From the NCBI GenBank assembly GCA_041690595.1, contig JAWLHB010000047.1, forward strand, positions 1 to 64,000: a stretch of DNA of 64,000 nucleotides, given 5' to 3'. Below, piece after piece: positions 1 through 64,000 of the stretch; position 1 is the first letter of the stretch, and every line of letters begins with the position of its first letter. The DNA is from Lentisphaeria bacterium (GTDB taxonomy: Bacteria; Verrucomicrobiota; Lentisphaeria; JABSQK01; JAWLHB01). Both the position numbers and the translations under genes were made by a program. The notes beneath the pieces were generated by a model. The model had not been told where the DNA came from, searched no databases, and saw only the letters and a program-made list of their open reading frames with translations.

Positions 1-55
1 CTTCCTCCCCGACGTCTGGAAAGCAAAGCGCGAAGCCAAGGCCCAAGCCGCGTAG
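1..55 (+). CDS. 3' end of an upstream gene, truncated by the window edge (...FLPDVWKAKREAKAQAA*)
   Basis: Open frame from position 2 to TAG at 53-55 with GC3-rich codons; too short to assign a product. Confidence 0.5.
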   Translation, partial: FLPDVWKAKREAKAQAA

Positions 56-121
56 GCGTCTGGCCCCAAAAACAACATGGGGTATTTTTGACGCTTACTG
101 CCCGCGGAATCCTTCACGCGC

Positions 122-1993
122 GTGGTCAACCATTATCTGGCGTTGAGCTACGTCGTGATGCTGCTGGTGTGCGCAGAGTTTCAGAGTGCGCAGGAGCTGA
201 ACGTCAGTTCGGGCCTCTTCGCGACGTTCATCCTCTTGACCTATGCATTTCTGTATCTACTACCATCAATCCTGGTGACAAAGCTGGCGCAGTGGCTGGT
301 GCTTTGGCGAGCACGGCGCCATGGCGGGCTCCTGCGAGGACAGATTCTGGCGATCTATGGGCTGGCTGTCTCAAGTGCGACGCTGTCGCTCTTTGTGATG
401 TATGCGGACCGGACAGTCTACCGCATGTTCGGCTTCCACCTGAATGGTTTTGTCTGGAACCTGATCACCACGCCGGGGGGGATCGAATCCATGGGAGGCG
501 GCGCCAGTACCACGCTTACGGCAGCTCTGCTTGCGTCGGGTGCCGTGGCGGCCTCAGGGCTCCTGTTGTGGGGTGTGCACTGCCTCGTCAGTCACAAGCA
601 GGGAAATCGAGAGAAGCGATCTCGTCTTCTGCGTTATCGTTATGCGATCATCCTGCTGCTGATCGTCAGCCTCGGGGAACGCTTCTGGTACGGATTAAGC
701 AAGTTGCGGGACGATACGCGGATGATGATTGCCGCCGACGCCTTCCCCTTCTACCTGCCAACCAGCTTCAGCAGCGCGGCACGGCGCTTTGGCTACCGAG
801 CCACTCCGCACAATCGCGTCCACTTCGACACGGACTACTCATCGCTGCGCTATCCGCGCGAGCCAATTTCTCTGGGATCACTCGCGGAACCGCTCAACAT
901 CGTCTGGTTGGTGGCGGAATCGTGGCGAGCCGATATGCTCGATCCCGGCATCATGCCGGCGACCAGTGCGTTTGCCAGTAAGGCCATTCTCGCCACAGAC
1001 CATTACAGCGGCGGCAACGGTACGCGCATGGGGATCTTCAGCATGTTCTATGGGCTCTATGGCCCTTACTGGTTCTCGTTCCTGAAGGAGGCGCGCGGAC
1101 CGGTCATCATGGATGTCCTGCAACAGCGGCACTACGACATGCGGATGTACACCAGTTCAAGCTTCTCCTATCCGGAATTCAACAAAACGATTTTCGCTGA
1201 AGTACCGGCAGAGAGACTTCATTCGCTGCAGGCCGGCGACTACTGGGAGCGTGATCGCCAAAACGTCAGCCAGTTGCTGGAGTCGCTCGATCAGCGGCCG
1301 AAGGATCGTCCCTTCATGCGCTTCATGTTCTTTGAATCGCCTCACGCCAGGTATTACTTCCCTCCAGAATGCGCGATCCGCAAGCCCTACTTCGAGGATC
1401 TCAACTACATCACCATGGATCCTGAAGAGGATATGCCACTCGTTTACAATCGCTATGTCAATGCCTGTAATCATCTCGACACGCAGTTCGAGCGGGTCAT
1501 CGATTACCTGCGGGAGAATGCTTTGCTCGATTCGACGATCGTGATCATGACCGGTGACCACGGGGAGGAGTTCATGGAGAAAGGGCATTGGGGCCACAAC
1601 TCGGAGTTCACCGAGGAGCAGACCCGCGTCCCACTCATTCTGGCAATTCCCGGTCAGCCTCCTCGCACCATTGCGCGCATGACGAGTCACCTCGATATCG
1701 TCGCTACGCTCATGCCGCTATTGGGAGTGAACCAGCCGCCTTCCGACTTCAGTCTCGGCCATGATCTCCTGGGCACCGAAAAGCGCACCTTCGCCGTCAT
1801 CGCCGACTGGTCCTCGATCTGCTATGTCGAGCCGGATGCCAAGATGGTCATACCGCTCAATCTGCGCCAGGCCTTCAACAACCAGGTGACGACAGGCTCG
1901 GATCAGCCAATGATAGATCCGTCCGCCTTTATCAGCAGCCGCCAGAACCAGCTTGTGCGTGTGATGAAGGAGTTGCGGTATTTCTGCGAGTGA
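122..1993 (+). CDS. Membrane-anchored sulfatase/alkaline-phosphatase-superfamily protein, YejM/PbgA-like
   Basis: About 5 N-terminal TM segments, then NIVWLVAESWRAD, HYSGGNGTRMGIFSMFYGL (Thr at the nucleophile position), TGDHGEEF and WGH motifs. Confidence 0.85.
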   Translation: MVNHYLALSYVVMLLVCAEFQSAQELNVSSGLFATFILLTYAFLYLLPSILVTKLAQWLVLWRARRHGGLLRGQILAIYGLAVSSATLSLFVMYADRTVYRMFGFHLNGFVWNLITTPGGIESMGGGASTTLTAALLASGAVAASGLLLWGVHCLVSHKQGNREKRSRLLRYRYAIILLLIVSLGERFWYGLSKLRDDTRMMIAADAFPFYLPTSFSSAARRFGYRATPHNRVHFDTDYSSLRYPREPISLGSLAEPLNIVWLVAESWRADMLDPGIMPATSAFASKAILATDHYSGGNGTRMGIFSMFYGLYGPYWFSFLKEARGPVIMDVLQQRHYDMRMYTSSSFSYPEFNKTIFAEVPAERLHSLQAGDYWERDRQNVSQLLESLDQRPKDRPFMRFMFFESPHARYYFPPECAIRKPYFEDLNYITMDPEEDMPLVYNRYVNACNHLDTQFERVIDYLRENALLDSTIVIMTGDHGEEFMEKGHWGHNSEFTEEQTRVPLILAIPGQPPRTIARMTSHLDIVATLMPLLGVNQPPSDFSLGHDLLGTEKRTFAVIADWSSICYVEPDAKMVIPLNLRQAFNNQVTTGSDQPMIDPSAFISSRQNQLVRVMKELRYFCE

Positions 1994-2019
1994 TGAGAAG
2001 CTTTTAATCTAATTCTAAG

Positions 2020-2041
2020 ACGTCTCTAAACTTCGAGACGT
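2020..2041. promoter_or_regulatory. Perfect inverted repeat ACGTCTC-N8-GAGACGT, candidate operator or hairpin
   Basis: Seen directly in the AT-rich gap between the sulfatase and the CcoN-like gene; function unassigned. Confidence 0.3.
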
Positions 2042-2086
2042 ACTATAGGACAAAGATACTGAATTCTCTTTCATCACCCGCATCAC

Positions 2087-3418
2087 TTGGGCTACTGCGT
2101 GCAGGATCGACCGCAACATCTCGACACCGCTGTCCATGCGCTTGTCTGGCTGAACATCGCCAATGCCATAGGACTCCTGCTGGCAGTGCTGCTTCTGGCA
2201 CCTGCACTGAACGGCATTCTGGCTCACTTGACCTATGGAAGATGGATGCCACTGCACCTGAATCTGCAGCTTTATGGCTGGTGCGCCATCCCGCTGATCG
2301 GCCTGCTCTTTCGTCTCTATCTGCCTGTGGAATCGGATCGTCGTCTGCGACGCACGGCACTTGACTGCTGGGCGGTGGCACTCGCCTTTGGCGCACTTGG
2401 CTGGCTTGGCGGCTACACCAGCGGCAAACTCTTCCTGGACTGGCAAGGCCCCGCGCGTCTGCTCCTGCTGATCAGCATGTCGGTGCTCTGGTCTCTGCTG
2501 CTGGTCGGGCAGATCAGACAACGGCAGTGCGGCATTCGTCCGAACTGGCGGGAAGGCGGTCGCTGGCTGCTGCTGCTGGTGCTGCTACCGGTGCCATGGG
2601 TGCTCTATGCGAGTGCCGCGCCTGGGGTCTACCCACCCGTGAACCCGGACTCGGGCGGACCGACCGGCAGCAGCCTGCTTGGCAGCACGCTGGGACTGAT
2701 TCCGCTCTTTCTCATGATTCCGCATCTTCTGGGAAAGCATCGCCATCGGCGCTGGCTAAGTACCGCCTGGTGTGCGCCCATTCTCTTGATGCACACCCTT
2801 TTCTTCGCCGTCATGAGTCATCATGATGCCTCTGGCCGGGAGCCACTTCAGGTTCTGGCGGTAGCCAGTGTGATCATCTGGCTTCCCTTACTTGTCTGGC
2901 ATTTTCGCCGGTTCTCGCTGCCGCGCGCCGAACGTCCCTGGTTGTTGGCCTTTGGAGGCTGGGCGGTCTGGCTGGTTCTCTCCTCCATCGTGGAATTCCA
3001 TCCTGCGTTCCTGGTTGACGTTAAGTTTACCAATGCGCTGGCAGGGCATTCGCATGCAGCCATGGGAGGAATGCTCTCCAGCCTCAATATGGTCATTCTG
3101 CTCGCTCTGAATCGCGGAAGAGAGAGCAGCCTGCGGGTCACGCGCTTGTCCTTCTGGCTGTGGCAGACGGGGCTCGCCGTGCAGGTGGTCGGTCTGACGT
3201 GGCTCGGGCTGGTCGAAGGCGAGCATCCGGGAGTGCTATTCAGCGCAAACTCCGGGGTGACGGCAGTCTACACATTGCGGTTGATGGCCGGCGTGCTCAT
3301 GTTTGGTGCTTCATGGAGCTGGCTTCGCAGCGCCTTGCGTACGCTGACGGTGGATGATAGCAGCACGTCGGCGAGCATCGACGCCCTGGCGCCGCTCGAA
3401 GGGGGGTACCAATCATGA
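2087..3418 (+). CDS. Divergent heme-copper oxidase subunit I-like (CcoN-like) polytopic membrane protein
   Basis: About 12 TM segments; TYGRWMPLHLN (helix II His), GYTSGK loop, MSHH, FTNALAGHSH (helix X HxH). Start uncertain (TTG 2087 or GTG 2099). Confidence 0.7.
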   Translation: MGYCVQDRPQHLDTAVHALVWLNIANAIGLLLAVLLLAPALNGILAHLTYGRWMPLHLNLQLYGWCAIPLIGLLFRLYLPVESDRRLRRTALDCWAVALAFGALGWLGGYTSGKLFLDWQGPARLLLLISMSVLWSLLLVGQIRQRQCGIRPNWREGGRWLLLLVLLPVPWVLYASAAPGVYPPVNPDSGGPTGSSLLGSTLGLIPLFLMIPHLLGKHRHRRWLSTAWCAPILLMHTLFFAVMSHHDASGREPLQVLAVASVIIWLPLLVWHFRRFSLPRAERPWLLAFGGWAVWLVLSSIVEFHPAFLVDVKFTNALAGHSHAAMGGMLSSLNMVILLALNRGRESSLRVTRLSFWLWQTGLAVQVVGLTWLGLVEGEHPGVLFSANSGVTAVYTLRLMAGVLMFGASWSWLRSALRTLTVDDSSTSASIDALAPLEGGYQS

Positions 3419-3831
3419 GTTGGCGCCTTGCCCAGCTCTATACCGTGGCCGCCGGCACCTGCGATCTGGTGGCGGGGCTTCTTCTGGTTGTTGCTCCAGC
3501 ACGGGCATTAACCCTCATGGGGGTGCATCCATTGCCGGTCGAGCCTGTCTACATGCGCTGGATTGGCGTCTTTGTTTTCAGTATAGGCCTGGCCTACTGG
3601 ATGCCATTTTCCGGCGCCGCATCCACCCGCAAGGAGCAGCTGCGCGCGGCGTGGATGATGACGGCGATGGTGCGGCTCAGCATCGGTGCCTTCACCGCGG
3701 TCAGTATTGCCGTCGGTGCCCTTTCCAGCTCCTTCTGGAGTGTGCCCGTCACCGACCTTTTGCTTGCCATCATCCAGATCGTCCTGCTGAATCGGTTGCC
3801 CGCGCAGCCCTTGGAGGTACCTGCCACATGA
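3415..3831 (+). CDS. Small 4-TM membrane protein of unknown function
   Basis: 138 aa with four hydrophobic segments; ATGA overlaps with both neighbours and a GGGGG RBS-like run upstream. Confidence 0.8.
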   Translation: MSWRLAQLYTVAAGTCDLVAGLLLVVAPARALTLMGVHPLPVEPVYMRWIGVFVFSIGLAYWMPFSGAASTRKEQLRAAWMMTAMVRLSIGAFTAVSIAVGALSSSFWSVPVTDLLLAIIQIVLLNRLPAQPLEVPAT

Positions 3832-5756
3832 GAACAGAAGACCGCTCCATCGCCGCGGCGGTCGGCGTCATTGCCGCCACGTATACCTACTTCCTGATCT
3901 TTGCCCAGTTCGGTTTTCTGGATCAGGTGCGAGCCGTGGCCGGCACGCCCCGAATGGTGCAGGCGATTATGGGACTCATGGCTCTGTGCGGAATGGGAGC
4001 CAGCCTGTTCGCCAGTTGGCAACTGCGTCGTTGGGACAGCGTGCGCATGACCCGTGTCGGCTTTATCGCCTGCAGCCTGGCAGCGCTTGCCGCTCCGATA
4101 TGTCAGCGGCCATTGCCGGTTGCGCTCGTTGCCCTGGCCATTGGGGGGGCGATGGGCTGGCTCACGGTCTGCCTGGCGGTGGCGTTGCGACAACTTGTGC
4201 CGGATGGCTGGCTGGGGCGGAGTGCCGGCTTGGGCACTGGAGCTGCTTACATAGTGAGTAATATTCCGGCTGTATTCGGTGGAACCCCTGGGCAGAAGGC
4301 ATTGCTGGCCGCGGCGCTCGCGGGTTGCGGTCTGCTCTTCCTCGCCGCGCATCCCGGCCATGCATTGCCTTCCCCGTACGTCACCCGAAATCATGGCAGA
4401 TGGCCCGCCTTCCTGCCCTTGCTGCTGGCCATGACCGCGTTGGTCTGGTACGATTCAGCCGCGTTTGCCGTGATACAACAACATGCGGAACTGAAGGGAC
4501 TCTCGTGGGGGTCGCCCCTTCAGCAGGTGCAACAGGGGCTGATCCACTGCGCCGCCGCCATCGTGGCCGGCATTCTCTTCGATCGCGGACATCTGGCCGG
4601 GATCCTGATGGCCTCCTATGGATTCTTTCTCGGCGGATCCCTCCTGCTCAGCAATGGGGCGGACCTGCATCATCTGTCCGGTGGCAGCTATGCGGTTGGC
4701 GTCGCCCTCTACACCACCATCCTGGTTGCCTATCCCGGTCAGAAAGGCTGGGACCACGAAAGGATGCCCGCGCGATGGCGGGCCGGGCTGCTCTTCGCGG
4801 TGGCAGGATGGTTCGGGTCGGCCAACGGAATCGGGATGGCGACGCAACTGCATCGACTGCCGCTTTTCTTCCTGATTGTCACGGGTGCCGTTGTTATCGG
4901 CAACTGGCTGTGGGCCGCCGTCAATACGAATCAAGCTCTTCTGTCGCTCTTCTTGCGCCCGGCCTCGCTTATCGTCATCATGACGCTTGGCTGGTGCATC
5001 GGATGGAAACTGGAAGATCAGGCGCACCTGCAACTGGAGGCTGGCGCGGACGCGGTGGCAGCAGGGCGGCGAGTGTATATAAGCGAAGGCTGCATGCACT
5101 GTCATTCGCAATATGTCCGGCCGAGAAGCGACGATGTCCTTCTTTGGGGCCCGGTGCAACCAGTGGATCGGAGTCAGGCGCCGCCACTGATCGGCAATCG
5201 CCGTCAGGGTCCGGACTTGCTGAATGTTGGTCCGCGGCGAAGCATCGCGTGGCACCGCCGGCACCTGATTGCGCCTCAAGAGGTATCACCGGGTTCACGC
5301 ATGCCCTCGTATGCCCACTTGTTTTCCGGCGACAACGAGCGAGGTGAACATCTGGTGGCATATCTGGCCAGCCTGGGCAGTGCGTTGGCGGGCCAGCGAA
5401 TCGAGCAGGAGCTGGCGTGGCATCTTCCAGCGGAAGTATCTGGTGATTTCATGGCGGGGGAGCATCTTTACCAGCGAAACTGCGCGCAGTGTCATGGCGT
5501 CGAGGGCAAAGGGGGAGGTCCTGTTGCACCTTATCTGGCTACACAGCCACCTGCACTTCAGAATGCCGAGTTGCGGTACGCACCTGCCGTCATGCCTTCC
5601 CTTCTTCGGCGTCAACAACTGGCGCGGATCATTCGTTTCGGCATTCATGGGACCGATATGCCAGGCCATGAGTACCTCGAAGAGGAACAGATTGCCGCGC
5701 TTGTCGACTATCTGGTTCATCTCAACCCAGGCAGGGAAAGCCATGGCATCCAGTAG
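3828..5756 (+). CDS. Fusion: large polytopic (MFS-like) membrane domain + CcoO-like cytochrome c + second cytochrome c domain
   Basis: Start re-chosen at ATG 3828 (GGAGG RBS, ATGA overlap). GRRVYISEGCMHCHSQYVRP, RRQGPDL and SRMPSY are CcoO-type motifs; second heme motif CAQCH with a distal MPG. Confidence 0.8.
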   Translation: MRTEDRSIAAAVGVIAATYTYFLIFAQFGFLDQVRAVAGTPRMVQAIMGLMALCGMGASLFASWQLRRWDSVRMTRVGFIACSLAALAAPICQRPLPVALVALAIGGAMGWLTVCLAVALRQLVPDGWLGRSAGLGTGAAYIVSNIPAVFGGTPGQKALLAAALAGCGLLFLAAHPGHALPSPYVTRNHGRWPAFLPLLLAMTALVWYDSAAFAVIQQHAELKGLSWGSPLQQVQQGLIHCAAAIVAGILFDRGHLAGILMASYGFFLGGSLLLSNGADLHHLSGGSYAVGVALYTTILVAYPGQKGWDHERMPARWRAGLLFAVAGWFGSANGIGMATQLHRLPLFFLIVTGAVVIGNWLWAAVNTNQALLSLFLRPASLIVIMTLGWCIGWKLEDQAHLQLEAGADAVAAGRRVYISEGCMHCHSQYVRPRSDDVLLWGPVQPVDRSQAPPLIGNRRQGPDLLNVGPRRSIAWHRRHLIAPQEVSPGSRMPSYAHLFSGDNERGEHLVAYLASLGSALAGQRIEQELAWHLPAEVSGDFMAGEHLYQRNCAQCHGVEGKGGGPVAPYLATQPPALQNAELRYAPAVMPSLLRRQQLARIIRFGIHGTDMPGHEYLEEEQIAALVDYLVHLNPGRESHGIQ

Positions 5757-6684
5757 AGTGCTGAATCACTGCAAACGGTTTGCGCTACCAGCAGGGAGCG
5801 TTCTTCTTCTTCTCTGCCTGCTGCTTGCCTGGCACCTCGGCTGGTTTTCTGAGTGTATTTCCTGGCAAGCCAGCACGGGGTGGTCCCGTATTCCGGACCA
5901 TCTTCGCCCCAGGCAGCATGAAGAGCTGGGCGATCATCCCTCGATTGGCTGGCTCGGGCACAGCGGCTTCGTGCTTGACTATCCCGAGCTACGGATCGCG
6001 CTCGATCCCAATCTCAGCAACCGCTGCTCGTTTGCCAGCCGTCGCATGCAAGCTCCACTGGACGTCGCGGACCTGGGGGATGTCGACCTCGTCCTGCTCA
6101 GCCACAGCCATCGCGACCACCTCGATCTTGCGACGCTGAAAGGGATTCCACGGATCGGGATGCTCGTGGTGCCGACAGGAGCATCTGCTTATCTTCCCGC
6201 CGAGCTTATCGAGCGAACGCAGGTAAGGGAGCTGGCGGTTGGAGAGAGCCTGCGCTTGGGAGCGCTGCGGGTGTACGCCACCGCCGCAGTTCACCACGGC
6301 AGCCGGAACCACCCGTTCGCCAGCACGATCCAGGCGAATGGCTATGTTCTTATCCACGGCAGAAACCGTCTGTATTTCGCCGGTGATACCGCACTGGGTA
6401 ATCATCTGGAAGAGGTGAGAGCCCGCTTTCGACCGCAGATGGCCATTTTGCCGATTGGTGCCTATTCTCCGCGATGGCCCTTACGCCATTATCATCTCAG
6501 CCCAGCGGATGCCGTCATTGCTGCCAGACGGCTCGGCGATCCGCTGGTCATTCCCTGCCATTTCGGCACCTTCACCCTCTCACTCGACAGGCCGGACAGC
6601 GCGCTGCCGCTGTTCGCCATCCATGCCGGAAATGCCGGCCTGGCCTGGAGCATGCCTGTTCCTCACACAAAGACAACGGACTGA
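5743..6684 (+). CDS. Metallo-beta-lactamase-fold hydrolase (NAPE-PLD/RomA-like) with an N-terminal TM/signal segment
   Basis: WLGHSG, SHSHRDHLD (HxHxDH), YFAGDT, LPIGAYSPRW and IPCHFGTF motifs; start re-chosen at ATG 5743. Confidence 0.85.
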   Translation: MASSRVLNHCKRFALPAGSVLLLLCLLLAWHLGWFSECISWQASTGWSRIPDHLRPRQHEELGDHPSIGWLGHSGFVLDYPELRIALDPNLSNRCSFASRRMQAPLDVADLGDVDLVLLSHSHRDHLDLATLKGIPRIGMLVVPTGASAYLPAELIERTQVRELAVGESLRLGALRVYATAAVHHGSRNHPFASTIQANGYVLIHGRNRLYFAGDTALGNHLEEVRARFRPQMAILPIGAYSPRWPLRHYHLSPADAVIAARRLGDPLVIPCHFGTFTLSLDRPDSALPLFAIHAGNAGLAWSMPVPHTKTTD

Positions 6685-6692
6685 TCATAACC

Positions 6693-8789
6693 ATGCATCA
6701 ACTTGCCATACATCTGACCAAGTTTGCCGTTCGCTTCCCTCGGCGCACCCTGGCGGCGGCCATTGTCCTGGCTCTGGCGGGGAGCTGCTTTGCGGCCATC
6801 AATCTGCGCCTGCATACCTCCAACCTCGACCTTGTCGACGACACGCTACCCGAAGTGCGGCGCTATCTTCAATTCGCCGAGGAGTTCGGGTCGCCAAATG
6901 TGCTCGTGATAGCCCTTTCCGGATCGAGTGAAGCGATGGTGACGAATGCAGTCGACCAACTGGGATCGATGGTGCGAGACGCGGATGGAGTGCGACTGGT
7001 GCTGGATCGCCTGCCAATCAGCCTGCCTGTCGAATCAAGCGTCGGCATCGAGCGTTATCTCCTCTCGCATGATCGAAAATGCGCCTACATCTTTGTTCAG
7101 CCAGTCGATGTGCGCGCATCCGCCGAGACGATCCTGCCTTTCATCGAGAATGTCCGCCGAAAGGTGACGGAAGCGGAGCTGGCGCCACAGGTAACCGTCG
7201 GTTTCACAGGGCTGCCGGTGTATGCACTGGATGATCGCAACGTCATCCAGCACGATATCGCCCTCCTTTCAGCAGTGGCGCTGGGGCTGATCCTGCTGTT
7301 CTTCGCCTATGGCTTTCACCGGCTGGCGCGTCCCCTCATGGCAGTGGTCAGTCTCTGCCTGGGAGTCGCGGGAACGCTGGGACTTATCGCCATCTATCCG
7401 GGCCACCTCAACCTTCTTTCGGCCACCTTTGCTTCGATCATTTTCGGCCTGGGCATCGACTATGGGATCCATCTGCTGCAGCGGCATGAAGAGCTGTTGG
7501 CAACGACCAATCTGAGTTTGGAGGAAGCGGTGGTGCTCGCCACTGAATCCGTCGGTCGGGGCATCATCACTGGCGGAATCACCTCGATGGCAGTCTTTCT
7601 GACGATGCTATTCACCGGCTTTCGTGGCTTTCGGGAGCTTGGCATCGTGGTGGCGGTGGGGATCCTGCTGTCCTTGCTCACGACCGTCACCGTGCTGCCA
7701 GCGCTGCTGGTTCTCTTCCGCTCGCGCCGTGCCACCGCCCATCGACCACTGCTGGAGAAGCTGCTTGGGAGGCTGCATCACCCGGTGGCGGCTGCTGCCG
7801 TATTGGCGTTCGCGCTTGTGGCAGCAGGTGGTGGTTCTCCCGGCTTTGACGGCGACTACCTCAATCTGCAGCCGAGACATTCGGCAACGGTAAAGCTGGA
7901 TCGAGACATGGCCTTCGGCAGCGATTACTCCACGCAGTTTGCGGCGTTCTCCACTGCCGATCGCGCCTCGGCCCTGGCCCTGGCAACGCGGTTGCGACTG
8001 GAAGCGACCGTCGGCAACGTGCGTACCAGCGCCGAACTGGAAGAGCTGGCGGAGAGAAGCGGGCAACCTCCCTCCCCCGAAGTTCTCCGCGATTATCGCT
8101 CAGCGGATGGACGCTATGCGGTTTATGCCTATCCTCGGGGCGATGTGTGGTCAGCGGCCCCCCAAGAGGCTTTCATCGAGAAGATGCGGCGGGTCGATCC
8201 TGAGGTAACCGGCATGCCGTTCCTTGGTAGCTTCATGGTCGAGCGCTCGAAACAAGCCATGGTCGTGACATCCATGATCGGCGGGCTGATGATGCTGGTT
8301 CTTGTCGGGATGGATTTTGGCCGGCTGCTGCCCACGTTGCTGGCACTCTTCCCGACCGGGTTGACGATGCTCTGCCTGCTTGGCGAGATGGCGTGGCTGC
8401 GTATTCCCTTCAATCCCCTCAGCGTCATGGCCCTGCCGCTGGTAATCGGCATTGCGGTTGACGATGGCGTTCATCTCGTCCACCGCTTCTATTTCGAGGA
8501 TGGAGATATGGCGGCCGCCATTCATACCAGCGGACGCGGAGTACTGCTGACTTCCCTGACCACGCTGGCAGCTTTCGGCACCCTTTGCTTCACGCAGCAT
8601 CTCGGTCTGCGTTCGCTCTGCCTGACCATCTGTCTGGGTGTCACGACAGCGTTGATATTGACGATCAGCTTGTTGCCGTGGGCGCTGCATCTGCTGCGTC
8701 ACCGCCTGCTTCGTTCGACCGTAACCCCAAAACCAAGCGAGAGACCATCATGTATTCGCAAATCATCTGCCTCATCACTATCGTCCTGA
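6693..8789 (+). CDS. MMPL/RND-family (HpnN-like) lipid transporter
   Basis: Two membrane repeats with GLGIDYGIH and GIAVDDGVH signatures separated by soluble domains; start re-chosen at ATG 6693. Confidence 0.85.
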   Translation: MHQLAIHLTKFAVRFPRRTLAAAIVLALAGSCFAAINLRLHTSNLDLVDDTLPEVRRYLQFAEEFGSPNVLVIALSGSSEAMVTNAVDQLGSMVRDADGVRLVLDRLPISLPVESSVGIERYLLSHDRKCAYIFVQPVDVRASAETILPFIENVRRKVTEAELAPQVTVGFTGLPVYALDDRNVIQHDIALLSAVALGLILLFFAYGFHRLARPLMAVVSLCLGVAGTLGLIAIYPGHLNLLSATFASIIFGLGIDYGIHLLQRHEELLATTNLSLEEAVVLATESVGRGIITGGITSMAVFLTMLFTGFRGFRELGIVVAVGILLSLLTTVTVLPALLVLFRSRRATAHRPLLEKLLGRLHHPVAAAAVLAFALVAAGGGSPGFDGDYLNLQPRHSATVKLDRDMAFGSDYSTQFAAFSTADRASALALATRLRLEATVGNVRTSAELEELAERSGQPPSPEVLRDYRSADGRYAVYAYPRGDVWSAAPQEAFIEKMRRVDPEVTGMPFLGSFMVERSKQAMVVTSMIGGLMMLVLVGMDFGRLLPTLLALFPTGLTMLCLLGEMAWLRIPFNPLSVMALPLVIGIAVDDGVHLVHRFYFEDGDMAAAIHTSGRGVLLTSLTTLAAFGTLCFTQHLGLRSLCLTICLGVTTALILTISLLPWALHLLRHRLLRSTVTPKPSERPSCIRKSSASSLSS

Positions 8790-9325
8790 CCACCGCCGGC
8801 GGACTTTGCGCCGACACCACAACCTATCAGGGAGAGGGGAACATCCGCTATGATGTCGATGTTACTCTCCACGATTTCTACGGTACAGCGATTCCAGAGC
8901 CATTCACCGCAACCATCTCCGGAGCAGACGGCAACCAGAGATTCGACATGATCATCAGGGTCACCATCGACAAGATGGACTCCCGCAACACGAAGCGCGA
9001 CAAAGACATGCGTGAGATGTTCAACGCACCGAAGCATCCGGTCATCACCGGCACCTTTTCAGGTATCGATTGGGATGAGGTCGTAAAAGGGAGCGCGAAT
9101 GGGCCCGTGGAGTTGCCATTCACCTTGACCATATCGGGACGTGAACAGCCGAAGGTTGCCAGCGTCACCAACCTGCATACGGATACCGACGGCAGCATCA
9201 GCTTCGATCTCAGCTTCGACGTTTCGCTCAAAGCGCACGGGCTCAAGCGACCGTCGATGATGGGTATGATTCGAGTAGGTGACAGGGTGCAGGTGACGGC
9301 TACCGCGCGACTGATTCATCCGTAA
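8750..9325 (+). CDS. YceI-like exported lipid/polyisoprenoid-binding protein
   Basis: Signal peptide, TLHDFYG, MDSRNTKRDKDMR, LTISG and GLKRPS...IRVGDRV pattern typical of YceI barrels. Confidence 0.8.
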   Translation: MYSQIICLITIVLTTAGGLCADTTTYQGEGNIRYDVDVTLHDFYGTAIPEPFTATISGADGNQRFDMIIRVTIDKMDSRNTKRDKDMREMFNAPKHPVITGTFSGIDWDEVVKGSANGPVELPFTLTISGREQPKVASVTNLHTDTDGSISFDLSFDVSLKAHGLKRPSMMGMIRVGDRVQVTATARLIHP

Positions 9326-9331
9326 GGAGAG

Positions 9332-11083
9332 CTAGTCGGGCGACGGGATTTCCACTTCTGTCTGGCAGGCAGGGCATTCGATGTCGATGCCGACCCAATC
9401 CACCTCAGCCGTCAACTTCTGGCCACAGGAGGGGCACCTGAACTGGAACTCGCCAGCCTGGAGTGCGGAGGCCGTTGGCTCAGGCTCGGGGGTTGGCTCA
9501 GGCTCGGGAGTGGGCTCGGGAGTGGGCTCGGGCTCGGGAGTGGGCTCGGGCTCAGGCGTTGGCTCGGGCTCGGGTGTTGGCTCGGGCTCGGGTGTGGGCT
9601 CGGGCTCGGGTGCAGGCTCGGGCTCGGGCCGGGCGGGGGGTGGCGCGGCTGTGGGACGGGGGGCTTCGACCTCTGTAGGCGGCGGCAGAGAGCTGACAAA
9701 TGCGGCTTGCAGATCGACATCGAGTTGGGCGGAGCATGCTTCGGAGGCTGTTCGCGCCAAGCGGCCGAGATGGCTGCCGATGAGACGCACGGCAAGGCCA
9801 AGCGGCTTGATCACGCCATGGCCGATCGCCAGTATGGCGGCGCCGACCGCCTTGCCCGCGAGACTGCCGCCGATGCGCCTGCCATCGACCAGACCTTCCA
9901 CCACCTTGGGGGCTGCGTCTTCGCGGAGCAGCAGGCGGCAGTTGGTTTCCTGGCAAAGCGCAGCCAGCTCTTCGGCCTGAGCGGTATCGAGAGGTTGATC
10001 GTGCAGCCAGAGGAGATTGACCGTACGCCGCGCTCGGGCGCGCACCTGGCGATGGCGGTCGAGCCACGTCAGCAGACGGCGGATCATACGCTCTCCGCGG
10101 ATGCGATCCTGGATGGTCACAACGGCGTCGCCAAACCAAGCGGCATCCAGGAGCTGGTCGTCGGCGTAGCGCGTACCATCGGTGCATGACACGCCATGGC
10201 TCTGCCAGGGAAGGCGACCGGCTTCCGTCTCCGGCCAGATGTCGCGCGGGCCAAAAAGGATGAAGGACTCTCCCTTTCTGACGCATGTCATGAGAAAGCG
10301 CCGCATGTTGGCGGCGGTGGCATGGCGAATGGCCAGTGCATGCTGCTTGCGCGATACGGAGTCCACAAAAGCTCCGGCCACGGGCAGCGGGTAGACCCCT
10401 CCCCCGATCTCGTTGAAACGGAGGAGGTAGTCGATCACCACCAGCAGCAGGGCAAAGATGAGGACGATCCGTGCCATGCGGCGGTTGTAGGCGTCGTACC
10501 GATCCGCCTCGGCCAGTTGATCGGCCCGCATCCGGCGCACGCCGGATGCGGCTTCGGCTTCCTGCTTCGCCGCCTGTTCCTGACGGAGAATCTCGTTTAC
10601 CGATAGGCCGTCACGTTGCAGCGTCTTGCCGGCCGCGCGTTCACGCTTGCCGAGATTTCGGTAGCTGTACTGCTGGAATTTCTCGACCTCGCTCTTGAGA
10701 ATGGCCTCTTCGTACTGGTCTGCCGGTTCGGCGATGCCGGCATAGTCGTAACGGTCATCGGCGTCGTCTTCGGCAAAGCGGATATCGGCGGCTTGTCCGG
10801 CGAGCTTCTCTCGGGAAAGCTCCTGGCGCTCCATGATGCGCTCGCGCAACTGTTCGAATTCATAGGCGCGATCCACTTCGATGGCGCCTATGGCGATGGA
10901 ATTGGCCTTGGCCAGGCCGATGCCGACGAGAGCCAGCGCCAAGGCGAGCCAGAGTCCCCCGGTCCGCAAGCGTGCGGGCAGGGCAAGCGCGGCCAGCATG
11001 GCAACAAGCGCCCCACCCCATAACCAGATGGAGGTCATGCCGAGGGTGCCGAAATAGTCTTGCAGATGGCCAAAGTCGATCAT
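9332..11083 (-). CDS. Membrane protein with PEPEPT-repeat linker and C-terminal Zn ribbon
   Basis: About 3 TM segments, a charged soluble domain, 52-aa Pro/Glu/Thr repeat, then CPSC...CPAC; ATGA overlap with the upstream gene. Confidence 0.8.
9474..9628 (-). repeat. Coding tandem repeat, 18-bp unit encoding PEPEP(T/A): eight hexapeptides plus one PEPT
   Basis: Imperfect GGCTCGGGCTCGGGxGT units, mostly varying at synonymous positions. Confidence 0.9.
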
Positions 11084-12732
11084 TTGCGGTACTTGCGGGT
11101 TTCCTGGAGGTATTGCGTAAAGGCATAGTAGATGATGTTGACGCCGAGATCGAAGCTGACCTCCACGAGAGCCGGATCGGCGCCGGAATGACCCGTCTTC
11201 CAGGCATCACCGATATCGCCCGGGTGGTAGTAGACAATCCAGCGGCCGCGATGCTTCATCCCCATCGCCTTGTTGCCGCCATGATGCCACAACGGCGGGG
11301 CTCCGTTCGGCAACAGATACGGGAACTGGTAGAGCGGATCGTCATCGGAGACGGTGATCAAGGGCTTGTCGGGAAAGGTGGCGGCCATGAAGGCGCGAAA
11401 GCTGCGATCCCACTGGGGGCTGCCGGCATCGGCAAAGAGCATGCCGCCATCGAGCAGGTAATCACGCAGTATGCGACTGTCGGCCGCACTGATCGCGATG
11501 TTGCCCGATCCCGTCATGTAGACGAAGGGGGGGGCATAGCCCTTGGAATAATCCTTCAGTTGGCGCACGGCGTTGCTTTCGGGCTGCTTCGCTACCTTGA
11601 AGCCGGTGCGGCGGTGGAAAGCCTCCAGGAAGTTGAGATCGGCCCGCTGTTTAGCATCCATGCCGTCATCCCAGTCAGGGCCGCGATACTCCAAGCGGAT
11701 AAAGCGAACGACGGCCCCGTCCATTCCGTCCGGCCAGCCTGGCCCCTGCCCCGGTTGATTTCCGGCGCCGTGGACGGCATTCGGATCGGCAACGTGACGC
11801 AGTTGGGTCGCCAACTCCACCTGTTGTTCGACCTCCGACTGATCGAGGTCGGGCACCTGATAGATGATGGCGGAGTTTGGATTGAGGATGAACTTCTGCT
11901 TTTTCTTCTTGGGCGGTTTGACGATTTGCACCAGCGTGATGGCGGGGTTGCCGGAGCCCTTGGGTACCGTATAGTCTTCGACGCAGCCACGCATGCGCAG
12001 GAGCCATGGGATGATGACGATGATCAGGAGGTGACCGGCGAGAGATCCGTACATGCTGCGGCGGTAGAGCGGATCGCGGCCATCACTACGGATGCTTTCG
12101 AAGAGCTGGTCACCCAGCGCGGGATCCGGTGTCGTCTCGCCGCAGTACACGTTGATCACCCGCCGCCGCCAGGCGATCAGGTGCATGACGGCAAGGAAGA
12201 GGAAGAGGAGCCCCAGCGGCATCATCAACCACCAGCCCCAGTGAAAGGCAATGACATTATCGACGGGCTGTCCCAGCACCGTGAGCTGCTGGTCGGCGAA
12301 GAGTGAAAGCATCCGGTAGATGGCAAAAGCGGTGACCCCAAGCACGGCATAGCCGAGGATGTAGCATTTGCGCAGGAAGGAGAGCGTGCTGGGCTGGAGG
12401 CGTCGTCCAATCACCATGCCAATGAGGATGACCAGTAGCGAAACGGCGCAGATGGCGATGCAGCCGATCAGGAGAATGGGCATCCCCTCCTGGATCAGGA
12501 TCTGTCTGACGATTTCGTCGTCGTACCAGATCGGCTCGTAGAGCCGCCCAAGATAGAGGCCGTACTGCACGAAGGCGAGGACAAAGATCCCCAGCGAGAA
12601 GCTCAGGAGGGAGGGCAGAGGCTGGAGACCGGCCCGGGAGCCGATCCGGCCCAGCGTTCGAGCCGTTCGCCGGATCCGGAGGACGCCGGCAGCAGTGAAT
12701 TGTGCGGGGGAGCTGGTCACATTACCACTCAA
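11080..12732 (-). CDS. Multi-TM protein with C-terminal DUF4159-like domain
   Basis: About 5 TM segments, the last with SLAGH; C-terminal PFVYMTG...[14 protein letters not shown]...DDPLY pattern recognised as DUF4159. Confidence 0.8.
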
Positions 12733-13127
12733 TCGATGCGGGTATCGTCAATGCCGATGCCGAGGGTGTCGGGCTCGGAGGGGATCTCATCGGGGGAAGC
12801 AGTCTCTTCGAGTCGCTTTTCGATCTCGCTCATGGCGGCTGGGGGAGAATCGCTGTTGTCGGTGGATTGCGCGGTTGCCGGTGAGGCCGTGGCGGCGGGA
12901 CTGGGCGTGGCGGCAGGGGCGGCAACGGGTGCAACGTTCTGGGCGGCGGGTGGTGCCGGCTTTTCGCCGGTGATGGTAGCGCGCAGGTAGCCGATGGAGA
13001 AGAGGCCGATAACCACGATATGCAGGGCAATGCCGATGAGGACGTTGCGCCAGAATCGAGTTTCGACAAAGGGGGCGATCAGCTTGTGGGGTGAGAGCTT
13101 GAGAATTTCCTGATTCTTATCGTTCAT
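12729..13127 (-). CDS. Small single-TM protein with Pro/Ala-rich linker
   Basis: TM GIALHIVVIGLFS followed by PAPPAA...PAATPSPAA and an acidic tail; AGGAG RBS. Confidence 0.75.
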   Translation of the reverse strand: MNDKNQEILKLSPHKLIAPFVETRFWRNVLIGIALHIVVIGLFSIGYLRATITGEKPAPPAAQNVAPVAAPAATPSPAATASPATAQSTDNSDSPPAAMSEIEKRLEETASPDEIPSEPDTLGIGIDDTRID

Positions 13128-13150
13128 CGACTATCTCCTGGTAAAGAGTG

Positions 13151-13582
13151 CTATGGGCCTTCGAGGCCGGTTGCGGCAATGATGCCCCCACCCTTGCTGA
13201 TGGCGGCCATGACGGGTATGAAGGTGTCGCGATTGAGATTCCTGTCAGCGCGAAAGATGACTTGGCGGATCTTGTCGTCGCTGTCGTTGGGTGAAAGCAG
13301 GCGGCGGCGCATTTCGATCTTGGCCTGCACGGACTGCTCGACGGCCTTGGCATCGGGATGGAGGGCACCATCGACGAAGATGCGGCCGATCCGATCGATG
13401 CCAACGGTGATGGCCGTCTGCTCGAGCTTTTCCAGTTGCTCCGCGGTGGGTGGATCCAGATCGAGATTGTTCTTGGCGAAATTGGAGCAGACCATGAAGA
13501 AGATGATCAGGAGGAAAGCGATATCGCCCATGCTGGCGACGGGCACCATGATCTTGTTCTTTTTCGGTTTATGCTTTCGCAT
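13151..13582 (-). CDS. ExbD/TolR-family biopolymer transport protein
   Basis: SMGDIAFLLIIFFMV TM with the conserved Asp; VIFRADR periplasmic motif; GGAGGAG RBS. Confidence 0.9.
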   Translation of the reverse strand: MRKHKPKKNKIMVPVASMGDIAFLLIIFFMVCSNFAKNNLDLDPPTAEQLEKLEQTAITVGIDRIGRIFVDGALHPDAKAVEQSVQAKIEMRRRLLSPNDSDDKIRQVIFRADRNLNRDTFIPVMAAISKGGGIIAATGLEGP

Positions 13583-13585
13583 CGG

Positions 13586-13993
13586 TCACTCCTCCGACTC
13601 GGGATCGACCATGGCAATGGCGCCCCCGGCGTTGGTAATCATGGTCATCACCCGATAGTAAAGCTGATAGTTGACTTCGCCGCTGGTTTCGAGCAGGATC
13701 ACCTTGTCGTTGTCGCTCTTGTCACGCAGGCCCATGTCGGTCAATTTCTGGGCGAGCTGCTCAAGGCTGAGCTGCTCATCGTTGAGGCTGATGTTGCCAT
13801 CGTAGAGGTTGACGACATTGGTCTTGTCTGAAGGGGCATCCGACTTGTCGCCGGCGGGAATTTCCGTGTAGAAGCCGCGCAGCTGGGTGAGGGTGGTGGC
13901 GAGGATGAAGAAGATAATGAGGAGAAAGGCAATATCGGAAAAGGAACTGACGGGGACGTCCGGTTCCGCATGTTGTCCTTTCTGGCGACGCAT
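13586..13993 (-). CDS. ExbD/TolR-family biopolymer transport protein (second paralogue)
   Basis: SFSDIAFLLIIFFIL TM with the conserved Asp; small periplasmic domain. Confidence 0.9.
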   Translation of the reverse strand: MRRQKGQHAEPDVPVSSFSDIAFLLIIFFILATTLTQLRGFYTEIPAGDKSDAPSDKTNVVNLYDGNISLNDEQLSLEQLAQKLTDMGLRDKSDNDKVILLETSGEVNYQLYYRVMTMITNAGGAIAMVDPESEE

Positions 13994-13995
13994 GA

Positions 13996-14655
13996 TCAGG
14001 CAGCCTCGCCATGGGTCTTGGGATGAACGGTCAGGTATTCCAGCAGTTCGGAGGAGGCCTCGTCGACTTCCAGCTCGATCTTCTCGGTTTCGGCGGTGAA
14101 GATGTTGTAGGGGATGACGGCGGCCAGGGCGATCAGGAGTCCCGCGGCCGTGGTCACGAGGGCTTCGGAGATACCACCGGCGACAGCGCCCGGATCCAGG
14201 CCTGCCGCCATCTGCAGCTCGGCGAAGGCGCTGATCATACCGGTGACGGTTCCCGCCATGCCGAAGAGAGGCGCCGCATTGCCGACGGTAGCCAACACGT
14301 TGAGCCGCTTGCCGACGGCGCTCAAGGCATGATAGGAGTAGTCCTCCATTGACTTCTCGGTGGAGGCGCGGACCATCTCGGGCGGCTCTTCGAGGCCGCT
14401 GTACTTGACGAAGGACTGGAGGCCGGTAAGCATGACGGCGGAGACGGGGCCCGGAGTGCTCTGGCAGAAGGTGGCCGCTTCATAGAGATTACCGTCTCGC
14501 ACCAGGCTCATCACGCGACTGCGGAGGGCCTCGGTATTCAGTTTTCGGTATCGGTAGAAAACGAGGAAGCGATCGAGAACGACAGCAGCCGTGAGGATAC
14601 TGCAGACCAGCAGGGGAATCATCATCCAGCTGCCTTTGATGAGTGTCTCGAGCAT
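13996..14655 (-). CDS. MotA/TolQ/ExbB proton-channel family protein
   Basis: APLFGMAGTVTGMI and GGISEALVTTAAGL motifs; start re-chosen at ATG 14655 (AGGAG RBS). Confidence 0.92.
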   Translation of the reverse strand: MLETLIKGSWMMIPLLVCSILTAAVVLDRFLVFYRYRKLNTEALRSRVMSLVRDGNLYEAATFCQSTPGPVSAVMLTGLQSFVKYSGLEEPPEMVRASTEKSMEDYSYHALSAVGKRLNVLATVGNAAPLFGMAGTVTGMISAFAELQMAAGLDPGAVAGGISEALVTTAAGLLIALAAVIPYNIFTAETEKIELEVDEASSELLEYLTVHPKTHGEAA

Positions 14656-14659
14656 GGGG

Positions 14660-15103
14660 TCAAAACTCCTTTGTCGTTGCGGCAATTTGGGCGAGCACCT
14701 GCCGCGCCTCGTCGGCCGAGATGCGGAGCGTGCGTAGAATGGTGGTGGAGCGCGGCGCGGCCAGCACCAGTTCACCGGTTATCGGGTTATGGAAAGAAGC
14801 CTGAATGCGGTCCAGGCGATAGCGTTCGACGTGGTCACCGCGGCCAACCGCGAAGAGGAGCAGTTCCTCGGGCATCGCAGCCAACCAGAGGCAACGGCGA
14901 CGAAACCAGAGCCCCACATCGACTCGCGTTCTCGTGCGCAGGAGCAGGTAGAGCGGCTGGCCATTCCGCAGATTCGTCAGCGTCCGTGCCTCGAATGGAG
15001 TCAGAGCCGCCACGGCGGGATGCCCGTGTTCGAGCGGGGTGCTGAACGGCACGGGCAGAAAGTCCCGCGGCCCGCTCCCAACCATGTCTGTCCCTCCAGT
15101 CAT
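14660..15103 (-). CDS. Hypothetical soluble protein (147 aa or slightly shorter)
   Basis: Fills the gap between the giant TPR gene and the ExbB-like gene with 3-4 nt spacing; no motif recognised. Confidence 0.7.
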   Translation of the reverse strand: MTGGTDMVGSGPRDFLPVPFSTPLEHGHPAVAALTPFEARTLTNLRNGQPLYLLLRTRTRVDVGLWFRRRCLWLAAMPEELLLFAVGRGDHVERYRLDRIQASFHNPITGELVLAAPRSTTILRTLRISADEARQVLAQIAATTKEF

Positions 15104-15106
15104 AGG

Positions 15107-18100
15107 CTACTGCAACTGCAACTTGTTGAGGTTTGGATCTGTCAGCCGTCCGCGGGCGAACTTGGCCCAGCGGCTCTCGGGATAGTCCCAAGTGAGCTTG
15201 GTGAAGGCTTTGTAGGCATCTTCATAACGGCGCATCTCCATCTGGCAATGGCCTGCCCAGTACATGGATTCGGAGCGCAGATCCTTGTCCAGCTCGACAT
15301 CTTCGTAGACTTTGGTGAAGACCTCGATGGAACGCGGCAGATCCTCAGCTCGCATGTAACACTGGGCGGAGAGCATGATCGTCTTGCCGGAGAGGGTATG
15401 GTCGGGGAAGCGCTCGGAGAGGCGGCCGAAGACGCTGGCCGCGGTCTTGAAGGTGTCGACGTACTGGCGGCGGAGCTTCTCCTTCTGGACGGGATCGGTC
15501 TGGCTATCCGCTTCATCCTTGATTTCCTTCCCCTTGGTGAGGAAGTACTGGCCGAGTCGAGCGATGGTTTCGGCGACGAGTTCATTGTCGGGATAGCGGT
15601 AGGAGAGCTTGACGTATTCGGCACAGGCCTGGTCGATCTGTCCCATTTTTTCGTAGACCAGTCCTTTCTTGTACTGCGCTTTTGGGGCGTAAGGGCTATC
15701 GGGATAGCTGGCGACGATGTCGTTGAAGGCGGCGACGGCGGAGATGTAGTTGTCCTTCTTGTCGGTCTCGTTTTCGGAGAGGTCGCCGTATTCGTAGGTG
15801 AGGTTGGCAAGGAGATACTCGGCTTGAGCCTGGACACTGCCATCGGGATTGTCGCGGATGGCTTCGGCGAGGAGCCGCCTGGCCTGACTCATCTCGCGGC
15901 GGGCCAGGGATTCCTGCCCAAGGGTGTGGTGCTTCTTGGCGAGTTCGAAATAGGCTTCGGCGACCATGAACTGAGTCTGGACGGCCGTTTCCTTGTCGCG
16001 GTATCGCTTGGTGAAGGGCTGCACGTCGCCATCGGCCCCACGATGCACCTCAAGCGAGGCGGCGGCAATTGCATTGCCCGCGGCATCACGATATTCGAGG
16101 GCGATGAGATCGCCGTAATCGACGGGGAGGACGCCGGGGCGATCCAGTGCCTCGGTTTCTTCCTGATAGACCAGGCGCATCAAGCCCTTGAAGGCACCTG
16201 TATGCGCGAAGGATTCCGCCAGTTTCAGGGTGCGCGAATCGCCCTTGCGATTGGTGATCACCACCTCGACTTCGTCCTTGTCATCCGAAACATCACGGGT
16301 GCGTTCGATGACGCGCAGATAGACGGTCTCGCCAACATAGGCAGCCGTGACATCTTCCTGGAACTTGCGGTCCATGACGTCGAAGAAGATGTCGCTGGTC
16401 AGTTCGACCTGGCGGACGATCCACTGCTCGGCGCCGGCGGAATCGGTATACTTGAAGCCGACAAAGATGGTGTCGTCGCCCTGTATGGCCAGCTTGGGGC
16501 GGGCCTCTTCGAGCGCCTGTCCAGTGAGGTTTTCGTCGGGCTCCCAGTTGACCAGAGTATCAGGCGGGAGGAGGTTCAGCGTCATGGGGATGACAAAGGT
16601 AAAGCGGCCATCATCGAGCGGCTCACGCGCCTTGTTGTCGCCGCGCACGATGATATCGAGGTAGCCGGGGGGCGGGATGAGCTTGGGTACATCTCCCGGC
16701 ATGGCGACGATCTTGAGCGTTCCTGGAACGTTTACGGTGAAGGGGTCGTCGGCGGTCACCCCGGCTTTGGCCCTGCCGCGGGAGCTTTGCACAAAGATCT
16801 CTGCTTCACTTTCGGCGGTCAGAGCGAGTTGTGGATAGATGAGTTCGACGACGAGGCTGCTGTCGACCAGAACCGGGGTCGGGGTGGCGGCGTCGGTGGG
16901 TCCGACGGGGCGTGTCAGGAGCATGGAGCGGCGCGGCGCGACATAGTCGTCGAGAGTGGTGGTGGCCTTGTCGCGCTCGACGCCCTGCTCGAGCTGACGT
17001 TCGGTGAGTTCCTGGCTGGTCACTTCGTAGATGCGCAGCTCGGGCTGTTCGAAGATGGCCTGCTCCAGCTTGATCGTCCGATCCCATGGGATGCCGGGTT
17101 CGGTATTCTCGCGGTCATGGTAGGTGACGGTGATTTCGTCGGTGGGTCCGACCTTGATCTCGGTCGGCTTGGTGGGCTCGCCGGCGACGGGGAAAAGGGT
17201 GCCGATAAAGATGCCGGAATGGGGCTCGGTTTCGAGCGCGTCCAGCTCGATGGCTTTGCCATTACCGATTGCGGCCGTGTATTTCACCACGTCCTTCTTG
17301 TCGGTGACATCGGCATCGGGTTCATCGATGTAGATATTGACCTTCTCACCGACCTGGAAGCGGCGCAAGGGAACGTACTCGATCTCGCGAATGCCGTAAC
17401 GGTTGAGGCGATTCTGTACGGAACAGGCCTGGAGGGTCGCATCGCTGTAGGTGGCGGTGAGGAACCCCTCGAGGATCTCGTTGCCCGGGGTCAGTTGCTT
17501 GGGGTCGTTGTAGGTGATGGTGACGCGGTCGCCGGGGACTATCTCCAGGACGTCGTTCTCCTTGAGCTTGCGGAAATCCTGTTCGGTGGGGAGCATGCGC
17601 TTGCCATTGGCGTCAAGGAGGTAGATCTTGCGAATGGCGGGTGCATCCATGCTGAAGTCGACGAGGATGAAGCGCAGGAGGCGTGCGCTGGTGCCTTCGG
17701 CGAAAGCGATGTCGAGCTGGCTGAAGTTGTTCTTCGGGTCGATGGTCGCCTGCCGCTTGGGTAGGTTTTCGGCAATCTTCGGGTTTTCGGTCAGGCTGAA
17801 CATCTCTGGGGGGCAGACGGCCTGGTATGGGGGTTCCGGTACATCGCAGAGGAGATCGAACTTGAGGTCGACGCCGCTGCGGGACCAGACGTAGAGATCG
17901 AGGTAATGCAGCCCGGCGCTCAGGGAGCGGCTGATCTCGAGGGGATTCTCACCCACCTTGCCGTCGATGGCGAAGACGAAGCTGGCATAGTTGCGGTCAT
18001 AGCGGGATTTGGGCTGGAGCTGGAAGACACGCACCTGGCGGCGCTCGACCCAGAAGGCACCGCGAATATGCATCAGGTAGGGCTGGTTGCGGCCCAGGCC

Positions 18101-21100
18101 GAGTTGGCGATCCAGCCCGAAGACGTTGGCGCCTGCTTCGATGGACAGAGATTCGAGCTGCTTCACCTGTTTCTGCTGGCCGTTGACGTACCAAGTGGCT
18201 TCGAGGTACTCCTTGAACTCGGAAAGGGTGCGCGGAATGCCCGGGGTGCGGTATTCCACAAGCTCGGCCTGCAACGATCCGTCCCAAGGCTCGGGGGCCT
18301 GCGGCCAGATCCCGACGGTATGGAAATCGCGGGCATTGAGGGATGTCTGGACGATCATGCTCTTGAGCTGACGGCCGGGGACATCGGTCATCATGGTCAG
18401 GCTCTTCATCTGGACATTGTCGTTGAGATCGATGCTGAAGGTCTTGGGCCGCTGATTGTCGGCGAGGCCCATCCAGGCGGGATAGTCGCCACTGGAGATG
18501 ACGAAGTTGGGGTCGACACCTTCACGGCTATCGGAAGCATAGGCAGTCGCCTGCGCGGAGCCGGTGGTGATCTGACCTTCGAAGATACCGGAGTGGGGCT
18601 CCGTCTCTTCGAGGGTGAAGCGCGGAATGACATCGCCACTGCTGGTCTCGACCCGCACATTGATCTTGTCGTTGGCGGTGGAGGTGCTGCGATCGGGATC
18701 GACAACGCGAACGTAGACGAAATTGCCGGGCTTGACCTGATCGCCGCGGCGGCGATCACGCAAATCGTTGGCGGGATCGTCGGTCGCGCCTTCGAGCCGC
18801 AACTGACGACGAATCATCATCTCGAGATTGCGCTCTTCGATCTGTTCGCCGGTGAGGATTTCGCCGGAGGAGACATAGAGTTCAGCATCGGTGGCGACAT
18901 TGAGGCTGCTGGGTTCGGCTTCGGCGATGCCGTGGCGCTTGCGGAAGGCGGGGCTGAATTCGTAGAAGATGCGGTCATTGCCCAGAAGTTGGAGGATGTT
19001 ATCGTTCTTGACGGCGACATTTAGCGCGGTGGGCAGTTGGCCCTGGAACTTGGTCTTGGTTTCGCCGAACGGAAGCAGACTGAAGGTCTCTTCGTCGCCG
19101 GATTCGGTCCAGGCACGAATTTCGATGCTGCGGGTGGAGCCGACGATCGAGAGATTCTGATCGTCGAGGCTGACTTCGAGGGGCTTGCCTGGCATGATAT
19201 TGCGCTGACTGGACAAGAGCCCCACGCGCAGCTGGGTCGCTTCCATCAGGCGCTTCATGCGGAGATTGACTTCGCCTTCGAGAATGCGTGCTTCGTAATG
19301 GTTGGGGTCGCGCATGAAGACCTGCTCGAGGAATTCCTTGGCACCCTGGTACTCTTCCTGGTCGAATTTGAGTTTGGCCAGCAGGAAGTTGGCGCCAAGC
19401 TGAACATAGTTGGTCTTGAGGCGCAGCAGCTTCTCGAGCCTTTCGGCGGCCTGGTCGTACTGCTTGGTCAGCCGATCGACTTCAGCGATCTTGAGGTTGG
19501 CGTCGAGCTGGGCGCGGGTGCCGTTGAACTCCTTGGCGGCGGCGATGCGCTCGTACTGGGCGCGAGCCCTGGGGAATTCCTCCATGGCAAAGGAGATGTC
19601 AGCATAGGTTAGCAGAAGCTGGGCGCGGGTCTCCTTGTCGAAGGTGACGGGGGAGTTGTCCATCCACTGAATCATGAGGCGGGAGATGCCATTGGCGGCG
19701 TCGAAGTCGCGCAACTGGGTGTTGCGTTGGATCAGCCAGATGGTGAACTGGGTATCGAGTTCCTTGAGGATGCCGGGAATGCGGGCGGCATTGTTCTGGT
19801 AACCTTCCCAGGCGGATTGGTAGTTGCCGGCGAGGAAATCGGCCTGTGCCTGGTAGATCGGGAAGCGGGGGTCGGTGCGTGCCACGGCCACGGCGCCACC
19901 GATGCGGGAGAGGGCTTTGGAGCGCATGGACATGAGCGAGTCCTTGACCTCGTCCGGCATGGCGTTCCCCAGTATCTGGGTGCCGGCCTGACTGTGGACG
20001 GCGACGAGATCGTACTTTTCACGCTCCATGAGGTCGGTGGAGAGATCGGCGACGGCACGCTTGTAACGATCGTCCGCCAGATCGCGGGTAATCGTCCAGA
20101 AATGGGGGATGAGGGGGTAGAGGAGCTGCGCGCGATCCTGCGCGACCAGCGACTGATAGATGATGGCGGGCAGCTCTTCGAATTCCCATCCCCGCCACCA
20201 GCTCAGGGGGGCGCATTCACGCACGAGGCGGATCAGCACGTCGGTCTCGGCGACAGTGATATCTTTCGCCGGTCCAAGGCGCCGCAACTGATTGAGGCGC
20301 GGCGGCGCGACGGCAATGGAGATCTGGCCAGCGCGGTCGATGTAGGTGGTCAAGCGGGCGAAGTAGTCGCTGCGCCCTTGGGGAGAGGCCACATCGGCCT
20401 CGGTGCGGAAATAGCCGCGTCCCATGGCATAGGTGTCATAGCGAGTGGAGCCGAAGAGGGTATCGAGTTTGGCGAGCATGGCGCGGCGCGGCTGGTCGTT
20501 GGCGTTCATGGCGTGATCCTGCCATCGCCAGAATTCGAGTGGAGGGTAAACGACGTCGCCGTTCTTGGCGCCATAGCCGAAGGGGAGAGCGTCCATGGCG
20601 GTAATGAGCCTGGCGGCAGCATCGGCAATCTTGCGTTTCTGATCGCGACCGCGGTTGAAGTAGTAGCTGTCGAGGTAGCCGCTCTTTTCCGCTTCGGCGA
20701 CGAACATGTCATCGAAGTAGCTTTCGAGAGGATAATCCTTGGCCAGGGAGCGAAACTCCTGGTCGACGAGGAACATGTAGGCGCCGGTATCGCTGCGGAC
20801 AGCGGGGTTGGGACGATAGCCGCTGCCGATGAGGATTTTGCTCTCGATCAGCTTGGCGGCAAGGTCGGTACCCAGCTTTTCCTCATTCCATCCAGAACCT
20901 TTGCGGGTGTCGCGGAGGCGGTCAAAGGCCCAGCCCCAGAAATGGCCGCGGTCAATCTGGGCGGCAATACCGTCGGCAAAGCTCTGGTTGTAGGCTTCCG
21001 CGGTAGCGCGTTCCTTTACCGGTGCCAGCCAGCCGTTCCAGGTGGGACGATCCTGAACAAACGTGCCGAGGATCCGGGTCATGGGCCAGGTTGGTTTGGC

Positions 21101-23053
21101 GGGATCATAAGCGGCAAGCTGGTCGGCAATGATTTCCTGTTGCCAGGCGGTGACATCGAAGGGGCGATTCCATGCGGCAAGGAAACGAGCCGTGGCATAG
21201 CCGAAGGGGGCCTTGGTCTGTTCGAAGCGAGAAACCTGAGCATACAAAGGGCGCGCCAGTTCGAGGAAGGCTTCGGCATTTTCATCCTGAATGGCGGTCA
21301 TGGCGGCGGCAAGCTGCCGGGAGAGTTCATCGGGGGCCTTTTCCGGAGCGAAGGATTTGCCGCTCGAGGTGGCCTGAAACTCACTTTCCAGCGTTGTAAT
21401 CATCTGGGTGACGGCGGGATCGTCCTTCTTCTCGCGGCGGGCGAGATTGGACCAGCGGGTGAAGGCTTCGTAAGCGGGCTTGAAGACGCGCTGTCGGGTG
21501 GCCTCGTCGTAGGCTACCCAGTCGAGGGCATGAAGATGCGCAGCCACCTTGCTCTTGTCGAAGGGGTCAGCGCTGCTGTTGGAGAAAGCGGCGAGGAGCC
21601 AGGCAGCCGCGGCATCGGGATCGAAGAGCGCGATCGGTGTGCCGGCAATGCCCTTGGGGCCGAAAGCGACGAGCACCTGCTCGACGAAATCCTCGGGTAC
21701 GTCGCCCTTGATCTCGGCACAGGCAGGGATCAGGCTCTCCTTGACGAGGGCAAAGATCTGCTGGAAATCGAGGTGCCAGGAGGCGTTGTCGACCAGGTGC
21801 TGGGCGGCAAGCGCCGGATCTCCATTGGCGGCGGCAATGGCATTGACTACGGCGGCGGCGGGCGAGGGAACTCCCTGAGTCGCCTTGGCCAGCGCCTGGT
21901 AGTAGGCCAAGTCACCGGATTCACCGACAAGCTCGATGTCCCAGGTGACGGGATGACTGAAGAAGCTGGGTCCGATCTGGGCAATGAGCCTCCCCCACTG
22001 CACAGGCGTCAGCAGTTGGTTATGAACCGGTTTTCCCTCGTTTCGCCAAGCCAGGAGTTCATGACGCTGCTCGGGGGGAACCTTGGGGAAGTTTGCCAGC
22101 ATGAATGACTGCTTCAGGTCGGCGTGCTCCTGCCAAAGGATGCGATCGAAGTCTCGTTCGGCGCCGCCGGCCATGACTTGGAGGATATCCTTGAGTGTGG
22201 CGCCGGTGGGCTGTTCATCGAAATAGAGCTGAGCAGCCTTGATGACGTCCTGGTAGCTCTGACGGAGGGCAGCGGTATCTCTGGCGATGCGGCCGACAGC
22301 ATATTCGAGAGCGAGTACGGAGAGCTGGTAGCGCAGTTGGCGCGGCCGATCCTCACGGATCAGCGGAACGATCTTGCGTGCGTGGGTGAGGGTGTTGTAG
22401 TATTCCTGGCCACCGCCATTGATGCCCTGCATGAACGCTTCGATATGGTCCCAGAAGAGCAGTCTTTCCTGGTGGAGGGGGAGCTTGTCCTGCATGACCA
22501 GCGCCAGGCGGTGCGCGAAATTGACATGGTCTTCGCGGCGCTTGGCCTCATTCAGGTACCAGCCGTCGAACTTTCGTACGGCCGCATGGGCGCGAAAGCG
22601 GTCGGCATACTGAGTCATCAACTGATAGGCATCGTTGGTGTCGTTGAGGAACTGGATGAGCATCGTGCAGGTGGCGGCGGCGACAGCGGCTGCGTCGGCA
22701 CCGTCCGGTGCTTTGTCGAGATAAGCTTTGTACCTGGCGACGGCGGTGCGGTAGTCGCCGACGAGGGCGGCATTCTCGGCGGCCAGTTTCTGAATATCGA
22801 GGGAAGGTTCGGGCGTGCCACGCATGTAGCCGCGGAAGGCAAGGGAGGCTTGATAGACACTACCGAGACGCTTGCCCAGTTCGAGCAATTCGGTGACCTC
22901 ACCGTCGTCCAGAGAGCCGCCGATTTCCTGGGCCTTGGCAACGAGAGCGTCGAAGCGTTTCTGCTCGGGAGAGAGTTCCTGAGCGTTGGCGGTGAACGCC
23001 GCCATGGTGAAGGTCAAGGCCACAACCGCGAAGACGAGTCGTCGAATCTTCAT
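15107..23053 (-). CDS. Giant exported TPR-repeat protein (2648 aa) with beta-sandwich repeats and putative discoidin/PA14-like modules
   Basis: Signal peptide ending ANA-Q; several TPR blocks including C-terminal YPDSPYAPKAQY (BamD/CpoB-like); repeated ETEPHSGIFxG motif. Confidence 0.9.
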   Translation of the reverse strand: MKIRRLVFAVVALTFTMAAFTANAQELSPEQKRFDALVAKAQEIGGSLDDGEVTELLELGKRLGSVYQASLAFRGYMRGTPEPSLDIQKLAAENAALVGDYRTAVARYKAYLDKAPDGADAAAVAAATCTMLIQFLNDTNDAYQLMTQYADRFRAHAAVRKFDGWYLNEAKRREDHVNFAHRLALVMQDKLPLHQERLLFWDHIEAFMQGINGGGQEYYNTLTHARKIVPLIREDRPRQLRYQLSVLALEYAVGRIARDTAALRQSYQDVIKAAQLYFDEQPTGATLKDILQVMAGGAERDFDRILWQEHADLKQSFMLANFPKVPPEQRHELLAWRNEGKPVHNQLLTPVQWGRLIAQIGPSFFSHPVTWDIELVGESGDLAYYQALAKATQGVPSPAAAVVNAIAAANGDPALAAQHLVDNASWHLDFQQIFALVKESLIPACAEIKGDVPEDFVEQVLVAFGPKGIAGTPIALFDPDAAAAWLLAAFSNSSADPFDKSKVAAHLHALDWVAYDEATRQRVFKPAYEAFTRWSNLARREKKDDPAVTQMITTLESEFQATSSGKSFAPEKAPDELSRQLAAAMTAIQDENAEAFLELARPLYAQVSRFEQTKAPFGYATARFLAAWNRPFDVTAWQQEIIADQLAAYDPAKPTWPMTRILGTFVQDRPTWNGWLAPVKERATAEAYNQSFADGIAAQIDRGHFWGWAFDRLRDTRKGSGWNEEKLGTDLAAKLIESKILIGSGYRPNPAVRSDTGAYMFLVDQEFRSLAKDYPLESYFDDMFVAEAEKSGYLDSYYFNRGRDQKRKIADAAARLITAMDALPFGYGAKNGDVVYPPLEFWRWQDHAMNANDQPRRAMLAKLDTLFGSTRYDTYAMGRGYFRTEADVASPQGRSDYFARLTTYIDRAGQISIAVAPPRLNQLRRLGPAKDITVAETDVLIRLVRECAPLSWWRGWEFEELPAIIYQSLVAQDRAQLLYPLIPHFWTITRDLADDRYKRAVADLSTDLMEREKYDLVAVHSQAGTQILGNAMPDEVKDSLMSMRSKALSRIGGAVAVARTDPRFPIYQAQADFLAGNYQSAWEGYQNNAARIPGILKELDTQFTIWLIQRNTQLRDFDAANGISRLMIQWMDNSPVTFDKETRAQLLLTYADISFAMEEFPRARAQYERIAAAKEFNGTRAQLDANLKIAEVDRLTKQYDQAAERLEKLLRLKTNYVQLGANFLLAKLKFDQEEYQGAKEFLEQVFMRDPNHYEARILEGEVNLRMKRLMEATQLRVGLLSSQRNIMPGKPLEVSLDDQNLSIVGSTRSIEIRAWTESGDEETFSLLPFGETKTKFQGQLPTALNVAVKNDNILQLLGNDRIFYEFSPAFRKRHGIAEAEPSSLNVATDAELYVSSGEILTGEQIEERNLEMMIRRQLRLEGATDDPANDLRDRRRGDQVKPGNFVYVRVVDPDRSTSTANDKINVRVETSSGDVIPRFTLEETEPHSGIFEGQITTGSAQATAYASDSREGVDPNFVISSGDYPAWMGLADNQRPKTFSIDLNDNVQMKSLTMMTDVPGRQLKSMIVQTSLNARDFHTVGIWPQAPEPWDGSLQAELVEYRTPGIPRTLSEFKEYLEATWYVNGQQKQVKQLESLSIEAGANVFGLDRQLGLGRNQPYLMHIRGAFWVERRQVRVFQLQPKSRYDRNYASFVFAIDGKVGENPLEISRSLSAGLHYLDLYVWSRSGVDLKFDLLCDVPEPPYQAVCPPEMFSLTENPKIAENLPKRQATIDPKNNFSQLDIAFAEGTSARLLRFILVDFSMDAPAIRKIYLLDANGKRMLPTEQDFRKLKENDVLEIVPGDRVTITYNDPKQLTPGNEILEGFLTATYSDATLQACSVQNRLNRYGIREIEYVPLRRFQVGEKVNIYIDEPDADVTDKKDVVKYTAAIGNGKAIELDALETEPHSGIFIGTLFPVAGEPTKPTEIKVGPTDEITVTYHDRENTEPGIPWDRTIKLEQAIFEQPELRIYEVTSQELTERQLEQGVERDKATTTLDDYVAPRRSMLLTRPVGPTDAATPTPVLVDSSLVVELIYPQLALTAESEAEIFVQSSRGRAKAGVTADDPFTVNVPGTLKIVAMPGDVPKLIPPPGYLDIIVRGDNKAREPLDDGRFTFVIPMTLNLLPPDTLVNWEPDENLTGQALEEARPKLAIQGDDTIFVGFKYTDSAGAEQWIVRQVELTSDIFFDVMDRKFQEDVTAAYVGETVYLRVIERTRDVSDDKDEVEVVITNRKGDSRTLKLAESFAHTGAFKGLMRLVYQEETEALDRPGVLPVDYGDLIALEYRDAAGNAIAAASLEVHRGADGDVQPFTKRYRDKETAVQTQFMVAEAYFELAKKHHTLGQESLARREMSQARRLLAEAIRDNPDGSVQAQAEYLLANLTYEYGDLSENETDKKDNYISAVAAFNDIVASYPDSPYAPKAQYKKGLVYEKMGQIDQACAEYVKLSYRYPDNELVAETIARLGQYFLTKGKEIKDEADSQTDPVQKEKLRRQYVDTFKTAASVFGRLSERFPDHTLSGKTIMLSAQCYMRAEDLPRSIEVFTKVYEDVELDKDLRSESMYWAGHCQMEMRRYEDAYKAFTKLTWDYPESRWAKFARGRLTDPNLNKLQLQ

Positions 23054-25386
23054 TATTTCACCTTCTGCTGAATACGCGGCAGAATTTGTTTGGCTTTTTC
23101 AGCGAAGTCGCTGGTGGGATAGTCATACATGAGTTGGTTGCACTTCTCCAGTGCCTTCGGGTAGTCCTGCATGCGGTAGGCAACGAGGACCCACTTGAGG
23201 AGCATGCTGTCGAGGAAGAGGGCATCGGGATGATCGGTGAAGACCTGGTGCAGCAGGTCGTCGGCGCGGGAATAGTCGCGGCTCTCGATGTAGTAATCGA
23301 CGAGCTTGCCGAGAGAAGGGCCGGCATACTCGCTGTCGGGATAACGCTCGGCGACCAGCTTGTACTGGGCGATGGCGGCGTCCTTGTTGAAGCCGTGATA
23401 GCGGGAGCCGCGCTGCGCCACGATCTTCTCCATTGCTTCCGCCACCATGTACTGAGCCTGAGGCTTGGCCTGGGAGTGCGGCAGCGCCAGAATCTGCTTG
23501 TAGATGCCGATGGCTTCATCGTACTTCTCGCCTTCCGCCTTCGCGTTGGCAATGCCCAAGAGGGCCTGATCGACGATCGGCGAGTGGGGATAGAGGCGAT
23601 TGAAGAGGCGGCAGGTGTTGATGGCGGCGGTGAAGTCGTCCTTGACGATCTCCAGCTCCCACTTCAGGCGGAAGGCTTCCTCACGGCTGGCACGCGGGAC
23701 GGCATTGCCACTGCGAATGATCGATTCGACCAGCGCCAGCCCCTCGTCGCACTTCTCGGCTGCTCCCTGGCGCAGGCCCATGCTCTTGAAAATGCGTCCC
23801 AGTTCGAGATAAGCTTCCCCTTCGACCAGATTCTTCTTGCTGCGGATGATGGGGTCGGAAACGATGTACTGCGTGGCGCGGGGGGTGCTTTCGATTTCGC
23901 TGAGAACCATGATCACGCTGCTGACTTCGCGCGGCGCCTCACCATCGATATGAAGTTCGTCGATGTAGGTGACGACGATCTCGTCGCCGACAGTGGCGCT
24001 GATCACATCATCGTTCTTGCTGACGGGGCGATCATCACTGATGGGCACGATCTCGACACGACCGGCAAAAATGCCAGTTCGAACGGTGCCATCATCGGGA
24101 ACCGCCGCGACTTCGGTCTCCTGCTCGCCCATCTCGGTTTCGAGGGCGGAGGGGGCAAGCTTATGCTCGTTGAGGACGATGGTGATCTCGTCGCGAATCT
24201 GGAAGTCGTCTTCGGTGGAGGAATCGCGGAGGAAGGACGCCAGGTCGAAAGTTTCGCCCGAACGGGCGCCCTCCTCCTCGGCGGCTTTGTAGCGGCAGAT
24301 GATGCGCACGGTGGTCGTCTCGGCGGCATCGCTGCTGTCCAGATCGATGTCTCGCAAGACGACAAAGACGGGTTGGCCGATGTAAGCGCCTTCTGCCCGC
24401 GATTCCATATCGCCGCGGGTGAAACCGAGCGTTGCTGTCGAGACGATCTTGACAGTGCTGGATCGGTTGACGGTCTTGTCGCCGGAGAGCGTATTGTCGT
24501 CGACGTACTTGGTATGGATTTCATCACCGCCAACAACCTGAAGGATGCGGTCACTCTTGATGGGCTTGCCGATGGCAGTGGGAACGGAACCGATGAAGAC
24601 ATCGCTGTCTCCAGCCATGGGGATGACTTCGATGCGCACCTCATCGCCGTTCCTGGTGGAGAGATCGACGAAGATCTTCTCGTTGAGGCGATACCGCACA
24701 GGGAGATCGCCATCGGCGATCTTGACATAGAAGCGCCGTCCAGCTTCGACGTATTCGGTGGTGGGGCTGTCGGGATCGATGTAGGTGCCCACCTTGGAGA
24801 GGGCCTCGATAGCCATGTTCCAGTTTTCCTGGGCAAAGTGTGACTTGCCGATCACGTAATAGGCTTCGTTGGCCCAGACGGTATTGGGATAGGTGTTGGT
24901 GATCTTACGCAGGACAGGAAAGGCGGAGCTGTACTGGCGCATCTGGAAGTAAGCCTTGCCGGTGAGGAAAAGCCCTTCGAGCAGGATATTCAGAGTTTCA
25001 CCAGCAGGGGGTTCGGCGGCATCCTCGAGTTCGCGCAGATAGTTGAGGTAGCCGATGGCCTGCTGCTGCTTGTTGATGTCGATGAGATGCTTACCGAGGG
25101 CGAGGTAGGCTTCGAAGCGTACATCGGATTCGGGAAACTGATCGATAACCTTCTTGAGCACCTCGACGCCGCGTTCGGTTTCATTGGCGAGGAGGAGATC
25201 CTGTCCCGTTTTGAGGAGGCGTTTGGCGGCATATTCAGCCTGCGCATCCTCGGTATCGCGCTGCGATCTTGGCTGACGCGCGGCATGGCTCTCGAAAATG
25301 GAACCCGCCACAATCATCGCGATGGTGCAGAGGATGCCGCACGTTGTGATGCCAAACCATCTGGAGCGACATTGCTTATTCTGCAT
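23053..25386 (-). CDS. Exported TPR-repeat protein (777 aa) with central beta-sandwich repeats
   Basis: Start re-chosen at ATG 25386 (GGAGG RBS); N-terminal hydrophobic segment; FPES/YPNT/YPHS/YPDS TPR turns; TAATG overlap with the giant gene. Confidence 0.88.
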   Translation of the reverse strand: MQNKQCRSRWFGITTCGILCTIAMIVAGSIFESHAARQPRSQRDTEDAQAEYAAKRLLKTGQDLLLANETERGVEVLKKVIDQFPESDVRFEAYLALGKHLIDINKQQQAIGYLNYLRELEDAAEPPAGETLNILLEGLFLTGKAYFQMRQYSSAFPVLRKITNTYPNTVWANEAYYVIGKSHFAQENWNMAIEALSKVGTYIDPDSPTTEYVEAGRRFYVKIADGDLPVRYRLNEKIFVDLSTRNGDEVRIEVIPMAGDSDVFIGSVPTAIGKPIKSDRILQVVGGDEIHTKYVDDNTLSGDKTVNRSSTVKIVSTATLGFTRGDMESRAEGAYIGQPVFVVLRDIDLDSSDAAETTTVRIICRYKAAEEEGARSGETFDLASFLRDSSTEDDFQIRDEITIVLNEHKLAPSALETEMGEQETEVAAVPDDGTVRTGIFAGRVEIVPISDDRPVSKNDDVISATVGDEIVVTYIDELHIDGEAPREVSSVIMVLSEIESTPRATQYIVSDPIIRSKKNLVEGEAYLELGRIFKSMGLRQGAAEKCDEGLALVESIIRSGNAVPRASREEAFRLKWELEIVKDDFTAAINTCRLFNRLYPHSPIVDQALLGIANAKAEGEKYDEAIGIYKQILALPHSQAKPQAQYMVAEAMEKIVAQRGSRYHGFNKDAAIAQYKLVAERYPDSEYAGPSLGKLVDYYIESRDYSRADDLLHQVFTDHPDALFLDSMLLKWVLVAYRMQDYPKALEKCNQLMYDYPTSDFAEKAKQILPRIQQKVK

Positions 25387-27091
25387 GGACACCACCTCCG
25401 ATCCGCTCGCCCAGCTTCTCCAATTCCTGGTGGGCGACACTGGATTCTTTAGCCTTTGGGTACTTGGTCATGACGCGTCGTAAAGCTGCCACGTACTGAT
25501 CGTGCTTTTCGGCGGCGCGGTACAGGTGGGCGATACGCAAAGCTGCCCGTGAACCGGCCTGATCACTGAAAAAATTCTCCACTTGCCGCATCTGGTTGAC
25601 GGCCGCCTCGAGTTCACCCAGCTTTTCGTAGCATTGGGAAACGGAGAAGATGCTCTCCGGCGGATTGTCCGATTGTTGATAGAAGGGAATAGCATCGCGG
25701 AACTTGCTGGACCAGAAGAGCATGTCGGCCTTCTTGGTCAGTGCTTCCTTGGCGTAGTCGGGAACATTGATGAGATCGTCGGCGAGTGGCATACCCGCCT
25801 GGAGGTTACGCTTCCAGTGATAGTAGCGCAATAATTCCAACTTGCCATAGTCACTGTTCTCGAAGTGGCGGGAGATCCGCTCGACAAGCTGCTCGTCCTT
25901 ATGCCAGAGCCAACGGCCGAAACGTTGCTTTTCGTCATCGGTCATATCACTCATCTTGAGCTTGTCGAAGGCATTTCTGGCCAGTTCCTGATCTTTCAGG
26001 CGATCGAAGAAGAACTGGATGACGGTAATGATCTGGGGGTTGGTCATTTTCTGGAAATCGAGCTTGGCGTAATACTCCTTGACCTTGTCGGGATTGCCTG
26101 CGAAGAGGCCCATCCAAGTAATGACACGGTCAAATTCGCCCTCCTGACGATAGTCGGTAAACTGCTTGTCGAGGCGCTGGTGGAGCTGGTCTTTGTTGCC
26201 GTTGGCGTAGAAGGTGAAACGGGCGAGGTCGATCTGATAGTCGTCCCACTTGGGAAAGCGTCCGTCCATTGCCTTGGCCCAATATTCGTAGTAGGCGCGG
26301 CGTTGGCCGGCCTGGACATCGTTGTAGTCGTCGAAGCGCTTGACGTGGTGGCGGATCTTGTCCCAGAAGCGGGTGTCGTCGGCGAAATCGTCGGGCACCT
26401 CGATGGGCCGATTCTCAAAACCCTGGACGTCGGCATAGAAGGCTTTGAGCTTGTCGATGTCGGGTTTGATGCGGATATGGTAGTGGATGACCTTGTCGAT
26501 GGCCTGATTGGCGGCATCGTGGTTGGTTTTGCGAAAATCCCTGGCAACCTGCCAGTAATAATCGTTGGCCTTGCTGAGCTGCTGCTTGTCGACGAGATAG
26601 GCGGCGAGGCGATTAATGGCGTGAGCGGCGAGGGGCTCCTGACTGTAATCTTCATCGTCGGCCATTTCGGCCCATGCCTTCATGGCCTTGTCTTCCTCGC
26701 CATTGTCGGCATGGGCGAGGCCGGTGTAATAGAGAGCGGCCGCGGCAAAGGCGATGCTGTTGGGGAAGTAGTCCAGGACTTCGGTATAGCTCTTGATGGC
26801 GTTGTAGCGCTTGTTGGAGAGATGCTGGCAACGAGCTTTGCGAAGGATCGCGTAAGGCAAGGCGACGGAGCGTGGGAACTCCATGATGAAGGCATCGTAT
26901 TCGGCGGCGGCGCGGGTGTAATCCTTATCCAGAAAGACCTTGTCGGCCTTGCCGAGGGAATGAGCTTCGAACTGATCGAGCTGATTGAATTCCTTGTCCG
27001 AGTACTGGATTTCGGATTGGGCGGCGGCGGTGACGAGAAGGGTAAGTAACGCTGCCATGATGGAGGGGAGTAGCGATCGACTCATTGGCAT
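25376..27091 (-). CDS. Exported TPR-repeat protein (~570 aa)
   Basis: Signal peptide (LLTLLVTAAA-Q); BamD/CpoB-like TPRs at both ends. Start 27091 or 27085; the ORF-track extension to 27208 runs through a terminator. Confidence 0.85.
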   Translation of the reverse strand: MPMSRSLLPSIMAALLTLLVTAAAQSEIQYSDKEFNQLDQFEAHSLGKADKVFLDKDYTRAAAEYDAFIMEFPRSVALPYAILRKARCQHLSNKRYNAIKSYTEVLDYFPNSIAFAAAALYYTGLAHADNGEEDKAMKAWAEMADDEDYSQEPLAAHAINRLAAYLVDKQQLSKANDYYWQVARDFRKTNHDAANQAIDKVIHYHIRIKPDIDKLKAFYADVQGFENRPIEVPDDFADDTRFWDKIRHHVKRFDDYNDVQAGQRRAYYEYWAKAMDGRFPKWDDYQIDLARFTFYANGNKDQLHQRLDKQFTDYRQEGEFDRVITWMGLFAGNPDKVKEYYAKLDFQKMTNPQIITVIQFFFDRLKDQELARNAFDKLKMSDMTDDEKQRFGRWLWHKDEQLVERISRHFENSDYGKLELLRYYHWKRNLQAGMPLADDLINVPDYAKEALTKKADMLFWSSKFRDAIPFYQQSDNPPESIFSVSQCYEKLGELEAAVNQMRQVENFFSDQAGSRAALRIAHLYRAAEKHDQYVAALRRVMTKYPKAKESSVAHQELEKLGERIGGGVHAE

Positions 27092-27183
27092 TGTCCGCTG
27101 CTGGAGGATGAAGATTTTGTAGAAGCTGCGCAAGCTTTTAGATACGCGCGGGCATGGGAGGTTCATTGCGTGAGCGAGAAAAC

Positions 27184-27215
27184 AAAAAAAGCCCCATGCG
27201 GTGGGCATGGGGCTT
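27184..27215 (-). terminator. Rho-independent terminator downstream of rpmF
   Basis: Minus strand reads GCCCCATGC-CCACC-GCATGGGGC followed by TTTTTTT. Confidence 0.85.
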
Positions 27216-27269
27216 GGAATCAGCAGCTGCTTGGCTGAAACAGGGTCATGTAGCTCAAAGCGGCGAAAG

Positions 27270-27452
27270 TTACTGCACGGTCACCGACAGAACCTGACGC
27301 CCCTTGTAATAACCACAGCCATTGCAAACGCGATGGGGAATGCGCTGCGCGCCGCAGTGGGGGCACGGTGAGGTCTGCAACCCCTTGTACGCATTGGCCG
27401 ATTTGCGCGAGCGAATCGACGCTTTCGACTTCTTACTTTGTTGTACTGCCAT
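27270..27452 (-). CDS. rpmF: 50S ribosomal protein L32 (Zn-ribbon form)
   Basis: 60 aa MAVQQSKKSK...CPHCG...PHRVCNGCGYYKGRQV; GGAG RBS. Confidence 0.96.
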   Translation of the reverse strand: MAVQQSKKSKASIRSRKSANAYKGLQTSPCPHCGAQRIPHRVCNGCGYYKGRQVLSVTVQ

Positions 27453-27590
27453 GATGCTCTCCGGTAGATGCGATCGGGAAAAGTGGTAAAGCTGCGTACA
27501 ATAAACCGACTGTGGCCGCATGCAAACTATTTTCGCGGAAATACGTCGATCTTTTGCGCGGGGACGCGGGGACGCGGGGAGGCGGAGGTA

Positions 27591-27687
27591 AACACGGACG
27601 AACACGGACGAACACGGACGGGGCAACGGACGGGGCAACGGACGGGGCACGGACGAACACGGACGGGGCAACGGACGGGGCAACGGG
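27591..27687. repeat. Short tandem repeats of AACACGGACG (10 bp) and GGGCAACGGACG (12 bp)
   Basis: Seen directly; both units share the ACGGACG core. Confidence 0.9.
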
Positions 27688-27730
27688 AATGGCTTGGGGC
27701 CAGCGCTATTCTGGAGGTCGACCGGTGGGG

Positions 27731-28366
27731 TGGAGCGAGGCGCAGGGGGTGCCACTCAGGCGAGTGGCGTGCCCAGGATAGGGCAACGGCAAGCAGAGAT
27801 GCTTGCCAGACTTTTTTTTGCGCAATCAGGATGATTGCGGCCACCTCGGCAAGCGACGTGGGAGCAGAGAGGGCTCTCGGGGTTGGTGGCGGCGGCGCGG
27901 GGACGCGGTTGGGCAACGGTTTTCGGGAAAGACCGCGATTTTGGGAGGGAGCTAGGCGCATGAGGTGCCACTCAGGCGAGTGGCGTGCCCAGGGAAGGGT
28001 GCAGGCGAAGTTGTGGGGAAGGATCGAGATTTTGGGAGGGAGCTAGGCGCATGAGGTGCCACTCAGGTGAGTGGCGTGCCCAGGGAAGGGTGCAGGCGAA
28101 GTTGTGGGGAAGGATCGGGATTCTGGATGGAGCGAGGCGCAGGGGGTGCCACTCAGGCGAGTGGCGTGCCCAGGGAAGGGTGCAGGCGAAGCTGTGGGGA
28201 AGGATCGGGATTCTGGGATGGAGCGAGGCGCAGGGGGTGCCACTCAGGCGAGTGGCGTGCCCAGGATAGGACAACGGCAAGCAAGGGTGCTTGCTCAAGG
28301 CTTTTTGCGCAATCAGGATGATTGCGGCCTCTTCGGCAAGCTTGGGGATGGACGTGGGAGCAGAGA
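27731..28366. repeat. Intergenic array of REP-like palindromes GCCACTC-AGGC-GAGTGGC (5 copies)
   Basis: Hairpin copies start at 27751, 27967, 28058, 28148 and 28239; the last four have a 90-91 bp period; the first and last copies share a ~140 bp extended direct repeat. Confidence 0.9.
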
Positions 28367-28482
28367 CGCTGTTACTCCGGGGAAAAATAATTGAGGGTGG
28401 TGGGGATATTCCTTGAAAGCGTCGAATACACTGTAATAGTATTTGGTAGTTACTGAAACCTTATAATTATTGGAGCAATCGC

Positions 28483-29886
28483 ATGAAAGCTCTGACGACA
28501 ATGCAATCGGTGTGGGTGATGGTGGGAAGTGTGGCGGCGTTTCATGTGGCGCATGAGTGGGAGGGGGCGGGAGGATTGATCCTGATCTATGTGGCGGGGA
28601 TGTATCTGTTGGCGCGTATGAGGAGTGTGCGCTTCGCTTTCTGGTCGGGGCTGTTGTTAGGTCTGGCGCTGGTGGTGCCGCAGCTGTGGTTCTTTTTCGG
28701 GATCTTCGGTGCCGCGGCGGTGCCGCTGTGGTTCATTCTTGCCTTTTGGATCGCCTTATTCCTGGTGCTGGCGACGATGGCGATGCACCGCTGGCCGCGT
28801 TGGGGGATCTTGCTGATACCGGTTCTGTGGACGGGATGCGAGTACTTTCGTTCGGAGCTGTATGCGCTCCGTTTCTCGTGGCTGAGTCCCGGGTTGACGC
28901 TGTCGCATCCGGCCTGGTCACCGGCATTGGAGTGGGGTCAATATGGGCTGCCGCTGGCGGTGATGGGTATAGCGGCGATCACGGAGGTCGCGTGGCGCCA
29001 CGGCAGAAAGGTCGGCTTTGCTGCGCTGGGAGGGATGGGGCTGGTCGCGGTGATAGCGGGCTTGAGTCATGAAGCGCCGGGCACCCATGATGGCCCGCGG
29101 GTGGTGGGCATCCAATTGGAGTTCCCGCTGGAGCACCAGGTGCTTCAGGGGCTGAATCAGGCGCTGAAGGCGTGTCCGGATGCGGAGCTGCTGGTGCTCG
29201 GCGAGTACACCTTCCAAGGGCCGCTGCCGGCGGAGATCCGGGCGTGGTGCCGTGAGCATCGGCGGTACCTGATCGCCGGTGGTATGGAGCCGCTGGCGGA
29301 CGATGGCTTCTACAACATGGCCTATGTGGTGGACCCGTCGGGGGATATCGTCTTCATGCAGGCGAAGTCGGTGCCGATTCAGTTCTTCAACGATGGCACA
29401 CCGGCGGAACAGCAGGGTGTGTGGGACTCGCCGTGGGGGCGCATCGGTATTGGGATCTGCTATGACATGAGCTATACGCGGGTGCTTGACGAGTTGATCC
29501 GGCAGGGGGCGCAGGCGCTGATTATCCCGACGCTGGATGCGGAGGAATGGGGACGGCGCCAGCACCTGCTCCACGCGAAGGTGGCGCCGGTGCGAGCGCG
29601 GGAGTACCGCATCGGGATCCTGCGGGTGGCCACGTCGGGTATCAGTCAACTGGTGCAGCCGGATGGACGCGTGATGGCGACAGCTCCCTTCGGCGCACAG
29701 AATGCGCGGTTGAGTGGCCGTCTGGCGATGGTGGAGGAGGGGCGACTGCCGGTGGACCGGTGGCTGGCGCCGCTTTGCGTGGCCGGCAGTGTGGCCATCA
29801 TCTTCGGACTCATGGCCCCTACCCTGCTACGGCTGGCAAGGTGCCGGAGATTCAGACGCCGACCAGCAGATCGGGCGGCCCGGTGA
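28483..29886 (+). CDS. lnt: Apolipoprotein N-acyltransferase-like protein (membrane domain + nitrilase domain)
   Basis: TM domain with LWTGCEYFRS and FSWLSPG; nitrilase triad motifs VLGEY, QAK and ICYD; RVATSGIS. Confidence 0.8.
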   Translation: MKALTTMQSVWVMVGSVAAFHVAHEWEGAGGLILIYVAGMYLLARMRSVRFAFWSGLLLGLALVVPQLWFFFGIFGAAAVPLWFILAFWIALFLVLATMAMHRWPRWGILLIPVLWTGCEYFRSELYALRFSWLSPGLTLSHPAWSPALEWGQYGLPLAVMGIAAITEVAWRHGRKVGFAALGGMGLVAVIAGLSHEAPGTHDGPRVVGIQLEFPLEHQVLQGLNQALKACPDAELLVLGEYTFQGPLPAEIRAWCREHRRYLIAGGMEPLADDGFYNMAYVVDPSGDIVFMQAKSVPIQFFNDGTPAEQQGVWDSPWGRIGIGICYDMSYTRVLDELIRQGAQALIIPTLDAEEWGRRQHLLHAKVAPVRAREYRIGILRVATSGISQLVQPDGRVMATAPFGAQNARLSGRLAMVEEGRLPVDRWLAPLCVAGSVAIIFGLMAPTLLRLARCRRFRRRPADRAAR

Positions 29887-32650
29887 TCTCGGCGTGGAGA
29901 ATGCGTTCGAGAAAGACCTCGGTACCGTCAGCCGCGGCGACGATCTTGTCATCGACGCGGAGGTCGACATGCTCGCGGCTGGTCCCCGCGCTGCGGGCCA
30001 ACTGCCGGACGGTGCGGGTGAGGTGATCGAGGGCGTGGTGGTGCGCGGTGTGGATGTCGTCGAAGATGGGGACATCGGGGAGGCCATGAACCACGAAACC
30101 GCCGGCATCGGCAGGCTGGATGGTGAGGCGGCGATTGACGGTGACCCAGGAGGTGATGGCGCCGAGGGCGTTGGCCACGTCGGCATAATCCGGAATGATC
30201 ATCTCCGCCTGGAGGCGCGCCGCTGCCTGGGGGAGGAAGAAGTGGATGGGAGCGCCAAGTCCAATGATGGGCTGGCAGAGGCGGACGCTGGCGGCGAAGT
30301 CGTGGTTGCCGCCTGCATGAAGATTCGTCATGAGTTCGCGGCAGACGGGCGAGGTGTCGAGTTCGTCTGGGTTGGCGACGGTGAGCTGGCGCTTGATGAG
30401 TTGTTCGGTGAGGCGGCGGACGATCTCGGCCTTGATTTTGGCGGCAAAGGCATCGGGGTCGAGATTGGCTAGGTAGCCGGTCATGCGGGTGAGGCGCATG
30501 GAGGCGGTCGGCTCCCACAAGGCGAGTTCGCCGGTGTAGTGGAGGATATCGGTAGGGGTGAGGCCGCAGCGCTGCACGAGGTGGTGATTCTCGAGCCTTT
30601 CGAGTTCGAGGAGCATCCAGTGGGGCACACCGGCCTTGGCGGCGAGTTGGGTGAGAGACAAGGGGCCGTCGGCGAGGGCATCGAGAATGCGCTGCTCTTC
30701 AGGACGGGGGGTGAGGCGGCCGCCATGCTGGGTGCGCCAAATGATCTGCATCGGCTGACTGTCGACGATGAAGTCGGCCAGATGTTCTTCGAGATAATCG
30801 AGGAGCGTGAGGGTGGAGGGTTCGCGCGCGGCGAGCCAGGCGATGGGGGCGATACGCTGGGGGCCGAGACCGAGGGCGAGTTTGCGATGGACGATGGCGC
30901 TGTCGCCGCCGAGGCCGATGGTGTGCATGTCGAGTGCCTGCACATGGGTCTGCCAGCGGCCGACATGGGAACCGGAGGCGCTGACGGCGACGCGGCCGTC
31001 ACGTACCCTGGCCAGATCGCTGGTGGTGCCGCCCATGTCGACGACGGTGGCTTCCGACAAACCGGTAAGGTAGCGGGCGCCGGCAACACTGGCGGCTGGG
31101 CCGGAAAGGATGGTCTCGATGGGCCGCTGCCGCGCCACGGCGGTCGACATGAGGGTGCCGTCGCCCTTGACGATGACCATGCGGGCGTCGATCGACCGGT
31201 CAGCGAGGGCGCGCTCGACATCGTTGATGAAATGGGTGAGGAGGGGGATGATGCGGGCATTGAGGGCGGCGGTGTTGGCGCGTACCAGGAAGTCGAGTTG
31301 ATCAGAAAGCTCATGGCCGCAGACAACGGCGACTTGGGGGTACTCCTGAAGCAGAAGGCGCTTGACCAGTAGCTCATGAGCGGGATTGCGGGTGCCGGCA
31401 TAGCCGCTGACGGCAAAGACTTCGACTTCGTCCCGCTCGATCATGCGGCGGGTGACGGCGCGGACTTCGTCCAGATCGACGGGCTCGGCCTCCTGTCCGC
31501 TGATCTGCATGCGGCCCCTGACGATGGTGGCGGGTCGGTGTTCGAGGCGGTTGACGTCGAAGGCCGGACTGAGCGGCATGACGAGGAGGCCGACGCGCTG
31601 TCCCTGTCCCTCGACAATGGCATTCGTGGCCAGGGTGGTGGAGACGGCGACGAGGTCGATGTTGCGCAGAAGGGAGGCGTCGAGCTGATCGAGGGCAGAG
31701 GCAATGCCTTCGGTATAGTCCCAGCGGGTGGTGAGCGCCTTGGCCTTGCCGAGGACTTTGTTGGCGCCGAAATCGAAGACGACCACATCCGTATAGGTGC
31801 CGCCCGCGTCGATGCCGAGGCCGAGGCGGGTGCGCGATTCCGGCTCACGGGTGGGTTCGGGTGGGGTCTCCTCCACGATGGGGTCAGGTTCAGCACTGCG
31901 TGCATGCGGGGGCGAAGCGGCGAGTCCGTTGGCCAAAGGATCGTGACGAAACATGTTGCCGGGTGGTACCCAGAGGACTTCGGCATTGGATGCGTCGGCG
32001 TTGAGCATGGCGCGCAGGAGCGACCAGTCGCCGGGGAGACATTCGTACTGCCAGCCGAATTCTTCGGCCATGGCCTTGGCATAGTTGGCGTAGCGCTCGC
32101 GATCGCCGGCGCCGGTGTCGATGAAGACGACGCGTTTGTAGTTCTTGCGCCAGCTACCCAGGAAGTCAACAATGGCGCGGGCATTATCTGGGCCGTATTT
32201 GGTGGCGAATCGCGCGTAATCCGCGAGTGGCAGTGGGCCTTTGACTTCGCTGCGCTTGCCGCGCGGCTGCATCTTCTTCTCGAACCATCCGGCGGAGATG
32301 TAGAAGGTACCGGGACAGCGGGAGAACTCCCGCCGGTAGGCCTGGTCGGAGCCGAGGAAGAGGGAGATGCAATCGTGCACACGGGGAGCAACCAGCGGAA
32401 TGCCGCGCGCCCGGATGCCGACGAGGCCGCGGCCACAGATGCCGTAGGCGATGACAATGCGGTCGTAGAGTCCGCTGGCGGAGGCTTCGTCAATAGCGTC
32501 CTGAAGCTGGCGCCGCAGTTCTCCGGGATTGTCGTGAAGCCCGGCTTCCAGATAGGAGGTGGTGATGGGGACGCCGAGTTGTTCGGCCGCCGCATCCATA
32601 TCGATCTGCATCACACCGCAGCCGATGACATGTAGTCGCTGATCCTGCAT
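29852..32650 (-). CDS. DUF1638-like domain fused to a hydantoinase A/oxoprolinase-family ASKHA domain
   Basis: N-terminal GLHDNP, YGICG, HDCISLFLGS; then LGIDAGGTYTD, STTLATNA, TILSGPAAS, DMGGTTSD and VANALGA. Start re-chosen at ATG 32650. Confidence 0.85.
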   Translation of the reverse strand: MQDQRLHVIGCGVMQIDMDAAAEQLGVPITTSYLEAGLHDNPGELRRQLQDAIDEASASGLYDRIVIAYGICGRGLVGIRARGIPLVAPRVHDCISLFLGSDQAYRREFSRCPGTFYISAGWFEKKMQPRGKRSEVKGPLPLADYARFATKYGPDNARAIVDFLGSWRKNYKRVVFIDTGAGDRERYANYAKAMAEEFGWQYECLPGDWSLLRAMLNADASNAEVLWVPPGNMFRHDPLANGLAASPPHARSAEPDPIVEETPPEPTREPESRTRLGLGIDAGGTYTDVVVFDFGANKVLGKAKALTTRWDYTEGIASALDQLDASLLRNIDLVAVSTTLATNAIVEGQGQRVGLLVMPLSPAFDVNRLEHRPATIVRGRMQISGQEAEPVDLDEVRAVTRRMIERDEVEVFAVSGYAGTRNPAHELLVKRLLLQEYPQVAVVCGHELSDQLDFLVRANTAALNARIIPLLTHFINDVERALADRSIDARMVIVKGDGTLMSTAVARQRPIETILSGPAASVAGARYLTGLSEATVVDMGGTTSDLARVRDGRVAVSASGSHVGRWQTHVQALDMHTIGLGGDSAIVHRKLALGLGPQRIAPIAWLAAREPSTLTLLDYLEEHLADFIVDSQPMQIIWRTQHGGRLTPRPEEQRILDALADGPLSLTQLAAKAGVPHWMLLELERLENHHLVQRCGLTPTDILHYTGELALWEPTASMRLTRMTGYLANLDPDAFAAKIKAEIVRRLTEQLIKRQLTVANPDELDTSPVCRELMTNLHAGGNHDFAASVRLCQPIIGLGAPIHFFLPQAAARLQAEMIIPDYADVANALGAITSWVTVNRRLTIQPADAGGFVVHGLPDVPIFDDIHTAHHHALDHLTRTVRQLARSAGTSREHVDLRVDDKIVAAADGTEVFLERILHAEITGPPDLLVGV

Positions 32651-32739
32651 AGGTAAAATTCTCCCCAAGCTTTACAGATAGCATCCCGCGCACGTGCAGG
32701 CAAGGTGGTGAGACGGTGAAAAGTGACGGTGAGACGGCG

Positions 32740-33519
32740 TCAGGAAGCCGCCGCGGCGAGCAGCGCCAGGACGACCATAATGCCATTGAAGCCTGCATGA
32801 ATAAGGATTGGAACCCAGAGGGAGCGGGTGCGCAGGAGGCGGTGCTGAAGTACCATGCCGAGGAAGAAGAGGGGCACGATGAAGGCGGGCATCAGGTGGA
32901 TCGACGCGAAAATGAAGGAGGTGATGATCATGGCGGTCATCGTGCCGAAGAGATGATGGAGGGAACGATAGAGCACCACGCGAAAGAGGAGCTCCTCGGC
33001 GAGCGGCGCCAGAACGACGGCGATGAGAACGAGCGCGAGACGCACGCCAAGGGAAGCATCGGAGAGGAGTTCGAGGACGAGGTGCGGCTCGGGTTCATAG
33101 CCGACGGCCTTGGAGATGAGGTAGATGATCGCGTTGAGGGCGAGGATGGAGGGGACGACGATGAGGGTCCAGCGCAGGGCATCCGCGAGGCGGGACGTAT
33201 CGAGCGGAGCATCGAGAAAGAGTTCCTGGCGCCAGAACGGCCTCGGGGTCTTGACAGCCATGGTTATGAGGATGACGATGGGGACGAGGCCTTGAATATA
33301 GAAAGCGCTCCAGAGGGTCAGGTGCAGGAGGTTCGCGTCCTTGACGGCAAGGCTGATCAAGAGAGGCGAGATCACCATGACGGCCATGGCCAGCCCCAGA
33401 GCGCCCATGTACCAGGGCAGCCCGCAGGACGGCGGCTCGGTGGCTTCCTCCGGATCCAGGTCGGGCGGCAAGGGCTCGGGATCGAAGGTCTCGGCGGGCG
33501 AGAGATCGTCTTCAGCCAT
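32740..33519 (-). CDS. CPBP (CAAX/Abi) family intramembrane metalloprotease
   Basis: APLAEELLFR, FASIH and HAGFN motifs; multi-TM. Confidence 0.9.
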   Translation of the reverse strand: MAEDDLSPAETFDPEPLPPDLDPEEATEPPSCGLPWYMGALGLAMAVMVISPLLISLAVKDANLLHLTLWSAFYIQGLVPIVILITMAVKTPRPFWRQELFLDAPLDTSRLADALRWTLIVVPSILALNAIIYLISKAVGYEPEPHLVLELLSDASLGVRLALVLIAVVLAPLAEELLFRVVLYRSLHHLFGTMTAMIITSFIFASIHLMPAFIVPLFFLGMVLQHRLLRTRSLWVPILIHAGFNGIMVVLALLAAAAS

Positions 33520-34195
33520 TGGGTTGCCTCAGGAGAATGAATTGGCGTTTGCCTGCTTGAAGCGGAAGCTCGAAGATGGGCGAGAGGTGGAGAATAAGCC
33601 CAGTCTTGTCAGCCTCGCGACGGGCGGGTTGTTCTTCTTCAACGACCGAGGCGGGGGTCTTGCAGGCGAGAAGGGTCCCGCCTGGGGCAAGGAGCTGGCG
33701 GGTTTCGCGGATGAGGGTGGCGGTATCGGCGACGGCACGGGCCAGCACCAGATCATAGCGTGCCTGGTGGGCGGGCAGGTGGCTGAGTTCCCGGGCACGA
33801 CCGCGCACGGCGGTCGCCCGCTGCTGGAGACCAAGCCGCTGGATGAGCCCGGCCACGTAGTCATGCTTCTTGCCGTTGGCCTCGATCTCGACGATGTGCG
33901 CCTGAGGCGAGAGGAGCGCGAGCGGCAGGCCGGGGAAACCGGCGCCGCAACCGACATCGGCAACCGTGAGCGGCTGGGTAAGCAGGTCGGGGTAAACGGC
34001 GAGGACAAGCCAGCTGTCGACGATATGTTTGATGAGGAAGTCGTCGCGGTCGACGATACGGGTGAGATTGGTACGGCGGTTGGCGTCGACGAGGTCATCG
34101 TACCAGGTGATGAGGAACTGCCGCCATTGTGGCGGCGGCGTCACATTCAGCTGCGTGAGGATGGGGAGCAGAAGCTGATCGGGAAAATCGGCCAT
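33512..34195 (-). CDS. rsmG: 16S rRNA m7G527 methyltransferase
   Basis: NLTRI, KHIVDS, DVGCGAGFPGLPL and YDLVLARAVA motifs; start re-chosen at ATG 34195. Confidence 0.92.
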   Translation of the reverse strand: MADFPDQLLLPILTQLNVTPPPQWRQFLITWYDDLVDANRRTNLTRIVDRDDFLIKHIVDSWLVLAVYPDLLTQPLTVADVGCGAGFPGLPLALLSPQAHIVEIEANGKKHDYVAGLIQRLGLQQRATAVRGRARELSHLPAHQARYDLVLARAVADTATLIRETRQLLAPGGTLLACKTPASVVEEEQPARREADKTGLILHLSPIFELPLQAGKRQFILLRQPNG

Positions 34196-34199
34196 AGTC

Positions 34200-34733
34200 T
34201 CAGGCGTGGTTGGCCATGAGAAAGAGGGCGCAGGTGCCGGCGCCGGCGATGACGAGGGGAAGTGCGGTGGCCCAGCGCCAGGTGCTGGAGTCGGGGATAC
34301 GCCGCAGCAGATCGCGGAAGCGGAAGGGGCTGGTGATGAGGATGATGCCGACGATGCCCAGAAGGTAACAGGAGATGGCGATGAACCAGCGTTGCGGGAC
34401 ATGTTCGACAAAGGCGCTGTGCATGACTTGGTTGCTCATCAGGAGAAGGAAGCCGCCGAGGGCGCGGGTGAAGAGATATTCGAGGTAGAAGAAGGCGCCC
34501 AGGCAGATGAAGAGGCCCAGGGGGATGAGCCAGTGGCGCAGGGGCTCGAGGGAACCTTCGAGGAGGAGATTGACCATGCGCAGCGACTGCACCACACAGA
34601 AGATGCCGATGAGCAGGCCGACATACCGATCGCGCGGCACCTTGCGCCATGCTTCGGGAAAGCGGGGAATCAGCCATCCGGCGGCGAGGCCGGCAGCGAG
34701 GAGCAGAAAGCCAAAAACGAGTCCTGAGGTCAA
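34200..34733 (-). CDS. Hypothetical multi-TM membrane protein
   Basis: About 6 hydrophobic segments; 4 nt from the rsmG start. Start uncertain (TTG 34733 chosen). Confidence 0.7.
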   Translation of the reverse strand: MTSGLVFGFLLLAAGLAAGWLIPRFPEAWRKVPRDRYVGLLIGIFCVVQSLRMVNLLLEGSLEPLRHWLIPLGLFICLGAFFYLEYLFTRALGGFLLLMSNQVMHSAFVEHVPQRWFIAISCYLLGIVGIILITSPFRFRDLLRRIPDSSTWRWATALPLVIAGAGTCALFLMANHA

Positions 34734-34913
34734 GATGCCCTCATGAGATGATGGAGTTGCGATTGCGGGGGATGGTACTATTACTCGCTGGGCGGGAAGA
34801 TGCAACTGGCAAGGAGCGAAGCGCAGCGAAGCCGTTGGCTCTGCTTCGGGAGGGGGGGGGTGTGGTGCGACGTCGCCTGCCAGGATACAGGCGTTTATAT
34901 TTAGCTTTCGTGG

Positions 34914-34941
34914 TTGACTTTTGAGTTATGCGTGATATCAT
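34914..34941 (+). promoter_or_regulatory. Candidate sigma70 promoter TTGACT-N16-TATCAT with extended -10 TG
   Basis: Near-consensus hexamers in a locally AT-rich stretch, oriented toward the repeat array and ilvE-trpCBA. Confidence 0.4.
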
Positions 34942-35008
34942 TAGATTAATGACAGTGGGGAGGGGAGATGGCGGGAGAACGGAGATTTGGGGAATGGGAT
35001 GTATGGGA

Positions 35009-35295
35009 ACCGAGGATTGGACCGAGGTTTTGGGATGGTGGCGAGGCGCAGGAGGCGACTCAGGCGAGTGGCGTGCCCAGGATTGGCGGCAACACCGAGG
35101 ATTGGACCGAGGTTTTGGGATGGTGGCGAGGCGCAATCGCCGTTCGAAGAACGCCTCCCACCTTGTCGGAGGGCCGGACCGAGGATTGGACCGAGGTTTT
35201 GGGGTGGTGGCGAGGCGCAATCGCCGTTCGGAGAATGCCTCCCACCTTGTCGGAGGGCCGGACCGAGGATGGACCGAGGTTTTGGGATGGTGGCG
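35009..35295. repeat. Tandem array: four ~42-bp repeats alternating with ~42-bp hairpin modules
   Basis: ACCGAGGATTGGACCGAGGTTTTGGGATGGTGGCG starts at 35009, 35094, 35178 and 35262 (period 84-85), with minor variants in copies 3 and 4. Confidence 0.9.
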
Positions 35296-35383
35296 GGAGA
35301 AATCGTTCAGGTGAATTGCTTTTGAGTGATGGTCGTTTTAGAGTATGCATCCCACAGAACCCCTCAGGAAGTCAAGGATAGTG

Positions 35384-36403
35384 ATGACGATGAATCTGGA
35401 TTGGCAATCGCTCGGTTTTTCCTATGTCGACACCCATTGTCACCTCCGCTATACGTGGAAAGATGGCGGATGGGACGTTGGTGTCGTCTGTGAAGAGCCG
35501 TACCTGCAGCTTCATATTGCGGCAACGGCGCTGCATTATGGGCAGAGTGCTTTCGAGGGTTTGAAAGCTTTTTCATGTAAAGATGGGAAGATCCGTCTCT
35601 TTCGCGCGGACGAGAATGCCCGTCGGTTGATCAATTCGGCGCGCCGGCTGCGGATGCCTGAAGTGCCCGAGGAGATGTTTATCGCGGCAGTTACGCGTGC
35701 CGTGGCAGCAAATCGGGAGTTCGTGCCACCCTACGGCACCGGCGGTTCGCTCTACATTCGGCCACTGCTCTTTGGCTGCGGTGCGCGCATCGGCGTGCAG
35801 CCGGCGGACTCGTATCACTTCATCGTGATGGTGGTGCCGGTGGGCAACTACTATAAGGGCGGGGTGAAGCCGGTGAGCGCCGTCGTGCTCGATGGGTACG
35901 ACCGGGCGGCACCGAATGGGGTCGGGCATGTGAAGGTGGCCGGCAACTATGGTGCCGACCTCGAGCCTTCGCAGCTTGCCAAGGAACAGGGCTACCCGAT
36001 CAATCTCTACCTCGACTCGCGCGAGCACAAGTATATCGATGAGTTCGGCACGTCGAATTTCATTGCGATTACCAAGGACGGCAAGTATGTGACGCCGGAT
36101 TCGCATTCGGCGCTGCCGAGCATCACCAACAAGTCGCTGCAGACGCTGGCGGCCGAGAATGGCCTGACGGTGGAGCGTCGCCCGATCAGCATCGATGAAG
36201 TGGAGGAGTTTGCGGAAGTAGCGGCCTGCGGAACGGCCGTGGTGATCACGCCGGTGTACCGCATCGTCCTGTCGGATCGGGTGATCGAAGTGGGCCCGCG
36301 GGATGGTGTCGGGCCGATGCTTCAGAAGCTTTACGACCAGGTTCGCGGTATCCAAGTGGGCGATCTGCCCGACCGCTATGACTGGACACGCGTCGTCGAT
36401 TGA
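35384..36403 (+). CDS. ilvE: Branched-chain amino acid aminotransferase
   Basis: LHYGQSAFEGLKA, SLYIRP, KVAGNY (PLP lysine), LPSITNKS and CGTAVVITP motifs. Confidence 0.93.
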   Translation: MTMNLDWQSLGFSYVDTHCHLRYTWKDGGWDVGVVCEEPYLQLHIAATALHYGQSAFEGLKAFSCKDGKIRLFRADENARRLINSARRLRMPEVPEEMFIAAVTRAVAANREFVPPYGTGGSLYIRPLLFGCGARIGVQPADSYHFIVMVVPVGNYYKGGVKPVSAVVLDGYDRAAPNGVGHVKVAGNYGADLEPSQLAKEQGYPINLYLDSREHKYIDEFGTSNFIAITKDGKYVTPDSHSALPSITNKSLQTLAAENGLTVERRPISIDEVEEFAEVAACGTAVVITPVYRIVLSDRVIEVGPRDGVGPMLQKLYDQVRGIQVGDLPDRYDWTRVVD

Positions 36404-36446
36404 CGCGAGAGCGTTCTTTCGATACATGCCCCAAGGAGGTTCCCGC

Positions 36447-37241
36447 ATGGCTACCATTCTCGACGACATAGTCGTGCACAAGCGCGAGGAAGTTTCGCGC
36501 CGCCGTGCAGCCGTGCCGCTGGACGAGTTGGAGGCGCGACTGACAGATTGCGGATCGTGCCGTGGCTTTGCCGCGGCGCTGACGCGGCAGGCGACGAATG
36601 CTCCAGCGCTGATCGCGGAGATCAAGCGTGGTTCGCCGTCGCTGGGACTTCTGCGGCCGGATCTGGATGCGCCGGCGCAAGGGGCGGCCTATGAGGCAGG
36701 TGGTGCGGCAGCGCTCTCGGTCCTGACGGATGAAGCGCATTTCTTCGCGCGGCCGACGGATTTTGGCGACGTACGCGAGCGGGTGAGGCTGCCGCTGCTG
36801 CGAAAGGATTTTATTGTGGATGCGTATCAATTGACGGAGAGCCGGGTGATGGGAGCTGACTGCGTGTTGCTGATCATGGCGATCCTGACGGACGCGGAAG
36901 CCGGCGCGCTGGCGGATCAGGCTCATGCCCTGGGATTGGATGTGCTGGCGGAGGCGCATTCGGCGGAGGAGATTGCGCGTGCGCAAGGCGCCGTGGCGTT
37001 CGACCTGCTGGGGATCAACAACCGAAATCTGAAGACGTTCGAGACGCGGGAGGAAACGACCCTGGAGTTGGCGGAAGCAGTCGATGACCGAGAGCGGCTG
37101 GTGGCCGAATCGGGATTGCATTCTCCAGAAATCCTGGGCCGCTATTGGCGTCACGGGATCAAGCGTTTCCTGATCGGCGAAGCTTTTGTGCGGAGCGCGG
37201 ATCCGGAATCGACGGTACGTTCCTTTGCTAGACTTACTTGA
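36447..37241 (+). CDS. trpC: Indole-3-glycerol phosphate synthase
   Basis: IAEIKRGSPS, LSVLTD, LRKDFI, GINNRNL and AESG motifs; AAGGAGGT RBS before ATG 36447. Confidence 0.95.
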   Translation: MATILDDIVVHKREEVSRRRAAVPLDELEARLTDCGSCRGFAAALTRQATNAPALIAEIKRGSPSLGLLRPDLDAPAQGAAYEAGGAAALSVLTDEAHFFARPTDFGDVRERVRLPLLRKDFIVDAYQLTESRVMGADCVLLIMAILTDAEAGALADQAHALGLDVLAEAHSAEEIARAQGAVAFDLLGINNRNLKTFETREETTLELAEAVDDRERLVAESGLHSPEILGRYWRHGIKRFLIGEAFVRSADPESTVRSFARLT

Positions 37242-37271
37242 GTGATATTCTGCTATACTGAGGACAAGACG

Positions 37272-38474
37272 ATGTCCGATCTGAAGAACTTCGATGGCCA
37301 TTTTGGCCAGTTTGGTGGCCAGTACGTGGCCGAAACGCTGATGCCTGCGCTGGCGGCGGTGGAGAAGGCGTTTCATGAAGCATGGGCTGATGAGAGCTTC
37401 CGCAAAGAGTATGAGTTCTATCTGCGGGAGTTTGTGGGGCGGCCTTCACCGTTGTTTTTCGCGGAGAACTTCACTCGCCACCTCGGCGGGGCGAAGATCT
37501 ACCTGAAGCGGGAAGACCTGAATCATACCGGTGCGCACAAGGTCAACAATACGATTGGCCAGGTGATGCTGGCGAAGCGGATGGGCAAGCAACGGGTGAT
37601 CGCGGAAACGGGGGCCGGTCAGCATGGAGTGGCGACGGCTACCGCGGCGGCGATCTTCAACCTTGAATGCGATGTGTTCATGGGGGAAGAGGATATCGAG
37701 CGTCAGGCCGAAAACGTGAAGCGGATGCGGCTGCTGGGTTCGCGGGTGATTCCGGTGAGCAGCGGCACGGGAACGCTCAAGGACGCGATGAACGAGGCCT
37801 TGCGTGATTGGGTGGCCACGGTTGATGACACCTTCTACGTAATCGGTACAGTTGCCGGGCCGCACCCGTACCCGATGATGGTGCGGGAGTTTCAGCGGGT
37901 GATCGGCGACGAGACGCGCCGGCAGATCCTGGAACAGGAAGGACGACTACCGGATACGGTGATGGCCTGCATCGGTGGCGGCAGCAACGCGATCGGTATC
38001 TTCGTCTCCTTTGTGCAGGACGAAACGGTGAAGCTGATCGGCGTGGAGGCGGCGGGTCGCGGCGTGGAGACCGGTGAACATGCCGCCAGCATTGGGGGCG
38101 GGCAGATCGGGGTGCTGCACGGGAGCAAGTCTTACCTGCTGCAGACCGATGACGGGCAGATTCTGAACGCCTACTCGATCAGCGCGGGGCTGGATTATCC
38201 GGGAGTGGGTCCTGAGCACTCGCTGCTGCACGACATCGGGCGCGTGCAGTACGTGTCGGTCACGGATACGGAGGCCGTGGATGCCTTTTTGGCGTTGACG
38301 CGGCATCAGGGCATCATTCCGGCGCTGGAGTCGAGCCATGCCATCGCGCAGGTAATCAAGATCGCGCCGACGCTGCCGAAAGAGCACATCATCATCGTCA
38401 ATCTGAGTGGCCGCGGTGACAAGGACATGGCATCTGTCAGCAAGTTCATCGCGCAGCGCAAGGGGGAATCATGA
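37272..38474 (+). CDS. trpB: Tryptophan synthase beta chain
   Basis: [30 protein letters not shown] and NLSGRGDKD motifs. Confidence 0.97.
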
Positions 38475-39262
38475 ATCGCATTGACCGTACTTTCGCCTCG
38501 GGGCGAAAGGTTTTCATACCGTACATCACCGCCGGCTATCCGAGTGTAGCGGAGACGGTGAAGATCATGCACCTGCTGGTGTCTGAGGGGGCGGACATCC
38601 TGGAGCTGGGGTATCCGTTCAGTGATCCGACCGCGGACGGCCCGGTAATCCAGAAGTCTTCGCAGCAGGCGCTGGTCAACGGCTTCAAGCGGGAAAGCTA
38701 CTTCCGAATTCTGGAGGAGTTCCGCGGGCAGGACAGCGAGACACCGGTCATCATCTTCAGCTACTACAATCCGATCTTCAACATGGGTGTCGAGGCGTTC
38801 GCGGCGCGGGCCGCGGCAGCGGGTGCCGATGGCATGCTGATCGTGGACGTACCGTTCGAGGAGCAGCAGCAGGTGCGCCCCATACTCGATGCGCTCGGCA
38901 TGCATCTGATCCAGTTGATCGCGCCGACGACGCCGGCAGCACGCGCCAAGCAGATCGTGGAGCAGGCATCGGGCTTCATCTACCAGATTGCGCGCCGTGG
39001 CGTGACTGGGGTTCGGAGCGATCTTTCAAGCGACGCGGCTGAGAACGCAGCGGCGATCAAAGCGCTGACGGATCTGCCGGTGGCACTGGGCTTCGGGGTC
39101 TCGTCTCCGGAGCAGGCGGGTGCAATTGCGAAGTACGCGGACGGGGTCGTGGTCGGGAGCGCGATTGTGAAGGAACTGAGTGACCGGCTGCCTGACTACG
39201 AGGAAGCGTTGGCGAAGCTGGTGCGTGAGCTGGCGGAAGCTATTCATAGCGGCGATGCATAG
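38471..39262 (+). CDS. trpA: Tryptophan synthase alpha chain
   Basis: [27 protein letters not shown] and ADGVVVGSA motifs; ATGA overlap with trpB. Confidence 0.97.
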
Positions 39263-39298
39263 AGGTATCATCGTCGGTATCGAGGGAAGGAGGCATGG

Positions 39299-39865
39299 GT
39301 GTCGAGCGAGCATATTCTATTGATTGGGCCGCGAGCATGCGGGAAATCGACGGTGGCGCTTTCCCTGCGTGACTTCCTGCCCGGGTGGCGAGCTTACGAT
39401 CTTGACATGCAGTATGACGAGCGCAGCCGCAAGAGTTCTCAGTTGATGGTGCATGCGGAAGACTACTACAACACCTCGCGTGAGATCCTGCTGCAGAACC
39501 TTCGCGTTCGGCACGCGGTTACGGCACTGGCCAGCGGTACCTTGATCAACCCAAAGCATCCATTGGGAGATCTCGACCTGCTGATCACCTGCAAGAAGGC
39601 GGCGACGCTGGTGCTGCTGCTGCCAACCAAGTTCGACTGGCGTAACCGGCGAATCCTGTATCAGCGTGAGCTGGAGCGATCCTACAACATGCCGAGAAAT
39701 GCGTTGGCCAAGTTGCAGGAAACAACGTATAATCACTATGATAAGCGGATCACGTTTTTCCATGACGCGGCGGATTTCACGGTTTATGGCAGCAATGCCG
39801 AACGTATAGCGCGCCGCATCATCAAGCGCTTCAACCTGCAGCCGACAGTGAGTGATCAGGCATGA
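39299..39865 (+). CDS. P-loop kinase, shikimate-kinase-like (divergent)
   Basis: LLIGPRACGKST Walker A and DLD motif; GGAGG RBS. Confidence 0.65.
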   Translation: MSSEHILLIGPRACGKSTVALSLRDFLPGWRAYDLDMQYDERSRKSSQLMVHAEDYYNTSREILLQNLRVRHAVTALASGTLINPKHPLGDLDLLITCKKAATLVLLLPTKFDWRNRRILYQRELERSYNMPRNALAKLQETTYNHYDKRITFFHDAADFTVYGSNAERIARRIIKRFNLQPTVSDQA

Positions 39866-40596
39866 GAATAGGCGTCATGGGCGATATTCATTCCAATCTG
39901 GCCGCCCTGACGCGGGTGGTGACCTATCTGCGCAGCGAGAAGTGCATGAAGATCATCTGCCTGGGCGATATCGTGGGCTATGGTCCGCGCCCGCAGGAAT
40001 GCGTGGATCTGGTGAAGGGGTACAAGATGCCGACGGTGATGGGGAACCATGACGACTGGATCGGCAACTACCTGCGGATCGCCGGCACGAGTGCGGAGGT
40101 GCGCAACATGATCATCTGGACGAAGAAGCATCTGACGCCGGAGGCCGTAGAGTTCCTGAGGAGCCTGCCGAACCGCGGCAGCTATGGGGGGATCGACTAT
40201 GTTCATGCTTCGAATGCGCCGGACAACCGATACTGGCCGTACGTGCGTGATCTGCCGAGCCTGGAAGAGAATTTTCGGCATCAAAAGACGAAGGTCTGTT
40301 TCCACGGGCACACGCATCGTCCGGCGCTGGGTGTATGCTACGAGGAAGAGACGCCTTATTTTGCGCAGCTTTCCGACGTACATTTCCTTGAAGAGGGCTG
40401 CCGGTACCTGATCAATCCAGGTTCAGTCGGGCAGCCACGCGATGGGGATCCGCGAGCGTCGTGCGCGATTTACGACAGCAAGGACCAGTCGATCAGCTTC
40501 ATGCGGCTCGACTATGACATCGCCCGCACCCAAGAAGAGATGGTGGCCGCAGGCCTTCCGGAACCTTACTGCAAGCGACTGGCGCTGGGGAAATAG
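39862..40596 (+). CDS. Calcineurin-like metallophosphoesterase
   Basis: GDIHSN, LGDIVGYG, GNHD, GHTH and NPGSVGQPRDG motifs. Confidence 0.92.
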   Translation: MRIGVMGDIHSNLAALTRVVTYLRSEKCMKIICLGDIVGYGPRPQECVDLVKGYKMPTVMGNHDDWIGNYLRIAGTSAEVRNMIIWTKKHLTPEAVEFLRSLPNRGSYGGIDYVHASNAPDNRYWPYVRDLPSLEENFRHQKTKVCFHGHTHRPALGVCYEEETPYFAQLSDVHFLEEGCRYLINPGSVGQPRDGDPRASCAIYDSKDQSISFMRLDYDIARTQEEMVAAGLPEPYCKRLALGK

Positions 40597-40634
40597 AGGT
40601 CGCACCTCGACTGCGCGGAGAGCGAACGGGCAGC

Positions 40635-41486
40635 TTAGCCTTTCTGGAAGGAAACGATGCCGAACATGCCCTCGGTATTGCTGGTGGGAGGGTCGCCAAG
40701 ATACATGCGGGCAGTGCGATAGCATTCGGTCATGTTGAAGCGACCAGCAAGGAGGACGGCATCACGGTTGGACTCGGGAATATCAATGTAGACCCAGTCG
40801 TTGGCGTCGGCAACCATGGAAAGACGCCGATAGAGGCGTTCGGCAACGCCGCCGTTGTCCGCGAAGAGCGGTCCGATCTGCCAGCCTTCGCGGCAGGGGC
40901 GGATGACGCCATAACCGCAGAGGTGATCTCCAAGCTTGATGGCAAAGGCAGAGACGCGCGGCATGCCGAACCAGGATTTGAGGAAGGCGCCGCGGGTGGC
41001 GGGGAAGAAACGCCGGTCATACTCCTCGATCTCCTCGAAAGGGAGATCGCCGGCAGCCATGAGGCCATCTTCGTCATGAATGACGAGACCACCGGGGCAT
41101 CGATAATGGATGTTGGTATGGACAGTCTTGAAGCCGGCCTGAAGATAGTTGTCCTGCTCCGACAAGGCACAGTCAAAACCGACAACGCGCCCATCGAGGC
41201 GCTTGAGCGCAGCTTCCCACAGACGGAGATCATAGCCTCTGCCGCGTTGCGCGCGGGCAACGAGGTGGTAACCAAGGTAGCCGAATGAGTCGCCAATGGA
41301 AAGCGCGGAGATGCAACCGACCGGCCGATCATCGAGCAAGCCGATGAGGAACGCATCGGGGTCAGCATCGATGAAGGTGACGCCATCGTTTAATCCAGGG
41401 TTCCATCCTTCTTTGACGGCGAGTTCTACAGCGCTTGGCACCTCCTCACGTTTCATGGGGCGAATGGAAAAACCTGCATCTTGCAT
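40635..41486 (-). CDS. GNAT-family N-acetyltransferase (YitH-like, two domains)
   Basis: EGWNPG, QRGRGY acetyl-CoA loop, IGPLFAD and TARMY motifs; start re-chosen at ATG 41486. Confidence 0.85.
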   Translation of the reverse strand: MQDAGFSIRPMKREEVPSAVELAVKEGWNPGLNDGVTFIDADPDAFLIGLLDDRPVGCISALSIGDSFGYLGYHLVARAQRGRGYDLRLWEAALKRLDGRVVGFDCALSEQDNYLQAGFKTVHTNIHYRCPGGLVIHDEDGLMAAGDLPFEEIEEYDRRFFPATRGAFLKSWFGMPRVSAFAIKLGDHLCGYGVIRPCREGWQIGPLFADNGGVAERLYRRLSMVADANDWVYIDIPESNRDAVLLAGRFNMTECYRTARMYLGDPPTSNTEGMFGIVSFQKG

Positions 41487-41688
41487 ATCTGAACCTCTTG
41501 ATGGTATAGGTGACTTGACGTCATGCAGCTCTCTCCCCAACAGTGCAACACAACGGTTTACTATAGCAGCAAAGTCGGTTGAATTGCGAGCATGCCACCC
41601 AACAAAACGCTCCTGCGATCACTCACGGGCTCAATCTTAGAGGCAGTCTATCACTGTGAGGAGCAGGTATTTCAAAGAAAGGATGACA

Positions 41689-41916
41689 ATGAAGCGCTGC
41701 AGTGAATGCCACAAACCGGTACCAGAAGAAGGGGGAGGCTACGTGGCGAGAGCCAGCGACGCATATCTGGGGGATCCGAAGCCGCAATTCGTCTGCGCGA
41801 AGTGCCTGAACAAGGCGGAGGCGGGGCTGCGACGCGCGGTGATGTTCGTCATCTACTTTCTCTTCTTCCTTTCAGCACTGTACATGCTGTGGGGGGAGAA
41901 CGGGCTGCTGCGTTAG
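41689..41916 (+). CDS. Small Zn-finger protein with C-terminal TM helix
   Basis: CSEC...CAKC followed by a hydrophobic tail; AAAGGA RBS. Confidence 0.65.
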   Translation: MKRCSECHKPVPEEGGGYVARASDAYLGDPKPQFVCAKCLNKAEAGLRRAVMFVIYFLFFLSALYMLWGENGLLR

Positions 41917-41941
41917 CGGGGCGTACGCTGGTGCGGCGGCA

Positions 41942-44797
41942 TCAGGAATCGAGAACTTGGCGAAGGGTCTGGGTGAGTTGGGCAAGCGTGAAAGGCTTGT
42001 GGAGAAAGCTATCGAAGCCGCGACGCAAGGCCTCCTGCTCGCCAATAAGCTCGTTGTAGCCGGTCCAGAGGATGACGGGCAGGCGAGGAAGCTCCTGGCG
42101 GATCCGCTCGGCGAGTTCGAGGCCAGTCATGTGCGGCATGGTCAGGTCGGTCAAGACGATATCGAACTGGTCGGGATGCTGCAGGACGAGTTGGAGGGCA
42201 TCGGTGCTGTCGGTCCTGCTGGTGACGTCGTAACCGAGCGAGGCAAGGAGTTCGGCAGCCATGCTGGTAATGGCTGCTTCATCGTCAACGAGAAGAACGC
42301 GTTCATGTCCGCGCAACAAGGAGCGATTGCTGTCGACAGTGATCTGTTCGGCAGCCTGGTGGAGGGGCAGCCGCACGATGAAGGTGGTTCCATGGCCGAC
42401 CTGGCTTTGAACTTCGATGGCGCCGCCGCACCGACTGACGATTCCATGAACAACAGCCAGCCCCATACCGCTCCCCTCCCCTCGCGGCTTGGTCGTGAAA
42501 TAGGGTTCGAAGATGCGCTCGCGGATGGACTCCTCGATTCCGTAGCCGGTATCGCTGACCGCCAGCCGCACAAAGTCGCCGGAGTTATCCTGCTCGGCGC
42601 AGCTTTCGGTAGACAGGCTGATGGTGAGGATGCCACCCTTGTCGCGCATGGCATGATGCGCGTTGGTGCAAAGGTTCATGAGGATCTGGTGCAGCTGCGT
42701 GTGATCGGCAAGCACAGTGGCCTGCCGAGCACGGAGGTCGTGGCGAATCTCGATGGTGGAGGGCAGCGACGCGCGGATGAACCTGATGGTTTCCTTGACG
42801 ATCGGGATCAGCTCGATGGGAGTGGCGGCTTCCTCGCTTCTCCGACTGACGAGGAGAATCTGGGCAACCAGATCGCGGGCACGATCGCTGGCGAGGCGTG
42901 CCTGTTCGATGTAGCGGTCAACGTCCTGCCGCGTGGAGACCTGGCGCTGGGCCAGTTGGAGGGAACCACTGATGACGGTAAGGATGTTGTTGAAGTCATG
43001 TGCGATACCGCCGGCAAGGGTGCCGATGGCTTCCATCTTCTGGGCATGGCGCAGATGGCGCTCGAGTTGGCGCTCCTTGGTGACATCGCGGGTTACGGCT
43101 ACGTAGGCGACGATGCCGCCATCGGCATCGCGGACGGGTGAGATGGTGGCATCCACCTCCATGAGGGCACCGTTCTTCCGGCGGTTGGTAAAACTGCCGC
43201 AGTAGACGTTGCCCGAGGAAAGCACCTGCCACATGCGGGCGTAGTTTTCGGGAGGAGTCTGCCCGCTGGCGAGGATGGAGGGTTTTCTGCCCAGGGCGTC
43301 GTCGCGGGAATAGCCCGTTTCCCGTTCGAAGGCGGGATTGACGTACTGAATGAGGCCGCCGGCGTCGGTGATGAAGATGATTTCCGCAGCCTGTTCGACG
43401 GCGGCGCTGAGGCGGGCGCGCTCCGCCTCCTCCGCTTTGCGTGCCGACATGTCGCGCGCAATGGAAAGGACCTGAGGCTTGCCTTGCAGGCGGAAGAGAC
43501 GGCTGCTGATTTCGACTGGAAGATCGCGCCCGGAGGCGGTGCGATGACGGGTCTCGTAGACCACGGGTCCGCTCTGTCTCAGCTCGCGGAAATGGGCGGC
43601 AAGCGCCTCTGGCGAGCGACCGACGTCGACATCAGAAAGGGTCATCTGCATCAACTGGTAGCGGGAGTAGCCGAGCATCTCGCCTGCCCTGTCATTGATC
43701 TGCACAAAGGGTCCCGGTGAACCGTCGTCCTCGACGGAGTGCATATAGACGGCATCGGAGGCGGCGTTGAAAAGCTGCCGATGCACTTCCTCGCTGGCGC
43801 GGAGGGCTGCTTCGGTTCGCTTTTGAGCGGAGATATCGCGATCGATGCAGTTGTAACCGATTATAGCGCCGCTTTCATCATGATCGGCGACCATGCGGGA
43901 CTGGATCCACCGCCATTCGCCATTTCGGTGCCGCAGTCGATATTCCAGTTCACAGCGGACGACCATGTTATCGGAGGCATTCAGGAATGATTCGAGCTGC
44001 TTGTGGTCATCGGGATGAATCATCTCGCGCCAGAAGTGCGGCTGGTTGTGGAGTTCCACGAGATCGTAACCGGTGATCATGGCGCAGGCAGCATTGCGGG
44101 GGAGAATGCGGCCGTCAAGCCCTCGGTAGTAGATCATGTCATCGACGCTGTCGAGGAAACCGCGGAGATCCTGCTCGGCATGGAAGTGTTCGCGTTCGAG
44201 CTGCCTTCGGTAAAGCGCGAAAGCGAGATCTCCCGCCATCTCCGTGAAGAGAGAGAGTTCCTCGTCGAAGGGTTCGGCGCAGGCGACGGCAAGGACGCCA
44301 TAAAGTTCTCCATGGAAAGCGAGTCGTCGCCCCATGAGGCATGGCGCATGTAAGTCTGTGACCGGGACTCCTTCCGCGATCAGCACGTCGCGAGAGAGCA
44401 CCTGCACCTCGTCGTGGTCAACCATCTGTCTCCAGCCTGGTGGTGGGCCGTCTTCCTGGAAATGACGACGCAGAAAGAGGGCATCGCAGCCGGCTCCACT
44501 GACGGCAGTGATGCCATGCTTTTCGGTCGTGAGGTAGCCCCAGGCGAGCGGGTAGCCGAGGATTTCGATGACGCAGTCGCATACGCCTTCGAGGAGGGTG
44601 AGCGGGTCGAGGTCGGAGACGATCAGGCGATTGACCTGGCGAACACCACGTAACATACGGTTGAGGTAGTGGAGCTTCCTCGGATCAGCGATCTCCGTGT
44701 GTGTGGTCGCAGGAGCCAGGCGATCCCGCGACTCTTCGCGGGCCGTGGACAATGCTGCCGCGCGTGCAATACGTTCATCTGCTTGTTGCTCGTGCAC
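41942..44797 (-). CDS. Hybrid sensor histidine kinase (GAF-like, 3 PAS, HisKA, HATPase, receiver)
   Basis: GGIAHDFNN H-box, NLCTNA, DTGYG, FEPYFTTK, GMGL; receiver LVDDE, TDLTMP and KPF. Confidence 0.93.
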   Translation of the reverse strand: MHEQQADERIARAAALSTAREESRDRLAPATTHTEIADPRKLHYLNRMLRGVRQVNRLIVSDLDPLTLLEGVCDCVIEILGYPLAWGYLTTEKHGITAVSGAGCDALFLRRHFQEDGPPPGWRQMVDHDEVQVLSRDVLIAEGVPVTDLHAPCLMGRRLAFHGELYGVLAVACAEPFDEELSLFTEMAGDLAFALYRRQLEREHFHAEQDLRGFLDSVDDMIYYRGLDGRILPRNAACAMITGYDLVELHNQPHFWREMIHPDDHKQLESFLNASDNMVVRCELEYRLRHRNGEWRWIQSRMVADHDESGAIIGYNCIDRDISAQKRTEAALRASEEVHRQLFNAASDAVYMHSVEDDGSPGPFVQINDRAGEMLGYSRYQLMQMTLSDVDVGRSPEALAAHFRELRQSGPVVYETRHRTASGRDLPVEISSRLFRLQGKPQVLSIARDMSARKAEEAERARLSAAVEQAAEIIFITDAGGLIQYVNPAFERETGYSRDDALGRKPSILASGQTPPENYARMWQVLSSGNVYCGSFTNRRKNGALMEVDATISPVRDADGGIVAYVAVTRDVTKERQLERHLRHAQKMEAIGTLAGGIAHDFNNILTVISGSLQLAQRQVSTRQDVDRYIEQARLASDRARDLVAQILLVSRRSEEAATPIELIPIVKETIRFIRASLPSTIEIRHDLRARQATVLADHTQLHQILMNLCTNAHHAMRDKGGILTISLSTESCAEQDNSGDFVRLAVSDTGYGIEESIRERIFEPYFTTKPRGEGSGMGLAVVHGIVSRCGGAIEVQSQVGHGTTFIVRLPLHQAAEQITVDSNRSLLRGHERVLLVDDEAAITSMAAELLASLGYDVTSRTDSTDALQLVLQHPDQFDIVLTDLTMPHMTGLELAERIRQELPRLPVILWTGYNELIGEQEALRRGFDSFLHKPFTLAQLTQTLRQVLDS

Positions 44798-44901
44798 CTG
44801 TACTCACAACCTCCAGCTCGTGGCTAATATGACGAGAAGTCATGAGTAGACAAGCAGTAGGGATAAAAAAGGGTGAAGATGGATAAGATGACGATACTGG
44901 C

Positions 44902-45510
44902 TCAAAGAGCACGCCGCAGGGACTCAGCGACAAGGCGCCCGAGCGCGCGTTGTCCGGTTTCATTGTAGTGATAGCCGTCCAGAGAGCGCCAGCTGTCCTG
45001 GTTGACGGCGGCGGCATAAAGATCGTTGACGGGGATGCCAACTTCGCTGATGCGTTGGCCAGCCACGGCGTTGCGCTGGAGGACCATGGGGTTCTTATCC
45101 ATGCAGAGTCTGGCGGGTTCGTCGCGGACGGTGACGGGCGTGGACATGGCCCAGATCAGCTGGCTGCTCGGGCGAAGCTGGCGGAGGTTGGCAAGCAAGG
45201 CGGCAACGCCGATTCCATACTCCTCCGTGGTCAAGTGCCAGCCATGGAGACCGTTGTTGACATGAATGATGCGATGGTCATAGCCATCCATGACGTAGGC
45301 AATTTCACGCAGCAGGGCGGGATCATCGATCGCTTTGGAGGTTGCCATGAGGTCGACGTTGGCAATCCCCTTCAGCTCTCTGACGACAGCCTGATGGTAG
45401 CTGTTGGCAATGGAGTCGCCAATGAGCAGGACCCGGGGGAGGGTAAGGTCGGGCGCCTCTTCCCAACGGAAATTACACCATTCGATGGTCTCGCGAGAAG
45501 TGGTTTTCAT
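44902..45510 (-). CDS. SGNH/GDSL-family hydrolase
   Basis: LIGDSI, NNGLHG and DGYHY motifs; start re-chosen at ATG 45510. Confidence 0.88.
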   Translation of the reverse strand: MKTTSRETIEWCNFRWEEAPDLTLPRVLLIGDSIANSYHQAVVRELKGIANVDLMATSKAIDDPALLREIAYVMDGYDHRIIHVNNGLHGWHLTTEEYGIGVAALLANLRQLRPSSQLIWAMSTPVTVRDEPARLCMDKNPMVLQRNAVAGQRISEVGIPVNDLYAAAVNQDSWRSLDGYHYNETGQRALGRLVAESLRRAL

Positions 45511-45584
45511 GGCGCGGAATCTGCCATGAATTCGGCTGAGTGCAAGTGGAGCTGAGGTTTCTCGTGAAAGCGCGAAAGCGTGGA

Positions 45585-47015
45585 TCAGTCGACGTTGGCG
45601 AAGGAAATGTGGCGCGGTTCGAGAAATGCGAGGAGCCCTTCGGGGCCCAATTCGCGGCCGATGCCGCTCTGCTTCATGCCGCCGAAGGGGCATTGACTGG
45701 TGGAGGTGACACCATCGTTGATGCCGATGGTGCCGGCTTCTAGCTGCTCAGCCAGGCGCCATGCCCGGGAAAGATTGCCGGTGAAGGCATAGGCGGCCAG
45801 ACCGTACTCGGTGTCGTTGGCGCGGCGAATGGCCTCGTCTTCGGAGGTGAAGGTGAGGATGGGTGCGACGGGGGCGAAAGTCTCCACACCCATGCAGAGT
45901 GCGTCTTCGGGAACATCAACCAGCACGGCAGGCGAGAGGAAGAAGCCGCCCCCACGATCGACGGCTTCACCGCCACAGAGCAAGCGGGCGCCACGCTGCC
46001 GCGCGTCGTCAACATGAGCAAGGGCGGCAGAAAGAGCGTCTTCATTCACCAGAGGACCGATCTCGACCCCCTCGTCGAGCCCATAGCCAACCTTCATGGC
46101 CTCGACTCTCCGAACGAAGCGCTCGGTGAATGCTTCGGCAACGCTCGCCTCGACATAGATGCGATTGGCGGCGATGCAGGATTGACCGGTATTCCGGAAT
46201 TTGGCGTCGAGAGCTCCCTGCACCGCCTGGTCGATGTCGGCATCGGCAAAAACGAGAAGCGGGGCATGTCCGCCGAGTTCGAGGGAGAGGCTGGTGATGG
46301 TCTCTGCCGAGGCGGCGATGAGTTCCTTGCCAACTTCGGTGGAGCCGGTGAAGCTGACTTTGCGGCAAAGGGGATTGCGGAAGAACTCCTGAGCGATCGG
46401 CTGGGAAGGGCCGGTGACGAGTTGAAAGACTCCAGGAGGCAGGCCGGCCTGGTCAACGCATTCGGCGAGCATGATGGCACTGAGCGGTGTCTGCCGGGCA
46501 GGTCGCAGGATGACGGTGCACCCGGCAGCCAGGGCGGGGGCAACCTTGCGCGCAGCCAGCATCAGCGGAAAATTCCACGGGGGGATGGCTGCGCAGACGC
46601 CAACTGGCACCTGCATGACCATGTGACGCTTCCCGCGATCCTGCTGGGGGACCACCCGTCCGTAGATGCGGCGGGCTTCCTCGGCGAACCAGCGAAAATG
46701 GTCGATAGTGGCGCGCATTTCTGCCTGCGCCTGGGCGAGGGGTTTGCCATTTTCGCGCACAATAGTTCGGGCGATTTCGTTACTGCGCGCCTTGAGTCCC
46801 TGGGCGATGGCGAGGAGATAATCCGCACGATCGCGGGCCATCGTATGGCGCCAGGAGGCAAAGGCGGCATGCGCGTCGGCGATAGCCTGCCGGGTGCGGT
46901 CGGCGCCAATTGCCGTCACCGTGGCGAAGCTCTTGCCGGTTCCCGGATCGGTGACGGAGAAGGAGTCGTCCCCCTCTTCCCACCGGTTGTTGAGATAGAT
47001 TCTGTGAGTCTGCAT
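45585..47015 (-). CDS. gabD: NAD(P)-dependent succinate-semialdehyde dehydrogenase-like aldehyde dehydrogenase
   Basis: PWNFP, FTGSTEVG, LELGGHAP, KFRNTGQSC and PFGGMKQSGIGRE motifs. Confidence 0.85.
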   Translation of the reverse strand: MQTHRIYLNNRWEEGDDSFSVTDPGTGKSFATVTAIGADRTRQAIADAHAAFASWRHTMARDRADYLLAIAQGLKARSNEIARTIVRENGKPLAQAQAEMRATIDHFRWFAEEARRIYGRVVPQQDRGKRHMVMQVPVGVCAAIPPWNFPLMLAARKVAPALAAGCTVILRPARQTPLSAIMLAECVDQAGLPPGVFQLVTGPSQPIAQEFFRNPLCRKVSFTGSTEVGKELIAASAETITSLSLELGGHAPLLVFADADIDQAVQGALDAKFRNTGQSCIAANRIYVEASVAEAFTERFVRRVEAMKVGYGLDEGVEIGPLVNEDALSAALAHVDDARQRGARLLCGGEAVDRGGGFFLSPAVLVDVPEDALCMGVETFAPVAPILTFTSEDEAIRRANDTEYGLAAYAFTGNLSRAWRLAEQLEAGTIGINDGVTSTSQCPFGGMKQSGIGRELGPEGLLAFLEPRHISFANVD

Positions 47016-47296
47016 GCTGGCTAATCCTCTTTAGCAAGATGATGCTTCAGGCTGCTTTACTATAGCCCCCATGATGCGAATAGGCGCACTCACTGGGGGT
47101 CAAGGCATTTTGTTCGGTCACACTTTCATTTTGCGGAGGCGGGGATAAAATGAATGGAGATCGAGGGAGGCGACACGAACATGGTTGGCAGCTCGCCAAT
47201 TAATACCATGTTTGAAACTGGCGTTGGTGATGGAAGTGCGGTATTTTTACCATGCGCAGTCCACCTTCAAGACCCACTTGTGGAGACGTTCAATAG

Positions 47297-49276
47297 ATGG
47301 TGTCAGACATTGGGGCGCGGTTGCCTGATACCGTTAAGACCCCCACATTTTGGTATTGGGTTGCGATTGGCCTCCTGGCCGCCTTGACGGTGGTGGGTCA
47401 TTTGAATTATCTCCTCTTCCACGCGATTGCCGAGGGTTTGAGCATCGTGGTGGGTGCCGCGATCTTCTTGATTGTGTGGAATACTCGGCATCACATCGAG
47501 CAGGGCTACCTGCTGATCATCAGCGTGGCCTATCTGTCGGTAGCTTTTCTCGACGGCGTACACACGCTCAGCTACGGCGGAATGGGGGTCTTCCAGGAAG
47601 GAGGTACCGACCTGCCCGCCCAGCTTTGGCTGGGCGCCAGGTACCTGGAGGCTCTGACCTTGCTCAGCCTCCCGTTCCTAAACAGGTTTCGATTGGATAT
47701 TGGCCGACTGCTGGCGATTTATACTGCCATCGTGACACTCTTCCTGCTGAGCATCTTCCGCTGGGATATTTTCCCGATCTGTCACGCCGACGGGCAGCTC
47801 ACACCCTTCAAGATCGCAAGCGAGTACGTGATTATCGGCATGTTTGCCTTGTCATTGTGGGGCCTTCGGTGGATGAGCATGGACGCCCACTCGCGGCGCT
47901 ATTTGTCGACGGCTATCATTGTAACGATGATTTCCGAGATGATGTTTACGCTGTACAGCGATCCCAATGGATTGCTGAACATGATGGGACATCTGCTCAA
48001 GATCATGTCGATCTATTTTGTGTACCTGGCGCTGGTCGAGCGCGCATTGCGTCACCCCTACGATGTCCTGTTCAGCAGTCTTCAGCGACGCGAGAAGCAG
48101 TATCGAGCCCTCTTCGACACGATGAGCGAAGGCTTTGCCCTGCATGAGATCATCTGCGATGCGCAGGGAAACTGCCAGGATTATCGCTTTCTGGAGGTCA
48201 ATGCAGCTTTCGAGCAGTTGACGGGACTGAAGCGGGAGGCGGTAATCGGCAAGAGTGCCAAGGAACTCCTGCCAAAGCTGGAGCAGGCATGGATCGACCA
48301 CTATTCGGCCGTGGCTCTGACCGGTGAACCGCGACGGTTCGAGCAATACGCCGCTGAGCTTGGCAAGCATTACTCAGTGGCGGTCTACTGCCCATCGCCC
48401 GGGCAGTTTGCCACGATCTTCGCGGACGTGAGCGAAGAAAAGGAGCACCGGAGAAGGCTCGAGCAAGAGATCCAGTCGCGCCAGCAGGCTCAGGAGCAGC
48501 TTCGCGCCCTCAATGACGAGTTGGAGCAACGGGTGCGGGAGCGGACATCTCTGGCGCAGCAGCGGGCAGAGCAACTGCAGCACCTCGCCATCGCCCTCAC
48601 CAAGGCGGAGGAAGTGGAGCGACAGCGGCTGGCACGCCTGTTGCATGACGACCTGCAGCAGACCCTGGCGGCGGTCAAGTACCGACTCATGTCCCTGAAG
48701 GGGACGCTACCGGATGCGTCACCGGAAACGCTCTCCCTCCTCGCTTCCGCGGATGACCTGATTGGACAGTCCATTACCGAGTCGCGTTCGCTCAGTCATG
48801 ACCTGAGTCCATACGTGTTGCGCAGCGGCAATCTTGGCCGCATCCTGCAGTATGCCTGTGCGGAAGCGCTGGAGAAGCATGGGCTGGAGGTAGACCTGCA
48901 AATCGAGACCAACTTCCAGGCGGTAGGCGAGGCTGTCTGCGGACTTGTACTTCGGTCGACCCGCGAGCTTCTCTTCAACGTGGTGAAACATGCCTCAGTC
49001 AGCAAGGCACAGGTGCGGCTTTCGGCGGTGGACGATCATGCACTGATCGTCGTGCAGGACGCCGGTAAGGGCTTCACCCCAAAGCCAGGCGGCGAGACAG
49101 GCATGGGCCTTGGCACGATTCGCGAGCGGCTCCTGCTGATCGGCGGTCAGATGATCATCGACAGCCTGCCAGGAAGCGGTACACGCATAACCCTCCAGGT
49201 GCCGATTGAGGACGGCGAAGCGGTCGTGGTGCAGAATGGCGAAGACGCCGATGGCGAAAGTTCGCCAAGCGACTGA
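47297..49276 (+). CDS. Membrane sensor histidine kinase (MASE3-like + PAS + HisKA_3 + HATPase)
   Basis: NYLLFHAIAE, HTLSYGGMG and LTPFKIASEY membrane domain; LHDDLQQ H-box, NVVKHA, DAGKGF and GMGL. Confidence 0.9.
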   Translation: MVSDIGARLPDTVKTPTFWYWVAIGLLAALTVVGHLNYLLFHAIAEGLSIVVGAAIFLIVWNTRHHIEQGYLLIISVAYLSVAFLDGVHTLSYGGMGVFQEGGTDLPAQLWLGARYLEALTLLSLPFLNRFRLDIGRLLAIYTAIVTLFLLSIFRWDIFPICHADGQLTPFKIASEYVIIGMFALSLWGLRWMSMDAHSRRYLSTAIIVTMISEMMFTLYSDPNGLLNMMGHLLKIMSIYFVYLALVERALRHPYDVLFSSLQRREKQYRALFDTMSEGFALHEIICDAQGNCQDYRFLEVNAAFEQLTGLKREAVIGKSAKELLPKLEQAWIDHYSAVALTGEPRRFEQYAAELGKHYSVAVYCPSPGQFATIFADVSEEKEHRRRLEQEIQSRQQAQEQLRALNDELEQRVRERTSLAQQRAEQLQHLAIALTKAEEVERQRLARLLHDDLQQTLAAVKYRLMSLKGTLPDASPETLSLLASADDLIGQSITESRSLSHDLSPYVLRSGNLGRILQYACAEALEKHGLEVDLQIETNFQAVGEAVCGLVLRSTRELLFNVVKHASVSKAQVRLSAVDDHALIVVQDAGKGFTPKPGGETGMGLGTIRERLLLIGGQMIIDSLPGSGTRITLQVPIEDGEAVVVQNGEDADGESSPSD

Positions 49277-49324
49277 CGACAAACCCTCCTGCTGAAACGC
49301 CACAAGCAGTTTGCCGGCACCAGC

Positions 49325-50866
49325 CTACGATGAGGCCGCACCGCCGATGCTCGCGCCATTGGCCGCGGGAGCGAGCCGCTGAAGCAGCCGTGAGGTGGCA
49401 TCGTCGAAGACCGCATGCCATTCAGGGGCAAGCAAGCACTCCGTCACCTCGTAGCCACCGCGCTCGTAGGCATCGGGCTCAGAGCCGTAATGAAGGTAAC
49501 CGTTGGAGTAGCAGGCAAGGAGCGTTTGGAGAAAAGGCGATTTTTTCTTCTGCGCCAGCCCGATCTCGACGGAAAGCTCCAGAGGACAGGCAAGAAGCAG
49601 GCAGTCGCTGATGCGAATCGCCTGGATCTCCGCCGCAACGGACTCCTCGCCAGAGTCATCATTGAGCGCCTGGTGCTTCTGGAGCGTAGCCATATCCTCC
49701 TGAATGACGACGAGCCGTTCCATGGTGCGAAGGTTAGCGAGGTACTTGTCCACCTGCTGGCGCTGCCAGGCGTCCATGGCGGCCCGATCTTCCCCATGAT
49801 AGCGTTCGGTCTGCAGGTAGCGGTACGAATAATCAGTAGGAAAATCGGCGTTGACGAGGTGCTGGAGGTAGAGAGGCAGAAAGGCCTTTAAGTTGAGGCA
49901 GGTGGAGCGAAGGGAGTCCAGCAGCGCTGCCTCTTCCTGGCGCAGGGCGGCGAGACGCTCGGGGATATCCGTCCGGCGTGGCAGCATGATCGTCTCGGAG
50001 ACGAGAGCCAGATCGCCATCATGCGTCTGGATGCGGCGCCACGCCGCCAGAGTACTTAGGCCAAGCGTGATTCCAAGCGGCTCGATGTCGCGGGGGCGGT
50101 TGAACTCCTTGAAGAAGATATCCACAACATTGCCCGCGGCGCCCTGGAGGAAGATGGCCATGGCCTCCCCGCCCAGCGTCTCCTCGATCAGCCGCGAAGC
50201 AATGCCCGGGAGATTGGCGGTGATCGAGCCATGCGTGTCGCCAAAAAGCAGGTGGCAGGCAAAGTTGTAGACCACCGCGAGCGGGCGGCCATCGACGCGG
50301 TCAACGCGCAGGATGCCGATCCCGGGATCGATGGGCCCGACGGCCTCGACCTCATCATCCGGGGGACACGGATTGGCATGGCGAATCGTCCAGCACTGGC
50401 CATTTTTGAGCTTCAGGCCACGGTTGATGCTGATCCGGTCCTCGAAACCTTCGCCCGCGCCGATACTCACCTCCGTCAGGCCGAGCGTGGCACGCCGGAT
50501 GGCATCGAAAACCCGCTCGAGCTGCTGGTTGTCGTCGCACAAGAGCCGCCCGGGCGGATGAGTGTGGGAGGCATTGACCAGAAGGTTGCCGCCGGGAATC
50601 CCCAGCTCCGTTTCGATTCGGGCGCGAAGGTTCGGCAGAAACGCCTCGCCTACATCGGGAAGAATGCCCGAACTGATGTGACGCGCGCCGATCGCGGTCG
50701 TATCCATGGCGACGATCGCCAGGCGCGTGACGCCGTCATCGAGCACCAGCACCTTGGCTTGGAGCGGATCGCGCACGGGGGTGGACGGTCTCTCGTTGGT
50801 GATCTCGCAGCTGGCAACGCCAGCCCGCAATCTCGGCGCGGAAAAAGTGTCTTTCGGGGGCATCAT
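49325..50866 (-). CDS. Neutral/alkaline ceramidase-like amidohydrolase-fold protein
   Basis: DPLQAKVLVL, NASHTH, NFACH, QGAAGN and YERGGYE motifs; substrate unknown. Confidence 0.7.
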   Translation of the reverse strand: MMPPKDTFSAPRLRAGVASCEITNERPSTPVRDPLQAKVLVLDDGVTRLAIVAMDTTAIGARHISSGILPDVGEAFLPNLRARIETELGIPGGNLLVNASHTHPPGRLLCDDNQQLERVFDAIRRATLGLTEVSIGAGEGFEDRISINRGLKLKNGQCWTIRHANPCPPDDEVEAVGPIDPGIGILRVDRVDGRPLAVVYNFACHLLFGDTHGSITANLPGIASRLIEETLGGEAMAIFLQGAAGNVVDIFFKEFNRPRDIEPLGITLGLSTLAAWRRIQTHDGDLALVSETIMLPRRTDIPERLAALRQEEAALLDSLRSTCLNLKAFLPLYLQHLVNADFPTDYSYRYLQTERYHGEDRAAMDAWQRQQVDKYLANLRTMERLVVIQEDMATLQKHQALNDDSGEESVAAEIQAIRISDCLLLACPLELSVEIGLAQKKKSPFLQTLLACYSNGYLHYGSEPDAYERGGYEVTECLLAPEWHAVFDDATSRLLQRLAPAANGASIGGAASS

Positions 50867-50891
50867 AAGATCTCGTGCCTGCAACTCGTGA

Positions 50892-53141
50892 TTACCAGGT
50901 GATGACAAAGTCGATTACCGCCACTGCGACGGCAGACTCCGTTTCATAACGTACATGATCGAACGGCTTGAAACCACTGCCGCTGACATAGGACCAGACC
51001 ACATCCGTCTGCGCGACAGAAGCCGTCAACATCACATTGCCGGCGCCGGGACGAAGCTGAAGGCAAGGTTGCGTCCCGAATCGCGCGATGAGCTCATCTT
51101 CGAGGGCGACACCGATCTCCCGCTTGCCCTGAAAAAGCCAGCTCAGTTGCCGCGGTTGCCGAAGAACCACGTGGTCGCGGCAGATCAGCTGTTGCCTTCC
51201 ACCGACAAGGAATTCGCGGGTATAGGCGATAACGTCCAGCTCCTCGGGATACGCGGGCGCAAGGTTGAGGCGAATGATGCCCTCGCCCGTACCCTCATCC
51301 CACCGCACCAGCTCGATCTCTTCGCCGTGGTGGCGCTTGGAAGGAATCGACATGGGATAGCCGACGTCGCCGCGCTGTCCCTGCCCATCGATCAGCAGGC
51401 AGGAGCGCAAGCAGGAACGAAGGCGGTAGCCGGAGTCGGGTGTCAGCAGAAGCGGCTGGGCGCCCACAGCCACGATGAAATGGCCGGCGCCCGGGGCGAT
51501 CTCCATCCGGTCACATGGCCCCCTGGCCCGGCGATAGGCGTTGTACCCGCACCAGGGGCCGCACTGCACGGAAAGCGTGACGCGGCCGTCCCGGTAGTGC
51601 GCCAGACCGCTGTCCTCGAAGAAGGCGAGACGCGGCGGTTCGGGAAGCCCCGCAACCGGCTCAACCGTCGGGTCGTGCGAAAGCAGTCCCCAAAGTGGTC
51701 CGTGGAAATAGGCGATCTCTTCGACTCCGGCATAGAAGGCGGTCGGTGGCGTCTCCAGCAGCAGGTGGGCGATCCTGGCAGCGCGCCCATCCCCGTACTT
51801 GGTGGCCATACGGTTGAAGAAGGCGTTGCCGCCGATCATCAACTCGCGGTCGCCGCCAAAATTGGTCGTGACGACCATACGGTGCTCTTTCTCATGCAGA
51901 ACGGCAATGACGTACTCCATAATCGGCCTGAAGGGCGCCCAATCGAAGAGGTCGTCTCCCCCGGCAGCCAGAAGCGCATCGCGAAAGTGCGTCAGTTCGT
52001 TCAGGTACAGGTAGAAATTGGAGTACGAACTTGGCGGCAGGACGCCGTCTCGCGGCATGGCCTCCAGACTGCGGCGGACGCGCGGAATCACGTAGGCGAT
52101 CCAGCGTTCCGCTTCGGGAAGAATTCCGTACAGCGCGAGTGCAGCGGCACCAAAGCTGTGCATCGACCGCCAGCCGTGATCCTGCAGCACCGAACCGCCC
52201 CAGTAGTCGCGATTGATCAGGGCAAGGTTCACGAACCGGTCCCCCTGCAGCGCCATCTTCGCCAGCATGCTCTTCGTGCGGGCGGGGCCGAGCTCGTCGC
52301 GGAGGGCATGAAGCGCCCAGGCCAGGCAGCGCATGGCGACGGCGGGCGCCATATCGCCATCATGGCTGTAGCCATCTTCTCGCGGGTTTCCCCAGTGCGG
52401 CAGCGCCACCGTCTCATCGATAACCTTCAGCGCCAGGTCGAGGACATCCACATGGCCGTCGAGGTGCCAGGCAGCGATCAGCAAGGGGATGTTTTCGGGG
52501 CCGTGCGACGGGCGGGCGAGAAGCCAGGCGAACGAGCGGCGAAGTGGTTCGGCGTAGAGCGCATGGGTGGTGGTCAAAACCTCGCGCAACCGCCTCCAGT
52601 CGGGAGTCGGATTGGCGGCAGCGAGGCCGGGTGGCAGGGGCTCCAGGCAATCTTCCGGATCCGCTTCCAGCCGCGCGGAGATCCAGCTTATGGCCATGGG
52701 CCGATAGGGTATCAACCGCAGCGTCGCTTCGCCCGAGAGAGGCAGGTGGAAGGCCATCCGCCCCCGGAAACGGCGGTGCGCGATGTCTTCCAGCGATACC
52801 CGCTGAAAGAACCAGAGGCCCAGACGCTGCCCGTTCACCTCGACCCAGTAACTCGGCACCAGCGGCTTGTTCCCGTCAAGCTCCGTAAAATCCCACGGTC
52901 CGCAGCGCTGCCCCTTGTTCCCGTAGCAGTCAAAGGTCAGATACAGCTCTTCCCAGTCGAACGCTGACGCATCGACAATCACCGAGAGCTGATAGAGCCC
53001 GGCCGGCGCCTCGAAGCTGAGCCGCAAGGCGCCATCGTCCAGCTGCTGGAAGGGGACAAGCCGGGGTTCCGCGAGAGTGCAGATGCATGGTGGAATCGTA
53101 ACCATTGAAAGAGCCGGATCAGCGTTGAGCTTTGCGGGCAT
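50892..53141 (-). CDS. Heparinase II/III-like (alpha-toroid + beta-sandwich) protein
   Basis: Helical central region (QDHGW, RDG) followed by FFEDSGLAHYR and LLIDGQGQ beta-region motifs; divergent. Confidence 0.55.
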   Translation of the reverse strand: MPAKLNADPALSMVTIPPCICTLAEPRLVPFQQLDDGALRLSFEAPAGLYQLSVIVDASAFDWEELYLTFDCYGNKGQRCGPWDFTELDGNKPLVPSYWVEVNGQRLGLWFFQRVSLEDIAHRRFRGRMAFHLPLSGEATLRLIPYRPMAISWISARLEADPEDCLEPLPPGLAAANPTPDWRRLREVLTTTHALYAEPLRRSFAWLLARPSHGPENIPLLIAAWHLDGHVDVLDLALKVIDETVALPHWGNPREDGYSHDGDMAPAVAMRCLAWALHALRDELGPARTKSMLAKMALQGDRFVNLALINRDYWGGSVLQDHGWRSMHSFGAAALALYGILPEAERWIAYVIPRVRRSLEAMPRDGVLPPSSYSNFYLYLNELTHFRDALLAAGGDDLFDWAPFRPIMEYVIAVLHEKEHRMVVTTNFGGDRELMIGGNAFFNRMATKYGDGRAARIAHLLLETPPTAFYAGVEEIAYFHGPLWGLLSHDPTVEPVAGLPEPPRLAFFEDSGLAHYRDGRVTLSVQCGPWCGYNAYRRARGPCDRMEIAPGAGHFIVAVGAQPLLLTPDSGYRLRSCLRSCLLIDGQGQRGDVGYPMSIPSKRHHGEEIELVRWDEGTGEGIIRLNLAPAYPEELDVIAYTREFLVGGRQQLICRDHVVLRQPRQLSWLFQGKREIGVALEDELIARFGTQPCLQLRPGAGNVMLTASVAQTDVVWSYVSGSGFKPFDHVRYETESAVAVAVIDFVITW

Positions 53142-53183
53142 GAGAAGCGACCTTGCGCAGGAGGATATGGGTTGCTGAATGCA

Positions 53184-54581
53184 TTATTCGACAGGTTTGG
53201 CAAAGAGCATGGGCGCCGGCAAGCCGGTGGCGGCGCTGCGCAGAACCACCTGCCCCTGACCATTGCCGCCGCTCCCATAATCCACAAGCAACGCCGTGGG
53301 AACCGCGCGGCTGAGCTGCAACGTGACGCTGTTGCCCTCGATTTCGGTGCCGATCACCTGCAGATCCGCCGGAGCCCGATCGGCGCCACGGAAACGAAAA
53401 CCTTCAGCTCGCTTGCCTTCCTTCCCATCCCAGGAGCGGAGCGTCATCGGTTGGTCGAAGGTAAGAAGAAGCTGCTCTTCCCCCTTGCGCTGAAGGTGCA
53501 GCAGCCGCGGAAGGGCCATCTCCTTCTTCCCGTAAATCCCGGATAGGATCGCGGCCGACCACCGATCGGCATAGCACTGCATGTTGTCCAGAGCGCGGAA
53601 ATGACACCCGTCGGTCGGAAAAATGTCGAAGGTCACCGCCCCCTGCAAGGCATGAGGATGCTCGCTCCACATCTCCTGCTGCGCCCGGCGGATGTTGTCA
53701 TTCTTCTCCCGATCCGAGCCCTGGTTGGTCAGCTGACCGACGAGCACGGGAACCCCAAGATCATCCCAGAAGTCCGTGATGGCGGCCAGCAGATTCGTCT
53801 TGTACTCATCGTAATCGCCCATCACCGTCAGCGTATTGTGATGGGTCATGTCGTTTTCTCCCTGGTAATAGAGAACCGCCCGGACCTTCATGGTACCGTC
53901 GGTGGCTGCCTTGATGCTGTTGAGCATTCGCGCCTGCATCGAGCCGGGATTGCCCCAGGCGAGAGTGCCGTCACCGCGACGCCACTGCTTGACCACCGTG
54001 CTGCCCGCCGCCGTCGCGATGAAGCCGATTGGGACATTCTCCGCCGGAATCAGGGTGTTCAAGACCATCGGCCAGGGCGAACCGTAGTCCCCATCGTTGG
54101 CGGATGGATCCTCCCCGATTGACCAGCTGTTCTTGCGATACTTGACGCCGACATAGGGATTCTCCTTCTTCAGCTGCACCATCTCGGTTCCCCGTCCATC
54201 CGCATTCGACTGTCCCGTGATCACGAAAAGATCGCCGATGCTGACCATCGGCACGGTGGCGACAAGCATCGGCTCGGCGATACCGCGAACCTCCAGCTCG
54301 CCCTGCCCAACCCCTTCCCGCAGAACGCCCGCAAAGTTCCCCTCCTTCGGCGACGGGTCGATCACCTGCCAGTCGCGACCGCAAAAACGCGCCTCGACCC
54401 GCTCGAGCTTCACCTCGCCCGGCCAGCTGCCCCGCACCGGGATGCTGCCTTGCTCCGCCGTATCGCGCTGCACCAGCGTGTAGCCCACCGGATAAAGCAC
54501 CACAAGTTGCCCCTCTTCAGCAACCAACGCAGTGGAAGTGAGAAGGGCGAGCGCAGCCAGAGAACGGAGTGATTTCTTCAT
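53184..54581 (-). CDS. Exported sialate O-acetylesterase-like (SASA) carbohydrate esterase
   Basis: Signal peptide; ITGQSNA, YYQGEND and DGCH motifs. Confidence 0.85.
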   Translation of the reverse strand: MKKSLRSLAALALLTSTALVAEEGQLVVLYPVGYTLVQRDTAEQGSIPVRGSWPGEVKLERVEARFCGRDWQVIDPSPKEGNFAGVLREGVGQGELEVRGIAEPMLVATVPMVSIGDLFVITGQSNADGRGTEMVQLKKENPYVGVKYRKNSWSIGEDPSANDGDYGSPWPMVLNTLIPAENVPIGFIATAAGSTVVKQWRRGDGTLAWGNPGSMQARMLNSIKAATDGTMKVRAVLYYQGENDMTHHNTLTVMGDYDEYKTNLLAAITDFWDDLGVPVLVGQLTNQGSDREKNDNIRRAQQEMWSEHPHALQGAVTFDIFPTDGCHFRALDNMQCYADRWSAAILSGIYGKKEMALPRLLHLQRKGEEQLLLTFDQPMTLRSWDGKEGKRAEGFRFRGADRAPADLQVIGTEIEGNSVTLQLSRAVPTALLVDYGSGGNGQGQVVLRSAATGLPAPMLFAKPVE

Positions 54582-54831
54582 GACGTAACCTCAACTGAAT
54601 GATGCCGGAATGGCGAGGATATGGGAGACCCGGGTGACCGAGAAAAACGAACGGGCAGATTACTACTGCCGCTCCTTCATCGACCTTTCAAGCAAGAGCC
54701 GGAAAGATGGGGCCTTCCCTGGCGATTCCCGGTTGGAGTTCCTTGACAGAAAGGCGCGGTGGGGCTAATCTCAACGAATTGCGGTGGCACGGAAGCCCCC
54801 AGAACGTCAAGTTAGACCATGAAGGAATGAG

Positions 54832-55452
54832 ATGAGTACAAGCCCCCTCGTATTCGATCCTTATATAATCCAGAACGTCCCCGGAAAGACCTTCCTCGAC
54901 GTTGGCTGCGGTTACGGAAAATGGGGCTTCCTGCTCAAGAAGTATGCCGATCCCACTCAGCCGCGCCATGTCACCGGTCTGGATCTCTTCGAACCCCACG
55001 TGAAAGCACTCCAGGCGGATGGCATTTACGACGAGGTTCATGTGGGCGACGCCACCGCCCTGCCCTTCCCGGACAAGTCATTCGACACGGTCATCGCTTG
55101 CGAAGTTCTGGAACACTTGCCGCGGGAACAGGGAGAAGTACTCATCCGTGAACTCAGGCGCGTTGCCAGGCTCTGTTTCGTCGTCTCCACGCCAGGCTTC
55201 CCGTGCCTGCGTGGGGGAAGCGATACCCTTGATGGCTTCAACCCCCACGAAGCTCACCAGCATATCTATTCCTACAAAGACTTCAGCTCCCTGGGCTTCA
55301 CCCAGATCATCGGAGTTGGATGCCTGCGAATGCGACCATTCAAGCTGGCCGCGGCCTTTGCATCACTTGGCATCTGGTTCCCATGGCTCAGTCGCTATCG
55401 TCTTGGCTTTTGGTTTGCCGACGGAAAGAGGCGTGTCCTCGAACTGGAATAG
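54832..55452 (+). CDS. Class I SAM-dependent methyltransferase
   Basis: LDVGCGYG, GDATALPFPDKSFD and EVLEHL motifs. Confidence 0.9.
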   Translation: MSTSPLVFDPYIIQNVPGKTFLDVGCGYGKWGFLLKKYADPTQPRHVTGLDLFEPHVKALQADGIYDEVHVGDATALPFPDKSFDTVIACEVLEHLPREQGEVLIRELRRVARLCFVVSTPGFPCLRGGSDTLDGFNPHEAHQHIYSYKDFSSLGFTQIIGVGCLRMRPFKLAAAFASLGIWFPWLSRYRLGFWFADGKRRVLELE

Positions 55453-55523
55453 CCCGCCCTAACCGCACCCTGCCCCAACGCAACGGGTTGCGTCCACTGC
55501 GTCCACTCCTCTTGCCGCCACGC

Positions 55524-57959
55524 TCAGCAGTGGGCAGCGCGGAGTGGATCGATAGTGTGCTCGTAGTCGACGACATGGAGGTCACCAACTGGATGAGAGT
55601 CGATGATCCGGCCTCCGAGATCGAGGCGGACCGGGTCGCGGAAGGCGAGCTGTCCGGGGGTGCAGGGCGCGCCCGTCAAGAGATAGGCGTCGCGGGAGTC
55701 GCTGAGCGGGGTGAGTTCGCTGGTGGTCCAGGCGAGGCGGTTGCCGCCAAGATCAGCGTCCAGCAGGAGGACGCGAGCTTCGTGGGGCTGCAGGCAGATG
55801 TCGAAGGCATGCCCATCCGCCAAGCGAATGGTCGAGGGACCGCTGTCACCTCCGACATCGATGAGAGTGAGGAAGCTGACGGGGCCGCGGCGCAGGAGCG
55901 CATGGCGGAAGACGCCGTCAACCTGGCAGGCGGGTTGGAGCCCAAGGCATTGGACCAGAAGGTGATGCCAGAGACGAAGCGAGCCGTGACTCGTGTATTG
56001 CATGTTGAAGCCGGCGAGGAGGACGCGCGGACTGAGCATGGCGGCGAGGGCGGAGTCACGGTAGGTGACAAGTGCTTCCGCGCCATTGGCGAACTCGTGC
56101 CCCCAGAGCCAATCGGGCAGACCGACATCGCCGACCGGAGTCTGCACAGAGCGGCTGCCGTAATCGAGGACGCGACCGCCGGCAGGGGCAATCTGCTGGA
56201 TGAGGTGAACCCCAAGACGCTCCACCAGGCGGGTATCGGGGCGGCCATCGAGGGTACGGGCGGGAATGGTGGGAAAGAAGATGCAGTTGCCGTTCGCCTC
56301 GAGGTGTTCGAGGATCCAGGTAATGGCTTCCGCTTCCATCGCCCCCGTGTTGGGGACGATGAGGGTCCCCGTGCCGGCTGGCTGGTTGGGATGGCGAAGA
56401 TCGCGGGCGTTCCAGCCGAAGTTGAGGCGCGAGCAGAGAAGCGCGGACTCGCGCGTGCGGTGCCAGATGCCCGCTTCCGCGGGGACCGCCTGGCGCGTGA
56501 CATTCTCGACGCCATCGAGCCATTCGTGGCTGCCACCGCCGGTCTGCATGCTCAGGGCGGGCTCGGCATCGAAGGCAACCCCGCCGGGCCTGCCGGCCCC
56601 CAGAAAGTCTTGGTAGCGCTGTCCCGCTGAAAAGGCAATCGTGCACTCGGCCGCGCAGGGAGCGGCGGCCAGTTCCCGACGCCAGGCATGGGCAAAGCGG
56701 AAGAAACGTTCGACGCTCTCTCCGCCCGAGGTCAGCCGGCCACTGAGGTCGAGGCAACTGGGCTCGTAGTACTCGGGACCATCGATCGTGTCCTGCAAGG
56801 GCGAGATGGCCGCGGCATAGGGATAGACGACGCCACCGGCCAGGCCGTGCCCCAGTCCGCCGCGAAGGAGCGGCGACCAGTTGAGGTTGGACCGGGCAAG
56901 ACGGGGAATGTACCAGTTGACGTTCAGCTCGATGGATAGCGGAACCGCCCCCCACCCGCTTGCCTTGACCAGCTCCAGCCCCCAGGCGGTATTCTGCAGC
57001 CCCTCCAGATCCATGATCCGATCGGAATAGGTATGACAGGCCGTGGTCCCGACGATGCCGCGCTCCTGCATGACGGCCCCAAAGCCGGAATGGTCCCCAT
57101 GGCCATAGAAGCCAGCCACCGGTTCGTTGAAGCAAATCGGCACCTCGATGCCATCCTCCTGAGCCCAGGCAACCATGGTGGCGCCCCAGTCCGCGAAGAA
57201 CCAGCGCTTGAAGTCGAGCCAGTCGTGGCAGAGGAGGCGTTCACCGGTGGTGGTGGGGAATCGCCGCAGGGGTTGAACCGCCGCGATCTCCGGAAGCGCG
57301 GTGCCGTAGCGCTGGTTGAGCGCGTCGATATCCCCATACCGCTGCTGCAGCCACGCGGGCCAGCGCTCGTGAAGCATCGCCGGATCATAAAGCGAATTGA
57401 GCAGGCCATAGGTCCACCCGGCGGAGAGTTCGTTGTCGGGCTGAAAGAGGATGACCGAGCCGTCGCGGGTACTCTGGAAACGCGCGATCAGCGGGACAAC
57501 CTGGCGGAACCACCCCCGCACATAGTCGCGGAAAAGGGGCTCCCCTTCCGCCGGCGCAACGCGACCAGTGACCGGCTGCCCATCGGCGCGGCGACTGATC
57601 GTTTCGGGATGATCCCGGAAGAGCCATTCCGGGAAGCCCCCATAGCGCAGCTCGCTGTTGACGAAAGGACCCGGGCGGGCGATGACGTTCAGCCCCAGCT
57701 CGGCTGCCAGCTCGAGAAAGCCCTGCAAATCGCGCTCGGGAAGCGTTTCGCCATGGAGGTCGACGCGTCCTTCCTCGGGCTCATGGAAGTACCATGGCAT
57801 GTAGGAAGCCACGGTATTGACGCCGGCGTCGCGGGCAGCCGTCATCCGATCGCGCCAGGTATCGCGGGGGAGACGGTAGTAGTGAATTTCCGCGCCGCAG
57901 AGGAAGAGGGGCTCGTTGTCGAGGCGAATGTGTCCATCGGCGATCGTGACAGCTGCCAT
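55524..57959 (-). CDS. Beta-galactosidase-like glycoside hydrolase (GH35/GH42-like)
   Basis: EIHYYR, YMPWYFHEPEEG, RPGPFVNSE, GGFPEWL and QPDNE motifs. Confidence 0.85.
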   Translation of the reverse strand: MAAVTIADGHIRLDNEPLFLCGAEIHYYRLPRDTWRDRMTAARDAGVNTVASYMPWYFHEPEEGRVDLHGETLPERDLQGFLELAAELGLNVIARPGPFVNSELRYGGFPEWLFRDHPETISRRADGQPVTGRVAPAEGEPLFRDYVRGWFRQVVPLIARFQSTRDGSVILFQPDNELSAGWTYGLLNSLYDPAMLHERWPAWLQQRYGDIDALNQRYGTALPEIAAVQPLRRFPTTTGERLLCHDWLDFKRWFFADWGATMVAWAQEDGIEVPICFNEPVAGFYGHGDHSGFGAVMQERGIVGTTACHTYSDRIMDLEGLQNTAWGLELVKASGWGAVPLSIELNVNWYIPRLARSNLNWSPLLRGGLGHGLAGGVVYPYAAAISPLQDTIDGPEYYEPSCLDLSGRLTSGGESVERFFRFAHAWRRELAAAPCAAECTIAFSAGQRYQDFLGAGRPGGVAFDAEPALSMQTGGGSHEWLDGVENVTRQAVPAEAGIWHRTRESALLCSRLNFGWNARDLRHPNQPAGTGTLIVPNTGAMEAEAITWILEHLEANGNCIFFPTIPARTLDGRPDTRLVERLGVHLIQQIAPAGGRVLDYGSRSVQTPVGDVGLPDWLWGHEFANGAEALVTYRDSALAAMLSPRVLLAGFNMQYTSHGSLRLWHHLLVQCLGLQPACQVDGVFRHALLRRGPVSFLTLIDVGGDSGPSTIRLADGHAFDICLQPHEARVLLLDADLGGNRLAWTTSELTPLSDSRDAYLLTGAPCTPGQLAFRDPVRLDLGGRIIDSHPVGDLHVVDYEHTIDPLRAAHC

Positions 57960-57974
57960 GGCGAAAGGCCTTTC

Positions 57975-58673
57975 TTATAGCTTGTTGTTCTCGACCAGCC
58001 GCACCAGATCGCGCAGGCTGGAAATATGGAAATCGGCGCGTTCCAGCTCTTCCCGGGGCTGGTAGTCGGCGTACTTGCCCTGCAGAATACGGATACTGAC
58101 CATCCCCACCCGGTTGGCGCCAAGCACGTCCCGCCGCGGGTCGTTGCCGACAAATGCCGCCCGCTCCGGCTCCACGCCCAGTTGCGCGCACGCCTTCAGG
58201 AAGATGGCCGGATCCGGCTTCTCGACGTTCACTTCGCTGGAGATGATCACCGAGTGGAAAAAATGCTGCAGACCCAGGCGGATGAGCTTCTCCCATTGCT
58301 TCACCGCGACCCCATTGGTGATGATGCCCAGGGAGTAACCGCGGTCCCGCAGCTTGAGCAGCGAGGGCATCGTTTCCTCGAACGGCTTGAGATAGGCAAG
58401 CTTGACGCTGTGGTAGGCGACGACACCAGCGGCTACAAGGTGAGGGTTCGAAGCCAGCCCCAGCTCCTTGAGCATCTCGTCGTAATGCCGACCGAAGTTG
58501 GACCCGAACTGGCGGATGACCTTGCTCAGCGCCGCCTCCACGCGCTCCCGCTCCACCGAGAGGCCCGCATCGATCATCGCCTCCACCGCATGCCGCCGCG
58601 CATAGGTCGACTGCCGCGTGCTGTTGTAGAGCGTGTCGTCGATGTCGAAGAAAAGACTGGTCACCGGCGCCAT
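57975..58673 (-). CDS. HAD-superfamily hydrolase (TIGR02253-like)
   Basis: FFDIDDTL, ITNG, KQWEKLIRLGL, EKPDP and VGND motifs; start re-chosen at ATG 58673. Confidence 0.88.
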   Translation of the reverse strand: MAPVTSLFFDIDDTLYNSTRQSTYARRHAVEAMIDAGLSVERERVEAALSKVIRQFGSNFGRHYDEMLKELGLASNPHLVAAGVVAYHSVKLAYLKPFEETMPSLLKLRDRGYSLGIITNGVAVKQWEKLIRLGLQHFFHSVIISSEVNVEKPDPAIFLKACAQLGVEPERAAFVGNDPRRDVLGANRVGMVSIRILQGKYADYQPREELERADFHISSLRDLVRLVENNKL

Positions 58674-58803
58674 GATATTCCTGCCGCGGCCGCGGATGTT
58701 CACGTGAAAGGGGTTGACGAAGCTGGCCCTCAATATACCTTTGTAACAGTCACACACACTAGCAAGCCGCGGAAATCGGCGAAACAAACCCAAAGGATCT
58801 CGA

Positions 58804-59658
58804 ATGGCCTTCAAGTATACCGGCTTCGCGGACGAAGCCAGCAAGACGTTGACGAAGCAGATTGAAGCAACAAAGGAAGCAGGCTGGTCCTCCATCGAAC
58901 TGCGCCTGGTCGACGGCAAGAATGTCTGCGATCTGAATGACGAGGAATGGGCCAGGGTTTGGCAGAAGCTGCAAGACGCGGGCATCACCGTCGCCGGCTT
59001 CGGTGGCCAGATCGCCAATTGGGCGCGCCCCATTACCAACGATTTCCAGACCGACCTCGCCGAACTCAAGCGGGCCATCCCCCACATGAAGCAGGCAGGC
59101 ACCAACCTCATCCGCATCATGTCCTACCCGAACCCCACGGACAATCCCTGGAACCGTGACGAATGGCGGGACGAGGTCGTGCGCCGCCTGCGCCTCTTGA
59201 CCCCCATCGCCGAAGAAAACGGCATCATCCTCGGCCACGAGAACTGCAGCGGCTACGGCGGCCTCGGCCCCAAGGAGTATCTGGAACTGGTCGAGATGGT
59301 CGACAGCCCTTCCCTCAAGCTCATCTTCGATACCGGCAACAACAGCCAGCATGATCAGGACATCGAAGCTACCTGGCGCTACTACCAGGCATGCAGGGAC
59401 CAGATCGTGCACGTGCACATCAAGTCCTACAAGCCCGGCCCAGATGGCAAAATGGCCACCTGTTTCCCGGACGAGGATCCAGTCCAGAAGCGCATCCTGG
59501 CCGACCTCAAGGCAACTGGCTACGACGGTTGGCTCTCCATCGAACCCCACCTCGCCGCAGCCATCCATGCCGGCAAGGATGTCGCCGACGAAGACAAGGC
59601 CAAGTCCGTCTACATCGAGTACACGAAACGACTGGAGAGGCTGATTGCCACACTCTGA
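58804..59658 (+). CDS. Sugar phosphate isomerase/epimerase (xylose-isomerase-like TIM barrel)
   Basis: GFADEA, HEN, FDTGN, HVHIK and SIEPH metal-ligand motifs. Confidence 0.88.
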   Translation: MAFKYTGFADEASKTLTKQIEATKEAGWSSIELRLVDGKNVCDLNDEEWARVWQKLQDAGITVAGFGGQIANWARPITNDFQTDLAELKRAIPHMKQAGTNLIRIMSYPNPTDNPWNRDEWRDEVVRRLRLLTPIAEENGIILGHENCSGYGGLGPKEYLELVEMVDSPSLKLIFDTGNNSQHDQDIEATWRYYQACRDQIVHVHIKSYKPGPDGKMATCFPDEDPVQKRILADLKATGYDGWLSIEPHLAAAIHAGKDVADEDKAKSVYIEYTKRLERLIATL

Positions 59659-60364
59659 GCACCCTGACTCCGGCGGAAGCGGCAAAGCGACGGTGCTGGT
59701 CAGCGGCGGGATGGACTCCACCACCCTGCTCCATCATGTGGCCCGGCACCGTGGCTTTGCCGAGATCTTTGCCCTCTCCTTCGAGTATGGGCAAAAGCAT
59801 GCGCGGGAACTGCGGATGGCCGAGTGGCAGTGCGCCCAGGTGCCCGGGGTCGTCGCCTGGAAGTCGATCGACATTGGCTTTTACGGCCGCCTTGTCGAGC
59901 ATGCGACCGCCCTCACGGGGAATGAAGTGGCGGTACCCGATCTGGCGGCAATCCCCACCGAAGAGCTGGATCAGCCGATCACCTATGTACCCAATCGCAA
60001 CATGATCATGCTCTCCATTGCCGCCGGCTATGCCGAAAGCACCGGATGCAGCCACCTCTTCTATGGCGCGCAGGCGCAGGACGAGTACGGCTACTGGGAT
60101 TGCAGCGAGGAGTTCGTGCGCCGGCTCAACCAGCTGCTGGCCCTCAACCGGCGCTGCCCCGTGCATGTTGAAGCACCCTTTGCGGGCATGCGCAAGGCAG
60201 AGGAGCTGCGGCTGGGGCTGGAACTGGGCATCGACTACGCGCATACCTGGACCTGCTATCGCGGCGGCGACCTTGCCTGCGGGAGCTGTCCAAGCTGCGA
60301 AGAGCGGCTCAAGGCTTTTGCGGAAGTCGGGATCGAAGACCCCCTACCCTATCGCCAACGATGA
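59645..60364 (+). CDS. queC: 7-cyano-7-deazaguanine synthase
   Basis: SGGMDS PP-loop, YGQKH, TYVPNRN, YWDC and TWTCY...CGSCPSC Zn site. Confidence 0.92.
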   Translation: MPHSEHPDSGGSGKATVLVSGGMDSTTLLHHVARHRGFAEIFALSFEYGQKHARELRMAEWQCAQVPGVVAWKSIDIGFYGRLVEHATALTGNEVAVPDLAAIPTEELDQPITYVPNRNMIMLSIAAGYAESTGCSHLFYGAQAQDEYGYWDCSEEFVRRLNQLLALNRRCPVHVEAPFAGMRKAEELRLGLELGIDYAHTWTCYRGGDLACGSCPSCEERLKAFAEVGIEDPLPYRQR

Positions 60365-62022
60365 GAGTTGTCTGGCTGGCGGTCAACGCCTCCTACGCCC
60401 ACAGCTCCCTCGCCGCGCCCCTCCTTCATGCCGCGGCACAAGGGCGGGTCCAGAGCGAGTGGCACCTGGTCCAGGTGACCATGGGCGACGATCCGGCACT
60501 GGCAGCCGCACAGGTGGCGAAACTCGCCCCCGATATCTGCGCCGCGACCCTCTACCTCTTCACCCGCGAGGCGGCGCTGGCCATGCTCGCGCGGGTGAAA
60601 GCTCTCTGCCCCGACTGCTGCATCATTGTCGGCGGCCCGGAGCTGGCCGGCGAGTGCGAGCTACTGCTGCGAAGCAACCCCTGGATCGACATCGGCGTGC
60701 GCGGTGAAGGCGAGCGGATCTTTCCAGACTGGCTGGATCGCTGGCAAAGCCCGGAGCGTTGGGCCGACCTGCCCGGCCTCTGCTGGATAGACGACAATGG
60801 CGCCTGGCATGACAATGGCGTCGCGATTCCCGTCGATCCACTGGAGCAGTTGCCTTCGCCGCTGACCAGTCCTTTTCACGACAGCGGCCGGGCCTTCGTC
60901 CAGATGGAGACTTCGCGCGGCTGCATTCATCACTGTTCCTTCTGCGCGAACGGTGGCGGCGGAGCCATGCGCCTGCTCCCCTTGAGCCGAATTCAAACGG
61001 AGTTGGAGGAGCTGGCGCGACGAGGCGTCCGCGAGGTCCGCCTGCTCGATCGCACCTTCAACGCGCATCCCTCGCGTTGCGTCGACCTGCTCCGGCTCTT
61101 CCGCCGCTTTCCCAGCATGCGCTTTCACCTGGAGTTTCACCCCGCGCTCTTGCCACCAGCCGTGCGCGACGAGCTGGCGGCCATGCCCTCGGGCCAGCTT
61201 CATTTCGACGTGGGGCTGCAATCGACCTCACCGGAAGTGCTGACTGCCTGCAGTCGCGGCGGATCCCCGGAGCGTGCCTGGGAAGGGCTGCGCTGGCTCG
61301 TGGCGCAGCGCAATCTCGCCATCCATGTGGACCTCATCGCCGGCCTCCCCGAGCTCACGCTCCCTTACCTTGAGGCGGATGTGCGGCGTCTTGTCGAGCT
61401 GGGCCCGGAAGAGATTCAACTGGAGAGCCTGAAGCTGCTGCCCGGCACACGCTTGCGTACCGAGGCAAAGCAGTATGGGCTGATCTATTCCCCCCTGCCC
61501 CCGTATGAAGTGCTGTCTACGCGCCGCATGTCGATGGCCGATCTGCGGGCCGCGGCCCTTCTCTCCACCATGATCGACCGCTTCTACAATACGCCCGTCA
61601 TCCAGCCCGTGCTGCGCGCGGCGCAGCAGGAAATGGAGGAGCTGTTACCCTCTCTGCGACACTGGCTTACGCAGCAACAAGGGCTGGAATTGCCATGCAG
61701 CCTTGAAAAGCGCATGCTGCTGCTGTACACATACTTGGAAGCTCACCGCCTTCCGGCACGCGAGATGCTATGTAGGCAGTGGATGTGGCATGGCCTCCCT
61801 CCCGGCCGATGTCCGGTCGAGGTGCGTACATGGAAGGGGGCATTACCAACGGGTGGTGAGTGGCTGATCGGTTCGCAAGCCGATGCGGCATCGGGGAGCG
61901 CACGGGTGCGCAGGCTGCGCCTGCATGACGTAGACCTGTTTTACATTTTCGACCTCGGGCGGGAGCCCCAGAAATCGGTTGCTCTCTATCATATGTCGCG
62001 TACCGAGGTGGCACAACCATGA
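60361..62022 (+). CDS. B12-binding-domain radical SAM protein (DUF4080-like)
   Basis: NASYAHSSLA, VGGPE, GEGE, ETSRGCIHHCSFC, DRTFN and HVDLIAGLP motifs; ATGA overlap with queC. Confidence 0.88.
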   Translation: MRVVWLAVNASYAHSSLAAPLLHAAAQGRVQSEWHLVQVTMGDDPALAAAQVAKLAPDICAATLYLFTREAALAMLARVKALCPDCCIIVGGPELAGECELLLRSNPWIDIGVRGEGERIFPDWLDRWQSPERWADLPGLCWIDDNGAWHDNGVAIPVDPLEQLPSPLTSPFHDSGRAFVQMETSRGCIHHCSFCANGGGGAMRLLPLSRIQTELEELARRGVREVRLLDRTFNAHPSRCVDLLRLFRRFPSMRFHLEFHPALLPPAVRDELAAMPSGQLHFDVGLQSTSPEVLTACSRGGSPERAWEGLRWLVAQRNLAIHVDLIAGLPELTLPYLEADVRRLVELGPEEIQLESLKLLPGTRLRTEAKQYGLIYSPLPPYEVLSTRRMSMADLRAAALLSTMIDRFYNTPVIQPVLRAAQQEMEELLPSLRHWLTQQQGLELPCSLEKRMLLLYTYLEAHRLPAREMLCRQWMWHGLPPGRCPVEVRTWKGALPTGGEWLIGSQADAASGSARVRRLRLHDVDLFYIFDLGREPQKSVALYHMSRTEVAQP

Positions 62023-62068
62023 GCCGGCGGCTACATTATGAAAACGTTTTGAATAAGGGTGGTCATGG

Positions 62069-62347
62069 ATGAGCGATAGCGGTCATGTCACGGTAGAAAT
62101 ATGGGATGCCGGGGGAGTCGCGATGACCACCGCCACGTTGCCGACAGATGTCAAGGTCGGCGAGCTGATCTCCGTGCTGGTGGCACGACTCAATATGCCC
62201 AAGACCGGAGCCGATGGTCAGATTATCAGCTATAAACTCAATCACCAGAACAAGACACGACAGCTGCTCTCTGGCGAGACGCTGGCACAGGCCGGCGTTC
62301 CGGATGGCAGCATCCTCCGCCTGCTGAGAGAAATCATGGCCGGATGA
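62069..62347 (+). CDS. Ubiquitin-like beta-grasp protein (EsaB/YukD-like) with C-terminal Gly
   Basis: 92 aa; ETLAQAGVPDGSILRL matches the ubiquitin-fold TLxxxGIxxGxxLxL pattern; ends EIMAG. Confidence 0.8.
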   Translation: MSDSGHVTVEIWDAGGVAMTTATLPTDVKVGELISVLVARLNMPKTGADGQIISYKLNHQNKTRQLLSGETLAQAGVPDGSILRLLREIMAG

Positions 62348-62409
62348 AGCACGAGCTCTGCAATAAGTAGCTGTACGACGAGACGACGTTTACAGAAAAG
62401 GTTTACCAA

Positions 62410-63471
62410 GTGCCCGAAGAATTGATCATCGATTCGAATGATCTCGCATCCCCAGAGATCAAAGAGAGCGTAGCACAGGATCGATCGCTGGAAGATATGG
62501 CGCGGGCTTCCCGCTCCATTATCCGTACCCCACTCCTCCGCAGCCCATACTTCTATTACACCTTTGCCGGCCTTGTCGGCTCCGTCCTCGCATGGTCCGC
62601 CGTCTACCTCCTGCTTCTGCCCCTGCCGCTGGATTTGCCGCCCCAACTGGAGAGGGCACTCAGCTATATCTGCAGCGCCGGGTTAATTGGCATGACCATG
62701 GGCATGTCCCATGGGCTGATCTATCGCAATCTGCGTACAGCGGTGCATTGCGGCGCGGTCGGGCTCCTGGTGGCCGCCCTGCCGGCCTTCTTCATGGGGG
62801 GGATCGGCGAACTCTTTGCCACTCTGGTTGTCGACCTGCCAAATTACCTGCTGCAGCGAGGCAAATGGACAACGGATCGCGGCATCTTTCTCTTTCTGAT
62901 CATGGCGTCCGATGGCTTCACATGGGCGCTGATCGGTTTGCCCATGCTCATGGGAACAGGCATAGCGCTCCGTTCGAAGCCGTTGCTCTATTCAGCCGCT
63001 GCGTCGGGCATGCTTGGCGGCTTCATCGGCGGGGCAGCACGAGCACCGATCTTACGCTTTCTGCCGGAACTGATAGGCGGCAGCGAGGTGATCGCCGGCC
63101 TGATCTGGTTCAGCCTCATCGGCATCCTGGTAGGACTCCTCTATGCGATGATGGAGCATGGAGTCCGGGAAGCTTGGTTCATCCTGGCGAAGGGGCCGTT
63201 GCGCGGCAAGCGATTCGTCTTCTTCAAGACTCCCATTTCCGTCGGGTCAAGCTCCCGGTGCGACCTCTACCTCGCCGGCGATGCCGCCATTGCACCCGTT
63301 CACGCCAACCTCAGCCAGGAAGGAATCTTCTGGTTGCTGCGAGACGAGGGTGCCCCCAACGGCACCTTTGTCAACGGCCATCGCATTCAACAATGCCTCC
63401 TCAACCACAATGATGTGGTGACCATGGGCGAGACGGTACTCAAGTTCAAACTGAACAAGCGGACGGGCTAG
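62410..63471 (+). CDS. Multi-TM membrane protein with C-terminal FHA domain
   Basis: About 6-8 Gly-rich TM segments, then ISVGSSSRCDLYL...HA...NGTFVNG...GET. Confidence 0.85.
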   Translation: MPEELIIDSNDLASPEIKESVAQDRSLEDMARASRSIIRTPLLRSPYFYYTFAGLVGSVLAWSAVYLLLLPLPLDLPPQLERALSYICSAGLIGMTMGMSHGLIYRNLRTAVHCGAVGLLVAALPAFFMGGIGELFATLVVDLPNYLLQRGKWTTDRGIFLFLIMASDGFTWALIGLPMLMGTGIALRSKPLLYSAAASGMLGGFIGGAARAPILRFLPELIGGSEVIAGLIWFSLIGILVGLLYAMMEHGVREAWFILAKGPLRGKRFVFFKTPISVGSSSRCDLYLAGDAAIAPVHANLSQEGIFWLLRDEGAPNGTFVNGHRIQQCLLNHNDVVTMGETVLKFKLNKRTG

Positions 63472-63474
63472 CCC

Positions 63475-64000
63475 ATGAGCGATGGAGTCGATGTCTATGC
63501 GGCAGGGACGCAGTTGGCCGGGGTCATGTGCTGGGTATGCCAGACACGCATCATGGCCGGCGACGAGATCGTCTTCTGTCCCCATGACCAGCTGCCGACC
63601 CACGCCGAATGCTGGGAGAACAACGAGGGCTGCCCGGTCTACGGCTGTGAAGCAGCCCCCGACCACGGCCACTTGGCCGTTCAGGCACTCGGTTCCCAGA
63701 CCGGTGCGGCCAACTACCAATGCCCCTCCTGCCGACGAATGGTCAAGCCCAACTTCCTCCAATGCAACTACTGCGGCGTCGACTTCTCATTGCAGAATGT
63801 CGTAAGCGGCCTCGAAAACGAAGATTACAAATACCGCGGTCAGCACGACCACCGCCAGCAGCGCGGCCTCTGGCTCCTCCTCCTCTGCACGATTACCGGC
63901 ATCCTCGCGCCCATCGCCCTCATACTCTGTGCTACCCTCATGATGAAAGGCTCCATGGGGCGGCTGCGCCTCAGTCACCTCTTTCGCGATTCACGCATGC
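63475..64000 (+). CDS. Prokaryotic RING-finger protein with Zn ribbon and TM segment (truncated by the window edge)
   Basis: Hand translation from ATG 63475, no stop before 64000: CWVC...DEIVFCPHD...HAECW...GCPVYGC, then CPSC...CNYC and a hydrophobic segment. Absent from the ORF track. Confidence 0.8.
   Translation, partial: MSDGVDVYAAGTQLAGVMCWVCQTRIMAGDEIVFCPHDQLPTHAECWENNEGCPVYGCEAAPDHGHLAVQALGSQTGAANYQCPSCRRMVKPNFLQCNYCGVDFSLQNVVSGLENEDYKYRGQHDHRQQRGLWLLLLCTITGILAPIALILCATLMMKGSMGRLRLSHLFRDSRM

Follow-up and report, generated by a model that had tools for sequence, protein, structure and literature searches.

A Ubl-FHA-RING-E2 gene cluster of a Lentisphaeria bacterium, probably a reduced member of the bacterial Prok-RING_1 conjugation systems

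Gene content of the locus

The analysed DNA, called the window hereafter, comprises 64,000 nucleotides, i.e. positions 1-64,000 on the forward strand of contig JAWLHB010000047.1 (C47) from the 8.1 Mb genome of a Lentisphaeria bacterium (GCA_041690595.1). The contig extends 3 kb beyond the window. At the end of the window and just behind it, four genes for a ubiquitin-like protein (Ubl), a polytopic FHA protein, a RING protein and an E2 are closely packed on the same strand and separated by 62, 3 and 15 nt, respectively (Table 1). Their open reading frames as well as that of the E1 candidate on contig C11 are intact and contain neither stops nor frameshifts. The initial annotation had described the first three of them as a β-grasp protein ending in EIMAG, a polytopic FHA protein and, 3 nt later, a protein with a RING-like domain and a zinc ribbon. 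This was confirmed with the same coordinates, and the window indeed holds no E1, E2 or JAB gene, as had been stated.

Table 1. Positions and assignments of the cluster genes and of the candidate E1 gene.
Feature	Position	Strand	Size and assignment
Ubl	62069..62347	+	92 aa; YukD-like β-grasp; Pfam YukD E 5.1e-11, 43.6 bits (cut-off 27)
Polytopic membrane FHA protein	62410..63471	+	353 aa; FHA E 1.9e-12, Yop-YscD_cpl E 2e-14, residues ~261-347
Membrane RING protein	63475..64074 (window ends at 64000)	+	199 aa; Prok-RING_1, second zinc ribbon, TM
E2	contig C47 64090-64992 (L001 7090-7992), beyond the window	+	UQ_con E 1.7e-10
E1 candidate, ThiF-type	contig C11 84592-85557	-	operon-E1 HMM, identity, tree

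The HMM check that had been proposed for YukD and Prok-RING_1 gave scores above the cut-off for both families. For Prok-RING_1, 38.6 bits (E 1.1e-9) were obtained with the part of the protein inside the window and 38.0 bits (E 1.6e-9) with the whole protein, compared to a cut-off of 29.1. Given the fact that the Ubl, FHA and RING matches pass curated family thresholds, they are not due to chance. When the whole genome was searched, YukD, Prok-RING_1 and UQ_con were each detected in a single place, always within this cluster. The junction between the Ubl and FHA genes is spanned by short contigs (L001 5269-5535 and 5164-5407) that stem from two sequencing runs of the same study and thus, their adjacency is not an artefact of this assembly alone. 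These runs, with small DNA shares (0.05-0.13) and short contigs only, were used for bridging this junction and for a rough count of strain variants.

Within 5 kb, the cluster is accompanied by QueC, a B12/radical-SAM protein and a convergent T2SSE ATPase. The radical-SAM gene lies 46 nt upstream of the Ubl gene on the same strand. FtsK/SpoIIIE (EssC/EccC-type) ATPase or WXG100 genes were not present within these 5 kb, and neither ThiG nor MoaE nor a sulfurtransferase was adjacent to the cluster. A linkage to type VII secretion or sulfur-carrier genes, which the initial annotation had named as an argument against its own reading, was thus not found. When L001 4500-8400 was scanned for promoters and terminators, neither promoter-like sites nor a terminator at the gene ends were obtained.

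Ubl and E2

The Ubl ends with EIMAG-stop. Gly92 is the last residue with nothing beyond it, which corresponds to an already mature form. A word-based homologue search with the Ubl returned only the protein itself as a 74-aa call; therefore, a profile search was used instead, which gave 1188 cluster representatives at E ≤ 1e-3. The domain ends of this family were AG in 119 out of 120 cases and GG in the remaining one. In an alignment, the Ubl shared 42-44% identity with its counterparts in complete operons from relatives. All four aligned proteins end with E-I-[TM]-A-G-stop, the three from complete operons with EITAG-stop.

The Ubl shares its Pfam family (PF08817) and the β-grasp fold with YukD/EccD of type VII secretion. 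In that system, YukD is not known to be conjugated or to have a conserved terminal Gly, whereas the AG-stop is nearly invariant in the family studied here, which has E1, E2 and RING as partners. The Ubl also differs from the sulfur carriers ThiS and MoaD, which end with Gly-Gly and have ThiF/MoeB and ThiG/MoaE as neighbours, in its Ala-Gly end and in its neighbours E2 and RING. No Pfam match to ThiS or MoaD was obtained for it at E ≤ 1.

In the E2, H89, P90 and C98 are invariant among the 6 sequences of one alignment (A2) and the 8 sequences of another (A3), among which are the closest relatives (54-62% identity). The Asn of the HPN motif, N91, is invariant in A3 only. The structural model of the E2 has a UBC fold, and the top Foldseek matches were eukaryotic E2s. 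The mean pLDDT was 74.5 with values below 50 for residues 123-164, so that the assignment to the UBC fold applies to the N-terminal core only. The protein furthermore has a Cys-rich tail.

FHA and RING membrane proteins

The FHA protein contains at least four hydrophobic segments according to a Kyte-Doolittle scan and carries its FHA domain at the C-terminus. It is 24-29% identical to the FHA proteins in the operons of four relatives (three complete, one truncated by the contig end) and 42% identical to its counterpart on the metagenome contig L117. In canonical phosphothreonine-binding FHA domains, Arg (G-R), Ser (S-x-x-H) and Asn contact the phosphate. When the domain was aligned to GarA, GR was replaced by GS, SRRH by APVH and SLNG by APNG. 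This pattern extends to the family with 83 distinct FHA sequences, in which the invariant Gly is followed by Ser (78), Ala (4) or Lys (1), but never by Arg. The Ser position of S-x-x-H is occupied mainly by Glu (51), followed by Ala (14), Met (6) and Asp (5), and the His of this motif is kept in all 83 sequences. Judged by these residues, the domain is unlikely to be a phosphothreonine reader and would rather be of a docking type. As the phosphothreonine-binding residues are missing, a kinase read-out is unlikely, and the term 'signalling' in the initial annotation could not be upheld.

The RING finger shows the ligand pattern C-x2-C...C-x2-[D]...H-x2-C...C-x4-C and is followed by a second CxxC...CxxC ribbon. 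Two hydrophobic (TM) segments are located towards the C-terminus (residues 134-152 and 181-199). The fourth zinc-ligand position is Asp in this protein and in the one encoded on L117, compared to Cys in five aligned RING proteins of canonical operons. The RING protein is predicted to act as an E3-like adaptor with its finger in the cytoplasm.

A candidate E1 on another contig

No ThiF was found on contig C47. A ThiF-type protein encoded on contig C11 scored 255.3 bits with an HMM of the operon E1s, compared to 99.5 bits for the MoeB-like paralogue, and is 41-43% identical to the operon E1s. Among 40 related genomes, only the operon E1 of the order-level relative G408 exceeded 36% identity to it. 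The crossover insert 'SETDW..LN..RSC' is common to the C11 protein and the operon E1s and absent from the MoeB-like protein. The GxGxxG, Asp and Cys motifs, including the crossover-loop Cys, are kept. The protein stays below all NCBIfam equivalog cut-offs for ThiF, MoeB and TcdA. In a quick tree with only the paralogues of this genome as outgroups, it was placed in the operon-E1 clade (SH-aLRT 97) on a very long branch (5.0 compared to a median of 0.24). From its sequence, the C11 ThiF is a candidate for the only operon-type E1 of this genome, albeit unlinked to the cluster. The three other ThiF proteins were rejected, namely, a MoeB-rhodanese beside a ThiO-like gene on C36, a TcdA-like protein with a spurious high-GC N-terminal extension on C13 and a short ThiF on C7.

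The C11 E1 is trimmed at both ends. It has no N-terminal 'RFSR' helix, which is present in all six aligned operon E1s and which carries the arginine finger in MoeB/ThiF, and it has no C-terminal four-Cys (zinc) ribbon of approx. 35 aa as found in the operon E1s. Its start ATG overlaps the stop codon of an unrelated sugar-isomerase-like gene. A start further upstream is less parsimonious, since only CTG codons are available there and this region encodes, in a different frame, the 3' part of the gene before it.

Docking of the Ubl to the C11 E1 in silico gave a score of 0.75, while the best control reached 0.00. Such a score of 0.75 was reached by 116 out of 157 solved complexes and by 2 out of 215 mismatched pairs. 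Three runs shared at least 91% of the contacts with a partner pLDDT of at least 86, and Ubl residues 89-92 touched the nucleotide-loop region of the E1 at residues 21-24 and 133-141. Concerning this result, it has to be considered that MoeB-MoaD-like complexes have already been solved and that the pass may only reflect this likeness.

Missing JAB and protease, and operons of relatives

JAB was searched for genome-wide with Pfam PF14464 and PF01398 (E ≤ 0.1), by tblastn with four operon JABs and with an operon-JAB HMM in six frames (E ≤ 0.01), and no match was obtained in any of these searches. Its absence is not proven by this, since the completeness of the assembly (99 contigs) is 97%. The cluster also holds no trypsin-like protease gene of the operon type. 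The initial annotation had expected E1, E2 and JAB downstream or elsewhere, which was borne out for the E2 as the next gene and for an operon-type E1 at an unlinked site, but not for JAB.

In the relatives, the operons follow the fixed order Ubl-E1-JAB-(small TM)-FHA-RING(s)-trypsin-like protease-E2. This order was detected by Pfam in three loci and, in addition, in a fourth one truncated by its contig and in G408. When only loci with 7 kb or more of sequence before the E2 were considered, Ubl, E1 and JAB were present together in 45 out of 54 from genomes and in 14 out of 19 from metagenomes. None of these 73 loci has a Ubl without E1 and JAB and thus, the arrangement found here has no exact counterpart among them. 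The distribution is sporadic with 6 out of 401 genomes sampled from the phylum and 6 out of 351 from the class, both counts including the present genome.

A metagenome scan with the single E2 protein gave no relative, while 80 loci were obtained with alignment A3. On one metagenome contig, the E2 is 62% identical and the order is RING-E2; a single RING gene is present, and a protease gene is missing before the E2. L117, where the E2 is 54% identical, has the order FHA-RING-E2, again with one RING and without a protease gene before the E2. This contig of 5.7 kb contains no Ubl, E1, JAB or radical-SAM neighbour. Moreover, the E2 stands alone in four loci with clean flanks of 10 kb (L074, L078, L101 and L188).

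Discussion

The analysis shows gene content and order, the protein families, the conservation of catalytic and terminal residues and the tie to complete operons, and it provides an in-silico model of E1 and Ubl. Most plausibly, the locus represents a reduced form of the bacterial Ubl-E1-E2-RING (Prok-RING_1) conjugation systems and works as outlined below. It is probably a functional variant in streamlined form, belonging to a system that is known but unstudied. The initial annotation had already suggested that the Ubl is conjugated by a membrane-associated system with an E3-like RING protein, and this view gains support from the E2, the C11 E1, the conserved Gly and the full operons of relatives. 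The combination that had been put forward as contrary evidence, a genome devoid of E1, E2 and JAB together with a variable terminal Gly, does not apply here, since an E2 and a candidate E1 are present and AG is kept at nearly all family ends.

The following account of the biochemistry, topology, targets and role in the cell is inferred. The Ubl of 92 aa would be made in its mature form with Gly92 at the terminus. The unlinked ThiF-type E1 would adenylate it and take it up as a thioester, and the Ubl would then be passed to Cys98 of the soluble E2. At the inner membrane, the RING protein would recruit the charged E2 (E2~Ubl) and promote attachment of the Ubl to lysine residues in proteins on the cytoplasmic side. 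The polytopic FHA protein may serve as a docking or substrate-presenting partner. Given that neither JAB nor the operon protease was found, no dedicated partner would reverse the tagging or couple it to cleavage in this lineage.

Decay is the strongest competing explanation, though a rather unlikely one. A once-complete operon would have lost E1-JAB and the protease by deletion, and the remaining genes would drift with no working conjugation. The failure to find JAB and the protease, the trimming of the C11 E1 at both ends and the exchange of a RING ligand from Cys to Asp are in line with this. All four proteins are also markedly diverged with 37-44% identity to those of complete operons (less in the FHA protein), while complete operons share 64-65% identity among their Ubls. 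However, the four cluster genes and the E1 gene are intact. The E2 keeps its HPN/Cys motif, the Ubl its AG end, and the E1 has preserved the GxGxxG, Asp and Cys motifs. The arrangements without a protease on the two other contigs, at 54% and 62% E2 identity, speak for long retention. Strain variants, counted roughly on short contigs, point in both directions: Synonymous changes were in excess in the Ubl (10 compared to 3 conservative non-synonymous ones) and in the E2 (8 compared to 5), but six out of seven were non-synonymous in the RING protein (1 synonymous compared to 6).

It is even less probable that the module was repurposed as a membrane scaffold of E2, RING and FHA proteins with the Ubl as a non-covalent adaptor, comparable to type VII YukD or to orphan pseudo-E2s known from elsewhere, and without E1 chemistry. 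The E2-only loci, the FHA-RING-E2 order on L117 without a Ubl on its 5.7 kb, the putative docking type of the FHA domain and the missing N-terminal helix of the C11 E1 would fit such a role. Yet a pure scaffold has no need for Cys98, which is invariant in the sub-lineage like the HPN residues, for the exact AG C-terminus of the Ubl or for an operon-type E1 with its crossover-loop Cys retained in the genome. A type VII YukD or ThiS/MoaD-type sulfur carrier placed by chance beside unrelated zinc-finger proteins is hardly credible: the best Pfam match is named YukD and a radical-SAM gene directly precedes the Ubl gene, but the neighbourhood contradicts it, the same Ubl family stands beside E1, JAB and E2 in the 45 genome and 14 metagenome loci, and the radical-SAM neighbour is absent from L117.

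For the preferred reading as a reduced conjugation system, a more specific form can be proposed only tentatively, i.e. a stable, lineage-specific minimal Ubl ligation module with the FHA protein, one RING protein, an E2 with a Cys-rich tail and a free-standing E1 trimmed of its arginine-finger helix and zinc ribbon, but with no deconjugase. If this were true, tagging at the inner membrane would be irreversible and the module would represent the smallest natural E1-E2-RING set in bacteria. It would also count against the hypothesis, put forward in PMC3417536, that modifier and de-modifier form addiction-like pairs in such operons. This selfish view would need revision if the system works without JAB. 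In bacteria, nothing comes closer to the eukaryotic E1-E2-RING cascade than the Prok-RING_1 operons, and the reduced copy with Ubl, E2, one RING, one FHA protein, a separate E1 and no JAB found offers the simplest set for reconstitution. It constitutes a natural test of the need for deconjugase and protease, of the ability of a trimmed E1 to activate the tag and of the FHA protein as the element that docks substrates.

Comparison with known systems

Operons with Prok-RING_1 (PF14446) were predicted by Burroughs, Iyer and Aravind (Mol Biosyst 2011), according to the passages citing this work in PMC4197634 and PMC3417536. An experiment on such Ubl operons in bacteria was not found in the literature searched. 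The present locus resembles the predicted operons in its YukD-like Ubl ending with Gly, the UBC-type E2 with HPN/Cys and the membrane-bound Prok-RING_1 and FHA proteins. It differs from them in that JAB and the trypsin-like protease are missing and that the E1 is trimmed and encoded outside the operon. Furthermore, one RING gene is present here compared to one to four or more in those operons, and the fourth RING ligand is Asp.

A Ub-E1-E2-RING-Rpn11 operon was reportedly described in Caldiarchaeum subterraneum by Nunoura et al. in 2011. Reconstitution of this operon in vitro followed in a later study (Hennell James et al. 2017, PMC5654768). The likeness lies in the eukaryote-like cascade of five components organised as an operon (ThiF-type E1, UBC-type E2, small RING and JAB/Rpn11). 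The Caldiarchaeum proteins are, however, soluble and much nearer to the eukaryotic ones, whereas the RING and FHA proteins are membrane-bound here, the YukD-like Ubl ends with AG and JAB is missing.

The defence-linked ubiquitination-like systems CBASS Cap2/Cap3, Bil and Bub reportedly perform real protein conjugation in bacteria via E1, E2, Ubl and peptidase (PMC11601603, PMC11601596). When the Ubl, FHA, RING and E2 proteins were compared to all PADLOC 2.0.0 models, among them those for CBASS Cap2/3, Bil and 6A-MBL, no family was matched at E ≤ 0.01 in this library from 2023, which may lack newer systems. CBASS, Bil and Bub systems are not known to contain membrane proteins of the RING and FHA kind or E2s of the classical UQ_con type. 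For the C11 ThiF, the matches in PADLOC were confined to the generic E1 half of E1-E2 fusion models.

Gene cluster on contig C47

The three reading frames proposed by the initial annotation, a β-grasp protein, a polytopic FHA protein and a RING-like protein with a Zn-ribbon and a membrane part, were all found where they had been placed. The RING gene starts 3 nt past the FHA stop. The FHA protein has at least four hydrophobic segments and the RING protein, in its full-length reading on the contig (67,030 bases, the first 64,000 of which are covered by the window), two in its C-terminal part. The YukD and Prok-RING_1 profiles, a search with which had been suggested, matched in the genome only at this locus, as did UQ_con. 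The 74-aa Ubl predicted by the gene caller was rejected as its start lies too late; the alignment of the 92-aa frame with relatives begins at residue 7 and takes in the first strand.

Features of the Lentisphaeria genome and of related loci
Feature	Location	Strand	Characteristics
Ubl	C47 62069-62347	+	92 aa, ends EIMAG-stop; Pfam YukD E 5.1e-11, 43.6 bits (cut-off 27)
FHA membrane protein	C47 62410-63471	+	353 aa; residues 261-347 FHA E 1.9e-12, Yop-YscD_cpl E 2e-14
RING protein	C47 63475-64074	+	199 aa; Prok-RING_1 above curated cut-off; second CxxC...CxxC ribbon
E2	C47 64090-64992	+	300 aa; UQ_con E 1.7e-10; begins 15 nt after RING gene
Multi-TM ORF	C47 66324-66728 (L001 9324-9728)	+	134 aa, F/I/Y-rich; no Pfam match
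E1 candidate	C11 84592-85557	-	ThiF, operon type
TcdA-like ThiF and adjoining kinase	C13 77909-81662	-	741-aa Ser/Thr kinase with C-terminal PLDc_N membrane segment
Convergent gene	L117 4025-5374	-	follows FHA-RING-E2
Ubl, E2, JAB	L023 (genome G008) 9637-11143		consecutive genes

QueC and a B12/radical-SAM gene are the upstream neighbours of the Ubl, and the latter is not kept in the closest related contig. A convergent gene for a T2SSE-type ATPase lies downstream of the E2 gene, and the end of the cluster was therefore placed after E2. The multi-TM ORF lies close to the contig end, where the sequence appears richer in AT.

It is fairly probable that the cluster belongs to a working, streamlined conjugation system with an unlinked E1 and no dedicated component for reversal, every biochemical step of which we infer. 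The Ubl would be produced in its mature form, activated by the E1 encoded on contig C11 and handed on to Cys98 of the E2. The RING protein would then deliver it to its targets at the inner membrane, where the FHA membrane protein would serve as docking partner.

Complete operons in relatives

A search with the E2 matched six of 401 genomes sampled from the phylum and six of 351 from the class, the present genome counted in both. With one genome for each of 185,579 species, an E2 relative was encoded by 457 of 475 candidate stretches. The best 80 relatives were mostly from Planctomycetota, further from Riflebacteria, Victivallales, Anaerolineales, Myxococcota, Holophagaceae and Bacillota. The recurrent order, read from Pfam matches on the fetched loci and from HMMs built on these loci, is Ubl, ThiF-type E1, JAB, a small membrane protein, membrane FHA, one to several Prok-RING_1 membrane proteins and E2, and a fusion of the last Prok-RING_1 protein to a trypsin-like protease is common. 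Where at least 7 kb of sequence upstream of E2 was available, Ubl, E1 and JAB were present together in 45/54 genome loci and 14/19 metagenome loci, and a Ubl without E1 and JAB occurred in none of the 73. The operon is complete in genome G408, which belongs to the same order.

Four orphan E2 genes of the family (L074, L078, L101 and L188) have flanks of 8-10 kb on both sides without any other operon component detected by the HMMs. L023 represents a more distant arrangement (E2 only 29-31% identical), in the vicinity of which E1, FHA and RING were not detected with the operon HMMs.

This kind of operon is already known from comparative genomics; the Ubl-E1-JAB-FHA-RING-E2 type was reportedly described by Burroughs, Iyer and Aravind (2011). 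According to a review, such uncharacterised operons occur sporadically in Actinobacteria, Planctomycetes and Acidobacteria and are often absent from close relatives (PMC4197634). The nearest experimentally tested system is the archaeal Caldiarchaeum cascade (PMC5654768). CBASS, Bil and Bub are defence systems of bacteria that contain E1, E2 and Ubl (PMC11601603, PMC11601596), and the cluster proteins gave no match to such systems in PADLOC 2.0.0. For bacterial operons of the Prok-RING_1 type, no experiments were found in full-text literature searches, the coverage of which excludes most subscription journals. New here is the architecture, in which no JAB was found, the cluster holds no protease, the RING is single and the E1 is detached and trimmed. 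It bears on the published idea that such operons act like modifier/de-modifier selfish elements (PMC3417536).

E1 candidate and search for JAB

The initial annotation had expected E1, E2 and JAB downstream or elsewhere. This held for E2, the next gene, and for an unlinked E1 of operon type, and failed for JAB, which was not found in the 97% complete assembly with Pfam Prok-JAB, Pfam JAB (E <= 0.1), tblastn with four operon JABs or an operon-JAB HMM in six frames (E <= 0.01). Trypsin-like matches were confined to generic protease domains away from the cluster.

The genome has four ThiF genes, three of which look like housekeeping genes and were rejected as operon E1: a MoeB-rhodanese gene adjoining a ThiO-like gene (C36), a TcdA-like gene (C13) and a short ThiF (C7). 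The long Arg/Gly/Ala-rich N-terminal extension of the C13 ThiF frame is probably untranslated. The fourth, on C11, scored 255.3 bits with the operon-E1 HMM (MoeB-like gene 99.5), shares 41-43% identity with operon E1s and contains their specific crossover insert 'SETDW..LN..RSC' with its Cys. In a quick tree with the genome's own paralogues as the only outgroups, it joined 42 operon E1s (SH-aLRT 97) on a branch of length 5.0 (median 0.24). It reached none of the NCBIfam equivalog cut-offs, and in 40 related genomes its sole match above 36% identity was the operon E1 of G408. Its start ATG overlaps the stop of a sugar-isomerase-like gene, and it thus lacks the N-terminal 'RFSR' helix of all six aligned operon E1s. 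A four-Cys ribbon of about 35 residues near the C-terminus is also missing.

In a model of the Ubl in complex with two E1 copies, the score was 0.75 (best control 0.00), a value attained by 116/157 solved complexes and 2/215 mismatched pairs. Contact agreement over three runs was at least 91% with a partner pLDDT of at least 86, and the Ubl tail (residues 89-92) lay against the nucleotide-loop region. Since MoeB-MoaD-type complexes have already been solved, the score speaks for likeness to these and not for binding.

Possible maintenance of the reduced form

The cluster, with no JAB found and a trimmed E1, might also be a decaying remnant, which we consider unlikely. The single-RING, protease-less form is common to a sub-lineage, as follows from two related loci. 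In L116 (E2 62% identity), the RING C-terminus lies immediately before E2 without a protease. L117 carries an FHA (42%), RING (50%) and E2 (54%) cluster; an AT-rich spacer of 240 bp and a divergent ZnuA-like gene lie ahead of it, and Ubl, E1 and JAB were not seen on the 5.7 kb of L117. Visual inspection of the translated convergent gene of L117 suggested a fusion of a receiver domain with a Ser/Thr protein kinase.

Four public runs from three studies yielded short contigs that match parts of the locus with 85-100% identity and span the Ubl-FHA, FHA-RING and RING-E2 junctions. Of 40 listed differences, 38 fell into the four genes, one into the radical-SAM gene and one into the Ubl-FHA spacer. 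Synonymous and non-synonymous variants numbered 10 and 3 (D>N, V>I, K>R) in Ubl, 8 and 5 in E2, 3 and 2 in FHA and 1 and 6 in RING. These counts hint only weakly at purifying selection on Ubl and E2, as the contigs are of low depth and possibly stem from several strains. One low-depth contig of run X1 has a 1-nt insertion in E2 codon 2 (L001 7095, C47 64095); an assembly error is the likeliest cause, a shifted start in that strain the alternative.

E2, RING and FHA domains

A repurposed scaffold acting non-covalently is less probable still than decay. The E2 segment 'FHPNIVTDAIC' holds the HPN motif and the Cys, and H89, P90 and C98 are invariant in both family alignments (6 and 8 rows). N91 is invariant only in the 8-row alignment as the distant L023 has His instead. 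Relatives with 62, 58, 57 and 54% identity are of equal length and architecture and retain every catalytic and Cys position. The C-terminal 135 residues form a domain rich in Cys, 22 of which are invariant. With the predicted model (mean pLDDT 74.5), eukaryotic E2s made up 45/45 of the Foldseek PDB matches listed, each with probability 1.00.

The RING ligands C-x2-C...C-x2-C...H-x2-C...C-x4-C occur in 5/5 aligned canonical-operon proteins, and the fourth is Asp in the present protein and in L117. The FHA domain could be aligned to GarA, a true phosphothreonine binder, whose G-R and S-x-x-H are replaced by G-S and A-x-x-H. We take the roles of these residues from the FHA literature. The invariant Gly is followed by Ser (78), Ala (4) or Lys (1) in the 83 distinct family sequences and never by Arg; at the Ser position Glu prevails (51), and the His is invariant. 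These residues therefore favour a docking module over a kinase read-out as the role of the domain.

C-terminus of the Ubl family

The ending E-I-[T/M]-A-G-stop is common to 4/4 aligned Ubls. A profile search of 1.84 billion representatives gave 1188 cluster representatives of the family (E <= 1e-3). Within the best 150, 120 domain matches extend to the end of the profile; 119 of these end with AG and one with GG, and the terminal Gly, on which the initial annotation had made its reading depend, is thus conserved. A conjugated tag needs a conserved terminal Gly, and a type VII YukD is not known to need one. A role in type VII secretion or as sulfur carrier, named in the initial annotation as the opposing reading, is contradicted by the gene neighbourhood and has a negligible chance of being correct.

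The protein terminates exactly at AG/GG in only 22/120 of these matches. Many tails past AG resemble read-through and some are real fusions. Fusions after AG to zinc ribbons or to TM/lipoprotein-like tails, as well as tandem poly-Ubls, were seen in P0029, P0031, P0058, P0061, P0067, P0071, P0074, P0080, P0127; P0060, P0064, P0065, P0070, P0073; P0095 and P0139. Ubls fused past AG or in tandem would require JAB-type processing. In the representatives P0116, with Ubl repeats in tandem, and P0118, the conserved AG runs straight into 'CF(L/P)...', resembling the beginning of a self-cleaving domain of Hint/intein type. Such a tail could yield an activated Ubl C-terminus without E1.
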